Origin: Thecamonas trahens ATCC 50062 | Taxonomy: Eukaryota; Protista; Apusomonadida | NCBI RefSeq assembly: GCF_000142905.1 | Contig: NW_013657669.1 | Location: 186,001 to 250,000, forward strand | Length of the DNA stretch: 64,000 bases | Direction: 5' to 3' | Shown here: piece after piece, positions 1-64,000 of the stretch | Layout of the letters: every line of letters begins with the position of its first letter | Numbering within the stretch: position 1 is the stretch's first letter | Translations under genes and position numbers: made by a program | Notes under the pieces: generated by a model | The model's database searches: none | Told to the model about the DNA's origin: nothing | Seen by the model: the letters and a program-made list of their open reading frames with translations, nothing else

Positions 1-856
1 GTGGGTCAGGGGCTTTCCGGAGAACATGCCTCAGCCGCAGCTGGAGGCGTACATGGCCTCGCAGGGAGCGGTGGCCACCCGGGTCATGCGGCGCAAGGGC
101 CCGCTCAAACACACCGCCTTTGTCGACTTTGCTTCGGTGGCTGACGCAGAGCTCGCTGCTGCTCGCATGCATGGGGCTCTGGTCATTGGCTCTCCGCTTG
201 CTGTTGAGTTTGCCAAGCCAAAGACAGCGGCGGGCAAGGCGGCGGGCAAGGCGGCGGGCAAGGCGGCGAGCAAGGCGGCGAGCAAGGAGGCGGGCAAGGC
301 AAAGGCCAGAGAGTCGACGGGTACAGAGAGCGTAGGCGCAGAGGGGGTGGGCGTCCAGGCTATGGCAGTACAAGCGGGACCGGGATCAGGACTGCGATCA
401 GAACCACATGTAGGATCAGGACCGGGACAGGGCCAGACTGCAGTCTCTCGCCCGCTGCACATCACTGCTGACGATGTAGCTGCGGGCGAGGGACAGCCCA
501 TTGCGGGATACGCACCATATCCGGTCCCTCCGCTCAACAAGGCCATCCAGCGGTCGATCAACCGCTGGCTGGTTGAGAGCCCTGTCTTCTATGCCCAAGT
601 CGTCCACCTCCTCAACACCATGGGCTTGCCGTACGACACGACACCAACTGCCGCCGAAATGCGCACCATCACCAAGCGTGTCCGCAAGCGCAAGCGCAAG
701 CGCGATGCACCCACCGCTGCAGCTGCCTCCCCCGCCGAGGCCCCCCCGCCGCCACTCGCCCCCCCACCCCCTACCGCACAGCCTCCTTCCCTCACCTCCT
801 CCTCCCATCCCCCCGCCGATAACCAACTACCCTCCAAGCGGCAGCATAGACTCTAA
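1..856 (+). CDS. RNPC3: U11/U12 snRNP 65K (RNPC3) homologue; 5' end outside window; only the N-terminal RRM is present
   Basis: Frame is open from position 2 (WVRGFPEN...). RRM1 has KGPLKHTAF...LAVEFAK, and the block YPVPP...SPVFYAQVVHLLNTMGLP matches the RNPC3-specific motifs (KGRLKHTAF; PKFYxQVLHLMNKMNLP). A basic and Pro-rich tail ends at TAA 856. Confidence 0.8.
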   Translation, partial: WVRGFPENMPQPQLEAYMASQGAVATRVMRRKGPLKHTAFVDFASVADAELAAARMHGALVIGSPLAVEFAKPKTAAGKAAGKAAGKAASKAASKEAGKAKARESTGTESVGAEGVGVQAMAVQAGPGSGLRSEPHVGSGPGQGQTAVSRPLHITADDVAAGEGQPIAGYAPYPVPPLNKAIQRSINRWLVESPVFYAQVVHLLNTMGLPYDTTPTAAEMRTITKRVRKRKRKRDAPTAAAASPAEAPPPPLAPPPPTAQPPSLTSSSHPPADNQLPSKRQHRL

Positions 857-1073
857 TGAACGCCTTCTCCCTCCTATTTGTCTCCGATCCCGCGTCGTCG
901 TCCTTCGGCCTCGTCACCGCGCCAGCCGCCGTCCGTCAGTTGGTCCACCGCTCGCCGCTCCCGCACACACCCACACAGTCACAGCCATAGCCACCTCACC
1001 CGCCCTTTGCTGGGTAGACACCCACCGTCCCTCTCTGTTTCCACCCCTCCACCCCTCTTCCCCACCACCACTC

Positions 1074-2222
1074 ATGGACGCAGGTCCGTCAGACGTGGCC
1101 ATGCTCACACATGAGCCGCTGGACCCGTACGTGGCGTCGCAGTTGGGGCGGACGACCCCACCCGAGTTCCACTTTGAGCACATGACGCCGGCGACACGGA
1201 TGCTGCAGAAGCGGAAAGAAGTGCTGGAGGTGCAGCATGCGCTGGATCTGGAAAAGGCAACCTTTGCCCAGGTCATGTCCAAGGTCGAGGAGAAGGCTGC
1301 GGTGCTGGAGCAGACCAAGGAGAAGCTGCTGATGACACGGCAGAACTATGACGGCATCATCATGTCGCAGGACAAGGCGTACGAGGACTGCGTGGCAAAC
1401 ATCGAGCGGTGCAACGCGCTGCTGGAAAAGTACGATTTGGAGCTGAGGGCAAAGTCGCGGACACTCAAGGATCTCTCCAAACGTCTCGCCAAGCGCAAGC
1501 TCACTGCTGAGCGGCTGCGGGCGTATCCCGAGTTCCTCTCCAAACTCCCGCGCGACGACTACGACTTTAAGGAAGAGTCGGACATCACAGAGCGGTACAA
1601 CACGCTCGACTCGACAAAGGTTGCCCTGGTTGAGCAGACAAAGCGCTGGACAAAGAAGCACTCGTCCGAGTCGCGCGCCATCAAGGCCGCCATCGAGTCG
1701 CAGCGCAACGAAATCGTCAAGATGTGGACCCAGATTAACCGCAAACGCAAAGAGCTGGAGGAGCTGCGCGACGAGACAAAGCGCCTCGAGGCAGACTTTG
1801 ACCTCATGCTTGCCCGCTCCACAGACGAGACCCGTGAGCTCGGCGTCATCCTCATGGCCACCGCAAACCTGTACGACACAGTTGCAAAGCGCCCATATCT
1901 CACAGAGTCGGCCGGCGCCAAGGCGGACGTCTCGTCCAAGGCCCTGCTTCAGCTCGAGGCTATCGAGCAGCGGTATCTCGACCTCAAGACCATCTGCAAC
2001 GAGCTCACCGCCCTGCGCGAGGGCGCAGAGGCTGCCGCCGCAGGCGGCGGCGCCCTCGTCCGACGCCGCCGCTCTGTCCGCCGCCCTGCCGGTTCCTCGC
2101 CGTCGAGCAAGCTGCCCCCGCTTCGTGCGGCCTCGCGTTCGCCGCGCCGCTCACCGCCACGCCGCCTCTCTCGTCGCGGCGGCCCTCTCCATCCGCGCGG
2201 TCCACGACCCCATCCCGAGTGA
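1074..2222 (+). CDS. CFAP73/CCDC42-family flagellar coiled-coil protein (DUF4200)
   Basis: ATG at 1074 in the 501..2222 frame. EHMTPATRMLQKRKEVLEVQHAL resembles the family motif TPATRLLEKRREM. Long coiled coil with ITERYNTL and LGVILMATANLY. Confidence 0.75.
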   Translation: MDAGPSDVAMLTHEPLDPYVASQLGRTTPPEFHFEHMTPATRMLQKRKEVLEVQHALDLEKATFAQVMSKVEEKAAVLEQTKEKLLMTRQNYDGIIMSQDKAYEDCVANIERCNALLEKYDLELRAKSRTLKDLSKRLAKRKLTAERLRAYPEFLSKLPRDDYDFKEESDITERYNTLDSTKVALVEQTKRWTKKHSSESRAIKAAIESQRNEIVKMWTQINRKRKELEELRDETKRLEADFDLMLARSTDETRELGVILMATANLYDTVAKRPYLTESAGAKADVSSKALLQLEAIEQRYLDLKTICNELTALREGAEAAAAGGGALVRRRRSVRRPAGSSPSSKLPPLRAASRSPRRSPPRRLSRRGGPLHPRGPRPHPE

Positions 2223-2244
2223 CAATGAACGGCTTTCATACCAT

Positions 2245-5200
2245 TTATGATTCGGCGTCAGCGTCGGCGTCGGCGTCGGCGTCAGCGTCGGCCTCGTTCT
2301 CAGCCTCTACATCAGCCTCTCCATCCGCATCTTCAGCAGGTTCGTCCTCATCCTCCTCGGCCTCGTCCGCCTCCTCTGCTTCTGCCTCTGCCTCGACCTC
2401 TGCCTCGACCTCAGCCTCGACCTCAGCCTCGACCTCAGCCTCGGCCTCAGCCTCATCCCGATCCTCGGCCTCGTCTCCATCTTCATCCTCGCCATCGCCA
2501 TCCTCAACCGCATCCTCGACCTCGGTCTCGACTTCGGCCTCGGCCTCGGCATCAGCCACGGGCTCCTCCACCACGTCCATGTCGTTGGTGTCGTCAGCGA
2601 CGGGCTCGGCCTCCGGCTCGGGCTTGCGACCAAACGCAGGCTTGACTCCGCTGCTAAAGCCGACCGGCGAAAAGCCAAAGGTCTTGCGAGCGCCGCCGCC
2701 GACGGCGCCGCCAACACCGGCGCCAAAGTTAAACTTGGGCGTGGACGAGCCCGAGCTTCCGCCAAACGGCCGGGTGATCTTGGGCGCGGTGCCCGGGAGC
2801 GCAGGCGGCGGCGGAATCTTGGACTTGGACTTTGGCTTGGGCGGCGCGGCGGGAGCCTCGTCCATCGGCTCGGGCACCGGCATCGGGGTGTCGATGCTCT
2901 GGGCCGGGACTGGCGTGGTCGCAGCCGGGGCAACGTCCATGGCGGCCTCACCGGCCAGCTTGGCCAGGAGCAGGTTGACCTTGCGCTCGAGGTTGACGGC
3001 CTTCTGCTCGGCGGCGGCCTTCTCGGTGAGCGCGGTCTTGCGGGCGGCCTTGAGCTTCTGCATCTTCTCCATGATGCTCTTGGCACGCTCCTCAAGTGCC
3101 TTGCCGCGGGTCTCGGCCTTGGTCAGGGCCGTCTTCGCCTCGGCAAGCTCGACCTCGGCCTTCTCTGCGCGGGCCTTGGCCTTGGCCATCTGCGCCTGCA
3201 GGTCGGCCACCGACGCGTCGCGCTTCTGGAGCTCGATCTTGGACTGGGCATCAGCGGTGGCCCTGCTCCCAGCGGCAGCCATCTCTTCCTTGAGCTTTTT
3301 GATGGTCTCCGCGTGCTCGCGCGCCTTGGTCCGCCACGACTGCCCGGCCTTGATCAGCTTGCCGCTCTTGGTCTTGAGCTCCGCCTCCGACTTGGCCAGC
3401 TTGGTCACCTCGGCAGACCGCTCCGAGAGCGCTGCACGGAGCTCGGCGAGTTGCTTGCTCGCGATGGCGAGCTCCTTGTCCTTGGCTGCCAACTGGGCCT
3501 TGGCGCCCTTGGCCGCCTCCACCAGCCGGGCGTGCTCCTCGGGGTCAACCCGCTTGTACTTGATCATCAGCTTCTCGACGCGAGTCTTCCACATACCGAT
3601 CTCAACCTTGAGCGAGTCGCGCTCGGCGAGCGCTGCGTCGCGCGACGCTGCCAGCTCCGCCTTCTCCTTCAGCAGCGGCGTCAGCTGCTCCTCAAACGAC
3701 CGGGCGCGCTCCTCCCACTCGCGGAGCCGCTCCATGTTGCGGCGCGACTCGTCGCGGAGCATCATGTTCGATTCCTCGTAGAGCGCAACCTTGGCGACCT
3801 TGTCCATCAGCTCCTTCTGCTCAGCCACTGTCCGTCCGCCGTACAGCGCCAGCGACGACGTCATGCCGCCTTCATCACCGTACGCCGCCTCGGCGCTGGC
3901 CCGCGCACGCTCCGTCTCCAGCGTACGCTGCAGGTGCTCGGCCTTTTGCCGCAGCCGCGAGGACTCCTGCGACGAGAGCTCGAGCTTGGCCCCGAGCACC
4001 TCCTTTTCGCGCTGGAGGAAGCGGACAACCTCGCGGAGCTCGGCCAGCGACTTGTCTCTGTCCTCCGCGCTCTCGCCGGCACCCTGGCCGCCGGCCGCCG
4101 GCGAGCCAAAGGTGGCGGCCGCCGCGCCGGGCCGCAGCGGCGAGCCAGCGAGGGTGGGCGCGCGTGCGTCGGCTGCTGCACCTGCGGCCTTGCCCACGCT
4201 CAGCGCCTGCGCCGTCACCGTCTCCAGTTGCGAGTGCAGGAATTCGTTCTGCTTCTCGACTTCGGCCACGCGCTCGGCCGTCGCCGCCACGCTCGCCTCG
4301 CTCTCTTTGCGGAGAGCCTCCAGCTCGGCGCGTGCCGCGCTCGCCTTGGCTTCCGCGGTGTGTGCGTCTTCGCGCGCCTTGCGCGCCTCGGCTTCCTTCT
4401 CCGCCAGCTCGCTGCGGAGGGCGGCGAGTGCCTCGAGATCCTTGGCGTGCGCCACAATCTCCTTCTCGTACTTGTCCTGGTTCTGGGTCGCCAGCGACTT
4501 GGCGAGCGCGACGCGGGCGTCGACTCGGTCTGCCGCATCACGCAGGCCCTCCATCTCGGCGAGGAGCGCTGCTTCACGCTCGTCGGCCGCTGCCTTGGCC
4601 CGCGCCAGCACCGCGTCGGCGGTGTTAACCTTTTGCTGTAGCGCAAGCAGCTCGGACGTGGCCTCCTGCAACTGGGCACCCTGCTCGGACACGGCTTTGC
4701 GCGCGTCGGCCAGCTCGGTCCGCAGGCGGGTGAGCTCGGCATCAGTGGTGGCCTTGTACTCGTCCGACGTGCGTGCCAGCTCGGCGTGCGCCTTCTCGGC
4801 CTCGGCGGCAATGGCCTTGAACTGCGCCACGTGCTGCTTCTCGCGCACCAACTGGCGCTGGAGCTCGAGCGCCTGCTCGCGGAAGGCATCGCCCGACGGC
4901 AGGCTGCCTGCAGCCTCGCTACCGCTTGTGGACTCGCCGCCGGCACCGGCAACTTCCATATCCTGCACCGCGCCCTGCGAGAGGTTGGCGGCAAGGCCGG
5001 GGTTGGCCAGCGCCACCTTGAGCTCAGCGCGGGCCTGCGACGCCTCGTCGCGGGCAGCAAGGAGGGCGGTCGCCTTCTCGTCGAGCTGGCGCTGGAGCGC
5101 GGCAATCTTGCCCTCGGCAATGGTGGCGGCCTGCGACGACCGCTCGCGCAGCGCATCGAGCTGGTTTTGCAGGAGCTTGGCCTCGGCCCGGGCCGACGCC

Positions 5201-7772
5201 AGGTGCTCCTCGGTCGTCGCCTTGACGGCAGCGTGCGACGACTCGAGAGAGGCGATCATGGCCTGGAGCGAAGCGAGGAGCTTCTCCATCCGCGCCACCT
5301 CGGAGCGGTGCGACTCGGTCTCGGCGCGGGCGCGCTTTTCGGCCGAGAGTGCGACCGAGGCCTCGGCCTCGGCCTTGGCCAGCGAGGCCTCGCAGCGGCG
5401 CAGTGCGTCGCGGGTTGACACCAGGTCGTGGTCGGCGTTGGCCAGCCGCTTCTGATGGTCGACAATCGAGGTCGAGAGCTCGAGGATTCGGGTCCGTGCC
5501 CGCTCGTTCTCGGCGTCGAGCGCCTTGCGGTTGGCGAGGAGCTGTGCAGCCTGGTCCTTGTGGAACGCAGCCTCGGACGTGGCCTTGGCAGCCTCAAGCT
5601 TGGCCTTGGACTCGGAGGCGCGCAGGGCCTCGATCGAGTCGTTGAGCATGGTCTGCGACTTGGCGGCTTCGGTGCGGAAGACGTCAAAGTCGGCCTTGAC
5701 CGCATCGAGCTCGTTGCGGACGCGGGTGAGCTCGGACTGGCCTGAGCCGGTCGAGCCGGGCGCGCCGCCTTCGGCCACGTACCGCGAGTCGGCCTGGGCA
5801 AGGAGCGAGCGGTACATGTCGCGCTGGCGGGCGACCGAGGCCACCATTTCGGTCTGACGGTCGTGGGCGGCCGACATGTCGTCCAGCTCGGCCATGGCCG
5901 TGCGCAGCTTGTCGGCAAGGTCCGACTCGAGCGCAGCGCGAGCCTCGGAGCTCTGCTTGGCCACCTGGTCACGGAGAACAGCATTGGTCTTGCGAAGCTC
6001 GAGGTTGACGTTGTGCAGCTCCTCGATCGACTTGAAGAGCGAGGCATCGCCGTCGGCATCGGCACCCGGCGCCGGCGCCTCCTTGCCCTGGGCCTCGGCC
6101 AGCTCGTAGAGGAGGACCTTGACCTGGAGGGAGAGGTCCTCGGCCTCGCCGCGGACCAGCTCGTTCTCGGTCGAGAGGCGAGCGGCACGGGCGAGCGCGT
6201 CGTCGCGGGCGGTCTCGGCTGCCGAAACCTGCATGCGCGCGTCGAGCAGCTGGGCGGAGAGCTCCGAGTGCAGCGAGATGGCCTCGTCATACTCCTTCTC
6301 CTTGGCGGCGAGGACCGGGCCCTTCTCCTCGACCTCGACCAGGATCTGCTGCAGGTACTTGTTGAGCTTGCGGTTCTCGCGCTGGCTCGCCTTCAGCTCG
6401 TTCTCGACCTCCATGAACCGCGAGTACATCTCAGTGACCGAGAGCGCGCCCGGCGAGCCGAGCGCCGGCCGGGCCGGCGAGCCCGTCGGTGAGGCCGAGC
6501 CAATGAGAAAGGCGGCGGCGGCGGCGGTCTTGGACACGGCAGCCAGGGTCTTGCGCTTCTTGGCCGACGGCGGGCCCTGGGCGAGCGGAGCGGGCGCTCC
6601 GCTCACCTCGGAGTCTGCACCCTCGTCCGAGTCCGAGTCTGAGGCCGGCGAGTCGGAGCGGCGGCGGGTCCGCCGGCGTGACGGCGAGTCGGCGCCCAGA
6701 GGCGAGTCGGCGGTGGCCGGGCGGAGACGCAGCGCGTCGGCGAGCTGGTTTTGCAGCTCGACCCGCTCGCGGAGGAGCTCGTCAATTTTGGCGGTGTGTG
6801 CGGCCTCAGACTGGTCGACGAGCGCGTTGAGCTCGTCGAGCGCGGTTTGCAAGCCGTCGGCACGCTCCTTCTCGTGGGCAGCCTCGTCCTTGTACAGCTC
6901 GATGAGGCGAGTCTGGGTCGCGTTGGTCCGCGCAAAGGCCGACTCCTTGGCAGCCATCTCGTCGCGAAGTTCGCGGAGCTCGGCAGCCTTGGCGTCGAGG
7001 GCCTCGGTCTTGGCGTCGAGGTTGGCGCGGATGCGGGTGAGGGCGTCGTTGGCGGCGGCGGCCTCGCGGCGGGCTGCATCGAGCTCGACCTGCGAGTCAA
7101 TGCGGAGCGTAGACGCCTCCTTGCGGGCAGTAAGCAGCTGCGAAGCCTTGTCGTCGAGCTCAGCGGTGAGCCACTCGGTGTGGGAGCGGGCCTGCTCGAG
7201 CTCGCGCTCGAGACGGGCGACGCGGAACGATTCGGCGACCAGGTTGGACTCTGCCTCGCGGAGGGCGACCTCGACGTCAGCCTTGGACGCCGACTCTGCG
7301 GCAAGGCGCTCGAGCGACGACGACGACGACGCAGCCATGCGGTCGACGTCCTTGCCCTTGAGGTCGAGGAGGTTGAGGAGCGAGGCCTTGTCGGCCTCGA
7401 GAGAGGCGGCGTAGCTCTTGAGTGAGGCAGCGTCAGCGGCGGCAGCCGAGGCAGCGGCCCGGGCAGAAGCAGCCTCGGCCTTTGCAGTCTCTAGCGCCTC
7501 GCCAGCCTCGCGGAGCTCAGCCTTGGTGCGGTCGAGACTGGCGCTAAGCGCCTCAGCCTCGCTGCGGGCGAGCTCGGCGGCGACCTCGGCCTGGTGAAAA
7601 AGATGCTGGTCATTGACGGCCTTGTTGGCGGCGGCAGCAGCGGCAGCCTCGGCCTCGCTACGGAGCTCCTTAATGTACGTGTCGGCCTTGCGGGCGACGT
7701 GCCAGGCGGCGGGCACTCCCTGTGCCTCGCTCACCTCCTCTGCAGTGAGGAAGAGGACGTGTACGTTGCCAT
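2245..7772 (-). CDS. TPR: Nuclear basket protein TPR/Mlp1/NUA
   Basis: About 1600 aa of coiled coil containing RQRDMYRSLL, QDKYEKEIVAHA and LREVVRFLQREKE, with an acidic tail. The N-terminus LFLTAEE...ADTYI resembles plant NUA. The likely ATG at 7772 needs one extra base near 7755. Confidence 0.85.
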
Positions 7773-7880
7773 GGGAGTCGCGTGTGCCGACCCTGCCACA
7801 CCGCTCACTCGCCGCCGAGTCGCAGACGGTGGTGATCGCGCGCCGCCTCACCTGGCCGCGCCCACCCGGCGGCGCTTTGC

Positions 7881-9420
7881 TTACCAGCACGGTTCTGGGC
7901 CAGTGCGGAGCAAGATAGGTTTAAGCCTTGACCTCGCTCTCTGCGGGCAACGCTGGCTCTGACGGCGGGGCGAGGGTGGCGAGGAGTGGACGATGTAGGT
8001 GAGTAGGTCGGTGATGGAGACGATCCCAACGATGCGTGAGGTCGAGTCGACGCAGATGAGGCGGTGGGCGTGTGTGGCGCGGATGGTGTCGATGACGGAA
8101 GCGAGCGAGTCGTGCTTGGAGCAGGTGTGGACCGAGGGCGTGCGGAGGCGGTACTGCAGCGCCTCGTGGACTGAGATGTCCAGGTTGTCGTACGCCTGGG
8201 CCCGGGCGAGGTCGTAGACATCCGACTTGGAGTAGACGTCGATGACGACGCCCGTGGCGTCGATGATGGGGATGGCGGAGATGCGGCGCTCAAAGAAGAT
8301 GTTGAGGACAACAATGAGCGGAGTCTCGGCCGAGATGGTGATGACCGACTTGAAGACGCCGACGCCGAGGTCGAAAATCGACTCGTCCATGAACGGTGGG
8401 GTGTTGGAGACGGCGGCGGTGGCGGCGTCGATGATGTCCCAGTGAGTGAGGATGGCGAGGATGGTGTTGGTCTCGGGTCGACGATCGGCGCGCGGTGGAC
8501 GCCGTTGGAGAGAAGCATGAGCGCCGTGTGCAGGAGGTTGTCGGTCGGCTCGGCATACACAAGCTTGTGGATGAGTCGCCCGGGTGCGTCCGGGTCCGAC
8601 GCCGCCAGCTCGCGCCACCGCGAGATGGAGTACTCGACAAGCTCGTCCATGCCGGCAAGCGGCGAGCGGTAAAAGTGCTTAAGGACGGCAATAAAGTCGG
8701 TCATTGAGATAAGGCCGACGTACGCGCGCCGCTCGGCTTCCCACAACGGTGCCGAGCGCACATTGTTCTCCACAAGTACCTGGAACGCGTCCTTGACCAG
8801 CAGTCGCGTGTCGAGCACCACAACCTTGGACGACTCGGGCAGCAGGTCGTACGTCGTCACCTTGCGGAGCGCATCGCGGTAGACCCATCGCGGATCAAAA
8901 ACCCCATCATCCCGGCGGTCTTCGCCGGCCAGGTCAGCGTCATCACCACCGCCACCAGCCTCTGGCGTCGTTCTGCTTCCACTTTCGTCCGCCTCGATTC
9001 CGTCCATCTCCAGAGCCATTTCTGTTCCTCCCGCAGCCCAACTCGCGCATGCATGTGAGTCTCTTGCGGCCACTAATAATCTCCTGAATCCAGCATGACG
9101 CTCGATGGCGCTGTGGTGCCCTGTTCTGCTTGCAGCGCTCTCGGCTGTGGCTGTGGCTTCCTCTATGCAACTTTCGCCAGGCAGTCAGAGACAGCAGGCA
9201 CACACCCTCCCCTCCCCCTCCCCCTCCTCCTCCCCCTCTCCCTTCCCCTCCCCCCCCATCCCCTTCATCCCCTCAACACCCTCATGACCGTACCTGCCAG
9301 CGACTTCTCTGCATGGTCCGGGTCCAACACAGCTGTGGCAAGCGAGCCACCAACTCTATCGTCGTCCGAGTCCGAGTACGACGACGAGGCGAAGCGGCCG
9401 CCCATGGGAAGGATGGACAT
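7881..9420 (-). CDS. SNF4: AMPK gamma subunit / SNF4 (4 CBS domains); 2 exons; one frameshift
   Basis: Exon 1 is 9420-9294; intron 9293-9022 (GTACGG...ACTCAC...CAG, phase 1). Motifs TYDLLPESSKVVVLD, NNVRSAPLW, ISAIPIID and HRLICVD. Frames 7805..9073 and 7881..8618 join at VDP/ETN near 8476. Confidence 0.9.
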
Positions 9421-9432
9421 AGCCCCGTGCAA

Positions 9433-9438
9433 GTGTGT

Positions 9439-9470
<32 letters not shown>

Positions 9471-9675
9471 AGTTGTAGAGAGTCAATCCAGGCCAAGTGA
9501 AAGAGTCTCCACTACTTCTTCTCTCCCTGTGTGTGTATTCCCTAGGGGTATGCGGGAGGCAGAGCGAGAGAGAGAGAGAGCACAGGGGGGGGGGGGGGGG
9601 GGGAGGGGATGGAGATCGGTCTTTGGGAGCATGATTGATTGATTGATTGGATGTGTGTGTGTGTGTGTGTGTGTG
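9433..9675. repeat. (GT)n, (GA)n, poly-G and (GATT)n simple repeats in a divergent promoter region
   Basis: Seen directly between the AMPK-gamma start and the helicase start. Confidence 0.85.
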
Positions 9676-10031
9676 ATGATGGTGATAGGCAGGTGGGCGG
9701 GTGAGATCATCTTCATCGGATGGAGAATGGGGCTGGGTCAGTGGCTGGGGTAGCCGGTGCGGCCTTGCCGGTGTAGGCTTGCTGGTGTAGGCTTGCCCGT
9801 GCGGGGATCGAAGCTGAGGAACACTATGTTAGTCACATCGGTACGACGTAGTGAGGGTGGTGGGATGGGTAGAGGGGTGGGCGGGTGAGATCATGCCCAT
9901 CGGATGGAGGATGGAGGGGGAGCAGAGCTGGTGCGCCGCAATGGTGCAATGAGACAGGAGACAGCCCCCTCCCCTCCTCCCACGATACCCACCACACGCA
10001 CACCACTCTACGTCATCCGCCCACAACCGGC

Positions 10032-12734
10032 ATGCAGCTGGCGCTTGCTTTGGCGGTAAGACGGAGAGCTGTAGCTCTGGCCATGGTGGGGACGGGCGTG
10101 ACGCGACGAGAGACTCGGCGCTGGGGCGAGAGGCAAGGCGAGACGGGGAGGCGGGCAATGACGGCGATGTCGGTGGCAGAGCCATCGGCGGTAAAGGCGG
10201 TGGTCGACGAGTCGGCGCCCGTAACTGTTGTCCGCGGTGGCCCTGGGACGGGCAAGTCGACAGCTGCGGTGGCCAGAGTCCGTGCACTGGCGCACGCCGG
10301 ACACGATGTGGTGCTGGTGGTACCGTCGCGGGCGGCGGCGGCGGCGGCGGAAGCAGCGCTCGACGACCACGCGGCGGTCTTAGGCGACCGCTATGCAGTC
10401 GCGACATGGCCGAAGTTTCTCGGCAGCCTGCTGCCGCGATCGAGGGCTAAGATGCCGGCGCCACACCCTCTGGCGGCAGCAACAGCGGCGGCTCTGGCGC
10501 ATCCGCTTGGCGCACGGCTGTCGTCGTACGACGAGCCCGCGGCGGCAGTGGCGGCAGCTGAGAGTGACAAGCTGACGCTCAAGGCGACGGCAGTGGTCGT
10601 CGATGACGCGCAGGGCGCGTCGTTGCTGCATCTCGCCGCACTGCGTGCACTGGTCACTCGCCACGGCCTTGCTTCGCTGACGCTCATGATCGAAGACGGC
10701 CCGTTGGCTCTGCCGCCGCGGGCGCTCTCCGATGCTGTGGCGCGCGGGTGTATTGACGTGCCGAGCTCGTTTGCTCCGGCAGAAGTGGTGGTTCACGAGC
10801 TTGCCTACCGCTTTGTCCGCAACGAGGCTGCGGACCGGCTGCTGGCCTGCCCGCCGCCGGCTGGGCTTGCGTCGCCGACATGTGTCGAAGCCAGCTACAC
10901 GCGGTACGGATCCGAGGCTGCTGAGGCGAGCGCTGTCGCCGACACACTTGTGCATCTTGTGGTGAGCGAGGGCGTGCGGCCGGAGCGAGTGGCGGTGGTC
11001 ACGCCATCGCATTCCGCGCTGCCGCGGCTGTGGACCTCGCTCCTCGACGCGTCGCTGCCTGTGGCATACTCGGGCTATCTCCCACACAGGCTACTGAACC
11101 AGCCCGAAGTCCGGCTGTGTGCAAGCGTGCTCGAGCTGGCGGCTTCGCCGACGGGTGCATCCCCATTGGCGTGGACAACGCTGCTGGCATCGGGCCTGGT
11201 GGGAGTGGATGGTGAGGTCCTGAGCTTGGTGGCACGGGAAGCGCAGCACGGACGCGATAGCGTCCGGATCTACGACTTGCTGGCCGAGGATGAGCGCGCG
11301 TGCAAAGTGACCAGCGCGCTCGACATGCTGCATCTCGAGTGCAACCTGCCGGGCGCGTCGGTCGCGGGCCTTGTTGCCGACTTTGTCTTTTCGCGGTTGA
11401 GCGACGAGCTGTGCGACGAGCTGGGCGCCTTGTCCGGCAGCCGTGGCGCGCAGCAGATGGCCAACATGGAGGCATACTTTAAGCTCCTTTCGTCGCTCTC
11501 GACGTCCGCGGCGTACTCACCGGCAGCGGGGCGGCTGCTCCTTGCCACTCGCAACCTCGAGGCGGCCGGGGATGATCCGCGTGTGTTGCCGGCGGCGGTC
11601 GACGTCGGCCCGGCCGCGGGCGCAGTGGTCCTGGGCACGCCGTCGGTGCTGGCAGCAGGCACGCAGAGCTTCGACCATGTTTTCTACGTCGCTGCCGCGC
11701 GGCCGTCGGGCGAGCTTGTCCGCGAGTTGCGCCGCGCGAGTACCGATCCGGAGCTGCGCGCCTTTGCAGCGGGCACGCTCGGTCTGACCTGGCGCGAATC
11801 CCCGCAGCCATTGGCCTTGTCGGCGTTGGGTGCAGCAGCGGCGCGGGCACACAAGGCGCTCCACATTACCAGCGGGTCTGGGGTCCTCTCGCTGGATCCG
11901 GCAGTAGCCAAGGTGCTCGGAGTGCCGGCCGAGGCGGTGCAGGAGCGGCAGAGCGCGCCACGGAGTGCTCGAGATGTCAAGCTCGTCGGCCCACACTACG
12001 CACTCTCGGCTCTGGGAGCGGAGGCGCTGGCGGCAGCAGTGGCAGACCCGGTGCGGCGAGCAGCGACGCTAGCCGAGGCCACGACCTGCCCTGCGCGACT
12101 GTACTTTGCTCACGAGCTGGGCGTCACAGGCAGTCCGCGGCCGGCAACAACCGCGGGGGTAGCAGCTGGCGCTCGGGCCGCTGCGCTGCCGCACGTGGTG
12201 GGCGGAGAGGGGATGGCGGCTCGTGAGGCCTACAACGCCTGGTGGGTCCAAGTTGGCGGATTTGACCTCCCGCCGCAGGTCCCGGCATACCGCGACGGCA
12301 TGGCGGCGATCGAGGCCGCCTGCGCCTCCGGCCCGTGGGCTGCTGAAGACCTGATCGTGGACGCCTCCGCCGGAGTGGTCCTCGCGGTACAGCGCGAGTG
12401 CATTGCCGGCTACACGCTGGCGCTTGACGATGCAAGCAAGAGCCTGGCCCGGGCGAGTAGGGTGGGCTCGCTCCTGCGAGTTGTCGCCGCCCAAGCCGGG
12501 CCCGAGTGGAGCGGCGAGCTGGTGATGACCGAAGTTTCAACCGGCGACGTGGCGAGCCGCAAGTGGAGCCCGCGGCTGCGGGCGCTATCGCGCAAGGCAG
12601 TGGCCGCCGCGGATGAGCTACTTGCGCGTGTGACGGGCAGCAGTGGCGGTGAGATGGAGGCGTGGCCGAGCCGGCGCGCCTGTCTCGGGTGCAGCTGGCG
12701 GAGCGTGTGCCCATCGAGCGAGGCGGCGTCGTGA
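10032..12734 (+). CDS. Degenerate SF1A UvrD/AdnA-like helicase fused to a PD-(D/E)XK-type Fe-S nuclease domain; possible mitochondrial presequence
   Basis: Walker A GGPGTGKS (10236-10259), Walker B VVVDDAQ, and SEAAEASAVA...PERVAVV. TCPARLYF and C-terminal CLGCSWRSVC supply four Cys. The N-terminus is Arg/Ala-rich. Confidence 0.7.
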   Translation: MQLALALAVRRRAVALAMVGTGVTRRETRRWGERQGETGRRAMTAMSVAEPSAVKAVVDESAPVTVVRGGPGTGKSTAAVARVRALAHAGHDVVLVVPSRAAAAAAEAALDDHAAVLGDRYAVATWPKFLGSLLPRSRAKMPAPHPLAAATAAALAHPLGARLSSYDEPAAAVAAAESDKLTLKATAVVVDDAQGASLLHLAALRALVTRHGLASLTLMIEDGPLALPPRALSDAVARGCIDVPSSFAPAEVVVHELAYRFVRNEAADRLLACPPPAGLASPTCVEASYTRYGSEAAEASAVADTLVHLVVSEGVRPERVAVVTPSHSALPRLWTSLLDASLPVAYSGYLPHRLLNQPEVRLCASVLELAASPTGASPLAWTTLLASGLVGVDGEVLSLVAREAQHGRDSVRIYDLLAEDERACKVTSALDMLHLECNLPGASVAGLVADFVFSRLSDELCDELGALSGSRGAQQMANMEAYFKLLSSLSTSAAYSPAAGRLLLATRNLEAAGDDPRVLPAAVDVGPAAGAVVLGTPSVLAAGTQSFDHVFYVAAARPSGELVRELRRASTDPELRAFAAGTLGLTWRESPQPLALSALGAAAARAHKALHITSGSGVLSLDPAVAKVLGVPAEAVQERQSAPRSARDVKLVGPHYALSALGAEALAAAVADPVRRAATLAEATTCPARLYFAHELGVTGSPRPATTAGVAAGARAAALPHVVGGEGMAAREAYNAWWVQVGGFDLPPQVPAYRDGMAAIEAACASGPWAAEDLIVDASAGVVLAVQRECIAGYTLALDDASKSLARASRVGSLLRVVAAQAGPEWSGELVMTEVSTGDVASRKWSPRLRALSRKAVAAADELLARVTGSSGGEMEAWPSRRACLGCSWRSVCPSSEAAS

Positions 12735-12741
12735 GTAGGTG

Positions 12742-13821
12742 TCATGCGCCCTGGATGAGCGGTGCCCGCTCAGACGGCGCCGAGTCTGGCGGCGGCGTGC
12801 GATGTGTGGCGTGCATGAGAGCGAGGGCAGCAAGGATGGTAGCCATGCCGGCGGCAGGCCAGAGGAGTGCCACGCCCTGGCCGGCCCACTCGTGGAAGAA
12901 GAGCGCTCCCTCGATGGCGGCGACGACCGGGACGGCAAAGTCGACGCCGACCTGCCGGACGGCGCCGAGCTCGCGGACAAGCACAAACTGGAGGAGGTAG
13001 GCAAGACACGATCCGCCAAGCCCGAGGTAAACCACGCCGCCCCACGCCGAGCCGTCCATCGACGCCAGCCACGCCATACGCGCTGGGTAATGGTGGCTGA
13101 GCGAGAGCGGATGCCATGTGTCGACAGCGGCGGCAGCAATGACCGCGACAACCGCGCCAGCAGCGGTCTGTGCCAGGGCCAGCCGCACGTATGAGAGGCG
13201 CGGCCCAAGGACGGCTTCGGCTACGACGGCGGCTGCGCCTTTGCATGCCGCGGCGACGAGGACGAGGCTGTATCCCAACAGCGTGTCCGAGACCGGGCGA
13301 GCCGTGGCGTGCTTGCCCGACTTGCCGGCGAGCGCCTCGGCATAGAGCAGGGCAACGCCAGCGAGGCCAAGCGCGAGTGCCGGCCACAGCGCACGGCCAA
13401 GCGTGGGTGGACGGCGAGCGAGCGCGACGAGCGCGGCGGCGATGAGCGGCGAGGTGGCAGCGAGGACGGCTACGACGCCGATGTTGATCCCGAGATTCAT
13501 GGCGATGGGATAGAGGGTGTACGGGATGACATTGTTGAGTAGCGCCATAGCGGTGGCAGTCCGGGCGAGAGCAAGCCCCGACAGTGGAAGCTTGCGCTCA
13601 TCGGCAGCGAGCACGTCCAGAGCCTCATGCCGCCTCCGCCCAAGTCGATGCAGCACCGGCGAGGTGACGCCGAGCGCAGCGGCACCGATGACCAAGCGCA
13701 AGGCGGTGAGCGAGAGTGGCGGGACATGAGCTTTGGCGACCTTGGTAAAGGCAAAGGCCGAGCCGGCAACAAGGGCCAGTGTGGCAAAGGCAGCCGCGAT
13801 GGCAAGCGGATGCATGGCCAT
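12742..13821 (-). CDS. EamA/DMT-family transporter (about 10 TM)
   Basis: Two EamA halves: PPLSLTALRLVIGA, NNVIPYTL, VYLGLGGSCLAYLLQF and VPVVAAIEGALFFHE. ATG at 13821. Confidence 0.85.
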   Translation of the reverse strand: MAMHPLAIAAAFATLALVAGSAFAFTKVAKAHVPPLSLTALRLVIGAAALGVTSPVLHRLGRRRHEALDVLAADERKLPLSGLALARTATAMALLNNVIPYTLYPIAMNLGINIGVVAVLAATSPLIAAALVALARRPPTLGRALWPALALGLAGVALLYAEALAGKSGKHATARPVSDTLLGYSLVLVAAACKGAAAVVAEAVLGPRLSYVRLALAQTAAGAVVAVIAAAAVDTWHPLSLSHHYPARMAWLASMDGSAWGGVVYLGLGGSCLAYLLQFVLVRELGAVRQVGVDFAVPVVAAIEGALFFHEWAGQGVALLWPAAGMATILAALALMHATHRTPPPDSAPSERAPLIQGA

Positions 13822-13998
13822 GGCCGGCGGAGCAGGCCGCGAGGCAGAGGCTGGGGAAAGACGGTCCGCGGTGGTGAACTCGTTTCGCGCGAGCGATAGA
13901 GTCGAAACTGGGAGTGAGCGAAAAGTGAGAAACAGAGTTGAGGGTTGCCGATTTGCGCGAGCTCGTTTACTTGCCACCATCTCTCTCGTGAATCAATC

Positions 13999-15262
13999 AT
14001 GGCAGCCATTGAGGGTGTCAAGCTCTTCGGCAAGTGGTACGTGGACAACCGAGCGCTTCCAGCATCTCATCCCCCCCTGCCTCCAGCAACCATACACAGT
14101 GGACATTGTGTACTGCAGCACCAACGCGGCCTCTGCTCTTGCATCCCCTCTGCGCTGCGGCGCTCTCTGCCCCCATGCCTCGCCACGGGTGGCCGAGGAG
14201 CAGCGAGCGACGATTTTATGTTTGCGTCCCCATCCCGTCACCGGCGACTGCGGCCTTGGGTGAGAGCCAGCTGCAGCCTGGTAATGCCCGCACCCCCCGC
14301 ACCTCGATGATTACTCACTCTACCACATGTGCTTCTTTGCTATCCCCTTGCTTGTGTGCGGTTATAGGTCGTTCGACGACATCGAGGTCAACGACATTGC
14401 GCTCATGGTACGATCAGGCCAATGGCCCATTTTTGCCCGCACTCGCACACGGCCACACACACAGCGACCAGGAGCGTCCCACGCAAGCTGTTATCATGCT
14501 GCAGGACCATGCGCTGATGCACCGGTACCGGCGCGTTTATGGCTGTCGCTCTCTTCCGCATCTGCAGTCGCTGTGTGGCTGTGCTGGGTGTGGGAGCTCG
14601 TGGTGGGCGGTGGATGGCGGCGAAAGACTTTGTGTCTGCCGGGCGGCAGCAGGCCACCCCAGGGACATGGGGAATGAGAGGGAAGGGGGATATAGGCACG
14701 GGAGAACTCACGGGATATTTGTTGTGTTTGTGTGAATGTGATTATGTGGGGATAGGACTACATTGCTGTCAAGCCCAAGTCTGCGCAGTTCCTCCCGCAC
14801 TCTGCTGGTCGCTGGCAGGTCAAGCGCTTCCGCAAGGCCACGTGCCCGATTGTGGAGCGCATGACGTGCTCGATGATGATGCACGGCCGTAACTCCGGCA
14901 AGAAGCTCATGGCTGTGCGGATCATCAAGCACTGCTTCGAGATCATCCACCTGCTCACGGACCAGAACCCGATCCAGGTGCTCGTTGACGCCGTCGCCAA
15001 CGCCGGTGCCCGTGAGGACTCGACCCGTGTCGGCTCGCACGGTACCGCCCGCCGCCAGGCCGTCGATGTCTCGCCGCTCCGCCGCGTCAACACGGCCATC
15101 TACCTCATCTCGGTCGGTGCCCGTAACTCGGCCTTCCGCAACATCAAGACCATCGCCGAGTGCCTCGCCGACGAGATCATCAACGCCGCCAAGGGCTCGT
15201 CGAACTCGTACGCCATCAAGAAGCGTGACGAGACAGAGCGCGTTGCCGTCTCCAACCGCTAA
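13999..15262 (+). CDS. RPS5: 40S ribosomal protein S5 (uS7); 3 exons
   Basis: Exons 13999-14036 ([13 protein letters not shown]), 14368-14407 and 14756-15262 (DYIAVK...[13 protein letters not shown]...[24 protein letters not shown]). Both GT-AG introns are in phase. Confidence 0.97.
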
Positions 15263-15484
15263 AGGAAGCGTTACCTCCTCATGTGCTTTGGTCAGAGTGG
15301 GAGGCGAAGGAGAGGAACGTGGCGCGAGCTGGGCTTCTGCTCGCTCTCGCACACGTGACGAGAGAGACCGGGAGAGCCAAAGAGAGAGAGAGAGAGAGAG
15401 ACACGCACTGCACCCCTCCCCCCCCCACACACACACGCCAGAAGCTTTACTACGAGACGGAGTGAGGCTGTCTGCTGTGTTTGC

Positions 15485-16308
15485 ATGGCAGCAGAGACTA
15501 GCTCCTCCGGCGCTGTGGCCGAGTGTCGGGTGGTGGTCGAGGCCGGCGAGGAGTTTGTGGACGGGTACGCAAGCCAAGGCGGCGAGGGCCGGTGGGAGGG
15601 GGAGGGGAGGGGCATGAGGGGGGAATGGGGTTTATGCCATTTGCTGGAGGTTGTAGGGTAGGGTGAGGGCATGGGCGGTGGCTGGCTGACTGAGTAGACG
15701 GCGGCTGATGGCGGTGCGGTGCGGACGCGGGGGACGCGGCGGACGCAGTGGACGCTGACTCACACGGGCTGGCTTTCTCGCGGACGATGGAAACCGGGGA
15801 GTGGGTCGGGGGTAGCTGGGAGGTCGTCTCGATTAACCAGTGGGACGTGGAGCAGGTGCGGGTGCTGATTCTGTCGACGGCGGCGCTGTATCGGATCAAG
15901 TACAAGGCATCGAGCGGAGAGATCCTCCACCATCATCGCCAGCCGCTCGACGACATCTGCAGGATCCAGATCGGCCGGTTTGTGTTTGGCACCTTTGCGG
16001 TGGCACGGCTCTTTCGATCAGCAGCCGACGAGGACGGCATAGTTGGCTTACGGATCTTCTCAGCCGAGCATCGTGGCGGCTCGTCGCTGCTGGATGAGGC
16101 GCAGCCTTTTCGAACGTATCGTGCGGCGCGGGCGGCGCTGGTGGACCTGGCCTCGCCTGACGCGCTCGTTCGCAGCATCGCCGACGCGATCCTGGTCGCG
16201 CAGGACGAGGCGCTCGGCAGGCGGTGCACACTCGACGAGTTTGACATCAAGCGGTCGAACGTGCTCGGCCCGCTCTCCGTGGTGCGCAACAAGCTGAGCG
16301 GCGTGTAG
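15485..16308 (+). CDS. hSac2/TPRG1-domain protein; 2 exons
   Basis: Exon 1 is 15485-15564; intron 15565-15815 (GTACGC...ACTCAC...GGTAG, phase 2). The spliced product EFVDGWEVVSINQWDVEQVRVLILSTAALYRIKY matches the hSac2 pattern GW..I.HW..E.ERVL..T...Y. Confidence 0.7.
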
Positions 16309-16317
16309 GGGAGGTGT

Positions 16318-17775
16318 TTACGCCGACGATTCCGAGTCGTCGTCGTCGTCGTCGTCGTTGTCATCGTCGTCGTCAGTGGCATCGGCAGCTTCGGCAGAGG
16401 CCTTGGCATCGGCAGCGACAGCCTCGGCGGCGGCAGTCTTGGCGGCGCGCGAGTGAGCGGACCGCGGTGCAATCTCGGCGCTCGCCTTGGACGAGGCCGA
16501 CTGCTGGGCGGCCTTGGCAGCCTTGGCCTTGGCGCGTTTCTGGGCGCGGGCGGCATCCTTTTTGGAGAGCTCCTTCTTGACGAGAGCGTCGTAGTCGGCG
16601 CGCTCGGCTGCGGCGCGCGTCTCATGGTCGGCGCGCTCGCTCGAGTGGAGGCTCTCCCAATCAGCGTTGAGGCGGTCAAAGACGGCGACGAGGTCGAGCG
16701 GCGCGCCCGGCTCGGTGTCGGCGAGAACGGCGCGCGCAGCGCGCTCGCGGTTGTTGTCAAAGTAGATGGAGCGGGCGGAGCGCGGGAGGGCAATGCCGGC
16801 CGGGATGGCATCGGCGTGGATGTAGGCATTGTGCGGGAAGCGGACCTTGTAGGTGGCGAGCTTTGCGGCGTAGGCCTTCTCTTCCTCCTTGGCGCGGGCA
16901 ATGTACTTGGCCTTGTCCTCGTCCGAGGTGTTTGTCCAGGCCACCTTGCGGGCCTCCTTGTAGGACATGGCGTGCTCCTTTGCGTAGTCGACGGTGGCAA
17001 GGTGGTCCGGCCGCGGCGGACGCTTGGGTTTGAACGGGTCGGCGGTCGTCCGCTGGCCGGGGTGCAGGCGGAAGAAGGCCTCGAGCTGGACGAGCTCAAT
17101 TGCAGCGAGGCGGGCGTGCTCAGCCTCAAATGGCTCGCGGTCCATGGCTGGAAGCGACTCGAAGCGCTCCTTGCCCTCGGCGAGCTTGGATCGGTACTCG
17201 GGCGTGGTCACGTTGAGCGAGGCGAGCTCGGGGTAGAGGTGGCGAGCAAAGAGCTCCGCTGCCGGCTTGGCCCGCTTTGGCCGCCGAATGGCGGCGCGGG
17301 TCTTGCGGGTCCGGCCGGTGCCGCGCGTGATGGCAGCGGCAAGAACCGGCGGGAAGAGGTCGCCATCCACGCCCGGCCCGTCGATGGCGGCCTTCTCCAG
17401 CGCGCCAGGCGCGTAGTACGGGAACTTGTCAATAAAGGCCTCCAGAACTGCCTCTGATTGGCGGCACGCCGGGCGTCCACGGCGGCGTGGGCCATAAACT
17501 GCGCCCGCTCTCCTGGCGACAGCGCCGCATACCGCGCCTTGATCCGGGTGACCTTGTCGGTGTGGGCCATGTCGGCGTACTCGGCCTTTGCACCCTCGTG
17601 GGTGGAGAAAATGATGTTGACGTTCCGCGCAGCGGTGACCTTGTTGGCATCCGCCAGCGCCTTGCCAGCCATCGGCCGCCCATGCTTAGCCTTGTGCATG
17701 TTCCGCACCACACGTCGCGCCGACGGCAGCAGCGGCACAGAAGCCAGCACTGGCACGCTCTCCATTTCCGTCACT

Positions 17776-17824
<49 letters not shown>

Positions 17825-17888
17825 GTGGCCGGGAGGATTCTACCCCACGCGACGCAGACCGCTTCTGCCGCTTGGTGGGGCCGGACAT
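16318..17888 (-). CDS. Multi-HMG-box DNA-binding protein (about 4 boxes); one frameshift
   Basis: Repeated HMG helices: YAALSPGERAQF, FESLPAMDREPF, WTNTSDEDKAKY and WESLHSSERADH, plus RPKRA/KPKRPP. Two frames join with a one-base insertion near 17458. Poly-Thr N-terminus and acidic tail. Confidence 0.7.
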
Positions 17889-18044
17889 GGTAGGTGTGTG
17901 AGGGGGGGGAGGGGGAGGAGAGGGGGGGAGGTAGAGGAGAAGTGGACGAGGGAGAGGGAGGGAAGGAGGGAAAGGGGTGACGTGGGGTGGGGTGGAGGTG
18001 GAGGGGTGGGGTGGGGTGGGGTGGAGGGTGGAGTGGGCGGGATC

Positions 18045-18103
18045 TGATCGTGATCGTGATCTGATCGTGATCGTGATCGTGATCGGGATCGGGATCGGGA
18101 TCG
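18045..18103. repeat. (GATCGT/GATCGG)n hexamer microsatellite
   Basis: Tandem GATCGT units upstream of the HMG gene. Confidence 0.85.
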
Positions 18104-19075
18104 TGGTCGGAGTTGGGAGAGGTGGTGGGGGAGGTGGAGGGTGGGGGGAGGAAGGGGGGAGGAGGAGGGAAGAGGGGGAGCAAGAAGAGAGAGAGAGGAG
18201 TAGTTGGTGAGAGGAGANNNNNNNNNNNNNNNNNNNNNNNNNNNNNNNNNNNNNNNNNNNNNNNNNNNNNNNNNNNNNNNNNNNNNNNNNNNNNNNNNNN
18301 NNNNNNNNNNNNNNNNNNNNNNNNNNNNNNNNNNNNNNNNNNNNNNNNNNNNNNNNNNNNNNNNNNNNNNNNNNNNNNNNNNNNNNNNNNNNNNNNNNNN
18401 NNNNNNNNNNNNNNNNNNNNNNNNNNNNNNNNNNNNNNNNNNNNNNNNNNNNNNNNNNNNNNNNNNNNNNNNNNNNNNNNNNNNNNNNNNNNNNNNNNNN
18501 NNNNNNNNNNNNNNNNNNNNNNNNNNTTGGTTTTTTTTCTCGGGTGTACAATTAGCAAAAATTTTTTTGGGGCAGGAATTGCCACAAACACAAGATTATT
18601 TCCCCTTTTTTGGCCTCTTTTTAAAAACACCCACACACAAATAACCCCCGTGCTGGGGGCTTCCAGCGCCCCAGAGGCCGGGGGTGGGGGGGCGGGACCG
18701 GCTCTGTTTCTGTGGTGCAACCCGCCGCCCCCCCAAGGCCCAATTTTGGGAGGGAACGCTGGGGGTTCTTTCTTCCCCCCCCAGGGCCCCCCCGCCCTAA
18801 AAGGGTAAAAAGCCCTCCCTTTTCCAAACCCGGCTTGATTTCCAAATGGGGGAGGGGGGGAGGGCCAAAACTCCCCCTCAACTAAAAAGCCACACAAGAA
18901 TGGGCCAGGTAGAAGGAAGCGGGGTCCGGGTTGGTGAAAATAACGGGAATTTTCGTTCCCGGCCGGTCGATCAAATAAGGGAAGGGGGGGGGGGGGGGGG
19001 GGCTTTGGTCGCTCGGGCGGGCCGGGCTGAGCAGGGTCCAAGCTAACACCCGTCGTCAGACCGACACAGACCGCA

Positions 19076-20858
19076 ATGGCCTCGTTTGCACGCTCGTTTG
19101 CCCCCCCGTCGGTGGCCTCCTTCCCGACTGTACGCCATCCTTTCCTCCCATGTTGTTTCCTCTCTCTCCGTACCCCCCCCCCCCCCGCCCTCCGCCCCCT
19201 ACGCCTTGGCTGTGGCCGTCCACTGTGTGCGCAGCCTCGGCGGCATTTTTTGCTCCGCTTCCGGCGGGGCAGTATCAGGCCTAGCAAGCGCATAAAGAGA
19301 GGGGTCAGTCTGTAACTCTGCACAGATACGCTTCTACCTAGCGTGCATGTCTGTACCGAGTTGCACATTGTTACCTTTTCCACACCGTGTGGTAGAGGGT
19401 GCGCAAGCGGCGGCTGAAGCGTTGGCTGTGATCAGTGGCACCGTGGCCCCCTTCCCCGCCCTCCCCGCCACTCACCCCGCGTGCATTACAGTTTGGGCGG
19501 CGGCTGCTGGCGACCGCCGCACCTGCCGCGGCTGAGGTGCTTGAGGTTGCGCCGACCAAGGAGACGACGCTCTCGTCCGGGCTTCGTGTGGCCACGGAGG
19601 CGTCCGGCAGCGACACGGCGACGGTCGGGGTGTGGATCAACGCCGGCTCGAGGTTTGAGACGGACGAGAACAACGGGACTGCGCACTTTCTGGAGCACAT
19701 GGCGTTCAAGGGACGTCGTCGCGGAGCCAGACGCAGCTCGAGCGCGAGGTGGAGAACATGGGCGGGCATCTGAACGCGTACACGTCGCGCGAGCAGACTG
19801 TGTACTACGCCCAGGTGCTCAAGGACGACATTCCCAAGGCTGTCGACATCCTCTCCAACATCCTCCAGGACTCGCGGCTTGACGAGGACGCGATCGAGCG
19901 TGAGCGCGGGGTCATTCTTCGTGAGGCTGAGGAGGTGGCCAAGGACACGACCGAGGTTGTGTTTGACCTCCTCCACGCCGGCGCGTACAACGGAACGCCG
20001 CTTGCGCGGACGATTCTGGGCCCGGAGGAGAACATCAAGTCGATTACCAAGGCGCATCTTGAGGACTACATTGCGACGCACTACACGGCGCCGAACATGG
20101 TTGTTGCCGCGTCGGGCGCGGTGGACCACGACGCGCTGTGCGAGCTTGTGGACAAGTCGTTTGGCTCGCTGCCGACGGCGCCGGCCGGCAAGGCCGCCGC
20201 GCCGGCGCACGTCGCGTCCGAGTTTACCGGGACCTCGGTGCAGCAGCTCGATGCCAACGTGCCGCTGGCGCACTTTGCGCTTGCGCTCGAGGGCGTCGGC
20301 TGGACGCACCCGGACTCGTTTGCGCTCATGGTGGCCCAGACCATGATCGGCTCGTGGGACCGCGCGTCCGGCGGCGGCAAGCACGTCGCGTCGCCGCTCG
20401 CCCACCTTGTGGCCAACAACGAGCTCGCCCACTCGATGAACTCGTTCCACACCGTGTACTCGGACACTGCGCTCTGGGGCGTCCACGCTGTCACCGAGCC
20501 GTCCAACCTTGACGACCTCATCTACGTCATCGAGCAGGAGTGGGTCCGCCTCTCGTTCTCGGTCGGCGACCGCGAGGTCGAGCGTGCCCGCAACCAGCTC
20601 AAGACCAACATCCTCATGCAGCTTGACGGCACCGCCGCCGTCGCCGAGGACATTGGCCGCCAGATGCTGACCTACCGCCGCCGCCTCACCCCGGCCGAGG
20701 TCTTTGCCCGTATCGACGCCGTCGACGCCGACACCATCAAGCGGGTCGCCAACGAGTACCTGTACAACAAGTCGCCCACCATTGCCGCCGTCGGCTCGCT
20801 TGACGGCATGCCCGACTACGCCCGTCTTCAGTCGTGGAACTACTGGCTCCGCGCCTAA
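19076..20858 (+). CDS. PMPCB: Mitochondrial processing peptidase beta / complex III core 1 (peptidase M16); 2 exons; one frameshift
   Basis: Presequence exon 19076-19129; intron 19130-19491. HFLEH zinc motif and [14 protein letters not shown]. One missing base at 19710-19712 restores [19 protein letters not shown]. Confidence 0.93.
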
Positions 20859-21178
20859 TGGTGGTCTCTCCGACCAGCTAGGCCGGACCAGAGGCCGAGG
20901 CCAGCGAGATAAAAACAACAAAAGCCCCCCCCCGCCAGCCCGGCTCTTCCTCGTTTCCCCCTCTCCCTTGCGCAACAAACAACCGCATTCCGTGAATCAA
21001 CCCAATTCTACCTCGATTGTTTTCATATCGATTCATGCATTGGTTCATTTCTTTATCGATTGATTCGTTTGTTCATTTGTTCGTTCGTTGCTTTTCCTCT
21101 GCCGCCTTGTCCATTCGCTTCCCATTCCAGCCACCAACCGGACGGCGGCTGCTTGTCACACTGCACCCCTGTCGAACC

Positions 21179-23720
21179 ATGGCCAAGAAGTCGTCCAAGG
21201 GCTCGAGGGGCTCCAAGGGCTCCAGGGACTCCAAAGGCTCCAAGGGCTCCAAGGGCAAGGGTAGCTCGTCCAAGGGCGGAAAGGGCTCCGGCGGCCGCCG
21301 CAGCTCCAAGAAGAACTCGTCCGGCAAGGGTACGTCGGACTTCGTTCCTTCAGCGTGGGCTGCCTGCGGCACTAGCCCCTCCCCCCCCTCCCTCATTGCC
21401 ACAGTCCCTACCCACGGTAGCACACCTTTTGTCACCCCCCACCTACCCACACTATCTCTACTACACCGTCACCACGCCCCTATTCCTTTTCTCTTTTCTC
21501 CCATCCCTTTCCCTGCTTGCTTCAGCCTCTCGCCCGCCCCATCCCCCCCCCCCCCCCCCCCCGCCCTCTCCCCGCCCCCGCCGGTGGCGTTGTTCGTCGC
21601 AGAGCGTTTTTTTGCCCGCAATGGGCCAAAACGCCTTTCCCACCGTTCCGCCCCCCTCCTGGTGGTTCAACCACCAGCCAGCCAGCTAGCCAGCCAGCCA
21701 GCTAGCCAATCAGCTACGCCAACTCCACCGCCCTCCCCCCCCCCTCCCCTCAACTCACCATCTTCCGTTGCATGCAGTGTACGGTGGTCCCAAGTACACG
21801 CCACGGCACACGGATTGCTTCTTCCTCCTCCTGTTCATTTGCTTCCTCGTGGGAATGGTGGTGGTGTCGATTGTTGCTGTGCGCAAGGGTGACATCAACC
21901 GGCTCATTCGCGGGCGTGACATGTACGGCAACCTGTGCGGCGTGAAGAACAACGGCGACGGGCGCAACACGCTCGACCACACCTCGCGTGGGGTGCTCAT
22001 CTTCCCCAACCCGGTGCGGCTGTCGGTCTCGTACTGCGCGGAGCGGTGCCCGTGCACCAAGGACTCGCCGTGCCCGAACGTCGACTTTTCGAACCCGGAC
22101 TACTCGCGGCTGCTCTGCCCGTACCAGCGTGACGGGTCGCCGGTGTATGCCGGCGGACCGTCGAACCCGAGTCACATTGTGACGTTCAACACGGACGGCA
22201 AGTGCTACTGGTGGTTCAACACGCGTGAGATCATCAACCGGTGCATCCCGACCGGCTCGGAGTTCTTTGTCTCGCCCAACTCGAACTCGACGACGTCTGC
22301 CGACTCGTCGAACATTGACAACCTGCGCGACCAGACGACCAAGATTCTCGGTGACGTGAACCAGACCAAGTACTGGCTGTTCCTGCTTGCGGGCGTGGCG
22401 CTTGTGCTCGGCTTTGTGTGGCTCATCATGCTCACCCACTTTGCCGGCTTCTTTGTGTGGACGACGATTGTGCTCATCTTCCTCGCCTCGCTCGGCGTCA
22501 CCATTTTCCTCGGCCTCGAGTACAAGGAGGACCGCGACGAGCAGCAGAAGCTCGAGGCGCAGGGCCGCGGGCAGGACGTGACCAACTCGGAGAAGGCGCA
22601 GAAGACGACGCTGATGGTGCTTGCGGTCATTGCCGGCATCATCACCATGGTCATCCTCGTCCTCATCTGCTTCTTCTTTAACCGCATCAAGGTCGCTGTC
22701 CGCCTCATCAAGGAGGCTGCCAAGGCTGTGGGCGAGATGAAGCTTATCATCCTCTTCCCGCTCGTCACGCTCTTCTTCCTCATTGCCGTCCTCATCTACG
22801 GCATCGCCTTCTGGCTCATCCTCGGCACCGTCGCCGACGACGTCAACGACTCGGACGGCAACTGGAAGGGCACCAAGTCGGACCGCACACTCCAGGGCAT
22901 GCAGGTCTACTTTGTCTTTGGCATTTTCTGGCTCGTCGCCTTTGTCCTCGCCGCCACCGAGATGACCTTTGCCCGCACCTTTGTCCGCTGGTACTATGCG
23001 CCCAAGGGCAAGAAGGCCGGCTCGGGTGGCAAGGCCCAGGGCGTCGGTTCGTGCACCGTCTGGCGCTCGTGGGGCACCGTCATGTGGTACCACCTGGGCA
23101 CTGTCGCCTTTGGCTCGTTCATCATTGCTGTCGTCATGATGATCCGCGCCGTCATCTGGTTCATCCAGCGCAACCTCGAAAAGTACAAGGGCAACGACTT
23201 TGTCGACAAGCTGCTCAAGTGCCTCGGCTGCTGCTTTGCCTACGTCCAGCGCTTCCTCGAGTTCATCAACCGCAACGCGTACATTGTGACCGCCATGATC
23301 GGCATCGGCTTCTGCGGCGCCTGCAAGCGCGCCTACCACCTCCTCACCTCGAATGCCGTCCTCCTCATCGCCGTCTCGGGCGTCGCCGAGTTCCTTCTCT
23401 TCCTCGGCAAGCTCTTCATCACCGTCTCGGTCGTCATCGTCGCCGTTCTCATTTTCCGCTCTGACGACGAGCTCAACTACTGGGCCATCCCGGTCATCCT
23501 CGCCGCCCTCATCGCTTACGCCGTCGCCACTGCCTTCCTCTCGCTCTTCTCCATCGCCATCTCGACCATCTTCCTCTGCTTCTGCAACGACATCGAGTAC
23601 GCCACCATCAACGGCAAGGGCGAGGACGAGGTCTGGCCCCATGTCTCGCCTTCGCTCGACAAGTTCATCTCCGAGTTCAAGGGAGCCTCGCCCGAGGCTA
23701 AGATGGTCGACGCCAAGTAA
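21179..23720 (+). CDS. Choline transporter-like protein (CTL/SLC44); 2 exons
   Basis: Exon 1 is 21179-21329 (SKG repeats); intron 21330-21777. Motifs RHTDCFF, DMYGNLCG, YHLGTVAFGSFII, FINRNAYI and TIFLCFCND; about 10 TM. Confidence 0.92.
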
Positions 23721-24341
23721 GTGTTGACCGTCGCTGGCGGTGACCGCTGTAAATCGAGCCTCAGCCCCCCCCGTCCCCGCCCCCCGTCCGGCCTCCCCCG
23801 CTATCTGCCACTCGTGTCTGCCAACGGTGCTAATTGGCATGTGATACAGTGAGCGTTCCTGTCCTTACAAGTATACACCCGCACGTCAGCTCGGGTGTAT
23901 GGTTAAAATAGAACCTTCCACACTATCTGCGCTCTCTATCTGCTCAAAACACCCGGCTCATCCACAACTTCTACCACCGCCATCCTCTTCCCTGCGTGGT
24001 GATGTCGCAGCTCCACGGCGACTCGCGGTGTCACCGAGGCAAATCAATGCCACGCCGCAACCGTGTTCAAATTGACACAAACTTAACATTGTCCGCTGAA
24101 GCTGTTATCAAACTCTGTTCACCCGCACCACCGACGCAAACTTTACCCCATACCTTCCATACCCCTCTTCCTCTGTCCCCTTTCGACGCGTGGGCCTCTG
24201 CCCCCTCCCCATCCTCCCCCTTCTCCCTGCGTTGCCTTTCTTCTCCTCGTTTGTATTTACAGCTCCCCGTCCTCCCGAGTGCCTTGCGCAAAGACATTCC
24301 TCGGTATCCTGACCTGACCTGACGGTCTTATTGTCTTAATT

Positions 24342-27300
24342 ATGGACTCGTCGAGGCCACCACCTGCACAGGCCATGGCCAACCCCAGCTGCTCCGACGA
24401 ACCTCTGTTCGTTGATGTTGAGCAGGATGCTGCCTCTGGTGCATACACAGAGTTTGCAGACACTCCGGCGCCAGACGCGCCTGTCACCCCTGCCGCAGAC
24501 AGGTTCGTCCTGAACCGTTCGGCTGAGACATCGTGCGTTGCTGGCAGTACGTCGTCCAACTCGATGGGCCTCTCTGTCTCGGTCGACCTGGACGGCCTGG
24601 CCAACCTTGGCGCCTCAGATTATCACAAGGCGCTCTCGGACAATGACGCTTCGGCAACGTCGACGTCCTCAGACTCGTCGCTATCGTTGAGCGCAGAGTC
24701 GTCGTCATCATCCTCATCACATCTCGACCCCGCCTCCCGGCAAGCTTCTGGCTGCAGCACCGACAGCGTCACTTGTGGCGATGCCGACTCTGTTGACTAT
24801 GAATACGAATCGGTGCCACAGCTGATGGTCTCGGCCTCGTTGATTAGCAGTGTTGCATCTGGCGTGGCGTCCAAGCCATCGAGCTCGGTATCCAGGTCGG
24901 GGACCGAGTCGCAAGACTCGGACGATGACGACGCGTCGATCTCGATCTCCTTCTCGCAACGCCTGACTGAGATCGATGACGTGTCTGCGGAGAACTCGCT
25001 CAAGGCTGTCACAGCACCGGTCGCGCCCGACCTCTCGATCGCTTCGACCGACTCGTCGATCACCCACGCACTCAACATTGGCATTTCGGTCTCGGGCCGG
25101 GTGCCTACCTCGTCATACCAGTCGCGCGCACAGTCAATGTTGGGCGCATCAGCGTGGTCCAACATCTCGTCGACGGCCATCTCGCCGTCAACCAAGTCGA
25201 CAACATCCTCGTTTGCCGAGACTATTCGCTCCGCCGGCGGCAAGACGCCGCTCGAGGCAGTCGCTTGGGCAGACCTCACCATCTCTTACCAGCTCGGCTC
25301 AGGCGGCTTTGGCGAGGTATGGGGCGGGACTTGGGGCGCCACTTCGGTCGCCATCAAGCGGCTGACGCTGAAGGGCGATGGTATCCTCTCCCAGCTCAAC
25401 GACCTTGTTGCTGAAGCCTCCGTCCTTGCCTCACTCTCACATCCCAACATTGTGCAAATGCTGGCCATCTGCACAGACACCGCAAATCCGGCCATTGTCA
25501 CCGAGCTCATGGAGTCGGGAGATCTTTTTGAAGCTCTCTTTCCGCTCAAGAAGGCTGATCTTCGCAAAGCGCGCAAGGAGGCTAGGGGGAAGAACCCGAC
25601 GTCTTCGTCAAGCTCTTCGTCGTCAAATACTCCCTCCTCAGGTGCGCCTTCGGCAAGTACCCACTCGTCAACCAAGTCGTCCTCGTGTGGCACCTCACAG
25701 TCGTCTGGCACGAACAACTCGTCGCACGGCTCATCGTCGAACAACTCGTGGTCAAACTCGGAGGGATCGACCGGTATCGTCCCGGGTCACCTCTCTGACC
25801 GTTCCAAGCTCCACATTCTCCATGGCGTCTGCTGTGGCATGGAGTACCTGCATCGCTGCGGCATCCTGCATTGTGATCTCAAGCCGCGCAACATCCTGCT
25901 CTCGCGGGCGGGATCGGTGGTCAAGGTTGCCGACTTTGGCCTCGCTCTCACGCTTGCTTCCGGCTCGGTCCGCGGCTTTGCGGGCACACCGCGGTACTCG
26001 GCGCCCGAAGTCATCATGGGCGACGCCCCGTGCCAAGCTTCGGACGTCTTCTCCTTTGGCATCCTCCTCTACGAGACCGTCACCCAGCTGCGAGCTTTCC
26101 CCAAGATCTCGCGCATCAAGAACTGCTACGCGTCGCTCCTGCCCCCAGCCGTCCTCGCTGCTGCCGAGGCTGACGAGATTGATGACTCGTTGCCCGAAGT
26201 CTACGACTCGCGCCTCTTTCGACTCACGCTCCCGATCATCATCAAGTGCATCCAACACCAACCGGACTCACGCCCGTCGTTTGCTGAGCTCGCCAGCTCG
26301 TTTGACTCGCTCATCACCCATCTTGCCACCACTGGCGAGGTCTTTCCATCGGTCCCTCCGCTGCTTCCCAACGCTGATGTTGTGGAGCGGCCACGGCTTG
26401 TTCGCTCGGTCGTCCGCAGCCTGACAGCAAGGGGTTCAGCTCCGTCTTCGGCATGCGATTCGCCCAACATCATGAGCAAGGCTCCATCCAAGACCACGAA
26501 GAAGAAGCGCCTCTTAAGGAACTCCGCGGACCGCGATGTCGTCGTGGCCACCAACAAGTCTACCAGCAGAGACCGCTTGCTAGTCTCGTCTGACTCTTCG
26601 CACGCACGCTACTCCTCCCACGGTGTCGTCGCTATCGGCGGCCCGGGCTCGGGCAAGACCTGGCTTGCCTCCACCATTGCCCATGAGCCGGAGGTTGGCG
26701 CAAAGTTTCGCGATGGCATTCACTGGCTCAGCCTCTCTTCGCTCTCGTCACTCAGTGATCTCGTCAACTCGCTCGCGCTTGAGCTTAACATCAAGCTGCG
26801 AGCCGAGCAGCTTCAGTCGCTGCGTGCCGCACGTGACGCCATCTCGTCCCGGCTTGCCGACAAAGCCCTTCTCCTTGTTCTCGACGGTCTGGTCTCAGCA
26901 TCGCAACTTGCTCTCTGCCATGTCCTTGTCGACGCGCCGGACTCGAGGTACCTCGCTACCACCACACCCGACGTGGTCGACAAGCTGGTCGGTTCGAGCC
27001 TGCCAGAACTCACATCGATTGTCATTCCGGAGCTCGGGACCAGCGAGGCTCGTGCGCTGTTTGCCATTCACTCGGGCCTCTCCGCCTCCACGCTTCCCGA
27101 CGTTACCACCACCATCATGACCAAGGTCGCACTCAACGCCGACGCGCTTTGCCGAATCGGCGACGTCGTGGCCCGACAGTGTGATGCAGTCTGGACTTTT
27201 GCCTCGGACTTTGTCACTGAGGCTGTGCGCGAGGGCATGACGCCACAGCGTGCTGCTGTCGCACTCGCAGTCCGCTCGCTCCACGCCATCCGCTACCGCT

Positions 27301-30300
27301 TCCGAGAACTTGCTGTCTTCCCCGCCGGTAAGCTCTTGCCCGTTGCGCCGCTAGTTGTCCTGTGGCGTTCGGCCGATGAGCCGCTCTACCCTGTCGACGT
27401 CGAGCTCATTCTCCGCATGCTCGCCGACAAGGGTATTTTCCACCTGGCGTACCCTTCGGCCATAGACCCGAACACCGTGGCGTGGATGCTCACGCCACCG
27501 GCAGCTGACCTCCTGGCCTGGCGCGAGGCGACGTCGCAGCAGGCCGAGGTCGCCGGCCACACTCGGATCCTGCGCGCGTACACGGCGACGCTGGCTGACC
27601 CGTTCTCGGCCAACGTCCTCTCGTTTGCCGAGTGGCGGACCGGGCCTGTCGCCACCGACGCGTACTACCGACAGAACCTGGTGCGGCACCTGCTTGCCGC
27701 GGGCCAGATCACCGCCGCTGTCAACCTCGTTGTCTCGTACTACTGGTACCGCGACGTGACCCGTGCCGAGCGCGACGACGACCCTTGGTTCTGTGCAGGC
27801 TCGGATCCCATCGCGCAGTACCTTGACGACCTCTCGCAGGTTATCAAGGCGTTGAGTGACCCAGCCATTGCCGCCATCCACATGTCGAGCTCCTCTGGCT
27901 CAGAATCTGGTACTCCCGTAGATGCCTCGCTCCTTCCGTGGCTCGCCGAGGCCGATCGTGGTGCGGCGACCCAAGAGCTGAGCAAACGGCTGGCTGCGAC
28001 AAGCGACCTTGCTGACCTTACCAAGCTCCGTGAGCTGCTCAACCTTTCGCGCGGCTCGCTCAAGTCGCTCCCGAGTATGGTTTACTTTCAGCTGCTTGGC
28101 CGCATGTGGCCGGTTCCTTCGCCCGACGACGTCTCGCCAGTTGTCATGAAGTTTATCAATGACGCACTTGAGCACAAGTCCCGCGCCGAGATGATGTACG
28201 TTCCGCGCTCGGGCTTGCTTGTCGCCCACGGCGGCGGCCTCCGGGCTGCAATCCGCAGCCATCCGCACCGCATTGTGGCCATGGTTGCGGTGGGCAACTC
28301 GTACGCCGTCTCGCTCTGCGAGTCGTGCATGTGCGTGTGGGACGTGGTCGCCGGCACATGGGCCGAGCATGCCGTCGATCGGTTTGTCCCGACCTCGTTC
28401 CTCGACGACAACGGATGCGGCTCGTCTGCCAGCTCACCGCTTGTCTCGCCCTTTCCATCATCGACAAGCAACCCGTTTGCTCCTATCGACTCGGACGGCT
28501 CGTCGCACTCTCACGAGACTGACAATGGGGGCGGACTGAAGTCTGCAGCGTCGGCAGCGACCTCTTGGTCCACGCGAGTTCTCATCGCTTCGGCCGGCGA
28601 GTACTTTGCGGTGGTCACCCCGTTAGCCGCCCGCATTTACACCCTTTGCCAAACGCCGTCGGTCGACGAACCGTTTGACGACCACGCTTCTTTTATGCGT
28701 GCAGAGCAGACCGAGGCCGTCGGCGCCGCGATCATTATGATCGGCAGCGTCCCGCATCTGGTCGTCCTCACCAACGAGCCGGCACCGGCTGTCGTGCCGC
28801 AATCGCTTGTCGACGGCGCCGACGTCGGCGCCAGCCCTGTCTTACTGGACAACGCCATCGAGTACGACAGGCTGGTCACGGCGGCAGCCGCGCCGCTCGC
28901 CGCCATTTCGACGAGCACGGGCGTGATCACCGTGGTCGACTTTTCGTCCAACTTGATCCTCTTCCACGCCGCGGTTCCGCTCTCCGACGAGGACAATGGC
29001 CGCCAAACCGCGGTCACTGCGGTGGCTGTCTCACACCTCGTGCTGGTGGTCGCCACCGACTTTGGCATCTACATTTGGTCGGAGTCGGAGCTCCATCGGG
29101 CACACGGCGCGTCGATGCTTGCCAAGCACGCGACAAGCGTCGAGGTGGACCGACAAGGGACGGCGCGACTCGACGCGTGCGCACCGACGGCCTCTGTACC
29201 TATCACTGACGTATCATCGCTCTATGCTATTCCCGAGTCGATGAATGTGGTGGTCGGGCGGGCAAACGGCGAGCTGGTGGTGGTTTCGGCGATTTCGGGC
29301 CGTATGCTCGGTGCGCTCGATCTCCACTCACCGTCCTCGGTGACGAGCATGACCGCGGTCACGTACCAGAACGCCGAACTACTGGTGAGTGGTGACGCCG
29401 ACGGGCTCGTGTGTGTGTGGAACGTCGCCAACGTCCTCACCCAGCTCGGGGCATCGGGACGGGCAGCGTCGGCCTCGTCGCGCGGCCTCGCACACCGATC
29501 AGAGATTACGGCCCTGACTGCCCACGGCGAGATGAATCTGGTCATTACCGGCTCGGGCGATCGTACCATCAACGTGTGTGACACCCAGTCGGGAGCAGTG
29601 CTTGATATCCTGCTCGGCCACGACGCAGCGGTTGTGGCGCTGATGTGGAGTAAGGAGAAGGTGGCCGATGGCGCCATGCTAATGAGCGTCGATCGGGGCG
29701 GCAGCGTGTGCAGCTGGCACGTCTCTCGCAGTGGTTCGCAGCGCCTCTCGCGCGGCAAGGTCCCGTTTGCGGCCGAGATCTCGACTGCTGCGCTAAGCAA
29801 CCGCGGCATCATGTACCTTGGCTATGAGTCGCCCGATGCAGTCGTCGGGTACTCGGTCCAACCTGGCGCCACTCGTTCCAACCTCAGCATCAAGGCCGTC
29901 TCGCACTTGCGCGACGTGTCAGGCGCCGTCTTGGTATGCAAGCACGGGTACGTGGCTGCGCGCGGAACAGCACCGTACAACGCTACGGTCTCGATGTTCT
30001 CGGCCAAGCGTCATGTGCTTGTCTCGGAGCTCAGCGACGTCCACTTTGGCATGGTGACCTCGATCGACATCTTCCAAGTGGTGAAGCGGGTGCTTGTCGC
30101 CACAGGTGGTGCTGATCAGTCGGTGGCTGTGTGGGACGCCGTGACGGGCACCTCGCTTGTCCGAGTCGCGATCAAGCTTGGCAGCATAACCTCGCTTCGC
30201 CTGTTTGCTCTCGAACACTCCAGCTCGCTGCAGTTGGTGCTCAATTCCAGCGGCCGTCGGCCGTCGGTGGTTGTACTCGCACTACGGTCGGCGACGCCAT

Positions 30301-31490
30301 CGGCCGCCAAGGGCAAGGACAAGGGCAAGGGCAAGGGCAAGATCAAAGGCAAGGGCAAGGGCAAGGGCAAGGGCAAGGTCAATGGTGACACGCTGGAAGA
30401 CATAGCTGAGGCGACGTCTCTCCGACTCTACGCCAAGCGCATGCACCGGCTTGACGAGCCGGCTGACCGCCTGTATGTCGCCACGGAAGGGACCAGTATC
30501 GTGTTTACCATTTCCAACAAGACCTCCTACCACCGGATGGTCTCGCTGGCGTCGATCCGAGCCAAGACAGCAGCATTCAACGCCGAACACAGCGATAGCG
30601 ACGGCCTTTCCATCCTGGAGTGGTTCTGGAACGACGTACGGAAAACCGACTCGGCGCGGTTGTCGGTGGCAGCGGCCAAGGTCGATGCTACGCAGCTGCT
30701 CGCCGAGTCGCGGGCGTTCCGGATCGTGGAGCATGCCGAGCTTGGGTTGTACCTCTCTCGTGAGCCTGTGGCGCTGAGAATTCTGGCTGCAAACGCGGTC
30801 TCGCTGGTGGTGGTTTCGGGAGTTGTATTTGTATGGGTTGGCCCAGAGGTGTCGCGGACGCTGTATGCGCAGGCAGCAGCCCTGGCGCGCGAGCTTTGCC
30901 TCGACGAGGACTTTAGCGGAGTGCGGTCGCGGCCGTACTTCCTCGCACCGCCGCAGCTCAAGTTTGTAACGTCGGACGCGGTCGAGCCGTTCTGCACCCA
31001 GCCACCGTACGATCGGCTGTGGCAAATCCTGGCGGCGGCGGACGCATCTGACGACTGGCGCTCAAGCCTGGCAACTCACATCGCCGACGTGCTTGCGCCT
31101 GTCGACGCTGACGCGCTCGCACGCGACATGCGCGGCGTGCTGAGCATCAAGGAGCTAGTCTTGTTTGGCAACAACGGCGATCTCGTGCTGGAGGACGTCT
31201 CGCAAGGCAAGTTCCACCTGAGCATGCTGGCGTCGGACAAGGCGTATATGGTCTCGACGGCGACGGCACTTTGGCTCTGGTTGGGCGACGCAGCGCCGAC
31301 TGAAATCCGCGCCCGGGTTGTGGTTGTCTCGCGCCGAATTGCTGACGCTATGGAGCACTCGGTCGACGCCGCCCAGGAGGCGGGCTCGCTCCTGGAGAGC
31401 TTTGGCTGCAACAGGCGTCTGGCATGGCGCGACGTGCGGTTTGCCTTTGAGGGACGCGAGCCGCTTATGATGCGGCTGGCGCTGACGTAA
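24342..31490 (+). CDS. TKL kinase - NB-ARC (Apaf-1-like STAND) - WD40 - gelsolin-like multidomain protein, 2382 aa
   Basis: Kinase: GSGGFG, VAIK, HCDLKPRN, DFG, GTPRYSAPE. NB-ARC: GGPGSGKT...FRDGIHWLSL and LLLVLDGL. Helical domain: DAYYRQNLVRHLLAAG. WD40: TGSGDRTINV, LGHDAAV, TGGADQSVAVWD. Gelsolin-like: VFVWVG and LASDKAYMV...LWLWLG...EGRE. Confidence 0.8.
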   Translation: MDSSRPPPAQAMANPSCSDEPLFVDVEQDAASGAYTEFADTPAPDAPVTPAADRFVLNRSAETSCVAGSTSSNSMGLSVSVDLDGLANLGASDYHKALSDNDASATSTSSDSSLSLSAESSSSSSSHLDPASRQASGCSTDSVTCGDADSVDYEYESVPQLMVSASLISSVASGVASKPSSSVSRSGTESQDSDDDDASISISFSQRLTEIDDVSAENSLKAVTAPVAPDLSIASTDSSITHALNIGISVSGRVPTSSYQSRAQSMLGASAWSNISSTAISPSTKSTTSSFAETIRSAGGKTPLEAVAWADLTISYQLGSGGFGEVWGGTWGATSVAIKRLTLKGDGILSQLNDLVAEASVLASLSHPNIVQMLAICTDTANPAIVTELMESGDLFEALFPLKKADLRKARKEARGKNPTSSSSSSSSNTPSSGAPSASTHSSTKSSSCGTSQSSGTNNSSHGSSSNNSWSNSEGSTGIVPGHLSDRSKLHILHGVCCGMEYLHRCGILHCDLKPRNILLSRAGSVVKVADFGLALTLASGSVRGFAGTPRYSAPEVIMGDAPCQASDVFSFGILLYETVTQLRAFPKISRIKNCYASLLPPAVLAAAEADEIDDSLPEVYDSRLFRLTLPIIIKCIQHQPDSRPSFAELASSFDSLITHLATTGEVFPSVPPLLPNADVVERPRLVRSVVRSLTARGSAPSSACDSPNIMSKAPSKTTKKKRLLRNSADRDVVVATNKSTSRDRLLVSSDSSHARYSSHGVVAIGGPGSGKTWLASTIAHEPEVGAKFRDGIHWLSLSSLSSLSDLVNSLALELNIKLRAEQLQSLRAARDAISSRLADKALLLVLDGLVSASQLALCHVLVDAPDSRYLATTTPDVVDKLVGSSLPELTSIVIPELGTSEARALFAIHSGLSASTLPDVTTTIMTKVALNADALCRIGDVVARQCDAVWTFASDFVTEAVREGMTPQRAAVALAVRSLHAIRYRFRELAVFPAGKLLPVAPLVVLWRSADEPLYPVDVELILRMLADKGIFHLAYPSAIDPNTVAWMLTPPAADLLAWREATSQQAEVAGHTRILRAYTATLADPFSANVLSFAEWRTGPVATDAYYRQNLVRHLLAAGQITAAVNLVVSYYWYRDVTRAERDDDPWFCAGSDPIAQYLDDLSQVIKALSDPAIAAIHMSSSSGSESGTPVDASLLPWLAEADRGAATQELSKRLAATSDLADLTKLRELLNLSRGSLKSLPSMVYFQLLGRMWPVPSPDDVSPVVMKFINDALEHKSRAEMMYVPRSGLLVAHGGGLRAAIRSHPHRIVAMVAVGNSYAVSLCESCMCVWDVVAGTWAEHAVDRFVPTSFLDDNGCGSSASSPLVSPFPSSTSNPFAPIDSDGSSHSHETDNGGGLKSAASAATSWSTRVLIASAGEYFAVVTPLAARIYTLCQTPSVDEPFDDHASFMRAEQTEAVGAAIIMIGSVPHLVVLTNEPAPAVVPQSLVDGADVGASPVLLDNAIEYDRLVTAAAAPLAAISTSTGVITVVDFSSNLILFHAAVPLSDEDNGRQTAVTAVAVSHLVLVVATDFGIYIWSESELHRAHGASMLAKHATSVEVDRQGTARLDACAPTASVPITDVSSLYAIPESMNVVVGRANGELVVVSAISGRMLGALDLHSPSSVTSMTAVTYQNAELLVSGDADGLVCVWNVANVLTQLGASGRAASASSRGLAHRSEITALTAHGEMNLVITGSGDRTINVCDTQSGAVLDILLGHDAAVVALMWSKEKVADGAMLMSVDRGGSVCSWHVSRSGSQRLSRGKVPFAAEISTAALSNRGIMYLGYESPDAVVGYSVQPGATRSNLSIKAVSHLRDVSGAVLVCKHGYVAARGTAPYNATVSMFSAKRHVLVSELSDVHFGMVTSIDIFQVVKRVLVATGGADQSVAVWDAVTGTSLVRVAIKLGSITSLRLFALEHSSSLQLVLNSSGRRPSVVVLALRSATPSAAKGKDKGKGKGKIKGKGKGKGKGKVNGDTLEDIAEATSLRLYAKRMHRLDEPADRLYVATEGTSIVFTISNKTSYHRMVSLASIRAKTAAFNAEHSDSDGLSILEWFWNDVRKTDSARLSVAAAKVDATQLLAESRAFRIVEHAELGLYLSREPVALRILAANAVSLVVVSGVVFVWVGPEVSRTLYAQAAALARELCLDEDFSGVRSRPYFLAPPQLKFVTSDAVEPFCTQPPYDRLWQILAAADASDDWRSSLATHIADVLAPVDADALARDMRGVLSIKELVLFGNNGDLVLEDVSQGKFHLSMLASDKAYMVSTATALWLWLGDAAPTEIRARVVVVSRRIADAMEHSVDAAQEAGSLLESFGCNRRLAWRDVRFAFEGREPLMMRLALT

Positions 31491-31507
31491 ACTATTCCGG
31501 AACCTAA

Positions 31508-32355
31508 CCCTTAACGGCACGGTCGTTCGGACGCGTTGTCGCGCGTCTCAAAGTGAACAACTCGATGATGCTTTGATGTCCCGGTCACCGGCCAAAGCTG
31601 CGCGACGCCTGCTTGGCCTGCGGCCGACACGTAGATACCCGCCCGACGATCGGGAAGTCGAGCATGACAGAGTTGAACAAAGCGGCCGGACGGGAGAGCG
31701 GGAGGACGTCTTGCGACGGACGAGCTTACCTGTCGGCGTAGCCGCGCAAGTGGTGACACGCCATCTTGAACTGGAATCTGGACACCGCGCCCATCAACGC
31801 GTACGCGCTCTGCGCTGACGCGAGCCCACGCCCCGCCATGGCTCGTGTGGCTTTTCTCCATGACATCATCGACGCTCTCGCCGCCAGCGCAGACGCCGTC
31901 AGCTCCGCGCCGTCGCGCAAGCGGAAGCGCACCTCTGCAGCGGCTGCTCGTCATCACCATTTTTTCCAGCAAACCGCTCTGCGACGCGACTGCCTTGACT
32001 GCCGGAAGCTTCATGGTAAGCGATCGCGACCGCGGACCTTTTGCGCTGCGTGCGGCGTCCATCACTGCATCTCCGACTGTTTTCTGCTGTGGCAGCGAGT
32101 TACACATTGTACTACTCTGTTACAACAATCCATGGACGTTACGACGTCTGTGGAGCGTCGCGGAGCGCGGCTTGCGCGATGGACAGGGCTAAGTAAGACG
32201 TGCAAGCGAGTAACGCTACACTCTCGGTCGCCGATCAAGCAGTCGCTCTGCTGGCTCGACGGCTTGAGATTTCCTCGCATTTCCTGCTCTGGCCCTTGGT
32301 ACTAGCACATGGCGCCAATCGGCACGGCGATCCGCGTGTACATGGCTGCTGAGGG
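31508..32355 (+). mobile_element. Decayed, internally deleted piggyBac-like DNA transposon
   Basis: Transposase C-terminus PRKW*HAILNWNLDTAPINAYAL followed by the Cys-rich finger RRDCLDC...RTFCAACGVHHCISDCF, with in-frame stops upstream. Degenerate ends CTAA|CCCTTAACGGC ... GCTGCTGAGGG|TTAT. Confidence 0.75.
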
Positions 32356-35300
32356 TTATGTTTGCGGCGCGCGGCTGGCACTTGACCGGGCGCGACTCGC
32401 TCGCGATGATGCCGTGCCAGTGCGGGATGCGGGGGATGCCAGCGGCTGCCGCGCTTTGGAGGCCGGCCGACGGCCGTACGAGGTGACGATGGAACGCGAT
32501 CGCGTTGAACGCGACGAGAGCGCCGCCGACGAGAGCGGGCTCGACTCGTCACTGGAGCTTGTGCTCACCGCCTGCTTCACAGTCGAGACCAACGAGTCAC
32601 TCGGCTCCGAGGCAGCCTCGCTCTCGTCCGAGCTGCGACCGATGGCCTCAGCAATGGTCATCTCGACAGCATCTTGTGAGTTCAAAGAGTCGCCGAGCTT
32701 GGCGCTGCTACCATCGAGCGAGGTGCGCATGGCGATGAGCGGCGTGTAGAGGGCAGGATGCTCGAGGTCGTCGATGTGGCGGTCGACGATCGAAACAAAG
32801 ATGGCGTCCCGGGTGGAGAGCTCGTCGTGTGAGAGAGGAGCACTGGGCGCGAGCTCGGACGGGGCCGTTGCCCGGCGCGCCCGGCGGCGCTTCCACACGG
32901 CAAACTGGAGCTCGCGCAGGATCGCAAAGATCAGAATGAGCACCGAGACGACAATGACGGTGGCGGCGATGGCAGCCGCCACAGCATACGTCCCACTGTT
33001 GGGGAACTTGTCGGCCCAGAAAAGCATGCCGCAGCCAAGGAGGATGATGACGGCAGCGTCGAGTCGCGTCTCGAGCTGATTGTGTAGCGGAAAGAAGAAC
33101 GGCTCGTGCCGGAGCTGAAAGGCGCCAGAGATGAGGAAGATGGCGCAGAGGAGACTGAAGAGCCACACCTCGAGCTTGGAGAAGAACAGCGCGGTGGCGA
33201 CGATAGCAAGGCGCTTGATAAGTAGCGCAACTTCGTACCAAAAGTATGAAGTGCGATACGACATGTAAATGGGTCCGTAGCGCATGAGCGTTCGCGGCGA
33301 CGCTAGGGTTGCACGGTTGTACCACAGCACGTAGGTGAAAAAGGCCGGCATGGCGACGACGTACACAATGACGGCACCAGCGGCGAGCGGGAGCAGGATG
33401 AACCACGTTGCGTCGTAGCACGCCTCGTCGAGGTTGGCGTCGAGGTAGTACTTGCCATCGGGCAGCTTGGTGCAGTCAAAGAAGATCAGCGTCGCCCGGC
33501 AGAGAGGGATGTAAAGGAGCGGCCCAAAGGTGAAGAGCAGCCGGCCGGCAACAGCCCAACCAGAAACATGGCCGAGCTGGGCGATGCAGGGCAGGGTGGC
33601 CGGCGCGAGCTTGACAACGGCAATAAAGATGCCAGTGAGGGCGAAAAAGACAAGTGGGACAATAATGGAGAGTGCGTAGCGCATCGGGAAAGCCCGCACG
33701 GTGCAGTCGGTGGCAAATAGTGAGAGGTCGATGTTGGCGACGTTGGCGGTCTGCAGCAGCTGGATGACTGGCGGCTCCGGCCAGTTGAACGGGAGCGTGG
33801 CGAGGATGCCCAGGATCTGCAGGTACACGGTCGCGACCGAGAGCGAGTGCGGGACGAGCCTGGTCCGGACCGCCTGCGAGATGCGCCTTTGCTCGCGACC
33901 GACACCATTCGCTTCGGTGCTGAGCGAGTCGGCCTGCGCGTAGTGCTTGGCGGTGACGACAACGACGAGGAACGAGGCAGCAGCAACAACGACGATGAGA
34001 GCAACAAAGAGAGAAAAGAGCGAGACAGCCGAGTTGGGGCACTTGTCACACTGCGAGTCGGTGAGCCGGTAGTGGTCGACCGCGCAAGACTTACAAAGAA
34101 GCGAGTCGGAGGCGTACTCGGGTGCGCAGCTCGGAGTCACTCGTTCGCCGAGACAAGCACCGTCGATGGGGCACTCTGCAAACCCATACTCGCTCATACG
34201 CCCCCAGCCCGGAAGCGCGAGCGGGGAGGCCAGCTGGCCGTCACAGACGGCGCCAGCCGGGCATGCTAGACACGGGGTGTTGGAGACCCGCGCCGGGGCG
34301 TAGTACCCGGCGCGGCACATGCACTCGCCGATGGCTGATGTGTTGGTGAGGAACCGCAGCGTGTTGGCCGGGCAGTAGACGCACGCGCCGTTGTGGAAAA
34401 GGCCATCGCCGCAGTTGGGCTCGGGCATGCACGGCTGGGACGAGGTGCTGTTGGAGTAGAGGCCCGTTGCGCATGGTGCACAGAGCAGAGGCGCATCCTC
34501 TGACGAGCTCCTCCCAAAGCCTGCTGGACACGCGGTGAATGTGACGGTAAACGAGGTGGTGACCACGGCGTCTACACTGTCGCGAGCGCCGATGTCGATG
34601 CCGACGGGGGTGTCGAGCGCTGCACCGCGGCCGCGAGCTGAGAGCTCGTTGAGCGGAAAGGTGCCCGAGTAGGTGTCGAACGGAATGCCAAAGACCAGGC
34701 CCTCGATGACAATGTCTGGGTTGGACGATTGTGGCACAAGCGCGATGCGCGAGTCGACCACTGTGGTCCCCATCTCGTCGACGGCCGTCACATGGCCAGC
34801 ACCGAGAACAATGCCCGAAATGACCTGCGGCGGCGTAGCTGTCACCGAAAGTACAGCCGGTGGCGAGGCCCACCCTGAGCCATAGCCTGCGGCACCGACC
34901 GACGACGTATGGCTGTGCAGTGCTGGAAGCGCCAACCACGACGGCGAGTGGCCGTTGCACACGAAAACCTCTCCGCCGGCCACGGTCGCCAATGAGGCGC
35001 CAGTGTAGTTGGCAGCAGAGAGGTCGATGAGACCGGCGCAGGCAAATGTGGCTCCTCCGTAGACGGCCGACGACGAACCGAGCGAGGCGCCAGCGCGCAC
35101 CGTTACTATCGGGCCAATCAGACCACCAGGCGCGCGCCGGAGCGCTGTCGAAACCACCGAGGTTGGCAGGTAGCCCGAAGCTGCGACGGCAAGAGCGCCG
35201 CCAAAGCCGGCAAAGCTCGCATCGACAACGGTGCGATTGCCTGCCACGTCGAGGACAACGGTGTTACCGCCCTCGAGGGCGACGGTTCCACCTGCACCGA

Positions 35301-38300
35301 GCGGGGCCGAGTTGCCGACAAAGGCAACGTGCGTGATGGCGGCGGTCAGCGACGAGGCCGAGACAAAGAGCGCGCCACCATGACCGCTGGAGGCAACACA
35401 CGAGCTCACCGAGCCGCCAGTCCAGAAGAGGGTGGGCGTGGAGGCGCCGACGAGACCAATTGCACCGCCGCCGCCGACACTGAGGGATGCGGCGAGCGCA
35501 GTGTTGCTCTCGAACCGTGAGTCTACCAGGGTAATGGTGTGATCCGAGCCGGTGACGCCGATAGCGCCACCTGCGGTGCCTGCGGTGTTGGCGGTAAAGG
35601 TGGTGTTGGTGACGGTGAGCTGGGCATTACCGCCAACGACGCTCACTGCGCCGCCGATGCCGGCATTGACCTGAAAAACCGTCGCTGCTGCCGATGAACA
35701 GCGGGAAAAGGTGCAGTGAGTGAGGGTGAGCGACGCAGAGTCAACCAGGAGCGGCGCGGAGCCGAGAGGCGACGTCGACGATGAGGCGCCGACGACCGAG
35801 ATGTGGTCGAGCGTTATGCTGCTCCCGGCCGGGATGCGGAGAAAGGTTCCGCCGAGCAAAGAGCAGTCGACCACAACTTGTCTCCCGCCCTCTCCGCCCA
35901 GAACAGTGTTGTGGTGAAGCGCAAGTGCTGGGCCCGTCCGCGAGCAGCGGACAATGCGAGGCGGCAGGTTGATGCGAGGAGTGCACGACCGGATTCTAGC
36001 CAGGGCGGCGCCAACGCAGGCCATAGACGAACTGACGCCACCGCACTCGGGATGATCGTAGCGGACAGCGCTTGTGGCGCGCTGAGTGTTGCCGACCACC
36101 AGCGAGCCCGCATGCAGCAAGTGGACGCCCGACGGTGTGGCAACAACGAGGTCGACGGCGCCATTGCCGTCGATGTCGTCGGCGGCCAAGGCCGAGAGGC
36201 CCACAAGCTGGAAGCGGGACGATTCGGTGGTGAGGTTGAGATGGGCATGGAGCGGAAAGCGAGTTGCGGTCCGCGTCGACATGGCCCATGCGACCGAGCC
36301 GGAGGATACGGCGCCGTAGGCGACGTGGGCGCGGCCGTTAAACTCCATGTCGCGGACGACGGCCAGTGCTTCCGTGTTGGCAGAGTCGAGGCCAGCAACG
36401 ACGACCGGGCCGCCACCAAAGCCACCAACACCGTTGTTGACTGCAAAGGCAAAGCCAGGCGCCGACGGCGACGACCAGACCAGATCAAGGGCGGTGGAAC
36501 CGTCGACGTCAGCGAGATGAAGGTGCCCGACCGGGGTGGATGATGCGGTGGTGAGGACCACAGGAGCCACAAAGGTACCCGGCGCGGTGTCCGCTGCAAT
36601 CATGGAGATGGTACCCGCAGCGACGGCGTACACGATGTCTTGCCTGGCGTCGGAGGTGAGGTCGGCGATGGCGGCGGCGGTGACGGTGGCGAGGCCCGTG
36701 GCAAGGTCAAGCGGTGGCGCAAACGAGGCCGAGGAGCCGGCGCCGTTGTTGAGGACGATGGCGATGCCGGTCGAGCCGACGATGAGAAGATCGACGTCAT
36801 CGTCAGCGTTGAGCGAGGTCGGGATGACTGTCACAAGAGCAGGACCCACCGACGGCGGCGGCGCGAGCAAGGTGAGCGGCTCCACAAACGAGGCGAGGGC
36901 GCTCCCACCGGTGTTACGGCACCAGACAAGCGCACTTGCTCCATCTTGGAGAATGAGGTCAAGAGCAGCGTCACCGTCGAGATCAGCCAGCCGAACAGCG
37001 GCGGGGGCAAAAGAGAGCTCGACGGTGAGCGACGATGAAGGCGAAAACGTGCCGATGCCAGAGTTGAGGTACACAGAAACTGAGGAAGCTGAAGTTGCAA
37101 TGAGGTCGAGGTGGGCGTCTGCGTTGACGTCACCGGTGACAACATCGAGGTGGTTGGCGGCAACAAGTGAAGAGAGCGACCAGTCGCGTGGGACGGGAAG
37201 GATTGGATACAGATTGGCGTTGGGAACCCGATCGCCTATGGTAGCAATGGCCGGATAGCCGTAGGGTCCACGCGCAAGCGGCGCCACGCCTCGACCGCCA
37301 GATGAAGGCCCTTTGGAAGGAGCACCGTACGACGATGGGTCGGCGAGAGTGGACAGCTTGGGTACGATCGAAGGCAAGTTGGAGTAGCTCCCTAGAACAA
37401 AGTCGTCCAAGCCATTGTTGTCTACATCCAAGAGGATAATCTGGTCAGTGATACGACTGCTAGAGTAGACAGCAAAAGAGGCGGTGAGGGGAAGGGCGCT
37501 CCCGTCGGCGTTGATGTAAAAAAGGATGGTCTCCGTTCTCTGACCCGCGACAATGAGGTCGATGTCCCCATCAGCATCGACATCGTGGAGAAAATGGGTG
37601 CGGACGGGCTCGGTGTGGTTGAGCACGGCGACGGTACTTGCAGTGGTGAGCGGGGCGGCGTTGGAGTATCGAACAACAATGTCAACGCTGCCGTGAAAGG
37701 TGCAGGTGACGTCGGGATATGTGTCTCCGTTGATATCGGCAGCCTTGACAAAGTAGGCCTCCTTGCCCGTGCAGACCACATGGGCGGTCCATCCGAGCGG
37801 ACCGGGCGCTGGGTCCTTGAGTAGAACAACGGCCTTATCCATTTCAAAGTCGTGGTAGACCAAGTCATCTTGGCCGTCGGCGTCGATGTCGGCAAAGACA
37901 AAGTTGTTAAAGTGATTCCGGCTTGGAGAGGTTGAGTAGAGGAGAGTGCCGGTGTTTGGCGTCGGTGAGCCGCCCTGGTCCGTAAAGGAGCCATCGCCAA
38001 CGCCCTTGTACCACATGAAAGCAAAGTCCGCGTACGAGTGGACAACAATGTCGATCACGCCATCGTAATCGACGTGAGCAAAGGCGACACCGTTGAAGCT
38101 GGTGATGGGAGCCGGCGGTGAGGGAGAGTAGAGATTGCTGGCAGTGTAGCCACCTGAGCCATCGGAGAGGAGCAACGTAAGAATGTTTGCATAAGTGCTT
38201 CGTGAGGCTGTGGGATATAGTAGATCTTCAAAGCCATCACCATTCACATCCATGCTCGCCACTTTGTTGCCATGTTGCTCCACGTTGGGAACCATTGGCG

Positions 38301-38409
38301 AAGTGGCGCCCAAGATCGAGGCCGGCCATGGTGGGGCAGGGCAATCACCTATAACGAGTTGTGCGAGGAGCGGGAGAATGATAAGAGCAGCATATACGTG
38401 AGGAGACAT
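32356..38409 (-). CDS. Large cell-surface receptor-like protein: signal peptide, FG-GAP/VCBS propeller repeats, beta-helix (GGAI) repeats, Cys-rich GCC2/GCC3 repeats and about 9 TM
   Basis: ATG 38409 (MSPHVYAALIILPLLAQLVIG). Many DxDGDGxxD loops; FTANTAGTAGGAI; CPAGF..CAPC and CRAGYY..CLACPAGAVC; TM block with YLQILG and YFWYEVALLIKR. Confidence 0.85.
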   Translation of the reverse strand: MSPHVYAALIILPLLAQLVIGDCPAPPWPASILGATSPMVPNVEQHGNKVASMDVNGDGFEDLLYPTASRSTYANILTLLLSDGSGGYTASNLYSPSPPAPITSFNGVAFAHVDYDGVIDIVVHSYADFAFMWYKGVGDGSFTDQGGSPTPNTGTLLYSTSPSRNHFNNFVFADIDADGQDDLVYHDFEMDKAVVLLKDPAPGPLGWTAHVVCTGKEAYFVKAADINGDTYPDVTCTFHGSVDIVVRYSNAAPLTTASTVAVLNHTEPVRTHFLHDVDADGDIDLIVAGQRTETILFYINADGSALPLTASFAVYSSSRITDQIILLDVDNNGLDDFVLGSYSNLPSIVPKLSTLADPSSYGAPSKGPSSGGRGVAPLARGPYGYPAIATIGDRVPNANLYPILPVPRDWSLSSLVAANHLDVVTGDVNADAHLDLIATSASSVSVYLNSGIGTFSPSSSLTVELSFAPAAVRLADLDGDAALDLILQDGASALVWCRNTGGSALASFVEPLTLLAPPPSVGPALVTVIPTSLNADDDVDLLIVGSTGIAIVLNNGAGSSASFAPPLDLATGLATVTAAAIADLTSDARQDIVYAVAAGTISMIAADTAPGTFVAPVVLTTASSTPVGHLHLADVDGSTALDLVWSSPSAPGFAFAVNNGVGGFGGGPVVVAGLDSANTEALAVVRDMEFNGRAHVAYGAVSSGSVAWAMSTRTATRFPLHAHLNLTTESSRFQLVGLSALAADDIDGNGAVDLVVATPSGVHLLHAGSLVVGNTQRATSAVRYDHPECGGVSSSMACVGAALARIRSCTPRINLPPRIVRCSRTGPALALHHNTVLGGEGGRQVVVDCSLLGGTFLRIPAGSSITLDHISVVGASSSTSPLGSAPLLVDSASLTLTHCTFSRCSSAAATVFQVNAGIGGAVSVVGGNAQLTVTNTTFTANTAGTAGGAIGVTGSDHTITLVDSRFESNTALAASLSVGGGGAIGLVGASTPTLFWTGGSVSSCVASSGHGGALFVSASSLTAAITHVAFVGNSAPLGAGGTVALEGGNTVVLDVAGNRTVVDASFAGFGGALAVAASGYLPTSVVSTALRRAPGGLIGPIVTVRAGASLGSSSAVYGGATFACAGLIDLSAANYTGASLATVAGGEVFVCNGHSPSWLALPALHSHTSSVGAAGYGSGWASPPAVLSVTATPPQVISGIVLGAGHVTAVDEMGTTVVDSRIALVPQSSNPDIVIEGLVFGIPFDTYSGTFPLNELSARGRGAALDTPVGIDIGARDSVDAVVTTSFTVTFTACPAGFGRSSSEDAPLLCAPCATGLYSNSTSSQPCMPEPNCGDGLFHNGACVYCPANTLRFLTNTSAIGECMCRAGYYAPARVSNTPCLACPAGAVCDGQLASPLALPGWGRMSEYGFAECPIDGACLGERVTPSCAPEYASDSLLCKSCAVDHYRLTDSQCDKCPNSAVSLFSLFVALIVVVAAASFLVVVVTAKHYAQADSLSTEANGVGREQRRISQAVRTRLVPHSLSVATVYLQILGILATLPFNWPEPPVIQLLQTANVANIDLSLFATDCTVRAFPMRYALSIIVPLVFFALTGIFIAVVKLAPATLPCIAQLGHVSGWAVAGRLLFTFGPLLYIPLCRATLIFFDCTKLPDGKYYLDANLDEACYDATWFILLPLAAGAVIVYVVAMPAFFTYVLWYNRATLASPRTLMRYGPIYMSYRTSYFWYEVALLIKRLAIVATALFFSKLEVWLFSLLCAIFLISGAFQLRHEPFFFPLHNQLETRLDAAVIILLGCGMLFWADKFPNSGTYAVAAAIAATVIVVSVLILIFAILRELQFAVWKRRRARRATAPSELAPSAPLSHDELSTRDAIFVSIVDRHIDDLEHPALYTPLIAMRTSLDGSSAKLGDSLNSQDAVEMTIAEAIGRSSDESEAASEPSDSLVSTVKQAVSTSSSDESSPLSSAALSSRSTRSRSIVTSYGRRPASKARQPLASPASRTGTASSRASRARSSASRAPQT

Positions 38410-38677
38410 AGTGTACGTGTATATGTGCGTGTGTGTTTGCGTATGAGAGAAAAAGGTGGTGTGTGTGCTGCGGGTGGGCGGGAGTCGTGTGTGAGAGTGC
38501 GTGATGTACGCGTGGGTGTCGGTGTCGGCGAACATGTGGTGGAGAAATGAGTTGTGTGCCACACTTTGGCACGGGGGGGTATGGATTTGGGGAAGCAGGT
38601 AGAGGCTGAGTGAGGGAAGGTGTGAGGCTGGGCAAGGGCCTGTGGTAGCTTGTGATTCAGTCCGTGGCCCTGGCTAT

Positions 38678-38745
38678 GGTTGTGGTTTTGGTTGTGGTTG
38701 TGATTGTGGTTGTGGCCGTGGCTGTAGCTGTGGTTGTGGTTGTGG
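38678..38745. repeat. (TGTGGT)n-like hexamer microsatellite in a divergent intergenic region
   Basis: Imperfect TGTGGT/TGTGAT/TGTAGC units. Confidence 0.8.
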
Positions 38746-38940
38746 GGTTTGCCAGGCTTCTACAGTGTGCACATCACGCTTCGCTGTCTTCCATTCGGCT
38801 CTGGCTGTGGCGTCTCCTCCTGCCAATGCGCGCTACATTTGTCGCCGTTGGTCTCCTTGCATCCATCGCAGACATTCCTTGCAGGCTGCCGACAACCTTG
38901 CGTTGGGCTCGCGGTTTGGGGTGCCATAGACAGAAACATC

Positions 38941-39867
38941 ATGGCGATGCTGAGCAGTATAGAGGAGGCGCTAGGAGCGCTGAAGCGGGCGGCGGCGGTG
39001 TTTGTCATGGCTGGCGCGGGTATGGGGTGTGACTCGGGTCTGCCGGCCTTCCGTACACCGGATGGGTTTTGGAAGGCATATCCGCCGTTTGCGGCGCGCG
39101 GGCTGGAGTTTCACGAGGTCTCTACGCCCAAGTGGTTTGATGAGGATCCGACAATGGCATGGGGCTTCTTTGGGCATCGCCACCAGCTCTACACCGCGGC
39201 CGAGCCGCACTCGGGCTACCATCGGCTGCTGGAGCTAATAAGCGCCAAGGAACCGATCGGGGTGACCAACGGTGGCGAGGACGATGATGGCGGCGATGTG
39301 CCGCCGGGCTTTGTCTTTACCTCGAATGTGGATGGCGCCTTTGTCAAGGCTGGCTATCCGCCGCAGGCCATCGTCGAGTGCCACGGCTCGCTGGGCCACC
39401 TCCAGTGCGTGGCGCCGTGCAGCGACGCGATCTGGACAGCTCCGGATGGCTTGAGCATTGTGGTCGATGAGGATACGTTTCGGGCGGCAGAGCCGCTGCC
39501 GGCGTGCGGAGCGTGTGGCGGACTGGCGCGGCCCAACGTGCTGATGTTTGGCGACTGGCGGTGGGTCGCGGACCGAACTGAAGCGCAGGAGGAGCGCTAC
39601 GCTCAGTTCCGTACTCATGTCAGGGCCCACCTTCGGATGAACCCGAGCGCGACGGTGGCGATTGTGGAGATGGGCGCGGGCAAGGCGGTGCCGACGGTCC
39701 GGCTCGAGTCTGAGGAGCTCGCTCGTGATTTTGGCGCGCGGGCAGCGCTCATCCGCATCAACCCTGCCGAGGCCGACATACCCGACATCGGCCTCGCGCG
39801 CGGCATCGAGCTCGCAATGGGAGCCAAGGCAGCGTTTGATGCGTTTGAGGCAGTCGAGCGGAGCTAG
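38941..39867 (+). CDS. Sirtuin (Sir2 family), bacterial-type subfamily
   Basis: AGAGMGCDSGLPAFR, FTSNVDG, ECHGS, zinc-binding CxxxC/CxxC, ARPNVLMFGD, EMGAGKAVPTVR and LIRINP. Confidence 0.9.
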   Translation: MAMLSSIEEALGALKRAAAVFVMAGAGMGCDSGLPAFRTPDGFWKAYPPFAARGLEFHEVSTPKWFDEDPTMAWGFFGHRHQLYTAAEPHSGYHRLLELISAKEPIGVTNGGEDDDGGDVPPGFVFTSNVDGAFVKAGYPPQAIVECHGSLGHLQCVAPCSDAIWTAPDGLSIVVDEDTFRAAEPLPACGACGGLARPNVLMFGDWRWVADRTEAQEERYAQFRTHVRAHLRMNPSATVAIVEMGAGKAVPTVRLESEELARDFGARAALIRINPAEADIPDIGLARGIELAMGAKAAFDAFEAVERS

Positions 39868-40004
39868 AGCCAGCCCATGATGCGATAAAAATTTCAAGAA
39901 TTTTGTGGTTGGCGCCCCACCCAGCGGTTCAGCCCTGCACTCGGCCTCGGCCACGGGCCACATCTCTCTCTCTCTCCCTCCTTCAGAAACACACCAGGAA
40001 CAAC

Positions 40005-40747
40005 ATGGAGTTTGGAGACGGCATCGCATCGTCGCGCGCGCGTCTGCAGCGGCTCAAGGTCCGCGGTCTGGGTCTGGTCGGCGGGCCAGCCCGAGTCCCT
40101 CTCGGTGATGCCACCAACGGCTCAGGCGAGCTGGCGGCGTCGGGTGCGTATCAGAAGTCTGCAGCAGTCATTGCCAAGGCGCGTGCGGTGCTTCAGGAGC
40201 GGAACGCTTCGATGGCGGCGGCAGCAACTGTGGCTGTGGTGGGCGAGATCGAGAATCAGAAGGAGGCTGAGGTCGAGGCTGAGGCTGAGGTCGCAGCCGA
40301 GTTGGAGGCTGAGGTCGAGGTCGAGGCAAAGATTGAGGTCGAGGCTGAGGTTGAGACTGAGGTCGAGGCCGAGTTTGCTATGGCTGATGCCATGGCGGAA
40401 GTGTTTGAGGAGATTGTGACGGCCGAGAAGGAGACGCCCAAGTTTGAGATGGGCGCCCAGATGGCCAAAGTGCTTGACGAGGTGGTTGCCAACAAGGAGG
40501 ATGAGGAGCAGGAGCAGGAGGTCAAGGTCGAGCCGGTGGCGCCGCCGCGGCGAATGACGCGGGTGGAGAAGGCGCGGTTGGAGGCGCTGGCAGCGTTTGG
40601 AGGCTCATCATCGCTCGACGATGTGTTTGCCAAGGCTGAGGCACCTGCCAAGGTTGTGGAGGAGGAGCAGCAGGCTGCACCGAAGCGAATGACACGGGTG
40701 GAGAAGGCACGGCTTGAGGCGTTGGCCGCGTTTGGAGGATCGTCGCT
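40005..40747 (+). CDS. Hypothetical protein with D-box-like motifs and 45-aa tandem repeats; truncated by the gap
   Basis: ATG 40005; RVPLGDATN; an EAEV-rich tract; RMTRVEKARLEALAAFGGSS repeated at 135-nt spacing. Confidence 0.6.
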
Positions 40748-41118
40748 NNNNNNNNNNNNNNNNNNNNNNNNNNNNNNNNNNNNNNNNNNNNNNNNNNNNN
40801 NNNNNNNNNNNNNNNNNNNNNNNNNNNNNNNNNNNNNNNNNNNNNNNTCCCCTCCTCCCCCCCCCACCCCCCCCCCCCCCCCCCCCCTCCCCCTCCCCCT
40901 CCTCTCGCCGCGCTGCTGGCTGGCTGCGCGTGACCCGCCACAGGTGCGGCACGTTCGGGCAATGGTCGCTTTTTCCTCGGACCTTTTTTTGCGACCTTTG
41001 GGCGATTGTGGCCTTTGCTTGCCCATGCTCGGCACTTGGTGGGGATGGGGATAGGCATGAGCCATGGATCGATGTGTATACTTACAGAGAATGGCCCTTT
41101 CGGTATGGATGTATTCAG

Positions 41119-41788
41119 GACCGGGATGCCAGCAGGAATGGCAGACTGGCGTCAAGGCGCTCCTCCACACCGCGGACGTGCTCGCTATCGCTAACTTTAC
41201 CTACGTATGTTGCTCTCCCCCCCCTCCTTTCCTCTCTCTCTCTCTCTTGCTTTCTCTCCAACTCACAGCTCCCTGCCCTAGTATCCGTACGGTAACGCGC
41301 GCGGCTACGAGCCCAACGTCGAGTGCCAGCACGGGCCGAACGAGTGCCTGGGCAACAAGATCGAGGCTTGCCTCATGCACCTCAACCCCAAGCCGACAAC
41401 CTGGGTCCAGGCGCTGGTTTGCATGGAGTCCGGTACACCGTACGCCAACTGGAAGAAGTGCGCGTCGGAGAACTCGCCGGCCATCGAGACGGCGCCTATC
41501 GAGTCGTGCATCGAGGGCTCGCTCGGCAACCAGCTGATCAACGACGCGGCCCGCGCCACCAACTCGCTCAACCCGCCGCATCAGTACACCCCGTGGATTA
41601 CCATCAACGGCAAGCCCAAGCAGGGCTCGCTCATCCGCGAGATCTGCGACGCGTACACGGGCACCAAGCCGTCCGGCTGCTCGTCGCCGTCGTCGTCGTC
41701 CGGATCCTCGGGCTCGTCGTCAGGCTCGTCGTCTTCGGCCGCTGCCGCTGACTACAACCTTCCGCGCGACCTTTGCTTCCGCGATTAG
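41119..41788 (+). CDS. IFI30: GILT-family thiol reductase; first exon in the gap; candidate selenoprotein (U-P-G-C)
   Basis: Exon 41119-41204 (xPGCQQEWQTG...NFTY); intron 41205-41281; exon 41282-41788 with YPYGNA, the signature CQHGPNECLGN, and YTPWITING. Confidence 0.85.
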
Positions 41789-41851
41789 TTTTCAACAGTT
41801 TTTCTGCCTCCTCCCGCAGCCCTCATCGGTCTCCGACCTCTGCCCGTAGCC

Positions 41852-41941
41852 GCAGCGTCCGGGCGTGGCCGCCCTGACGGCCGCTGTCCACCGTCCTCGC
41901 ATGCCGAGGACGAGCAGCGAGCCTGAGCATGCGGGACGTGC
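41852..41941 (+). promoter_or_regulatory. Candidate non-canonical type II SECIS element in the GILT 3' UTR
   Basis: Helix I CGTCC/GGACG and GCGTG/CATGC; core CTGAC(41874)...TGAG(41924); helix II GGC-CGCTGT/GCAGCG-A-GCC; apical 8-bp minihelix CGTCCTCG/CGAGGACG. Confidence 0.55.
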
Positions 41942-42320
41942 GCGAGTCTTTGGACTCGATGCATGTCTCGCTCTCCCGCCACGCCCCCCCGCCGCGGCGC
42001 GAAGCCGGCGCGCGCATCTGTACTGCGCTCCCACTCCCTCGTCCCGCACCTCGCTGACCGGCAGCTCCCTCTTGCTCTGTTCCGTACGCCTCCGATCTCC
42101 CGCCCCTGCCATTCCTGCCCCCGTCTCGCCGCGGGGAAGTGGGCGGTCCGAGAACGAGGCGTTGCGGCAGAAACACTGCTGCCGCCCACAGCACCCTGCG
42201 CCCGCCGTCTCGCGCGTGGATGCCAACGCCGAAGAGTTCTGCTCCATAGCACAAAGGAACACACACCTGCAGCCCCCCCCCCCCACCCCCTGCAGTTTTC
42301 ACGTGACTAAGCTTGGGCGT

Positions 42321-43376
42321 TTATGCGTCGCGCTTGCGGCCAGTGTTGACGGTGGCGGCGGCGCGGTCGGCAGCGTCCCAGTGGTGGTCGAACGGATCGG
42401 CGCCGCCAACCGGGGCGTCGGCCTCGGTGGCAGCGGCGGCGGTCGCCGGGTCGACGGTGGGGAAGGGCGGGGAGGTGGGGAAGGTCTTGCGGATGGCGTC
42501 CGAGACAACGAGCCAGCCCTTGGTCGGGCCAGGGAGCGAGCCGCGGATGAGAACCACGTTCTCCTCGGGCACAACTTTGAGCACCTTGAGCGACTGCGAG
42601 GTCCGGTTCTTGCCGCCCATGCGCCCGGGCATCTTCTTGTTCTTCCACACCTTGCCCGGCCCCTGCGAGCCACCGGTCGAGCCACCATGCCGATGGGCAA
42701 CCGAGGTACCGTGCGAGGCCGACTGGCCCTTGAAGTTGTAGCGCTTCATGACGCCGGCAAAGCCCTTGCCGCGAGTCACGCCGCGGACATCGACGTACTG
42801 GCCGGGCAGCAAATGCGCGGCAGAGAGCTCGGTGCCGACCGGGAGGACCGCGTCGTCCGAGACGGCAAACTCGACCATCTTGCGGCGCGGCTCGAGGCCA
42901 GCCTTTGCATACACGGTCCGCTGCGGCTTGTTGACATGCTTGTCCTTGGCCTTGGCCGCCGCCACCACCAGCCGCGACGTCGGCTTGGGCATGGCCTTGG
43001 GGTTGATCTTTGCCTTGACCGGCTCGTCCTTCACCGAGACCACCACATTGTCGGGAAAGTGCACCACGGTCGCCGGATGCCGCTTGCCCCACTCGTCCCA
43101 GTACGGCAGCATGCCGAGCTTGACGCCGACCAAGCCGACTCTCCGCGAGCTAGCCGACCACTCTGCTGCTGGAATCCCAGCGCCATCCCCTCCCGCCTTG
43201 TCTTGCTCAACTTGGCCACCAGTCTCGCTCGCATGCGCTGCCTTTCCGCTGCTGGCAAACCGCTGGCTCGTCACCACTGTCGCCGTCCCTGCCACAGCCG
43301 TGGATGGCAACCGGCTCACCGCCCGTCCCGCCGCCGCGGCAACCGCGCTCGCTCCCGCAACCGCAGCACGGAGCAT
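42321..43376 (-). CDS. MRPL3: Mitochondrial ribosomal protein uL3m
   Basis: Presequence MLRAAVAG...; GVKLGM; GQYVDVRGVTRGKGFAGVMKRYNF; HRHGGSTG; KKMPGRMGG. Confidence 0.95.
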   Translation of the reverse strand: MLRAAVAGASAVAAAAGRAVSRLPSTAVAGTATVVTSQRFASSGKAAHASETGGQVEQDKAGGDGAGIPAAEWSASSRRVGLVGVKLGMLPYWDEWGKRHPATVVHFPDNVVVSVKDEPVKAKINPKAMPKPTSRLVVAAAKAKDKHVNKPQRTVYAKAGLEPRRKMVEFAVSDDAVLPVGTELSAAHLLPGQYVDVRGVTRGKGFAGVMKRYNFKGQSASHGTSVAHRHGGSTGGSQGPGKVWKNKKMPGRMGGKNRTSQSLKVLKVVPEENVVLIRGSLPGPTKGWLVVSDAIRKTFPTSPPFPTVDPATAAAATEADAPVGGADPFDHHWDAADRAAATVNTGRKRDA

Positions 43377-43671
43377 TTCTTTGGTATGTTACGTGTGAAC
43401 AGAAACCTGCTAGTAAGGGCTTGGCTCTGGCCGTCGGTGTTGTGGCTGGTGTTGGTCGTGTGGCTCGTAAGTCGTGAGGTGTGGGTGAGGTGTCCGTCCC
43501 TTCGGCTGGTCGGCCGGCCTGGGGGGGGGGGGGGAGGGGTGACAGTCTCTTGATCGACTCGGCTGCTGATCGGACGGTCGGATGATCGGCTTGCGAGTTT
43601 GACGCATGCATCGCTGCTGAGATGGTGCCCGTCATCGACGAGTCATGGACGGCCGAGGCCATGCAAGTTGG

Positions 43672-45018
43672 CTACTTTAGCACAAGAGACTCTCCGGAAA
43701 AGTCGCGAAGTGGTGGCTGGCATAAGAGATACTTGTGCCGCGCCCCGAGCGAGGCCATCCGAGATGGGAGGATGCCGCGGAGGATGCCACGATACAGCCA
43801 CTTGTGCCGCCTGATCTCCACGGCTGCGAGCGAGGGCACGATGGTGGCAAGTATGATGTACGGGACAGTCATGACCCAGAAGAACGACGAGGTGGTGGCG
43901 GCGACAGCGGTGCCCGAAACGACATACCAGCCAGCGCCTACGGCAACGACCTCAATGTCGGCCAGCGTCGCGTGGAGCCGCGCCATCACCTCCCGGCTGA
44001 ACGGGAGCCCGACGCTGTGGATGCGGAGGAAGAGCGGGCTCTCGCCCTCGATGCTCGAGCCAAGCCAGCGGATGCTGAACCGCGGGAGGAGGGAGCCGGC
44101 GATCGCCACAAGCAGCGGCGCCTGGCGGCTCCACGGAGACGCGTCGTCTGTAGCCGTGCCCTGGAACCAAGCCGCAAGCGACGCCAGAGGAAGTGTCGAC
44201 AGTGCAGCAAGGACAAGGTACTCGCAGCGATCGGCGACTGCTGCGGCGCGCGCAGTGAGCCCTCGCCACGCCAGCCCTCCCGCTGTTGTCAGCCACACCA
44301 TCGCCAACGGCAGCAGAGCGAGGCCGAGCAGGTGCGGGACTATGTCAGGCAAGACGCCGTCGGCGAGACAGCAGAGCGCAGCCAAGGCTCCGGCGCCCCA
44401 CAGTAGGATCCAAACCCAGCCCGCAGATTCGATCGAGCTCACGCCGATGTGCGGCACCATGGCTTGGAGCCAGAGGACGAGCGGGACAAGCGCCGTCCGA
44501 GCCGGCCACCCCACCGCGCCGTCCACCAGCAGCGGCGCAAGCAGCGTGCCAGCCGCCGTCACTACTCCAACATAGCCCAGCTCGGCAAGCCGCAGCATGG
44601 ACAATCTCAGCTTGATTGCATCCCGCCGCCGTTGCTGGTGCTCATCAGCAAACTGGCGCTCCAAGATCCACACGAGGCGCGCAAAGCGGGCCCGCTGCGT
44701 CGCCACGCCCGGCAGCGACTGCTCCCTGAGCCCTCCCACCACCGACATCGCCGCATCGCCCCAACACGGCTCTTCTTCATCGATGGAGCCACCATCGCCT
44801 CGCCAATTCTCTCCAGTTCTTCTCAACACCACTCGCGTCCGCCACAGTACCGAGTCCTCAGCCACCATCCTCCATCGCCTGCACACTGCCCGTGCCTGCA
44901 GCAGCGACGGCGTGTCTAGCAGGCCAAAGACGGCCAGCAACAGCTCCAGCGGAAGGTTGTCCATTCCACAATCAGATGACCCTACTCCATCATCACAGCC
45001 ATCATCAACAACGTCCAT
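43672..45018 (-). CDS. F-box protein with a multi-pass membrane C-terminal region (start uncertain)
   Basis: LPLELLLAVFGLLDTPSLLQARAVCRRWRMVAEDSVLWR, followed by several hydrophobic segments. Confidence 0.75.
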   Translation of the reverse strand: MDVVDDGCDDGVGSSDCGMDNLPLELLLAVFGLLDTPSLLQARAVCRRWRMVAEDSVLWRTRVVLRRTGENWRGDGGSIDEEEPCWGDAAMSVVGGLREQSLPGVATQRARFARLVWILERQFADEHQQRRRDAIKLRLSMLRLAELGYVGVVTAAGTLLAPLLVDGAVGWPARTALVPLVLWLQAMVPHIGVSSIESAGWVWILLWGAGALAALCCLADGVLPDIVPHLLGLALLPLAMVWLTTAGGLAWRGLTARAAAVADRCEYLVLAALSTLPLASLAAWFQGTATDDASPWSRQAPLLVAIAGSLLPRFSIRWLGSSIEGESPLFLRIHSVGLPFSREVMARLHATLADIEVVAVGAGWYVVSGTAVAATTSSFFWVMTVPYIILATIVPSLAAVEIRRHKWLYRGILRGILPSRMASLGARHKYLLCQPPLRDFSGESLVLK

Positions 45019-45414
45019 TAGCTCGTTCTCCACTTCCCCACCTGTATCCGAGAGCACGGACTCCCACTCGTGGAGGTAACTAACGTCAACGTCAACCAAG
45101 GCGAACCACGATGTGAGGCCTTCGTTGGTCTACAGATGAGACAAGTGCTGGGAGTGAGTTGTGTGTAACGTGTGAGACTGATGTTAGCCCTGTGTGACAT
45201 GGCTCGAGACAGATTGGTTGTCACGGGGCGAGGGCAGGGAGAGGAGGACCGAGACAGAATCGGTGACAGGCAGAGAGGGGGAGGGGGGGAGGGGGGGGGG
45301 GGGGGGGGATGGCTGACCAGCCAAAGATTGTAGGCACAGGCTTTGGCTTTGTGGCTCCGGCTCCGGTCTTCATTTCTCTACTTGACCATGCGGCATTGCT
45401 GCGGGTTGGGGGCC

Positions 45415-48213
45415 ATGAACTTGTTTCTTCTGGGGGCTGCGATGGTGTGTGTGCTGGTGGTGGTGAGCGGTACGTGCAGGGGAGGGGTGAGGGGAGAGGA
45501 CGGGGGGGGGGGAGGGAGGAGGGGTGGAGGGGGGGGGGGAGGTGCGGCGGCTGGTGCTTACCTTGGAACGCGCTTTCGTAGGGACTCCGACACGGACGTA
45601 CAGCTCATGCCGGCTGGTGACTGAAGTGAGCACGGGTTTCGAGTACAAACTCTACTGGAAGTACGTTGTGGGCCTTGCCTTTTGTCCTCGCTGTGTTCAT
45701 GTTCAGTTCAGGAGGAGGTAAACGGTGAGGGGAAGGGGGTGCGGGGTGGAGGGGACGTACGTGATCAGCGCCTGATCAGCTCCTCATCACCGCCTTTTCC
45801 CCTCACCTGCCCCCCCCCCCCCCCCTCCCCCCGTCCCCCTCCCCCTTCCCCCCCTCCCCCCCCCCCTCCACAGTCCACACTCACCCCCTCTCGACCTTGT
45901 GGCTGGCCGAAACCTGACTCGCGCACGGTCTTTTCCTGCGAATGGCCGACGCGCACGGTCTTTTCCTGTGAATGGCCGACGGGACAGCACGCTGACCGGC
46001 ACGTCGACGTCGATCAGCATGGCAATGGAGGCCAAGGTGGACGGATGGGTTGGTTTGGTGTCGGCGGGAGCCCGTTGATGAGCGGGATCGACACCCAGGT
46101 CGGCATGATGACCGGCGGTGGGGCGGTTGTTGACGGAATGTCGTCGGGGACAATCCGACCGACGGCGGATGGCACCAACGACAACACAGCTGTGGCGGTC
46201 AAGAATGTGGGCGGAGTGCTGACGGCTGAGTTTGATCGGGTGCTCAACACGGGCGACGGCAACGACAACGTGTGGTTGGCGACCGGGATCAACTCAGTGG
46301 TGGTGGCGGTGGGCACTGGTGGCACACCTACGACGACTGGATCGTACGGTGGACATGCGGCGCGGGCGCGGTTCAACCTCGACTTTTCGGTGGCATCATC
46401 GTGCCCTGCGCCTCCGTCGCCGCCGCCGCCGCCGCCTCCGTCGCCGCCACCGCCTCCGTCGCCGCCGCCTCCGCCTCCGTCGCCGCCGCCGCCACCTCCG
46501 TCGCCGTCACCACCACCGGGGGTCACCGCGCCGCCGCCGCCGTCGCCATCCCCACCTCTGCCGTCACCGCCTCCTCCGCCGCCCCCGTTCTTTAGTGGAT
46601 TCTCGTGCCAGGACGTTGGATTGGATGGCATGAAGGTTGCCTGGCAGCCGATCACAGGATCCGACACATCCATCACACTCGGAGTCTCGGTCCCGGCGGC
46701 GGCTGGCTGGGTGAGCATGGGTCTTGTTCCCAACGCGAGGTCGATGGCCAACGGCGACTTTGCGTTTGCGTATCTGGACGGAACGACGCCGAGAGTGCTT
46801 GACACGTACCGCGGAGCTGGATCGGGCGTGGTCTCGATCGATTCCACGAACGACTACACCGGCGTGACGGTTGAAAACTCGGGCGGCCTGCTGCAGGCCA
46901 AGTTCACGCGCAATCTGGTGACCGGCGACGGGCAGGACCGCGACATTGTGGCGGGCAACAACCTTGTGGCATGGGCATTCAACTCGGACACTAATCCTTC
47001 GAATCCGCCGGCCAACGGCGATTACCACACGGCGCGTGGTGCGATGAACATCGACTTTACGACCTCGACGCCGTGCGTGCCGTCACCACCGCCGCCGCCT
47101 ACCTCGCCGCCGCCGCCACCCACTTCTGGCGGCGGGGCAGGGGCCATCGACCTCAGCTCTGCATTTACCTTTTCGGACGGCCCGTTCACGATGCGATTCA
47201 AGGTCGACACCGTCAACAACCAGGTCTCGTTTGCGCTCTCCAAGTCCGGCTCGGCCGGATACGTGGCCATCTGTTTCACCGAGAGCGCCGGAGTCATGGG
47301 CCCGGGCGACTCGTACGTGGCGTTTGCGTCGTCGGCAGCATCGGGCGGGTACGTGGTCTCGGATCGGCAGAATCCCAGCGGCAAGTCGGCGCCGCCGGCG
47401 GATGCCAAGCAGGACGTGCTCGGCGTGAGCGGGTCAGAGACTGGTGGAGTGATGACGGTCGAGTTTGTGCGGGCGCTCGACACTGGCGACAACGGCGATG
47501 TAGTCATCAACGACGCCGACATCAACATTGTCTGGGCGATTTCCGACAGCGCGACGCCAGGCGGCGGAGCTGGGTCGGCGACGTCGGGGGTGAGCAAGCA
47601 CTCCACGACGTCGACGGCTGCGATCAAGATCAACTTTTTCACCGGCAAGGTGTCCAAGGACGACCTTCGCGAGAAGCTCATCAAGGCGCACGCGTGGATG
47701 ATGATCATCTCGTGGGTGGTGCTCATTCCTGTGGGCATTGTGGTGGCGCGATTCCTCAAGGACAAGCTCGGAGTGTGGTGGTTCCGTGTCCACCGGTTCA
47801 CACAGTGGATGGCGGTGCTGGCGACGTTTGCGGCGTTTGGGATGGCGATCTGGTTCACCAACGAGGACTTTAAGGGCGAGAACAAGAGCCACAAGCTCAT
47901 CGGACTTGCTGTCGTGCTTGTAGCGTTCCTGGAGCCTGTTCTCGGCGAGCTCTCGAACCTGATGTGGTCGCCGGACCGGAGCGGGACGCCGTGGTTCCCG
48001 GACAAGATCCACTGGTGGGTGGGCCGCGGGCTCACGCTCCTTGCGATGATCAACTGCTTCCTCGGGATGAAGGCGAAAGAGTGGGGCGCGGCGCCATACG
48101 TCATTGTCAGCCTGCTCGTGGCAGGCTTTGCAGTTGCGTGCGTTGTGCTTCAGTTCACCATCGGCGACGTCCACCACGATGCCGGCAACGACAAGGAGAT
48201 GGACGATTTGTGA
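45415..48213 (+). CDS. 3x DOMON + cytochrome b561 transmembrane reductase (FRRS1/CYBDOM-like); 3 exons; one frameshift
   Basis: Signal exon 45415-45469, exon 45582-45660, exon from 45988; missing T near 46055. DOMON motifs GWV/GYV, M..xD and R.L.TGD occur three times. b561 His ligands: KAHAW, RVHRF, SHKLIG, KIHWWVGR. SPPPP linkers. Confidence 0.88.
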
Positions 48214-48597
48214 GTCGCAGCTCGGGCTTGATCACTTTACTAAATGCTCATCGGACTTGCTGTCGTGCTTGTAGCGTTCCTGGAGCCTGTTCTCGGCGAG
48301 CTCTCGAACCTGATGTGGTCGCCGGACCGGAGCGGGACGCCGTGGTTCCCGGACAAGATCCACTGGTGGGTGGGCCGCGGGCTCACGCTCCTTGCGATGA
48401 TCAACTGCTTCCTCGGGATGAAGGCGAAAGAGTGGGGCGCGGCGCCATACGTCATTGTCAGCCTGCTCGTGGCAGGCTTTGCAGTTGCGTGCGTTGTGCT
48501 TCAGTTCACCATCGGCGACGTCCACCACGATGCCGGCAACGACAAGGAGATGGACGATTTGTGAGTCGCAGCTCGGGCTTGATCACTTTACTAAATG
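47895..48597 (+). repeat. Apparently exact 351-bp tandem duplication of the 3' end of the DOMON-b561 gene
   Basis: 47895-48245 is repeated at 48246-48596; this creates ORF 48244..48564. Confidence 0.95.
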
Positions 48598-48771
48598 ACA
48601 CTTTGTTTTTAGCAGATGTTGAGCCGATGTCGACCGGTCGTACATGAGTGTGATGATCTCGAACGGTCTGCGTGTGCCATCACCCAAGCCAGCGTGTCGA
48701 CGGTCACACTTTGACCTGTCCATGCGGCAAAGGCAACCACGGCGCACCACCTCACGGCAGGAAGGAGAAAT

Positions 48772-51700
48772 ATGTCCAGTGGTGCGACAGAGGCCTTTGT
48801 CTCGTGTGTAGCATGCGTGCTGCACCGCGAGGTGGTGGCTCCGCCCCCAGGGCTCTACTCGCCGGCTCATGGCTGGTCCTCCTCGAGGAGCGGAGCAGGC
48901 AGACGGTCGAGGAGGAGCGACGGCGACGGAGCTGGGCACCGGGCGTCGGCTGACGAGACGGAGAGCCCTTGGGTGGTGGTTGATCACGGTGTGGGGAATG
49001 GACAGTCTGCTCGCGAGCCCAGATCAGCCGGGATGAGGGCCAAGGCGAGGTCGAAGGATCCGGGTGGCAGCCATGTCGAGCAACAGCAGCCATCAGCGTC
49101 GACGCTGGGAGCCCTGCTGGCGCTCCCACAGCAGATCGGTCGAAGAATCCTCAATGCCTTTGAACTCTCGCCGGCTGAAGCCGAGAAGGCGCTGGACGCG
49201 CGTGGATCGCCGCTCGCACTCTTGCGCAACATACTCATTGCGCTGCTTGCTGAAGGCGAAGGCGAAGACGAGGTGGATGGTGCGGAAGAGGAAGGACCTG
49301 CGCATCATATGCTGCGGGCGTTGGAACTGTCCATGGGGGTGTTTGCGGGTGCGGCACTGCGGCTGGAGCTTGTGCCCGACGGCGTGTTTGAGCTCCCGGC
49401 GCAAGTGCCGGTAGTCAAGGCCGTGACCAAGAGCCAGCCGCTGGCATCTGCGGCGTCTGCGGCCAAGTCGGCGCTATTGTCGGCGTTTTCGTTGCCGTCG
49501 TCGTCGTCGGCAGCGTCGTCGGCAGCGTCGTCGGCAGCGTCGGCAGCTGCGGGCGGCGGCAGCTGCGGGCGGACCGGAGAGGCTGAACGGCTACCGGTTT
49601 TGTGGCACTGTACACATCGTCGGCGAGCGCGGCGGTGGTGGTGCCTGCGCGGGCGGTGGGCGAGCGGCAGTATGTGCTTGAGCCGCAACCGAGCGAGCGC
49701 GAGCTGGTCTTTATGCTCTCGCAAGCCGACGAAGAGCTGATTGCGGTTGTGGGCTTTGCACGGAGCCTTCCGCCCAACCCGTGCAAGCTGTCGGCACTGA
49801 TCGATGCGCCAGGAGTGGCGATTGTCGGCTCAATGACGACGAGTCCACACGAGCTCCTCGATCCGAGCCGGCCGCCGTCGTCGCCACTGGTGTTTGACCT
49901 CCAGTTCCCCGGCAGCACACCGCGCGGCGACCGGACACTGTGGCGGGCGTTTCTGAACTGTATACAGGAGGCTGGCGCGAGTGCAGGCTCGGTCATTGAC
50001 ATGGGCGGCGCAATGCGTGGGGCCTACAGTGTGCCGCAACCTGCGCGTGCCGAACTAGCGGAGCTGCTGGCGTCTGCACCGATGGTGGTGGTGCCGGACG
50101 GACTTGGAGTGGTCGAAGCAGCGGCGAGCGCGTTTGCTCACGATGACGTCCAGGCTGTTTTGACGCGGACATCGCAGGTTTACAGCTCGATTCTGGCGCC
50201 CTTGGCGTACCTGCACGGAGTGAGTGCGCGTAAGCTGCGAAGCGCGGTGTTGCGGGCCGCGACGGCGCGACTTGGTGCGGCACCGCATGCGTTCCGAGCT
50301 TTTTGGACGGCATACACTGCCGAGGGTGAGGCGAGCGAAGCCGAACGCGAGGCGGTGGAGACTGAAGAGCTTTTGGAGCTACTCTCAGACTGGATTGTGC
50401 GCATGCACGAGGTGTTTGGCGCCGATGTAGGCGCGGTGGCAGTGGCGGTGGCGGCGTACCGGCAGATTGCGGAGCGGCTAGGAAGGGCATCGGACGAGGT
50501 GGCAGCGCAGCTGGGGGCGTACTTGAAGGGCGCAGCAGTGTCACACCACCGTGCGCTGGTGCCTGCGCCCGTGGACGAGAGCAAGATCCTGCGGGCGGTA
50601 CACGAGCTTGCAGGTGCACTTCGATTTGCAGCCGACTACACGGCGTATGCGTTTGACGAGGTTGTGGCAGATCCAGTGGCAACGCTTGCGGCGACACACG
50701 CGTCGATGCTCTTGCTCGATGTTAATCAGCTGCTTTTTATCCGGCTGGAGAGCGCGAGAGCGGGCGGCGCCGGGCGGCACTGGGTCAAGGGCGTACTCAA
50801 GGTTTATGCTGGGATGTGCGAGCTTGCTGACGAGTGGGAGGCACCGAGCGATGCTTGGTTTGCCGACGTAGGCTACCGATCTGCGCTTTTTGCGCCGGTG
50901 CTCTACGAGTATGTGGCATACGCAAGCGCGGCGCTGGGGGAGTACGTAACGACGCTTGTGGAGAACGACTCGTTTGAGGCGCTGGGCGGGGCCAGCGATG
51001 CGCGGTACTCGGTGTCTGCCGCAAACCTGCCTGCGCAGCTGGCGGATAGCTTTGAGTTTGTGCGGCGGCTGCCGGGCGTACCGCCGACAGTTCTGATGGC
51101 GCTTGGTGTTGCGCTCTCGTCCGCGGTGAAGCGGTACGCCGACGCGCTGCTGGCATCGTCGCTCGAGGTTGACGAGAGTGAGCTGGTGGTTGTGGAGGCG
51201 CCCGGGGTTGCGCCGGCACTGATCTCGGCGTCGCTCAAGTCAGCCAAAGCGCTGGCAGATTCATCGCGTTCGCTAGCCAAGTCTGCGAGCTCTGCCGCCA
51301 AGTCTGCAGGGACAGCGGCGAGCTCGTCGGCCAAGGCGGCGTACCGCAAGCTCTCGACCAAGGTCAGATGGCTGAAGTGGGGCAGCAGCGGCGAGGCCGA
51401 GGCCGAGGCTGAGGCCGAGGCCGGCCCGGTAGCGACGGTTGAGGTGGCATGCGGAGCTGAAGCGACGGGCGAAGCCGAGGAGGCAGCGGGTGAAGCCGAG
51501 CCTCCGAGCGAGGACTCGTCGGAGATGTCGATACCCCCTGCGGTTCATGTGTCGGCTGCGGTGGCGTTCAACAACCTGGTGCATGTGCGCGAGGAGATGG
51601 CGGATGTGTTTGCGGTGGTGGAGGCGTCTGCAGGCAACGCGTCGGCAGCGGCAGCGGCAGCAGCGCTTGCGCAGGCCGAGGGGGGAGGAGAACGCGGGCT

Positions 51701-53197
51701 CGCTGCAACTGTGAGTCCAGAAACCGCGGGGTCAGCCAAGTCTGCGTCATCAGTCATGTATCGCGAGGTGCAGCTTGTCGAGCATCAGCGGCGTGAGACG
51801 ACACTATCGCCGTTCTACCCGTCATGGCTTCCACACGAGCCACCGGCGCTCGCGCTCGGCAACAACCCGTACGTGCGTGCGCGGGTGGAGCACCTCGAGG
51901 AGGGCCGGCCGCCGACGAGTGCACCCGGGCGATGGGAGTGGAGCACGAACTGGAAGGTAGGCGGGTGGGAGCACGGACGGGACTGGGTCGGGCCGTTCGA
52001 GTCTGAGATCATGGGCGAGGCACTGGTGCGACGACGGGTGTGGCGGCGAACCGAGATGTTTGTGGCCGAGGTGGCCGGCGTGAGCGCGACTGAGTGGCTG
52101 GAAGTCGAGGTGCTCGAATGCGGCGCGGGAAGTGGTACTACCGAGACCGGAATGCATGTTCGGAGCGTGGGCAGCAGCGATGGAACTCGGGCTGGCAGCG
52201 ACGCAGGCGAAGCGAGCAGCGAGACCGAGTCGTCGCTTCTGCCGTGGGAGAGTGTGGGCGAGGCCGAAGGCATGCCATCGCGCTGCCGGCCTACGACGCA
52301 GCTGTCACTAGAGGAGATGCTTGTGAATGTGGAAGCGTCGCTCGAGTTCATCTCGCTCGGCATCGAGGCGCTGAGCTCGCAGCTCGCAGGTGAGGCGGTG
52401 GACCAGGTGCAGCGGCTTGCGAAGCGTGCGTTTGGTGCACAGCCGCTGTCGTCAGGCACCGTGCTCAACGTGCTGGGCAACATTCTGGATGCACTCGAGC
52501 GGACGCTGTCGGAGCTCGCTGCTGTAGGGCGTGACGGAGTGGTTGGACGGGTGTGCGTGGCCTGGCTTCGGGCCGCGTTTGAAGAGCTGGGGACCAGCAC
52601 GAGCTCACTTGCTGCATCGCACGAGTGGCTCCACGAGTCTGTCGAGGTGTTTGGTGATCGGGTGTCTGGCGGCGAACGCCGGCGTCTGCGATCGGTGTTT
52701 GCGCGGCATTGTGCGAGCGTGAGCACGTACACGGACGCAGGCGCGCGGGTGAGCAGAGGCGGCGAGCACAGCGACGTGTTTGCGTTTGTTCCCGAGGATG
52801 GAGGTGAGAGTGACGACGACGACGAGGAAGAACGGACGAGCCACAGTCGGCCCGAGTGGGTGGCCGGCTCTGGTAATGAGTGGTTCTGGCTCGACGGCGA
52901 GGTGCTGGGGTCGGGTGCGGTGTGCGGGCGCCCGATGCACGGCTGGTGCAGATCGCCGAGATTGTGTCGATCGGGTACGAGACTGACGGGCACGAGCTGG
53001 ACATGTCGCTACTGGACGGCAGCCGTGTGCAGGAAAGGCTTGTGCGGCTCGGGCACTTGGGCGAAGACGCGGCCGGGGCTGACGCGTTTGTCGGTGAGCT
53101 CCGTGCGCGCGCCAAGCAACTGTCGCCGATGTACCGGATGGCGCTGCGGCGTGGGCGCGGGTACAGTAGCGGCCGACGGGGTGGCGCGGTTCATTGA
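48772..53197 (+). CDS. Munc13/CATCHR (MUN, MHD1-like) protein with an inserted DysF domain; two frameshifts
   Basis: MHD1-like LFAPVLYEYV...LVENDSFEAL...YSVSAANL and AFNNLVHVR. DysF-like VEHQRR...WEWSTNW...GWEH...LVRRRVWRR. Single missing bases at about 49600 and 52927 join three frames that end at TGA 53197. Confidence 0.6.
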
Positions 53198-53214
53198 AGG
53201 GCAGGGAGCAAAGT

Positions 53215-53793
53215 CTATCCCAGGGCATCGGAGAGCCAGTCGAGGCCCTCGTAGAGGCCATCGCCGGAGACACCGCAGCAGGCCTGGATGTACCAGCGAT
53301 GGCGGAGTTCGGAGAGTCCCATGCGTTCTGTGACAGCCGACGGGTCGAGGGCGCCCGGGAGATCCTGCTTGTTTGCCAGGACGAGGACGACAGCGTCTGC
53401 AAGCTCTGGCGACTCGAGGAGAGTAAAGAGCTCGGACTTTGCCTCGTCCATGCGATCGGTATCATTCGAGTCGACAACAAAGATGACACCGTGCGAGTTC
53501 TCGGTGTACCTCTTCCACAGCGATCGGATCTTGTCCTGGCCTCCGATGTCCCACACCGTAAACTCGATGTTCTTGTACTTGACCGACTCGACGTTGAAGC
53601 CGATGGTAGGGATGGTGGTGATGACCTCACCCAGCTTGAGCTTGAACAACACCGTCGTCTTGCCTGCTGCATCGAGACCGACCTGTGTGAAGAGCGGAAG
53701 GAGGTGAGGAGGAGGAGGAGGGGTGGGGTAGGGGTAGGGGGGTTGGGAGGGTAGGGGGGGGGGGGGGGGCGGTACCGATGAGGATACGCTTCT
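53215..53793 (-). CDS. Arf-family small GTPase (5' part in the gap)
   Basis: KRILI at the gap edge; intron about 53775-53683; then [30 protein letters not shown] and GLYEGLDWL. Confidence 0.93.
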
Positions 53794-54226
53794 NNNNNNN
53801 NNNNNNNNNNNNNNNNNNNNNNNNNNNNNNNNNNNNNNNNNNNNNNNNNNNNNNNNNNNNNNNNNNNNNNNNNNNNNNNNNNNNNNNNNNNNNGGGGGGG
53901 GGGCGTGGGGGGTGCGCACGTGACTCACAGGTGACATATACATGGGCATGGGCATGGATATGGACATGGGCATGGACATGGCTTTGTGTTTATGAACGGA
54001 AACACATCGGTCTCTGGTCATTATATCTGCTATCGCTACTGTCGGCTGTGTCTGGCTCGGACGGTGCTGGCTTTGCTCGTGGCTGCCGTCGTCGTCGCTG
54101 TCGTTTGCGGTGGTTAACCTGTGCTGTCGTTGCTGGCGAAACTGCTGCTACTACCACCACCATCACCACCACCACTACTCCTTCCGCTGCTGATGCGTAT
54201 GTGACACCCTCCAACAACACCCACAG

Positions 54227-55716
54227 GCGTCCAGATCGGCCCCAACATGCGTCAGTTCCTCGGCGTGCCGTTTGCCGTCCCGCCGCTCGGCGAGCTCCGG
54301 TTCCGCAAGCCGGTGCCTGCCAAGCCGTGGACCGGCGTGCTGTCGACCAAGCTCAACGGGCCGGCGTGCCCGCAGCCGTCGACGGGACTGGACCAGTTTG
54401 CCAACGTCTCGGAGGACTGCCTCTACCTCGATGTGTATGCCCCCGTTGAGACGCCGTCGACGCCGCTGCCGGTCGTGGTCTACTTTTACGGCGGCTCGTG
54501 GGAGTACGGCGACATCGGCGGCCTCACCGGCGACGGTATCTACAACGGCATCTACTGGAACAACGCGTTCCCAAACAAGGCCATCATCGTGACCACCAAC
54601 TACCGGCTCGGGCCGTTTGGCTGGCTCGCCTCGCCGCTGCTCGCCAAGGAGGACCCGGACGGCTCAACGGGCAACACTGGGCTGCAGGACCAGCGCCTGG
54701 CGCTCATGTGGGTCCAGAAGAACATCGCGGCCTTTGGCGGCGACCCCAACAAGGTGACCATCTGGGGCGAGTCGGCTGGCGCCGGCTCGGTCTCCACCCA
54801 CCTGGTCTCGCCCAAGTCGTGGCCGTACTTCCACGCCGCCATCATGAACTCGGGCCCGCCGGCCAACTGGACCGCCCGCTCACTCGACATGGCCGAGGCC
54901 CACTGGGACCGCGTCGTCACCGCCGTCGGCTGCTCCGCCGGCGACGTGCTCGCCTGCATGCGCGCCCAGCCGATGGAGACCCTCGTCAAGCACATGGAGA
55001 ATTTGCCCGGCGAGCTCGTCTCGTTCACCCCGGTCGTTGACGGCGTCCAGCTTCTCGACATTCCGCCGCAGCTTGTCCGCAACGGTTCCTTCCACAACGT
55101 GCCCGTCATGCTTGGCTCGAACCTCGATGAGGGCACACTCTTTGTCCCGCTCAAGCCGTCATCGTCGACCGCCGACCTTGTCAAGTGGGCCAACTTTCAG
55201 TTTGGCGCAGAGACCGCCTCCCGCGTTCTTGCCGCCTACCCCGAGTCCGACTACAGCTCGGCCTTTGTCCGCGCCTCTGCCCTCTTTGGCGACGCCGCCA
55301 TGACCTGCCCGGTCCGCCGCGCCGCCCGCTGGATCACCGGCCACGGCGGCACCACTCACACCTACTTTTTCACGCACACCTGGCTCCTTATTCAGCTCTT
55401 TGACCCATCCATCGGCGTCTGCCACGGCTCAGATCTCGTCGGTGCCTGGGACGTCGTCGTCGCCGCCATCGGCCCCGGCGAGGAGAAGCTCGCCAACCAG
55501 ATGGCCTCGTACTGGTCCAACATGGTCGCCAGCCACAACCCGAACTCGCCCACCACTGTCCCCGTCGCATGGCCGGCTTACAACGCCTCATCTGACACCA
55601 ACATCGAGTTCAACATCCCAGTCTCCACTCAGACCGGCCTCCACTCGGCCCACTGCGACTTCTGGGACACTATCTACGCCGAGGAGCACCCGCCGCTCTC
55701 GCCGTTCTCGCTCTAA
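54227..55716 (+). CDS. Type-B carboxylesterase (cholinesterase-like); upstream exon probably in the gap
   Basis: FLGVPFAVPPLGELRF, SEDCLYL, NYRLG, GESAG (Ser), NLDEG (Glu) and CHGSD (His). Acceptor CACAG at 54226. Confidence 0.93.
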
Positions 55717-55733
55717 ACTCTGCTGCTCAGCGC

Positions 55734-56783
55734 TCACCGCCCACCCATTGCACTCGCCACCAGCCTTGACGCCGCGTCGAGCTGGTCTAGCAGTCCCTCC
55801 AGCAGCGCATCGGCGTCGGCTGGCGTAGGCGCGTCAGCGGCCCGTGCGAGGACAGACTGTGAGATGGCTGCCAGATACTTGGAAAACAGCGGCGAGCCCG
55901 CAAGTAGCGCCAGCTTGGTCCGGAGCGCAGCGGCCTCACGCTGCGCCTCGCGCCGCGACGCCCGCAGCGACGCAATGAGCTCCTTGTCGCGCGCCCGCGC
56001 CGCGGCCTCGCGATCAAGCAGGAACGCAAGGTGCTGCGGCGATGAGACGTCAGCCTGGCGACTGGCAGGCGACACTCCGTTCGCGCTTGCCGAACTGACT
56101 GGGGTGGCAGAATTTCCGGCTGGAGGCGGGACGGCGGTGAGAAAGACAGTCCCGGCGTCGTCGGTGGCATTCCCAGCATCAGCGCCAGCGCGATCACCAT
56201 CGCTTCCCGCCTTGGCTCGATTCGCCGCGAGCCGAGCCCGAATGGCTGCAGCCCGCGGTGACGCTGCTGCTGGCCTACCTTCGGCCGTCTTACCAGCTCT
56301 ACGAGCCCGACTCCTACCTCCCGCCCGGCCCGGCGTCCTGCCCGAGTTGGCGAGTGTGTTGTAGGCCTTGCGGGTGGCATCGAGCTTCCGCTCCAGCCTC
56401 TCCACCATTGCCGCCGTCACCGCAATTTTCTTTGCCTGTGCTTTGACTTCAGCCTGTGCCTGTGCCCGCGCCGCAGCCTCCCGCCGCGCCATGGCTGCCG
56501 TCTCGGCCAGCTCCGAGGCCACCGCCGGCGGCACCGTCGACTCTGCTGCCGCCAGCGACTTCTCCAGTTCGGTAATGCGTGCAAGCAGCCGGACGTTGGT
56601 GGCCAGCGCCGAGCGTTTGGCATGCCGCTCCTGATCGAGACGCGCAGAGAGCGTCCGCGCAGCCGTCGCCAGTGACTCGGCTGATGGCGGCGATGGCGGT
56701 CGAGGCGGCGGTGGCGGTCCGAGTGAACGAGATGTTGCCTGCGACGACGACCGCGGTGGTGTGGGTTGGAGCTCTGAGCTCAT
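55734..56783 (-). CDS. Hypothetical coiled-coil protein
   Basis: ATG 56783 opens a 349-aa frame with heptad-like segments and abuts the esterase stop. No family recognised. Confidence 0.55.
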   Translation of the reverse strand: MSSELQPTPPRSSSQATSRSLGPPPPPRPPSPPSAESLATAARTLSARLDQERHAKRSALATNVRLLARITELEKSLAAAESTVPPAVASELAETAAMARREAAARAQAQAEVKAQAKKIAVTAAMVERLERKLDATRKAYNTLANSGRTPGRAGGRSRARRAGKTAEGRPAAASPRAAAIRARLAANRAKAGSDGDRAGADAGNATDDAGTVFLTAVPPPAGNSATPVSSASANGVSPASRQADVSSPQHLAFLLDREAAARARDKELIASLRASRREAQREAAALRTKLALLAGSPLFSKYLAAISQSVLARAADAPTPADADALLEGLLDQLDAASRLVASAMGGR

Positions 56784-57132
56784 GGTGGTGCGTATGGTGC
56801 GGGGGAGAGCAAGAGAGAAAGGGAGAGACTGTGTATGCGTATGTGTGTTGTTGTGTGTGCGTGGGGTGTATGGAGGTTGGTGGGGGTAGGGCGGTGTGGG
56901 GAATGGCAGCAGCAGTGGCAGCGGTGGTGGCGGTTGGTGGCATGGGGCGACTCGAAAACTGGTCCTGCACACAAGCTGCAGATCACATCACAAGCTCGCC
57001 TCTTAACCTCACATCCACATGCATGGACCACATGGCTTGTTGTGCAAAGATGTTGTTTCAAAGACTTGAGGGGATAAAACGGAGAGGAAGGGGGGAGAGG
57101 GGGGGGGGGGGGGGGGGGGATTGGGGCGTCCC

Positions 57133-60100
57133 TTACTTCTTCTTGCCCTTGCGCTTGGCCGTGGCCTCCATGAGGGTACCGACGAGCATAAGGAGCATCT
57201 TCGGGTCGACCGAAGTGATGTGCTCGGGGACGAGGTAGTGCGAGGCTCCGAGGCGACGGGCCGAGCCCAGGACGAGCTTGGCGTTGGCCTCCTTCTCTTC
57301 CGGGGTGAGGCCGGGCTCGACCATCGAGTAGTCGATAGCGCGCGGGTTGCAGGCGGCGAGAAGGTCGATGAGGAAGAGACCCGAGGAGAGCGAGCGGTCC
57401 TTGAACGACTTGACGTCGACGGGCTTGCCCGACGCGCGGACCTTGGAGACGGCCCACTGCCAGACGTCCTGCTCCGAGACGGCGCGCCCACCGTACGAGA
57501 GCGACGAGATGGAGCGAAGGAGGTCGTATCGGAGGAGCTGCCAGATAACCGCCATGGTGAGCTTCTGCGAGCCGTCGACGAGGTCCTTACCGTCGATGCC
57601 GACAAGGACAAGGCCGAGGTCGCGGCCCAGAGTCACAGCGAGGTTCGCGTTCTCGACCTTGCGGACCACGTGGAGTGACTTGCCGTCCTTGGCCCGGTTG
57701 ACGCGGTCCCAGGTGACAATGCCCGGCTCGACCTTGTCCTCGAGCTCAAGCATCTTGATGCCATCCATAAAGTCGCGCTTGAGGTCGTGGACATCCTCCA
57801 CGCCCTTGGCACCAATCCACGCCAGGTATGCCCGCTCCTCGGCGGTGCCCTGCAGCTCGGCCTCGTCAAAGTCGCCGAGGGCAAGCTCCATCTCCTCGGT
57901 GAGGGTGAGCCCAGTGCGGGCCGAGAAGAGCGACGCCACAAAGAAGAGCAGCAGCCGGACGTTGCCACCGGCCACGTCGGCGGGGGTGACCCACGAAAAG
58001 TTGCCGACAATGCCAGACGCGGCCTGGAGGAGAACGCCGGCGCGCGCCTCCGGATCGCCCTGTGCCAGCGCGCCGAGCCCGGTGCTCGGCTCGAGCGCGT
58101 TGAGCAGGTGGACGAGCGCCACGCCGTCCGCGAGGTCGGCAAACGAGTCAATGGCCGGCGCGCCGCGCGCCACCGCGTGGTGGTTGACCCAGCGGACAAG
58201 GACGACCTCGGGCGGGAGGCGAGAAAACGCCGCAACCTCCTCGTCGCTGGCCTGAAGCTCAAACAGCTCCGGGTGGCGGACAACGTTGACGACGGCAAGC
58301 AGACCGGCACGGGTGATGTCCCACAGGAGCGAGAGAATCTGCGGGACCTTGCCGGTGTAGAGCGCCTTGGGTGTGACGTTGAGCGCCGGGCAGCCAATGG
58401 CGCGGGCAGTGTTGATGACCAGGCTTTGGTTCATCAGCACGTCGTCCTCGTCCGAGATGTTGAAGTTGATGACACGCTCGTCGACCGAGCCCGGCATCAT
58501 TGCGTTGAGGTACTTGCAGAGGAGGACGCCATCGGCAGCGGCAGTGGCCACCGACACCGCCCGCGGGTTCATCGGAAGCAGCGACGCCACGTGCGGGTCC
58601 GACGCCAGCGTCGAGTTGATAAACTCGATGAGCTTGGCGTCTGCGCCCTCGAGCGCAAAGTCGGCCTGCTCGGCCAGCTTCTTCTTGAACGCCATCTTCT
58701 CGGCCTCGAGCTTTGCCTGCATCTCGGCGAGCTGCGCCTTGAGCTCGGGCGCGAGCTCCTCGAGCTTGGCCCGCGCCGCCCGCTCGTCGGCAAGCTCCTG
58801 CTTGAGCCGTGCCACCTCGTCGAGCGCATCGTCGCGCTCGGCAGTCATCTCGTTGAGCTTCTCGTGCGAGAGACCCTCCTTCTCGGCGAGCTGAGCGCGG
58901 AGCGCGGCGAGCTCGGCCTCGAGCTCGGCCACGCGCTCCTTGAGCGTCGCAATCTCGTGCTGGTAGCCCTCGATCTGCTGGCGAGTCTCGCCCTGCGCCT
59001 TCTCCTCCAGCGCGCGCCGCTCGGCCTCGGCCGCCGCAAACTTTGACTTGGACTCGGCGAGCTTGCCGTTGAGCGACTCGATCTCTGACATGAGCGCCTG
59101 GACCTGGGCAGAGCCCTCGGCTGACGACGCCTCCGCCGAGTCGAGCACCTTACGCATCTGCGCAATCTCGGCGTTCTTTGACTGCGTCGCCTCGAGGAGC
59201 GAGGTAAAGTCGTCGAGTCCGCGTGCGTCGTCGCCCATCAGCGCCGACATCAGCGCCCGGAGCTGGACATCGGCGAGCGAGGTCGTCTGCTCGAGCGCCA
59301 GCGCCGCGTCGGCGTCTCCGCGGTCGGCGTTGACCGCCTGTGCGGCGACCACAGACGCGGCTGCCAGGCGCGTGACAGCCTTGGCCGCCTGCGACGCATT
59401 GACTCGCCGCGCAGAGCCCTCGGGCAGCTTCTCGACCGCGGCCATCAGCGCGTCCGCAAACTGCGGGTACGCGCGCGTAACCTTGTACGCCGCGTCGTCG
59501 AGCTCGGCGCCCGACCCACCGGTCGAGGCGAGCTTGAGACCCTGAAGTGCCGAGGCAAGCGCGACAGCGCGCGGGCCGAGTGCGTCCGACGCGTCTTCGT
59601 CGAGCGGCGGCGAGCTCCCGTCCGCTGCCATCGGCTCAACCGCATTGGCCGATGCAACTGCGGCGGCGGCAGCGACCACAACCGGCGACGGCGCCGGCGG
59701 CACCTTGGGCTTGGTCTTGCGGGCAGGGACCGGCGGCCGGCCGCCCACCCGCACCCGCCGCTTCTTGCGTTGCGTCGTCGTTGTCGGCTTGGCCGGGATC
59801 GGGGGCGGCGCCGGCATCGGCGGCTGCTCCCACGTTGTCGCCCCCGTCTCCGAGCTGACGTAGTAGTAACGACCGTGCGAGTCGTCGTAGAACGCCTCCC
59901 AGGGCGCAGGCACCACCTTGGGGTCCGGCGCCACCTGCGGCTTGGCTGGGATCGGCGGCTTGGCCGGAAGCATCACCGTCACCTCGTAGAACTCGTACTC
60001 GTACTCGGGGCCAGTCGGCACAGCCGGAGCCGGCGCGTCGGGCTCATCAGCATCGGCGTCCGACGCAAGTGCTGCTGCGTCTGCGGCGGCCTTGGCCGTC

Positions 60101-63100
60101 GCCGCGGCAGCGGCGGCAGATGCAGTTGCATCACCGGGCAGCGGGACAGCGAGCACCGGCTTGCCGGCCTTCTGGATGTGTGCCAGCGCTTCGGCGCAGC
60201 CGCGCGAGCCCGGGAGCGAGCCCCGGAGCTCGGCGGCGGCGTCGAGAGCGGCGTCGTGGACTGCGGCGGCGTCGTCGGGCGTTGGCCCGTCATAGCGGTT
60301 GAGGGCAGCAATGCCGGCTTCCTGGGTGAGCTCGACCTCGGCAATGAGCGCCGAGACGAGGCCGGCGGCAGCGTCGAGCGTCGCACGCGTCCGTCCGCCC
60401 TTGGTCTCGCCGACAGCGAGCAGGTCGAGGATGGCAGCAATGGTCCGCGAGGCGACGGCGGCGAGGCCCGAGGCGGCAGCGGCCGGCGACTCGGCCGAGA
60501 GCAGCTGGAGCGTGGCCGAGAGCGCCGCCGAGGCAGCGACGGTCGAGTCGATACCGTCAGAGGCCGAGCGGCGGGCGACGGTCTCGCGCGAGGCGCGCGT
60601 GTCGGCGTCAAGCGCATCTTCCTTGGCACCAAAGGTACCGGCCGAGAGCGCCGAGATGCCGGCTGCGACCGACGACGCGCTGTCCTGGAGGGTTTTGAGA
60701 GCGGCTGAGACGTCGTAGAGCCAGTTGGCGGCCTTGGCGGCGTTAAAGGCCTTGACAAGGGCGGTGACCCGCTCGTCAGACTCGGCCTTGGCCTTGGAGA
60801 GCAGATACTCCTCACCCGGGTTGTGGAAGCCGGCAGCGGTGAGGGTACCAATGGCGAGGTTTGTCTCGGCGTAGGCCGGGAGAGCGGCGGCGACCGCGTC
60901 GAGCAGAGCCGTCTGCGACTCGCGGCCATGCGGCTCAGCCTCGTAGTAGAGAGCCGAGTCGCCCAGTGCCGCGTTTGGCTTGGCCATGCCCGACGCCGCA
61001 CGCTTGGCAGTCCGCAGCGCGTCGGTGTCGATGGCCGAGTCAACGGTGACGAGGACGGTCCGGGTGTTCGACGCCGCAAGCGTGGCAGCCTTGGCCTCTG
61101 TGGCGAGGATGAGCAGGGCCTGGCGCGAGGCGCGGAGCGCGTTGAGCGCGTCCGACTTGGCGCCCACCGCCAAGGCGGCGGCAGTGACGGCGGCAAGGTC
61201 GGCGTCAGAGCGGGTCTCCTCAAACTTGGTGATGGCAGCCTGGAGCGCGCCGAGCGAGTCCGAGAGCGCTGCCGACGAGGCGACCAGCTCGGCCTTGACG
61301 AGGTCGTTTGACTCAGCCTCGGCCTCGCGCTGCGCGAGCGGCAGGAGGGCGGCGGCCGAGTCGGCAACGCCACGGGCGGCAAGGATCTTGGCCTTGCGCG
61401 AGTCCTTGGCGAGGGACTCGAGGCCCGAGCCAAGGGTCCCGGCGGCGGCGTCGAGGGCGGCCGGCTCCATCTCGGCGGTGAGCGAGGCAAGCGAGGTGGC
61501 GAGCGACGAAGCAGTCGACATGAGCGAGGCGAGGGCGGCGGCATCGACGCCCGGGACGGCGGCGAGGGTGGCGAGCGAAAACGGCGCGGTCGGGTCCGAA
61601 CCCGTGAGCGGAGCAAGCGAGCCGGCAAGCGCGGCGGTGGCAGCAGCCGTCGCCTCGTCGTTCTCGGCGTCGTCGAGCGCGTCTAGGGCAGCGGTGGTGG
61701 CGGCGGCGGCGCGGTCGGCTGCGACCAGAGTCGAGAGCGCAAGAACTGGGCGGACCGGCGGCGGCGGGTCCGAGTCGGTGGCGGCGCGGAGGGCACCGAG
61801 TGCGTCCGAGACCTGGCCTGCGAGCCGAAGCAGCTCCTGCATGTCGACGGGCGAGACGCCATCGATCGAAGCCGCGGTGACAAGCGAAGAGAGCGCGTCG
61901 TCGAGAACAAGGCCCTGGAGTCGAAGCTTGGCAATGCCCGAGGCGTCCGACGCGGTGGCGAGAGCCGAGAGCGCGACAGTGTGACGACCGTAGTCGACAA
62001 CGGCGGAGCGAGCGTCGTCGATGGGCTTGGAGAGCGCCGGGTCGGCGGTGGTCAGCGGCGCGCCAATGAGCGAGTCGAGGGCCGAGTTGAGGTCCGAGGC
62101 GGCAGCTAGGAGCGAGGCAAGGTCGACACCCGGAATGGGCTTGGTCGATGAGAGTGTCTGCAGGGCGACAGAGAGGTCGCCAGCAGCCTTGAGCAGCTGA
62201 TCGAGTGAGGCGCCGGCGTTGCCCTTGGCCACGTCTTTGGCGGCGAGGTCGGCAGCCTGAAGGAGGGCGACGAGCGAGGCGGTGACGCCGTCGGCGAGCT
62301 CGTCGAGACCGGCGTCGGCCATGGAGCGGGATGCAAGGACCGAGCGAAGGTCATCGGCAAGGGCAACAAGCTGCTCGGACGACTCGAGAAGGTCGTACTT
62401 CTTAAGACGGTCGGCCGAGGTGACGCCGGCGGCGGAGACAACGTCACCCGAGACGCTTGACATCTCGGCGAGGATTGAGTCGAGCATGTCGCGGGTGGAC
62501 TGAAGGTTGATGGCACGCTCGCGCGCGGTCTCGCCCATGTTCTCATCGCCGGCGTACGGCTCGACTGGGCGGTCTGCGGACTGGAGAGCCTTGACCGAGA
62601 GCTTGAGCGCCTTGTCGAGCTTCCGGACCGAGACAGCGGACGAGCCGCGGGCGGCAGAGAGGCGGTTGGCACCGACAGACCCGACGCCGAGGACCGAAGA
62701 CGAGTCCATGCGGTGGAAGACGCCCGAGGTGGTCTTGGTGATGGCGTGGGCGTTGGACGGCGCAATAGTCTCCTCCATAATGATGGTCTGCTGGTCGTCC
62801 TCAATCTCCTTCTCACGGTCGCGGCGCTGCGAGAGAATGAGGTCGATGTACCCGGAGATGAGGGCGGCAATGGCGCGGCCCTCCTCGGTGAGAACGGTGT
62901 AGTACTCCTGGTCGTGGTCACCAAAGTCAAGCGTGAGTGAGGTGTCGGACGGGGCCCAGCGGCGGAGCTGGGTGAGCGCAAACGGCTTCGAGAGCGACTT
63001 CTTCTCGATGGGGTCGAACCGGTACAGGTGCGACTTGGAGACACCGAGAATGACCGGCTGGAACTTCTTGGTCAGCTTGTTGGTCTTCTTGGAGCGGATC

Positions 63101-64000
63101 GGCTCCTGAACGTGATAAGTGGAGATGCCAAAGGTCTCGAGCGAGCGGATGAGCTGGACAAAGCGGAACTTGGCGGCATCGGCCTTGGTCCCGCGGATCT
63201 TGGCATGGGCGGCGAGGACCTCCTTAAACGTCTTCTTGCCCTCCTTGCGGTACTCCTCGGGGAGCCACTGGCCAAAGTCGATCTTCTTAACCGTATGCTT
63301 GCCCGGGGCGTGGTCGCCGAGCGTGACCTGGGCCGAGAGCGCGGCAAGGAGAATGGCCTCATCACGGGCAACCGGCAGGTTGCCGTTGGCAACGTCGTCC
63401 TGGTACTGGTTGAAGAGGAGCGAGAGCGTGAGCGGGTCCGAGGTATCGACCGAAGCGTCCGAGAAGAAGAACTTTTTCTTGAGCAGGACCGAGTACTCGG
63501 GCAGGACGCCGCACTGGGCAAGCGTCTGGTCGGCCGAAAGCCAGTCCTCGTCGATGCCCTTCTTGCTCACAATCTTGGTGCCCGAGAACGAGGTGTCCAG
63601 GCCGGCCTTGGCGCGGATCTTGGCCACCTCCTTCTGCCGCTTGGCCTCGGCCTCCTTCTGCTCCTCGGTGAGCGAGACCTGGAAGGCAAACTCGGCCGGG
63701 TTGGCAATGCCGTTCTTCTCGCACACCAGCGCCACGAGGTCCTTGGTCGGCGCCGACATGTCGATCATGACCGTCTTGATAGAGCCGTCCATGAGCTCGA
63801 CACGCAGCGGGCGCATCTTGGACTTGTACGTCAGCTCGTCGAGGTTGACAATGTCGTAGAAGCGGAGCGTCTGCTCGCGCTTGAGAAAGTACGAGTCCTC
63901 GAGCACGCCGCCGCCGTCGTTCCACAAAGCAAACTGCGGCGAGTCGTCCATGCGGAAGGCCTCCGCCACTTGCTTGCACACATCGTCCACATACATGGCG
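57133..64000 (-). CDS. Talin-like FERM head and helical rod + WW + coiled coil + fimbrin/plastin 4-CH actin-bundling core (5' end outside window)
   Basis: Talin head: KMRPLRVELMDGSIKTVMID, KKKFFFSD..VDTSDP..L.LLF.Q, RRWAPS..LTLDFGD, ISGYIDLIL. WW: PAPWEAFYD..GRYYYV..ETGATTWEQP. Fimbrin: FINSTL..DP..LPMNP, DGVLLCK..DERVIN, LPPEVVLVRWVN, EERAYLAW, LVGIDGKDLVDG, YHLVPEHI..V.PKM. Confidence 0.88.
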   Translation of the reverse strand, partial: AMYVDDVCKQVAEAFRMDDSPQFALWNDGGGVLEDSYFLKREQTLRFYDIVNLDELTYKSKMRPLRVELMDGSIKTVMIDMSAPTKDLVALVCEKNGIANPAEFAFQVSLTEEQKEAEAKRQKEVAKIRAKAGLDTSFSGTKIVSKKGIDEDWLSADQTLAQCGVLPEYSVLLKKKFFFSDASVDTSDPLTLSLLFNQYQDDVANGNLPVARDEAILLAALSAQVTLGDHAPGKHTVKKIDFGQWLPEEYRKEGKKTFKEVLAAHAKIRGTKADAAKFRFVQLIRSLETFGISTYHVQEPIRSKKTNKLTKKFQPVILGVSKSHLYRFDPIEKKSLSKPFALTQLRRWAPSDTSLTLDFGDHDQEYYTVLTEEGRAIAALISGYIDLILSQRRDREKEIEDDQQTIIMEETIAPSNAHAITKTTSGVFHRMDSSSVLGVGSVGANRLSAARGSSAVSVRKLDKALKLSVKALQSADRPVEPYAGDENMGETARERAINLQSTRDMLDSILAEMSSVSGDVVSAAGVTSADRLKKYDLLESSEQLVALADDLRSVLASRSMADAGLDELADGVTASLVALLQAADLAAKDVAKGNAGASLDQLLKAAGDLSVALQTLSSTKPIPGVDLASLLAAASDLNSALDSLIGAPLTTADPALSKPIDDARSAVVDYGRHTVALSALATASDASGIAKLRLQGLVLDDALSSLVTAASIDGVSPVDMQELLRLAGQVSDALGALRAATDSDPPPPVRPVLALSTLVAADRAAAATTAALDALDDAENDEATAAATAALAGSLAPLTGSDPTAPFSLATLAAVPGVDAAALASLMSTASSLATSLASLTAEMEPAALDAAAGTLGSGLESLAKDSRKAKILAARGVADSAAALLPLAQREAEAESNDLVKAELVASSAALSDSLGALQAAITKFEETRSDADLAAVTAAALAVGAKSDALNALRASRQALLILATEAKAATLAASNTRTVLVTVDSAIDTDALRTAKRAASGMAKPNAALGDSALYYEAEPHGRESQTALLDAVAAALPAYAETNLAIGTLTAAGFHNPGEEYLLSKAKAESDERVTALVKAFNAAKAANWLYDVSAALKTLQDSASSVAAGISALSAGTFGAKEDALDADTRASRETVARRSASDGIDSTVAASAALSATLQLLSAESPAAAASGLAAVASRTIAAILDLLAVGETKGGRTRATLDAAAGLVSALIAEVELTQEAGIAALNRYDGPTPDDAAAVHDAALDAAAELRGSLPGSRGCAEALAHIQKAGKPVLAVPLPGDATASAAAAAATAKAAADAAALASDADADEPDAPAPAVPTGPEYEYEFYEVTVMLPAKPPIPAKPQVAPDPKVVPAPWEAFYDDSHGRYYYVSSETGATTWEQPPMPAPPPIPAKPTTTTQRKKRRVRVGGRPPVPARKTKPKVPPAPSPVVVAAAAAVASANAVEPMAADGSSPPLDEDASDALGPRAVALASALQGLKLASTGGSGAELDDAAYKVTRAYPQFADALMAAVEKLPEGSARRVNASQAAKAVTRLAAASVVAAQAVNADRGDADAALALEQTTSLADVQLRALMSALMGDDARGLDDFTSLLEATQSKNAEIAQMRKVLDSAEASSAEGSAQVQALMSEIESLNGKLAESKSKFAAAEAERRALEEKAQGETRQQIEGYQHEIATLKERVAELEAELAALRAQLAEKEGLSHEKLNEMTAERDDALDEVARLKQELADERAARAKLEELAPELKAQLAEMQAKLEAEKMAFKKKLAEQADFALEGADAKLIEFINSTLASDPHVASLLPMNPRAVSVATAAADGVLLCKYLNAMMPGSVDERVINFNISDEDDVLMNQSLVINTARAIGCPALNVTPKALYTGKVPQILSLLWDITRAGLLAVVNVVRHPELFELQASDEEVAAFSRLPPEVVLVRWVNHHAVARGAPAIDSFADLADGVALVHLLNALEPSTGLGALAQGDPEARAGVLLQAASGIVGNFSWVTPADVAGGNVRLLLFFVASLFSARTGLTLTEEMELALGDFDEAELQGTAEERAYLAWIGAKGVEDVHDLKRDFMDGIKMLELEDKVEPGIVTWDRVNRAKDGKSLHVVRKVENANLAVTLGRDLGLVLVGIDGKDLVDGSQKLTMAVIWQLLRYDLLRSISSLSYGGRAVSEQDVWQWAVSKVRASGKPVDVKSFKDRSLSSGLFLIDLLAACNPRAIDYSMVEPGLTPEEKEANAKLVLGSARRLGASHYLVPEHITSVDPKMLLMLVGTLMEATAKRKGKKK

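Follow-up and report, generated by a model that had tools for sequence, protein, structure and literature searches.

A probable selenoprotein gene of the GILT family in a protist, with its selenocysteine codon divided by an intron and its first exon lost in an assembly gap

Background

Downstream of an assembly gap in the genome of this marine protist lies the greater part of a gene for a GILT-family thiol reductase, in which an exon begins with GA CCG GGA TGC and the first residue of the expected C-x-x-C redox motif is carried by a codon that ends in GA. The question is whether this residue is selenocysteine (Sec), encoded by a TGA codon whose first base lies in an exon hidden in the gap, as a preliminary description made from the sequence alone had proposed. 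GILT, a lysosomal disulfide reductase, was introduced as "a new eukaryotic selenoprotein family" by Zhang and Gladyshev in 2008 on the basis of three ocean metagenome reads, one of them with a SECIS, whose host organisms were then not known (PMC2398784). In the list of algal Sec families given by Jiang et al. in 2020, GILT is one of those with the narrowest distribution (PMC7539508); the supplement of that paper does not name the algae that carry it. Sec-GILTs of some algae are mentioned in the preliminary description as well.

Results and discussion

Layout of the locus

The window is the whole stretch of 64,000 nt that was analysed, and all coordinates are positions in it, on the + strand unless stated. 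The features of the gene are listed here; L013 is a spliced environmental transcript described below.

40748..40847 (+): assembly gap of 100 N, a placeholder size, which the upstream ORF enters; neither the window nor the assembly contains the sequence of exon 1
40848..41118 (+): 3' part of intron 1, with zero RNA depth in four runs; it starts with a C-rich tract (40848-40905), and a branch-like CTTAC (41081-85) precedes the acceptor CAG (41116-18); the two contigs that extend to 41119 continue from there in exon 1
41119..41204 (+): exon 2, of which the first two letters (GA, 41119-20) complete the split T|GA codon for the probable Sec
41121-29 (+): codons for P-G-C, from which the redox motif U-P-G-C would result
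41205..41281 (+): intron 2, 77 nt, GT..AG; the 41204/41282 joint is present in contigs of three runs and in L013
41282..41790 (+): coding part of exon 3, with the GILT domain and its signature, a Ser/Gly-rich tail and the TAG stop (41788-90)
41791..42050 (+): 3'UTR as covered by transcript L013; further RNA contigs map up to 42269
41851..41944 (+): SECIS-like type-2 hairpin, contained in transcript L013 (L013:756-849)

The letters on which the preliminary description relied (CTTAC, the acceptor TTCAG ending at 41118, GA CCG GGA TGC from 41119 onward and the N-gap) are those of the window, and the distance of 532 nt that it gave for the sequence downstream of GILT was measured as 530 nt between the GILT stop (41788-90) and the stop of the convergent gene (42321-23). 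Because the unspliced frame reads GGA at 41118-20, the identity of the codon depends on the choice of acceptor and on the preceding base.

Membership in the GILT family

The gene belongs to the GILT family (Pfam PF03227) by two profile matches of 57.6 and 67.4 bits (1.8e-15 and 1.6e-18) against a cut-off of 22.4, the 1.8e-15 match being that of the exon from 41282, and it is single-copy, the sole GILT match in the genome. Exon 3, of which the translation includes YPYGNA, contains the family signature CQHGx2ECx2Nx4C as CQHGPNECLGNKIEAC, and the Pfam alignment of the piece that starts with P-G-C runs from profile position 11. The redox motif that follows the first beta strand is predicted to be U-P-G-C, strictly a selenol-thiol pair, not a dithiol.

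The mature mRNA and the split codon

This stretch occurs in public sequencing runs, most of which are metatranscriptomes of marine, seawater and subsurface samples. Contigs of four runs were mapped on 40848-42300, and RNA support here means such assembled contigs. One metatranscriptome contig (X3 record 10) matches 41119-41204 and 41282-41322 with 0 mismatches; the 83 letters that precede 41119 in it are foreign to the stretch and end in ...CGAATCCCTCT / ...GGCTACTACGGCGAATCCCTCT. A homology search with exon 3 returned a Logan ORF call (P0001, 100% identical to exon 3), and its contig, L013 (955 nt, from a different run than the first contig), is a spliced, nearly full-length transcript with an ATG at L013:7, a TGA at L013:100-102 that is followed by PGCQQEW..., a TAG at 691-693 and a 3'UTR of 262 nt. 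Over the 855 nt from 101 to 955, L013 corresponds to window 41119-41204 joined to 41282-42050 and differs from it at two positions, 41174 and 42029. The window exons were joined only for this comparison, and in database searches the parts of L013 on each side of the TGA were used separately. At 41174 the first contig agrees with the window and L013 differs; the two are therefore separate molecules, and they probably come from different strains.

In these two independent RNA contigs the upstream exon ends in ...GGCGAATCCCTC-T, so that the mRNA reads ..VGYYGESL-TGA-PGC. The codon formed by splicing is T|GA rather than CGA, AGA or GGA, and its first base, the final T of exon 1 in L013, belongs to a sequence that is missing from the assembly; on both points the preliminary description had predicted correctly. 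The mRNA is assembled from at least three exons, with a phase-1 intron splitting the TGA codon, and the predicted protein has 228 residues, with U32-P-G-C35 in the place where other GILTs have C-x-x-C. Exon 1 encodes the start codon, a hydrophobic signal-peptide-like segment and the strand ..VQVGYYGESL. The N-terminus of the L013 product is MNATFVVVVLALAALASAAPLVQVGYYGESL, and the N-terminal sequence MNATFVVVVLALAALASA is signal-peptide-like as judged by eye only.

Exon 1 (L013:1-100) was found neither in the window nor in the whole 28.7 Mb assembly, and therefore it sits in the N-gap, the content of which is the 5'UTR, the ATG, the signal-like peptide, ..VGYYGESL, the T of the Sec codon, the exon 1 donor and the start of intron 1. 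Since the upstream ORF runs into the gap too, its true size must exceed the placeholder of 100 N. The gene has evidently been hidden from annotation by a combination of three features: the TGA, the intron that passes through the codon, and the assembly gap.

A different product would arise if the acceptor ACAG at 41086 were used, as the preliminary description had allowed, or if translation started at the ATG at 41064 on unspliced RNA: a single-Cys GILT (..RMALSVWMYSGPGC) with Gly (GGA) in the first position of the motif. The frame is indeed open from 41064 through 41204, and its peptide vaguely resembles a strand followed by xPGC, but no RNA contig in the four runs covers 40848-41118, both contigs that contain exon 2 join it to exon 1 at 41119, the alternative N-terminus has no signal peptide, and the Sec architecture is found in all orthologues. 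The single-Cys product, with an acceptor at 41086 that no RNA contig supports, is thus extremely improbable. The ATG-started frame at 41064-41204 (MDRCVYLQRMALSVWMYSGPGC..), which runs from intron 1 unbroken into exon 2, is likewise without RNA support and probably exists by chance.

Conservation of the TGA

The preliminary description had placed Sec at the first Cys of C-x-x-C, and comparison with homologues agrees. In a local alignment in which the TGA was written as X, it shares its column with the first Cys in the CPGC, CPAC or CPDC motif of nine Cys-type GILTs, and TGA occupies the same column in six of six divergent transcripts, five of them from other organisms, with both flanks conserved. 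Each of the five foreign contigs has an in-frame Met, a hydrophobic N-terminus and a strand of the V.V..Y.E.L type, followed by TGA-PGC or TGA-PAC; the nearest of them (L014/L015, 56% identical) reads ..VAFYGESL-TGA-PGC.

Many of the GILT matches in the databases are short ORFs of 150-190 aa that begin just past the C-x-x-C position (P0002, P0005, P0009, P0011, P0020, P0022, P0023, P0028, P0061-P0063 and others; loci L014, L022-L027). All six of the truncated ORF calls that were traced to their contigs (five of five among the foreign ones) are Sec-GILTs that the gene caller had ended at the UGA, and about ten further short entries look alike. Sec-GILT looks common in marine protist metatranscriptomes.

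Selenocysteine machinery and other selenoprotein genes

The search for the Sec machinery covered tRNA-Sec, SepSecS and SelD, and the genome encodes all three: tRNA-Sec (74 bits, where the cut-off is 47; called tRNA-SeC by ARAGORN, with anticodon TCA, that is UCA), SepSecS (285 bits, an intact ORF of 500 aa, approximately 50% identical to animal SepSecS) and SelD (193 bits). Of these, tRNA-Sec and SecS are among the genes that the preliminary description had named as ones to look for in the genome. Four GPx genes (L006, L007, L010, L012), one MsrA gene (L020) and two Rdx-family genes (L016, L017) contain one in-frame TGA each, located at the active-site motif in three GPx (NVAS.U-G) and in MsrA (GMGU), and inside the Rdx matches in the Rdx-family genes. 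A SECIS-like element lies downstream of every one of these seven genes. Besides GILT, the genome has at least these seven genes with a single in-frame TGA.

The possibility that UGA32 is a true stop, leaving a peptide of 31 residues and a GILT domain that is untranslated or part of a decaying pseudogene, draws on the fact that TGA is normally a stop in this genome: TGA terminates the SepSecS ORF and does not occur inside long conserved ORFs, so that it is an ordinary stop and has not been reassigned. Nevertheless, in the GILT gene the frame downstream of the TGA, the GILT signature and the conserved cysteines are intact, TGA is kept at the same column in six of six divergent transcripts that are conserved on both sides of it, the genome offers no other GILT match, and GILT transcripts are present in several environmental RNA data sets. 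Termination at UGA32 is accordingly considered very improbable.

The protist's single GILT-family gene is therefore very likely a selenoprotein gene. The evidence for Sec, all of it at the level of sequence, is the in-frame UGA in the mature mRNA, the conservation of that UGA, and the presence of the Sec machinery. Three circumstances that the preliminary description had named as contrary to its proposal (a spliced codon other than TGA, use of the upstream acceptor, or a genome lacking Sec machinery) do not apply, because the codon is T|GA, the 41086 acceptor is without RNA and the machinery is present.

The SECIS-like hairpin

A candidate for the element that would direct Sec insertion begins approximately 60 nt past the TAG stop, with its UGA core 85 nt past the stop. 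The hairpin consists of helix I (41851-60/41934-44), the 5' core UGAC (41875-78) preceded by C, helix II (41879-87/41914-23, 9 bp), a 5' bulge CCAC (41888-91), a mini-stem (41892-99/41905-12, 8 bp) with the loop CAUGC, and the 3' core GA (41925-26, in the context U-GA-G). It has C instead of A before the UGA, and CCAC instead of AA in the bulge. The six other SECIS of the genome are all of type 2, with UGAC as the 5' core and C/U-GA as the 3' core, and in them a helix II of about 10-12 nt is followed by an AA-containing 5' bulge and then a mini-stem; four have AUGA, and the two that have CUGA belong to GPx genes (L010:2535-2592, L012:2658-2713). Canonical AUGA..AA elements are found in three of the foreign Sec-GILT transcripts (L014:892-937, L023:815-869, L024:797-872). 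The published consensus for the SECIS core is UGAN/KGAW, with loop adenines that are occasionally cytosines (PMC3753652), and by this consensus the predicted hairpin is unusual but inside known variation.

A descriptor made from the six SECIS, with thresholds set after the candidate hairpin was known, matched only once when both strands of the 64 kb window (127 kb) were scanned, at the GILT hairpin, and in a loose scan of 41788-42330 no other TGA..GA hairpin passed. A covariance model (R2) trained on four of these six SECIS finds the MsrA SECIS, which had been held out (31 bits), and a new SECIS downstream of the Rdx gene L016 (25 bits). Run with its filters off on the 530-nt UTR, it places its best match at 41865-41936 in the correct register with 10.4 bits (E 0.022), a score that is not significant over 128 kb. 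With default filters, neither R2 nor the earlier model R1 reported the GILT hairpin in the whole window; R2 at these settings also missed the CUGA element of L012 and the canonical SECIS of the foreign GILT transcripts. The model R1, made from two sequences, was too sequence-specific and missed three SECIS taken as true in addition to the GILT hairpin. SECIS slices aligned with MAFFT did not agree with the structure, and these alignments were left out of the models, and a first, gapless helix scanner was set aside after it missed the SECIS of L014.

The fold favoured by plain MFE folding competes with the SECIS (z -1.7), and the SECIS-type fold lies 2.4 kcal/mol above the MFE under an energy model that gives no credit to the core G.A pairs. 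An Rfam search of 40848-42400 (E<=10) found no SECIS; this blank is uninformative for the GILT UTR, because the Rfam SECIS_1 model matches nothing in the whole genome despite its clear selenoproteins. The preliminary description had noted a SECIS-like hairpin downstream of the gene, and that much holds: an element exists at 41851-41944, it is transcribed, and it is the sole descriptor match. The case for its being a SECIS is moderate, not strong.

Sec could be inserted at UGA32 under the direction of another or unrecognised SECIS in the long 3'UTR, which RNA contigs follow as far as 42269. The hairpin at 41851-41944 has no AA motif and does not have the A that usually precedes UGA, it drew a blank in Rfam and just 10.4 bits from the lineage covariance model, and the GC-rich DNA of this region yields many stable hairpins. 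On the other hand, even the loose scan passed no second TGA..GA hairpin in 41788-42330, the hairpin is the only descriptor match in the window, its UGAC core is common to all six training SECIS, with CUGA in two of the six (L010, L012), and replacement of AA by cytosines is known in a few SECIS (PMC3753652). A second element elsewhere in the UTR is thus unlikely, and the hairpin at 41851-41944, given that Sec is inserted, is probably the working SECIS.

It is possible, with a weight set slightly below even, that the GILT mRNA is decoded via a SECIS that has neither A before the UGA nor an unpaired AA, as one of a relaxed set in this lineage. If so, SBP2 would be expected to have an altered recognition of RNA, and standard SECIS finders would undercount the selenoproteome. 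The GILT hairpin together with the CUGA elements of the two GPx genes suggests that the lineage needs its own SECIS model.

Comparison with known systems and proposed function

Sec-GILT has already been published; particular to this gene are the intron-split Sec codon, the loss of the first exon in the gap, and the CUGA/CCAC form of the candidate SECIS. Compared by its published description, the marine Sec-GILT of 2008 is similar to this gene in its GILT domain, the UGA in place of the first redox Cys, the eukaryotic-type candidate SECIS in the 3'UTR and its marine origin. Unlike the 2008 sequences, which were anonymous metagenome reads, this gene is part of an assembled nuclear genome, and it also differs from published Sec-GILT in its intron-split Sec codon and in a candidate SECIS with CUGA/CCAC rather than AUGA/AA. 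It provides an organism-anchored, expressed example of a family first known only from anonymous ocean reads.

The protist protein resembles human and other vertebrate GILT (IFI30) in its domain, in the position of xPGC/CxxC after the first strand, in the CQHGx2ECx2Nx4C signature and in its signal-like N-terminus, and is approximately 45% identical to shark GILT over the domain. Unlike the vertebrate proteins, it is predicted to have Sec at the attacking position and it has a Ser/Gly-rich C-terminal tail, and it is without the N-terminal saposin-A-type propeptide (PF02199) of many animal GILTs. Marine protists also have selenoproteins with a thioredoxin fold and a UxxC or CxxU motif (Sec-PDI, DsbA-like, SelW/T/H), in which Sec replaces one Cys of the redox pair by means of a SECIS in the 3'UTR; the logic is the same as in Sec-GILT, but the protein families are different.

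According to the proposed mechanism, UGA32 would be recoded to Sec by tRNA-Sec as directed by the type-2 SECIS-like hairpin in the 3'UTR, and the N-terminal signal-like segment would lead to secretion of the protein into an endolysosomal or digestive compartment. There, the selenolate of U32 may attack the disulfides of substrates and C35 may resolve the selenenylsulfide intermediate, and the nucleophile would stay ionised in the acid compartment owing to the low pKa of Sec. That a reductase working at acid pH should attack with Sec would be expected biology and is not surprising.

Other features of the window

The ORF upstream of the gap (39903-40747, +), of which the 3' end is lost in the gap, encodes Glu/Ala/Val-rich repeats with two copies of ..PKRMTRVEKARLEALAAFGGSS... 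The convergent neighbour of the GILT gene (42321-43376, - strand) encodes ribosomal protein uL3 of the mitochondrial type (PF00297; uL3m), of which the best named relatives, from Cafeteria and Chrysophaeum, are only approximately 48% identical; the best named relatives of uL3m and SepSecS together range from 48 to 51%. The collection searched thus contains no sequenced genome close to this one, and the uL3m matches give at most a faint hint of stramenopiles.

Long C-rich homopolymer-like tracts directly adjoin N gaps in the window (40848-40905) and in L007 (reverse strand, approximately 2300-2316 and 2750-2790), and a similar C-rich tract is found in the 3'UTR of L010 (approximately 2665-2690). 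It seems that poly-C/poly-G tracts are where the assembly breaks into gaps.

The best match of the R2 model in the whole window is located at 22120-22179 (+), with 17.5 bits (E 0.073) and a GUGAC..CGAG core.

What the first reader, a model, noticed from the sequence alone, without database searches (positions are those of the whole stretch)
57133..64000. Talin-fimbrin fusion: an integrin-type FERM head and rod ending in a complete 4-CH actin-bundling core
Seen: one uninterrupted ORF of more than 2287 aa with talin F0-F3 (about 63996-62810), Ala-rich helical bundles, Pro-rich SH3-ligand motifs (PPIPAKP, PPVPARK) flanking a WW domain (about 59910-59820), a coiled coil (about 59210-58660) and both fimbrin ABDs (about 58630-57160). 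Established: canonical talins end in an I/LWEQ (THATCH) actin-binding domain, and fimbrins carry EF-hands; neither was recognised here. Inference: a membrane or integrin anchor that bundles actin directly, i.e. an alternative adhesome architecture relevant to the origin of focal adhesions and filopodia.
Basis: partly seen in the sequence, partly recalled or inferred. Interest (0 to 1): 0.8.

Follow-up and report, generated by a model that had tools for sequence, protein, structure and literature searches.

The report
Talin head fused to fimbrin core
One intron-free gene of the gliding flagellate Thecamonas trahens joins a talin-type membrane/integrin-binding head and half a talin rod, through a WW domain and a dimerising coiled coil, to a complete fimbrin actin-bundling core; it is a real, conserved chimera of two local paralogues, but it is lineage-restricted and not an ancestral adhesion design.

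Summary
The minus-strand ORF 57133-63996 runs 51 codons past the window end and encodes a 2338-aa protein (P0001) of Thecamonas trahens ATCC 50062. In order it has:
- talin F0-F3 head
- talin-type rod, roughly R1 to R6/7
- Pro-rich segments around a WW domain
- one more helical bundle
- about 190 aa of coiled coil
- the full four-CH fimbrin core

There is no I/LWEQ domain and no EF-hand.

It is not an artefact. A colinear orthologue (62-64% identity) lies on four independent marine metagenome contigs, and every segment shows dN/dS of about 0.14-0.6.

Both halves come from apusomonad paralogues. Head and rod group (100/100) with talin-like genes that end in I/LWEQ. Coiled coil and CH core group (100/99) with a 1755-aa "long fimbrin" of the same genome.

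Among the best talin-head and fimbrin-core proteins of very large libraries, only these two sequences combine the domains, and I found no paper describing the combination.

Most likely function: a dimeric membrane/integrin anchor that bundles actin directly and without Ca2+ control. This is inferred, not shown.

I rate it a new variant of a known kind, of moderate interest.

The parts
57133..64000 (-). Single intron-free coding region of the talin-fimbrin chimera. Stop codon at 57133-57135. The first 51 codons lie outside the window; the ATG is at G000:C11:250149 = L001:2650. Product is 2338 aa (P0001).
63823..64000 (-). Talin-type F0 ubiquitin-like domain (aa 41-109), cut by the window edge.
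   Evidence: Pfam PF16511, 37.4 bits on the full protein; 43 bits in the genome scan.
63445..63807 (-). F1 (RA_2, aa 115-162) with a long basic insert, up to aa ~235.
   Evidence: a single alignment with the talin-1 head, residues 14-434.
63115..63444 (-). F2 (FERM_M, aa 236-345). Three of the four basic positions of the talin-1 membrane patch are kept.
62815..63114 (-). F3 IRS-type PTB subdomain (aa 346-445) with the conserved Arg397-Trp398 (talin-1 R358/W359).
62350..62814 (-). Head-rod linker (aa 446-600), predicted to be mostly disordered.
   Evidence: pLDDT below 50; aligned with the paralogues.
60115..62349 (-). Talin-type helical rod (aa ~601-1345), about 25 helices. Homologous to talin-1 residues 595-1240 (R1-R5/6) and colinear with the I/LWEQ-ending paralogues.
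   Evidence: hhalign, probability 100%, 38% identity; E 3e-21
59911..60114 (-). Ala/Asp-rich and Pro-rich segment (aa 1346-1413), including PPIPAKP.
59821..59910 (-). WW domain (aa 1414-1443).
   Evidence: Pfam PF00397, 35.5 bits; three-stranded sheet in the model; PDB WW hits.
59605..59820 (-). Pro-rich and basic linker (aa 1444-1515). PPMPAPPPIP-x-KP is conserved; PPVPARK is not.
59200..59604 (-). Four-helix bundle (aa 1516-1650). Probably the next talin rod bundle after the WW insertion.
   Evidence: pLDDT 75-85; colinear hhalign match to paralogue residues 1174-1378, E 2.8e-4, probability 41%
58636..59199 (-). Coiled coil (aa 1651-1838). Its last ~110 aa are homologous to the coiled coil of the C28 long fimbrin. 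Modelled as a parallel, in-register homodimer.
57895..58635 (-). Fimbrin ABD1 (CH1-CH2, aa 1839-2085).
   Evidence: (1aoa, 1rt8)
57136..57894 (-). Fimbrin ABD2 (CH3-CH4, aa 2086-2338).
   Evidence: (3byh, 1rt8)

Best explanation
This is a real single gene of Thecamonas trahens. It arose in the apusomonad lineage when a talin-like paralogue lost the distal half of its rod and its I/LWEQ (THATCH) tail, and gained the coiled coil and four-CH core of a 'long fimbrin' paralogue. A WW/proline-rich module was inserted into the rod.

Proposed working (inferred):
- The F0-F3 head docks on acidic membrane lipid and on NPxY tails such as that of the organism's integrin beta.
- The shortened rod (about 6-7 helical bundles) is the force-bearing spacer.
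- The WW/Pro-rich module recruits proline-binding or proline-rich partners, or folds back on itself.
- The coiled coil makes a parallel dimer, replacing talin's C-terminal dimerisation helix.
- Each chain ends in a fimbrin core that binds two actin filaments.

The dimer would therefore tie membrane receptors directly to tightly bundled actin, without the EF-hand Ca2+ switch of ordinary fimbrins.
For: Shown:
- One open frame of 2338 codons with an upstream in-frame stop.
- Talin head at E 2e-68 and the whole fimbrin core at E 5e-95. Domain map.
- The rod profile matches talin-1 residues 595-1240 at E 3e-21.
- A colinear full-length orthologue (P0002/P0273/P0274) lies on four independent marine metagenome contigs.
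- dN/dS is 0.14-0.32 in all folded segments on both sides of the junction.
- The head clusters 100/100 with the I/LWEQ-ending talin-like genes C7/P0003 and C50. hhalign aligns aa 52-1345 colinearly with them.
- The CH core is sister (100/99) to the C28 long fimbrin and not to the canonical fimbrin C9. That homology extends about 110 aa into the coiled coil.
- F3 keeps Arg-Trp, and F2 keeps most of the basic patch.
- The integrin beta of the same genome ends in ...NPLYKDAFDQHENPIY....

Homodimer model of aa 1650-1838:
- Score 0.42, best of 3 controls 0.00.
- That mark was reached by 21 of 30 proteins solved as pairs of one chain and by 0 of 23 solved as single chains.
- On eukaryotes it was reached by 17 of 29, but by only 1 of the 7 with no older solved relative.
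- The runs agree in at least 94% of contacts, and partner pLDDT is at least 84.
- Contacts are i-to-i with heptad spacing, i.e. parallel and in register.
Against: - There is no transcript, protein, localisation or binding data.
- The model of the dimer supports binding but does not show it, and coiled coils can score from resemblance to solved ones.
- Integrin binding is inferred from a few conserved positions. The beta1-beta2 loop of F3 carries a 4-6 residue insertion around the talin-1 K324/L325 position.
- Three other talin-head paralogues compete for the same tails.
- The R9 bundle that autoinhibits talin is absent, so regulation is unknown.
- Whether the fimbrin core still bundles actin without its EF-hand headpiece is untested.
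- dS exceeds 1 (saturated), so the dN/dS values are rough.
Confidence: 0.62

Rival explanations
1. Artefact: a misassembly or gene-model read-through that joins a talin-like gene and a fimbrin-like gene which are really separate.
For: There is an N-run about 300 bp upstream of the start codon. No transcript data were available here.
Against: - The same colinear head-rod-WW-coiled-coil-4CH frame occurs on four independently assembled metagenome contigs from a different species.
- There is no stop in 2338 codons.
- The junction modules are the best conserved parts: 72-74% identity, dN/dS 0.14-0.18.
- The N-run lies outside the ORF.
Confidence: 0.03
2. A real chimera whose head no longer serves integrins. 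It would be a general FERM-type membrane-cortex linker (PIP2 or other receptor tails, in the manner of ERM proteins or Dictyostelium talins) that organises bundled actin in pseudopodia or the gliding surface.
For: - The subfamily (C11, C7, C50) sits on a long branch away from canonical talins (branch 1.14).
- Its members lack most Pfam talin-rod families.
- F3 has an inserted loop at the position that contacts the membrane-proximal part of the integrin tail.
- Dictyostelium talins work without classical integrins (PMC12686525).
- A canonical talin is available for the single integrin beta.
Against: - The NPxY-pocket residues Arg-Trp and the surrounding strand are conserved.
- The integrin tail has textbook NPLY and NPIY motifs.
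Confidence: 0.25
3. A regulatory or competitor protein: a truncated talin that occupies receptor tails or recruits WW/proline partners, with the CH core serving localisation rather than bundling.
For: - The WW/Pro-rich module is conserved.
- R9-R13 and THATCH are lost.
Against: - All four CH domains and the coiled coil are under purifying selection over their full length.
- The match covers the entire crosslinking core.
Confidence: 0.08

Closest known systems
Canonical talin (e.g. talin-1, PDB 6r9t; T. trahens talin on G000:C43)
   Same: - F0-F1(loop)-F2-F3 head, E 2e-68.
- Rod homologous to R1-R5/6.
- Conserved F3 Arg-Trp.
- Probably dimeric.
   Different: - The rod stops after about 6-7 bundles.
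- No R9-R13, no I/LWEQ (THATCH), no C-terminal dimerisation helix.
- A WW/Pro-rich insert, a long coiled coil and a four-CH tail take their place.
Talin-like paralogues of apusomonads: AMSG_01954 (P0004, G000:C7), G000:C50 and the metagenome protein P0003
   Same: - Nearest relatives of the head and proximal rod: 100/100 clade.
- 38% identity over about 1140 aligned columns.
   Different: They keep about 1300 more rod residues and end in I/LWEQ.
Talin B of dictyostelids (Cavenderia talinB, P0108) and the T. trahens C43 talin, both with a villin headpiece
   Same: They set the precedent for talins carrying an extra or alternative actin-binding module at the C-terminus (PF02209).
   Different: The headpiece is added after I/LWEQ. 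Here I/LWEQ is replaced, and the new module is a two-site crosslinker.
Fimbrin/plastin (S. pombe Fim1 1rt8, Arabidopsis 1pxy, plastin-3 7r94; T. trahens fimbrin on G000:C9)
   Same: The complete CH1-CH4 core is aligned end to end, at 36-38% identity.
   Different: - No EF-hand headpiece.
- The core sits at the end of a 1838-aa talin-derived arm.
- It does not branch with the canonical fimbrin of the same genome.
T. trahens 'long fimbrin' (G000:C28:167146-172410, 1755 aa: EF-hands, coiled coil, 4 CH)
   Same: - Sister of the CH core, 100/99.
- 43% identity over 589 aligned columns, including about 110 aa of coiled coil.
- It is the likely donor type.
   Different: It has N-terminal EF-hands and no FERM head, talin rod or WW domain.
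Filamin and alpha-actinin (functional analogues; from my own knowledge of the families)
   Same: Dimeric, CH-domain actin crosslinkers that also bind integrin beta tails.
   Different: - Unrelated integrin-binding parts (Ig repeats or spectrin rod).
- One tandem-CH ABD per chain, rather than a four-CH core.
Muranothrix gubernata (ciliate) transcript P0123: F0 + PH + eight CH
   Same: The only other protein found that combines a talin-type F0 with fimbrin cores.
   Different: - No F2/F3, rod, WW domain or coiled coil.
- Two tandem cores.
- The CH part is no closer than ordinary fimbrins (35% identity), so the combination is independent.

Membership tests
Talin | Atypical FERM head with an extra F0 and an F1 insert (F0-F1-F2-F3). 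| tested here: met
   - Pfam F0, RA_2, FERM_M and IRS, all over their cut-offs.
- One alignment to talin-1 residues 14-434, E 2e-68.
- The head nests among talins in the tree.
Talin | F3 PTB pocket for NPxY tails (talin-1 R358/W359 and neighbours). | tested here: met
   R397/W398 and the flanking strand are conserved. The K324/L325 loop carries an insertion, so the membrane-proximal contact is uncertain.
Talin | Rod of 13 helical bundles (R1-R13). | tested here: not met
   - Only the proximal part is present. The profile matches talin-1 residues 595-1240.
- One more bundle follows the WW insert.
- Nothing corresponds to R9-R13.
Talin | C-terminal I/LWEQ (THATCH) actin-binding domain with a dimerisation helix. 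| tested here: not met
   - No PF01608 at E <= 0.1.
- The same model finds seven other genes in this genome, among them all three other talin-type genes (C43, C7, C50).
Fimbrin/plastin | Four CH domains forming two tandem ABDs in one compact core. | tested here: met
   - Four CH stretches.
- aa 1839-2327 align with 1rt8 residues 16-511, E 5e-95.
- Compactness of the core was not modelled.
Fimbrin/plastin | N-terminal EF-hand Ca2+-regulatory headpiece. | tested here: not met
   No EF-hand family at E <= 0.1. Both other fimbrin-core genes of the genome have EF-hands.
Fimbrin/plastin | Binds and bundles F-actin. | not testable with these tools
   Needs co-sedimentation or bundling assays.
WW domain proteins | WW fold with two signature Trp residues. 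Ligand class (PPxY versus PPLP/PPR). | tested here: inconclusive
   The fold is present. The nearest solved WW domains are a mix of NEDD4-type and PRPF40/FBP11-type, so the ligand class is not resolved.

The most novel reading that the evidence does not exclude
Apusomonads evolved a second, non-canonical adhesion coupler. It would be a dimeric talin-derived protein that binds integrin NPxY tails and, instead of holding single filaments through THATCH, crosslinks filaments into bundles through two fimbrin cores. This would show that the actin-binding tail of talins is an exchangeable cassette (I/LWEQ, I/LWEQ plus villin headpiece, or four CH, all in one genome). It would also give a one-protein route from receptor to filopodium-like bundle.
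Probability: 0.35. Interest if true: 0.7.

Novelty: new variant of a known kind. Interest (0 to 1): 0.55.

Why it matters
Talin is the central force-coupling protein of cell-substrate adhesion, and apusomonads are among the closest unicellular relatives of animals and fungi that have a full integrin machinery.

This gene shows that within one small genome the talin family has diversified by swapping its actin-binding tail: THATCH, THATCH plus villin headpiece, or a fimbrin core.

It offers a natural experiment on what the tail contributes, comparing catch-bond filament binding with filament bundling. It also offers a compact natural design that joins receptor binding, a mechanosensitive rod, dimerisation and bundling in one chain.

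It does not bear on the origin of focal adhesions, because it is derived and lineage-restricted.

Tried and rejected
- The genome search with the protein P0004 failed twice. I replaced it with tblastn on fetched loci.
- My first CH-core query was out of frame.
- The scan of JGI metagenome contigs with the full-length alignment found no relative. Only two peptide patterns were used, so this says little.
- P0123 could not be placed on a contig.
- The Foldseek searches of both AlphaFold models gave no match at E <= 0.001. The best neighbours were talin rod bundles, FAT domains, full-length talin and vinculin. The rod model is of low confidence (mean pLDDT 56.6). I use these results only as consistent with the profile result.
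- The WW ligand class could not be assigned.
- Sebe-Pedros et al. 2010 (PMC2890464) is not held.
- The first CH tree omitted the C28 gene because an insertion splits its match. I rebuilt it.
- Rejected: a transcript origin for the orthologue contigs. They are metagenomic DNA with a convergent neighbouring gene and no poly-A, so they do not prove a single mRNA.
- Rejected: the CH core deriving from the canonical fimbrin C9.
- The 412-aa ORF 55734-56972 just downstream has no family hit and may be spurious in this GC-rich DNA.
Full report
**What is there.** The window is G000:C11:186001-250000 of a 28.7-Mb, 131-contig, roughly 64% GC genome. The genome is therefore T. trahens.

The minus-strand ORF 57133..63996 (2287 aa) is still open at the window edge. 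In the genome it continues 51 codons to an ATG that has an in-frame stop 4 codons upstream. The product is 2338 aa, identical to the predicted protein P0001. No intron needs to be invoked.

**Domain map (P0001 numbering).**
- Pfam finds F0 at 41-109, F1/RA_2 at 115-162, F2/FERM_M at 236-345, F3/IRS-PTB at 360-439, WW at 1414-1443 and four CH domains, all over their curated cut-offs. No I/LWEQ or EF-hand family appears even at E 0.1.
- Against solved structures, aa 43-472 align in one piece with the talin-1 head (residues 14-434, E 2e-68). aa 1839-2327 align with the whole fimbrin crosslinking core (1rt8 residues 16-511, E 5e-95; also 1pxy and plastin-3 7r94).
- A profile of the rod (aa 470-1345 with its relatives, alignment A3) matches talin-1 residues 595-1240 at E 3e-21, and the isolated R5 domain at E 1e-6. 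The Ala-rich helices are therefore a genuine talin rod, about R1 to R5/6.
- An AlphaFold model of this part is of low confidence (mean pLDDT 56.6). It shows about 25 helices of 20-30 residues. Its best Foldseek neighbours are full-length talin and vinculin, at weak E-values.
- A model of aa 1400-1840 (mean pLDDT 66) shows a three-stranded WW sheet, a disordered Pro-rich/basic linker, a four-helix bundle at aa 1518-1645 (pLDDT 75-85) and long helices. The nearest folds of the bundle are talin rod domains and FAT domains, again weakly.

**Is it one real gene?** A 2306-2355-aa protein (P0002, P0273, P0274; 62-64% identical) has the same Pfam architecture and aligns colinearly from aa 38 to aa 2332. 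It lies on four independently assembled contigs of marine metagenomes, including Tara Oceans. These are genomic DNA, also without introns.

The same organism also has an orthologue (P0003) of the I/LWEQ-ending paralogue C7. The fusion therefore predates the split of the two species.

Codon-level comparison gives dN/dS of 0.14-0.32 for the head, linker, rod, WW domain, bundle, coiled coil and both ABDs, and 0.6 for the Pro-rich/basic linker. The bundle and coiled coil next to the junction are the best conserved parts, at 72-74% identity. dS exceeds 1, so the ratios are rough. Misassembly, read-through and pseudogene explanations are not tenable.

**Where the parts came from.**
- The genome holds a canonical talin on C43: one 3197-aa open frame with F0, I/LWEQ and a villin headpiece. 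It also holds two talin-like genes (C7, C50) that start with F0 and end in I/LWEQ.
- In a careful ML tree of heads, C11 plus its metagenome orthologue join C7/P0003 and C50 at 100/100. That clade sits next to the canonical apusomonad talin (82/75).
- Profile-profile alignment shows aa 52-1345 colinear with residues 1-1179 of the C7 family (probability 100%, 38% identity). After the WW insert, aa 1515-1700 align with the very next segment of the paralogue, residues 1174-1378 (E 2.8e-4, probability 41%). The score is weak, but the colinearity makes it credible. The WW/Pro-rich module therefore looks like an insertion into the rod, and the break with the talin parent lies near aa 1650-1700.
- The genome has two other fimbrin-core genes: a canonical EF-hand fimbrin (C9) and a 1755-aa "long fimbrin" (C28: several EF-hands, a long coiled coil, four CH domains).
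- The CH core of the chimera is sister to C28 at 100/99, not to C9. The hhalign match (43% identity over 589 columns) runs about 110 aa upstream of CH1 into the coiled coil.
- The gene is thus a chimera of two lineage-specific paralogues. Because every other member of the head clade and all canonical talins end in I/LWEQ, the I/LWEQ tail was the ancestral state and was replaced.

**How rare is it?**
- Among the 120 best long proteins with this head in a 5.8-billion-sequence collection, only P0001 and P0002 carry CH domains. Nearly all of the others carry I/LWEQ.
- Among long proteins found with the CH core, only these two appear.
- An exhaustive HMMER search of 1.84 billion representatives with the CH core listed many long proteins that combine a coiled coil with a fimbrin core. 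None of the top 150 matched the N-terminal 1838 aa, except for a short F0 match in P0123.
- P0123 comes from a transcriptome of the ciliate Muranothrix gubernata. It has F0, PH and eight CH domains, and its CH part is no closer than ordinary fimbrins. It is an independent combination.
- Full-text searches found no paper that describes a talin-fimbrin or FERM-CH fusion. A 2025 paper on talin force coupling across eukaryotes mentions neither CH domains nor fimbrin.
- The sequence itself is already in public protein sets as an unnamed prediction.

**Likely mechanism (inferred).**
- F3 keeps the Arg-Trp pair (R397/W398, equivalent to talin-1 R358/W359) and the surrounding strand. F2 keeps three of the four basic membrane-patch positions. 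The F3 beta1-beta2 loop has a small insertion near the K324/L325 position.
- The organism's single detected integrin beta (C30) has a transmembrane helix followed by ...WGLDANPLYKDAFDQHENPIYAEN..., the classic NPxY and NxxY motifs. Binding to integrin tails or other NPxY tails, and to acidic lipid, is therefore plausible.
- A two-copy model of aa 1650-1838 scored 0.42 against a best control of 0.00. That mark was reached by 21 of 30 proteins solved as pairs of one chain and by 0 of 23 solved as single chains. On eukaryotes it was reached by 17 of 29, but by only 1 of the 7 with no older solved relative. The runs agree in at least 94% of contacts, and partner pLDDT is at least 84. Contacts are residue i to residue i with heptad spacing, i.e. 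a parallel in-register dimer. This supports dimerisation but does not show it.
- A parallel dimer would present two fimbrin cores at one end and two heads at the other. Without EF-hands, the Ca2+ switch known for plastins (my own knowledge) would be missing. Without R9, so would the talin F3-R9 autoinhibition (my own knowledge).
- The WW class is unresolved. The conserved PPMPAPPPIP motif beside it could be an internal or an external ligand.

**Verdict.** It is a derived apusomonad innovation, and it sits beside a canonical talin rather than showing how adhesions began. I rate it a new variant of a known kind, interest 0.55.

Nothing here concerned human DNA, toxins or viruses, and no spliced model had to be joined.

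Noticed in passing
G000:C43:~244.3-253.9 kb (L010, L003): The canonical T. trahens talin is one 3197-aa open frame with F0, several weak I/LWEQ-like matches, a strong C-terminal I/LWEQ and then a villin headpiece. This is the architecture of Dictyostelium talin B.
   Followed up: partly
G000:C28:167146-172410 (L016:3146-8410): A 1755-aa 'long fimbrin' with several EF-hands (aa ~110-270), a very long coiled coil and a four-CH core that carries an Ala/Ser-rich insertion. Many similar long proteins with a coiled coil and a fimbrin core (1.1-2.0 kaa) exist in the 50% library (P0163, P0166, P0171, P0257 and others).
   Followed up: partly
G000:C28:156864-160883 (L015:864-4883): A 1340-aa protein with SH3, two talin-type F0 domains, RasGEF_N and RasGEF. 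Talin F0 modules are reused outside talins in this genome.
   Followed up: no
P0123/P0272 (EukProt, Muranothrix gubernata transcriptome): A ciliate protein with talin-type F0, a PH domain and eight CH domains (two tandem fimbrin cores). It is an independent F0-fimbrin combination.
   Followed up: partly
G000:C8-type list (C45, C60, C15, C12): Seven distinct open frames in this genome carry I/LWEQ domains: 1004, 2481, 2259 and 2616 aa in addition to the three talin-type genes. That is an unusually large I/LWEQ repertoire.
   Followed up: no
L021:3240-6416 (G000:C30:55240-58416): The integrin beta has a long Cys-rich stalk and a cytoplasmic tail with WKRDK, NPLY and NPIY motifs very like animal beta tails.
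   Followed up: partly
window 54247-55716 (+): A carboxylesterase-family gene (PF00135, E 2.5e-104) lies about 1.4 kb downstream of the chimera. The 412-aa ORF between them (55734-56972, minus strand) has no family hit.
   Followed up: partly
L001:~2950-3090 (G000:C11:~250.45-250.6 kb): A run of N (assembly gap or withheld stretch) flanked by GT/CA and CT-rich simple sequence, about 300 bp upstream of the start codon.
   Followed up: no
L007:150-243: In the metagenome orthologue the reading frame upstream of the called ATG still resembles the T. trahens N-terminus (…EVDPTQAGGAEVTIKVT…). The 2306-aa models are therefore probably truncated at the N-terminus, and the 2355-aa model (P0273) is closer to the true start.
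   Followed up: partly
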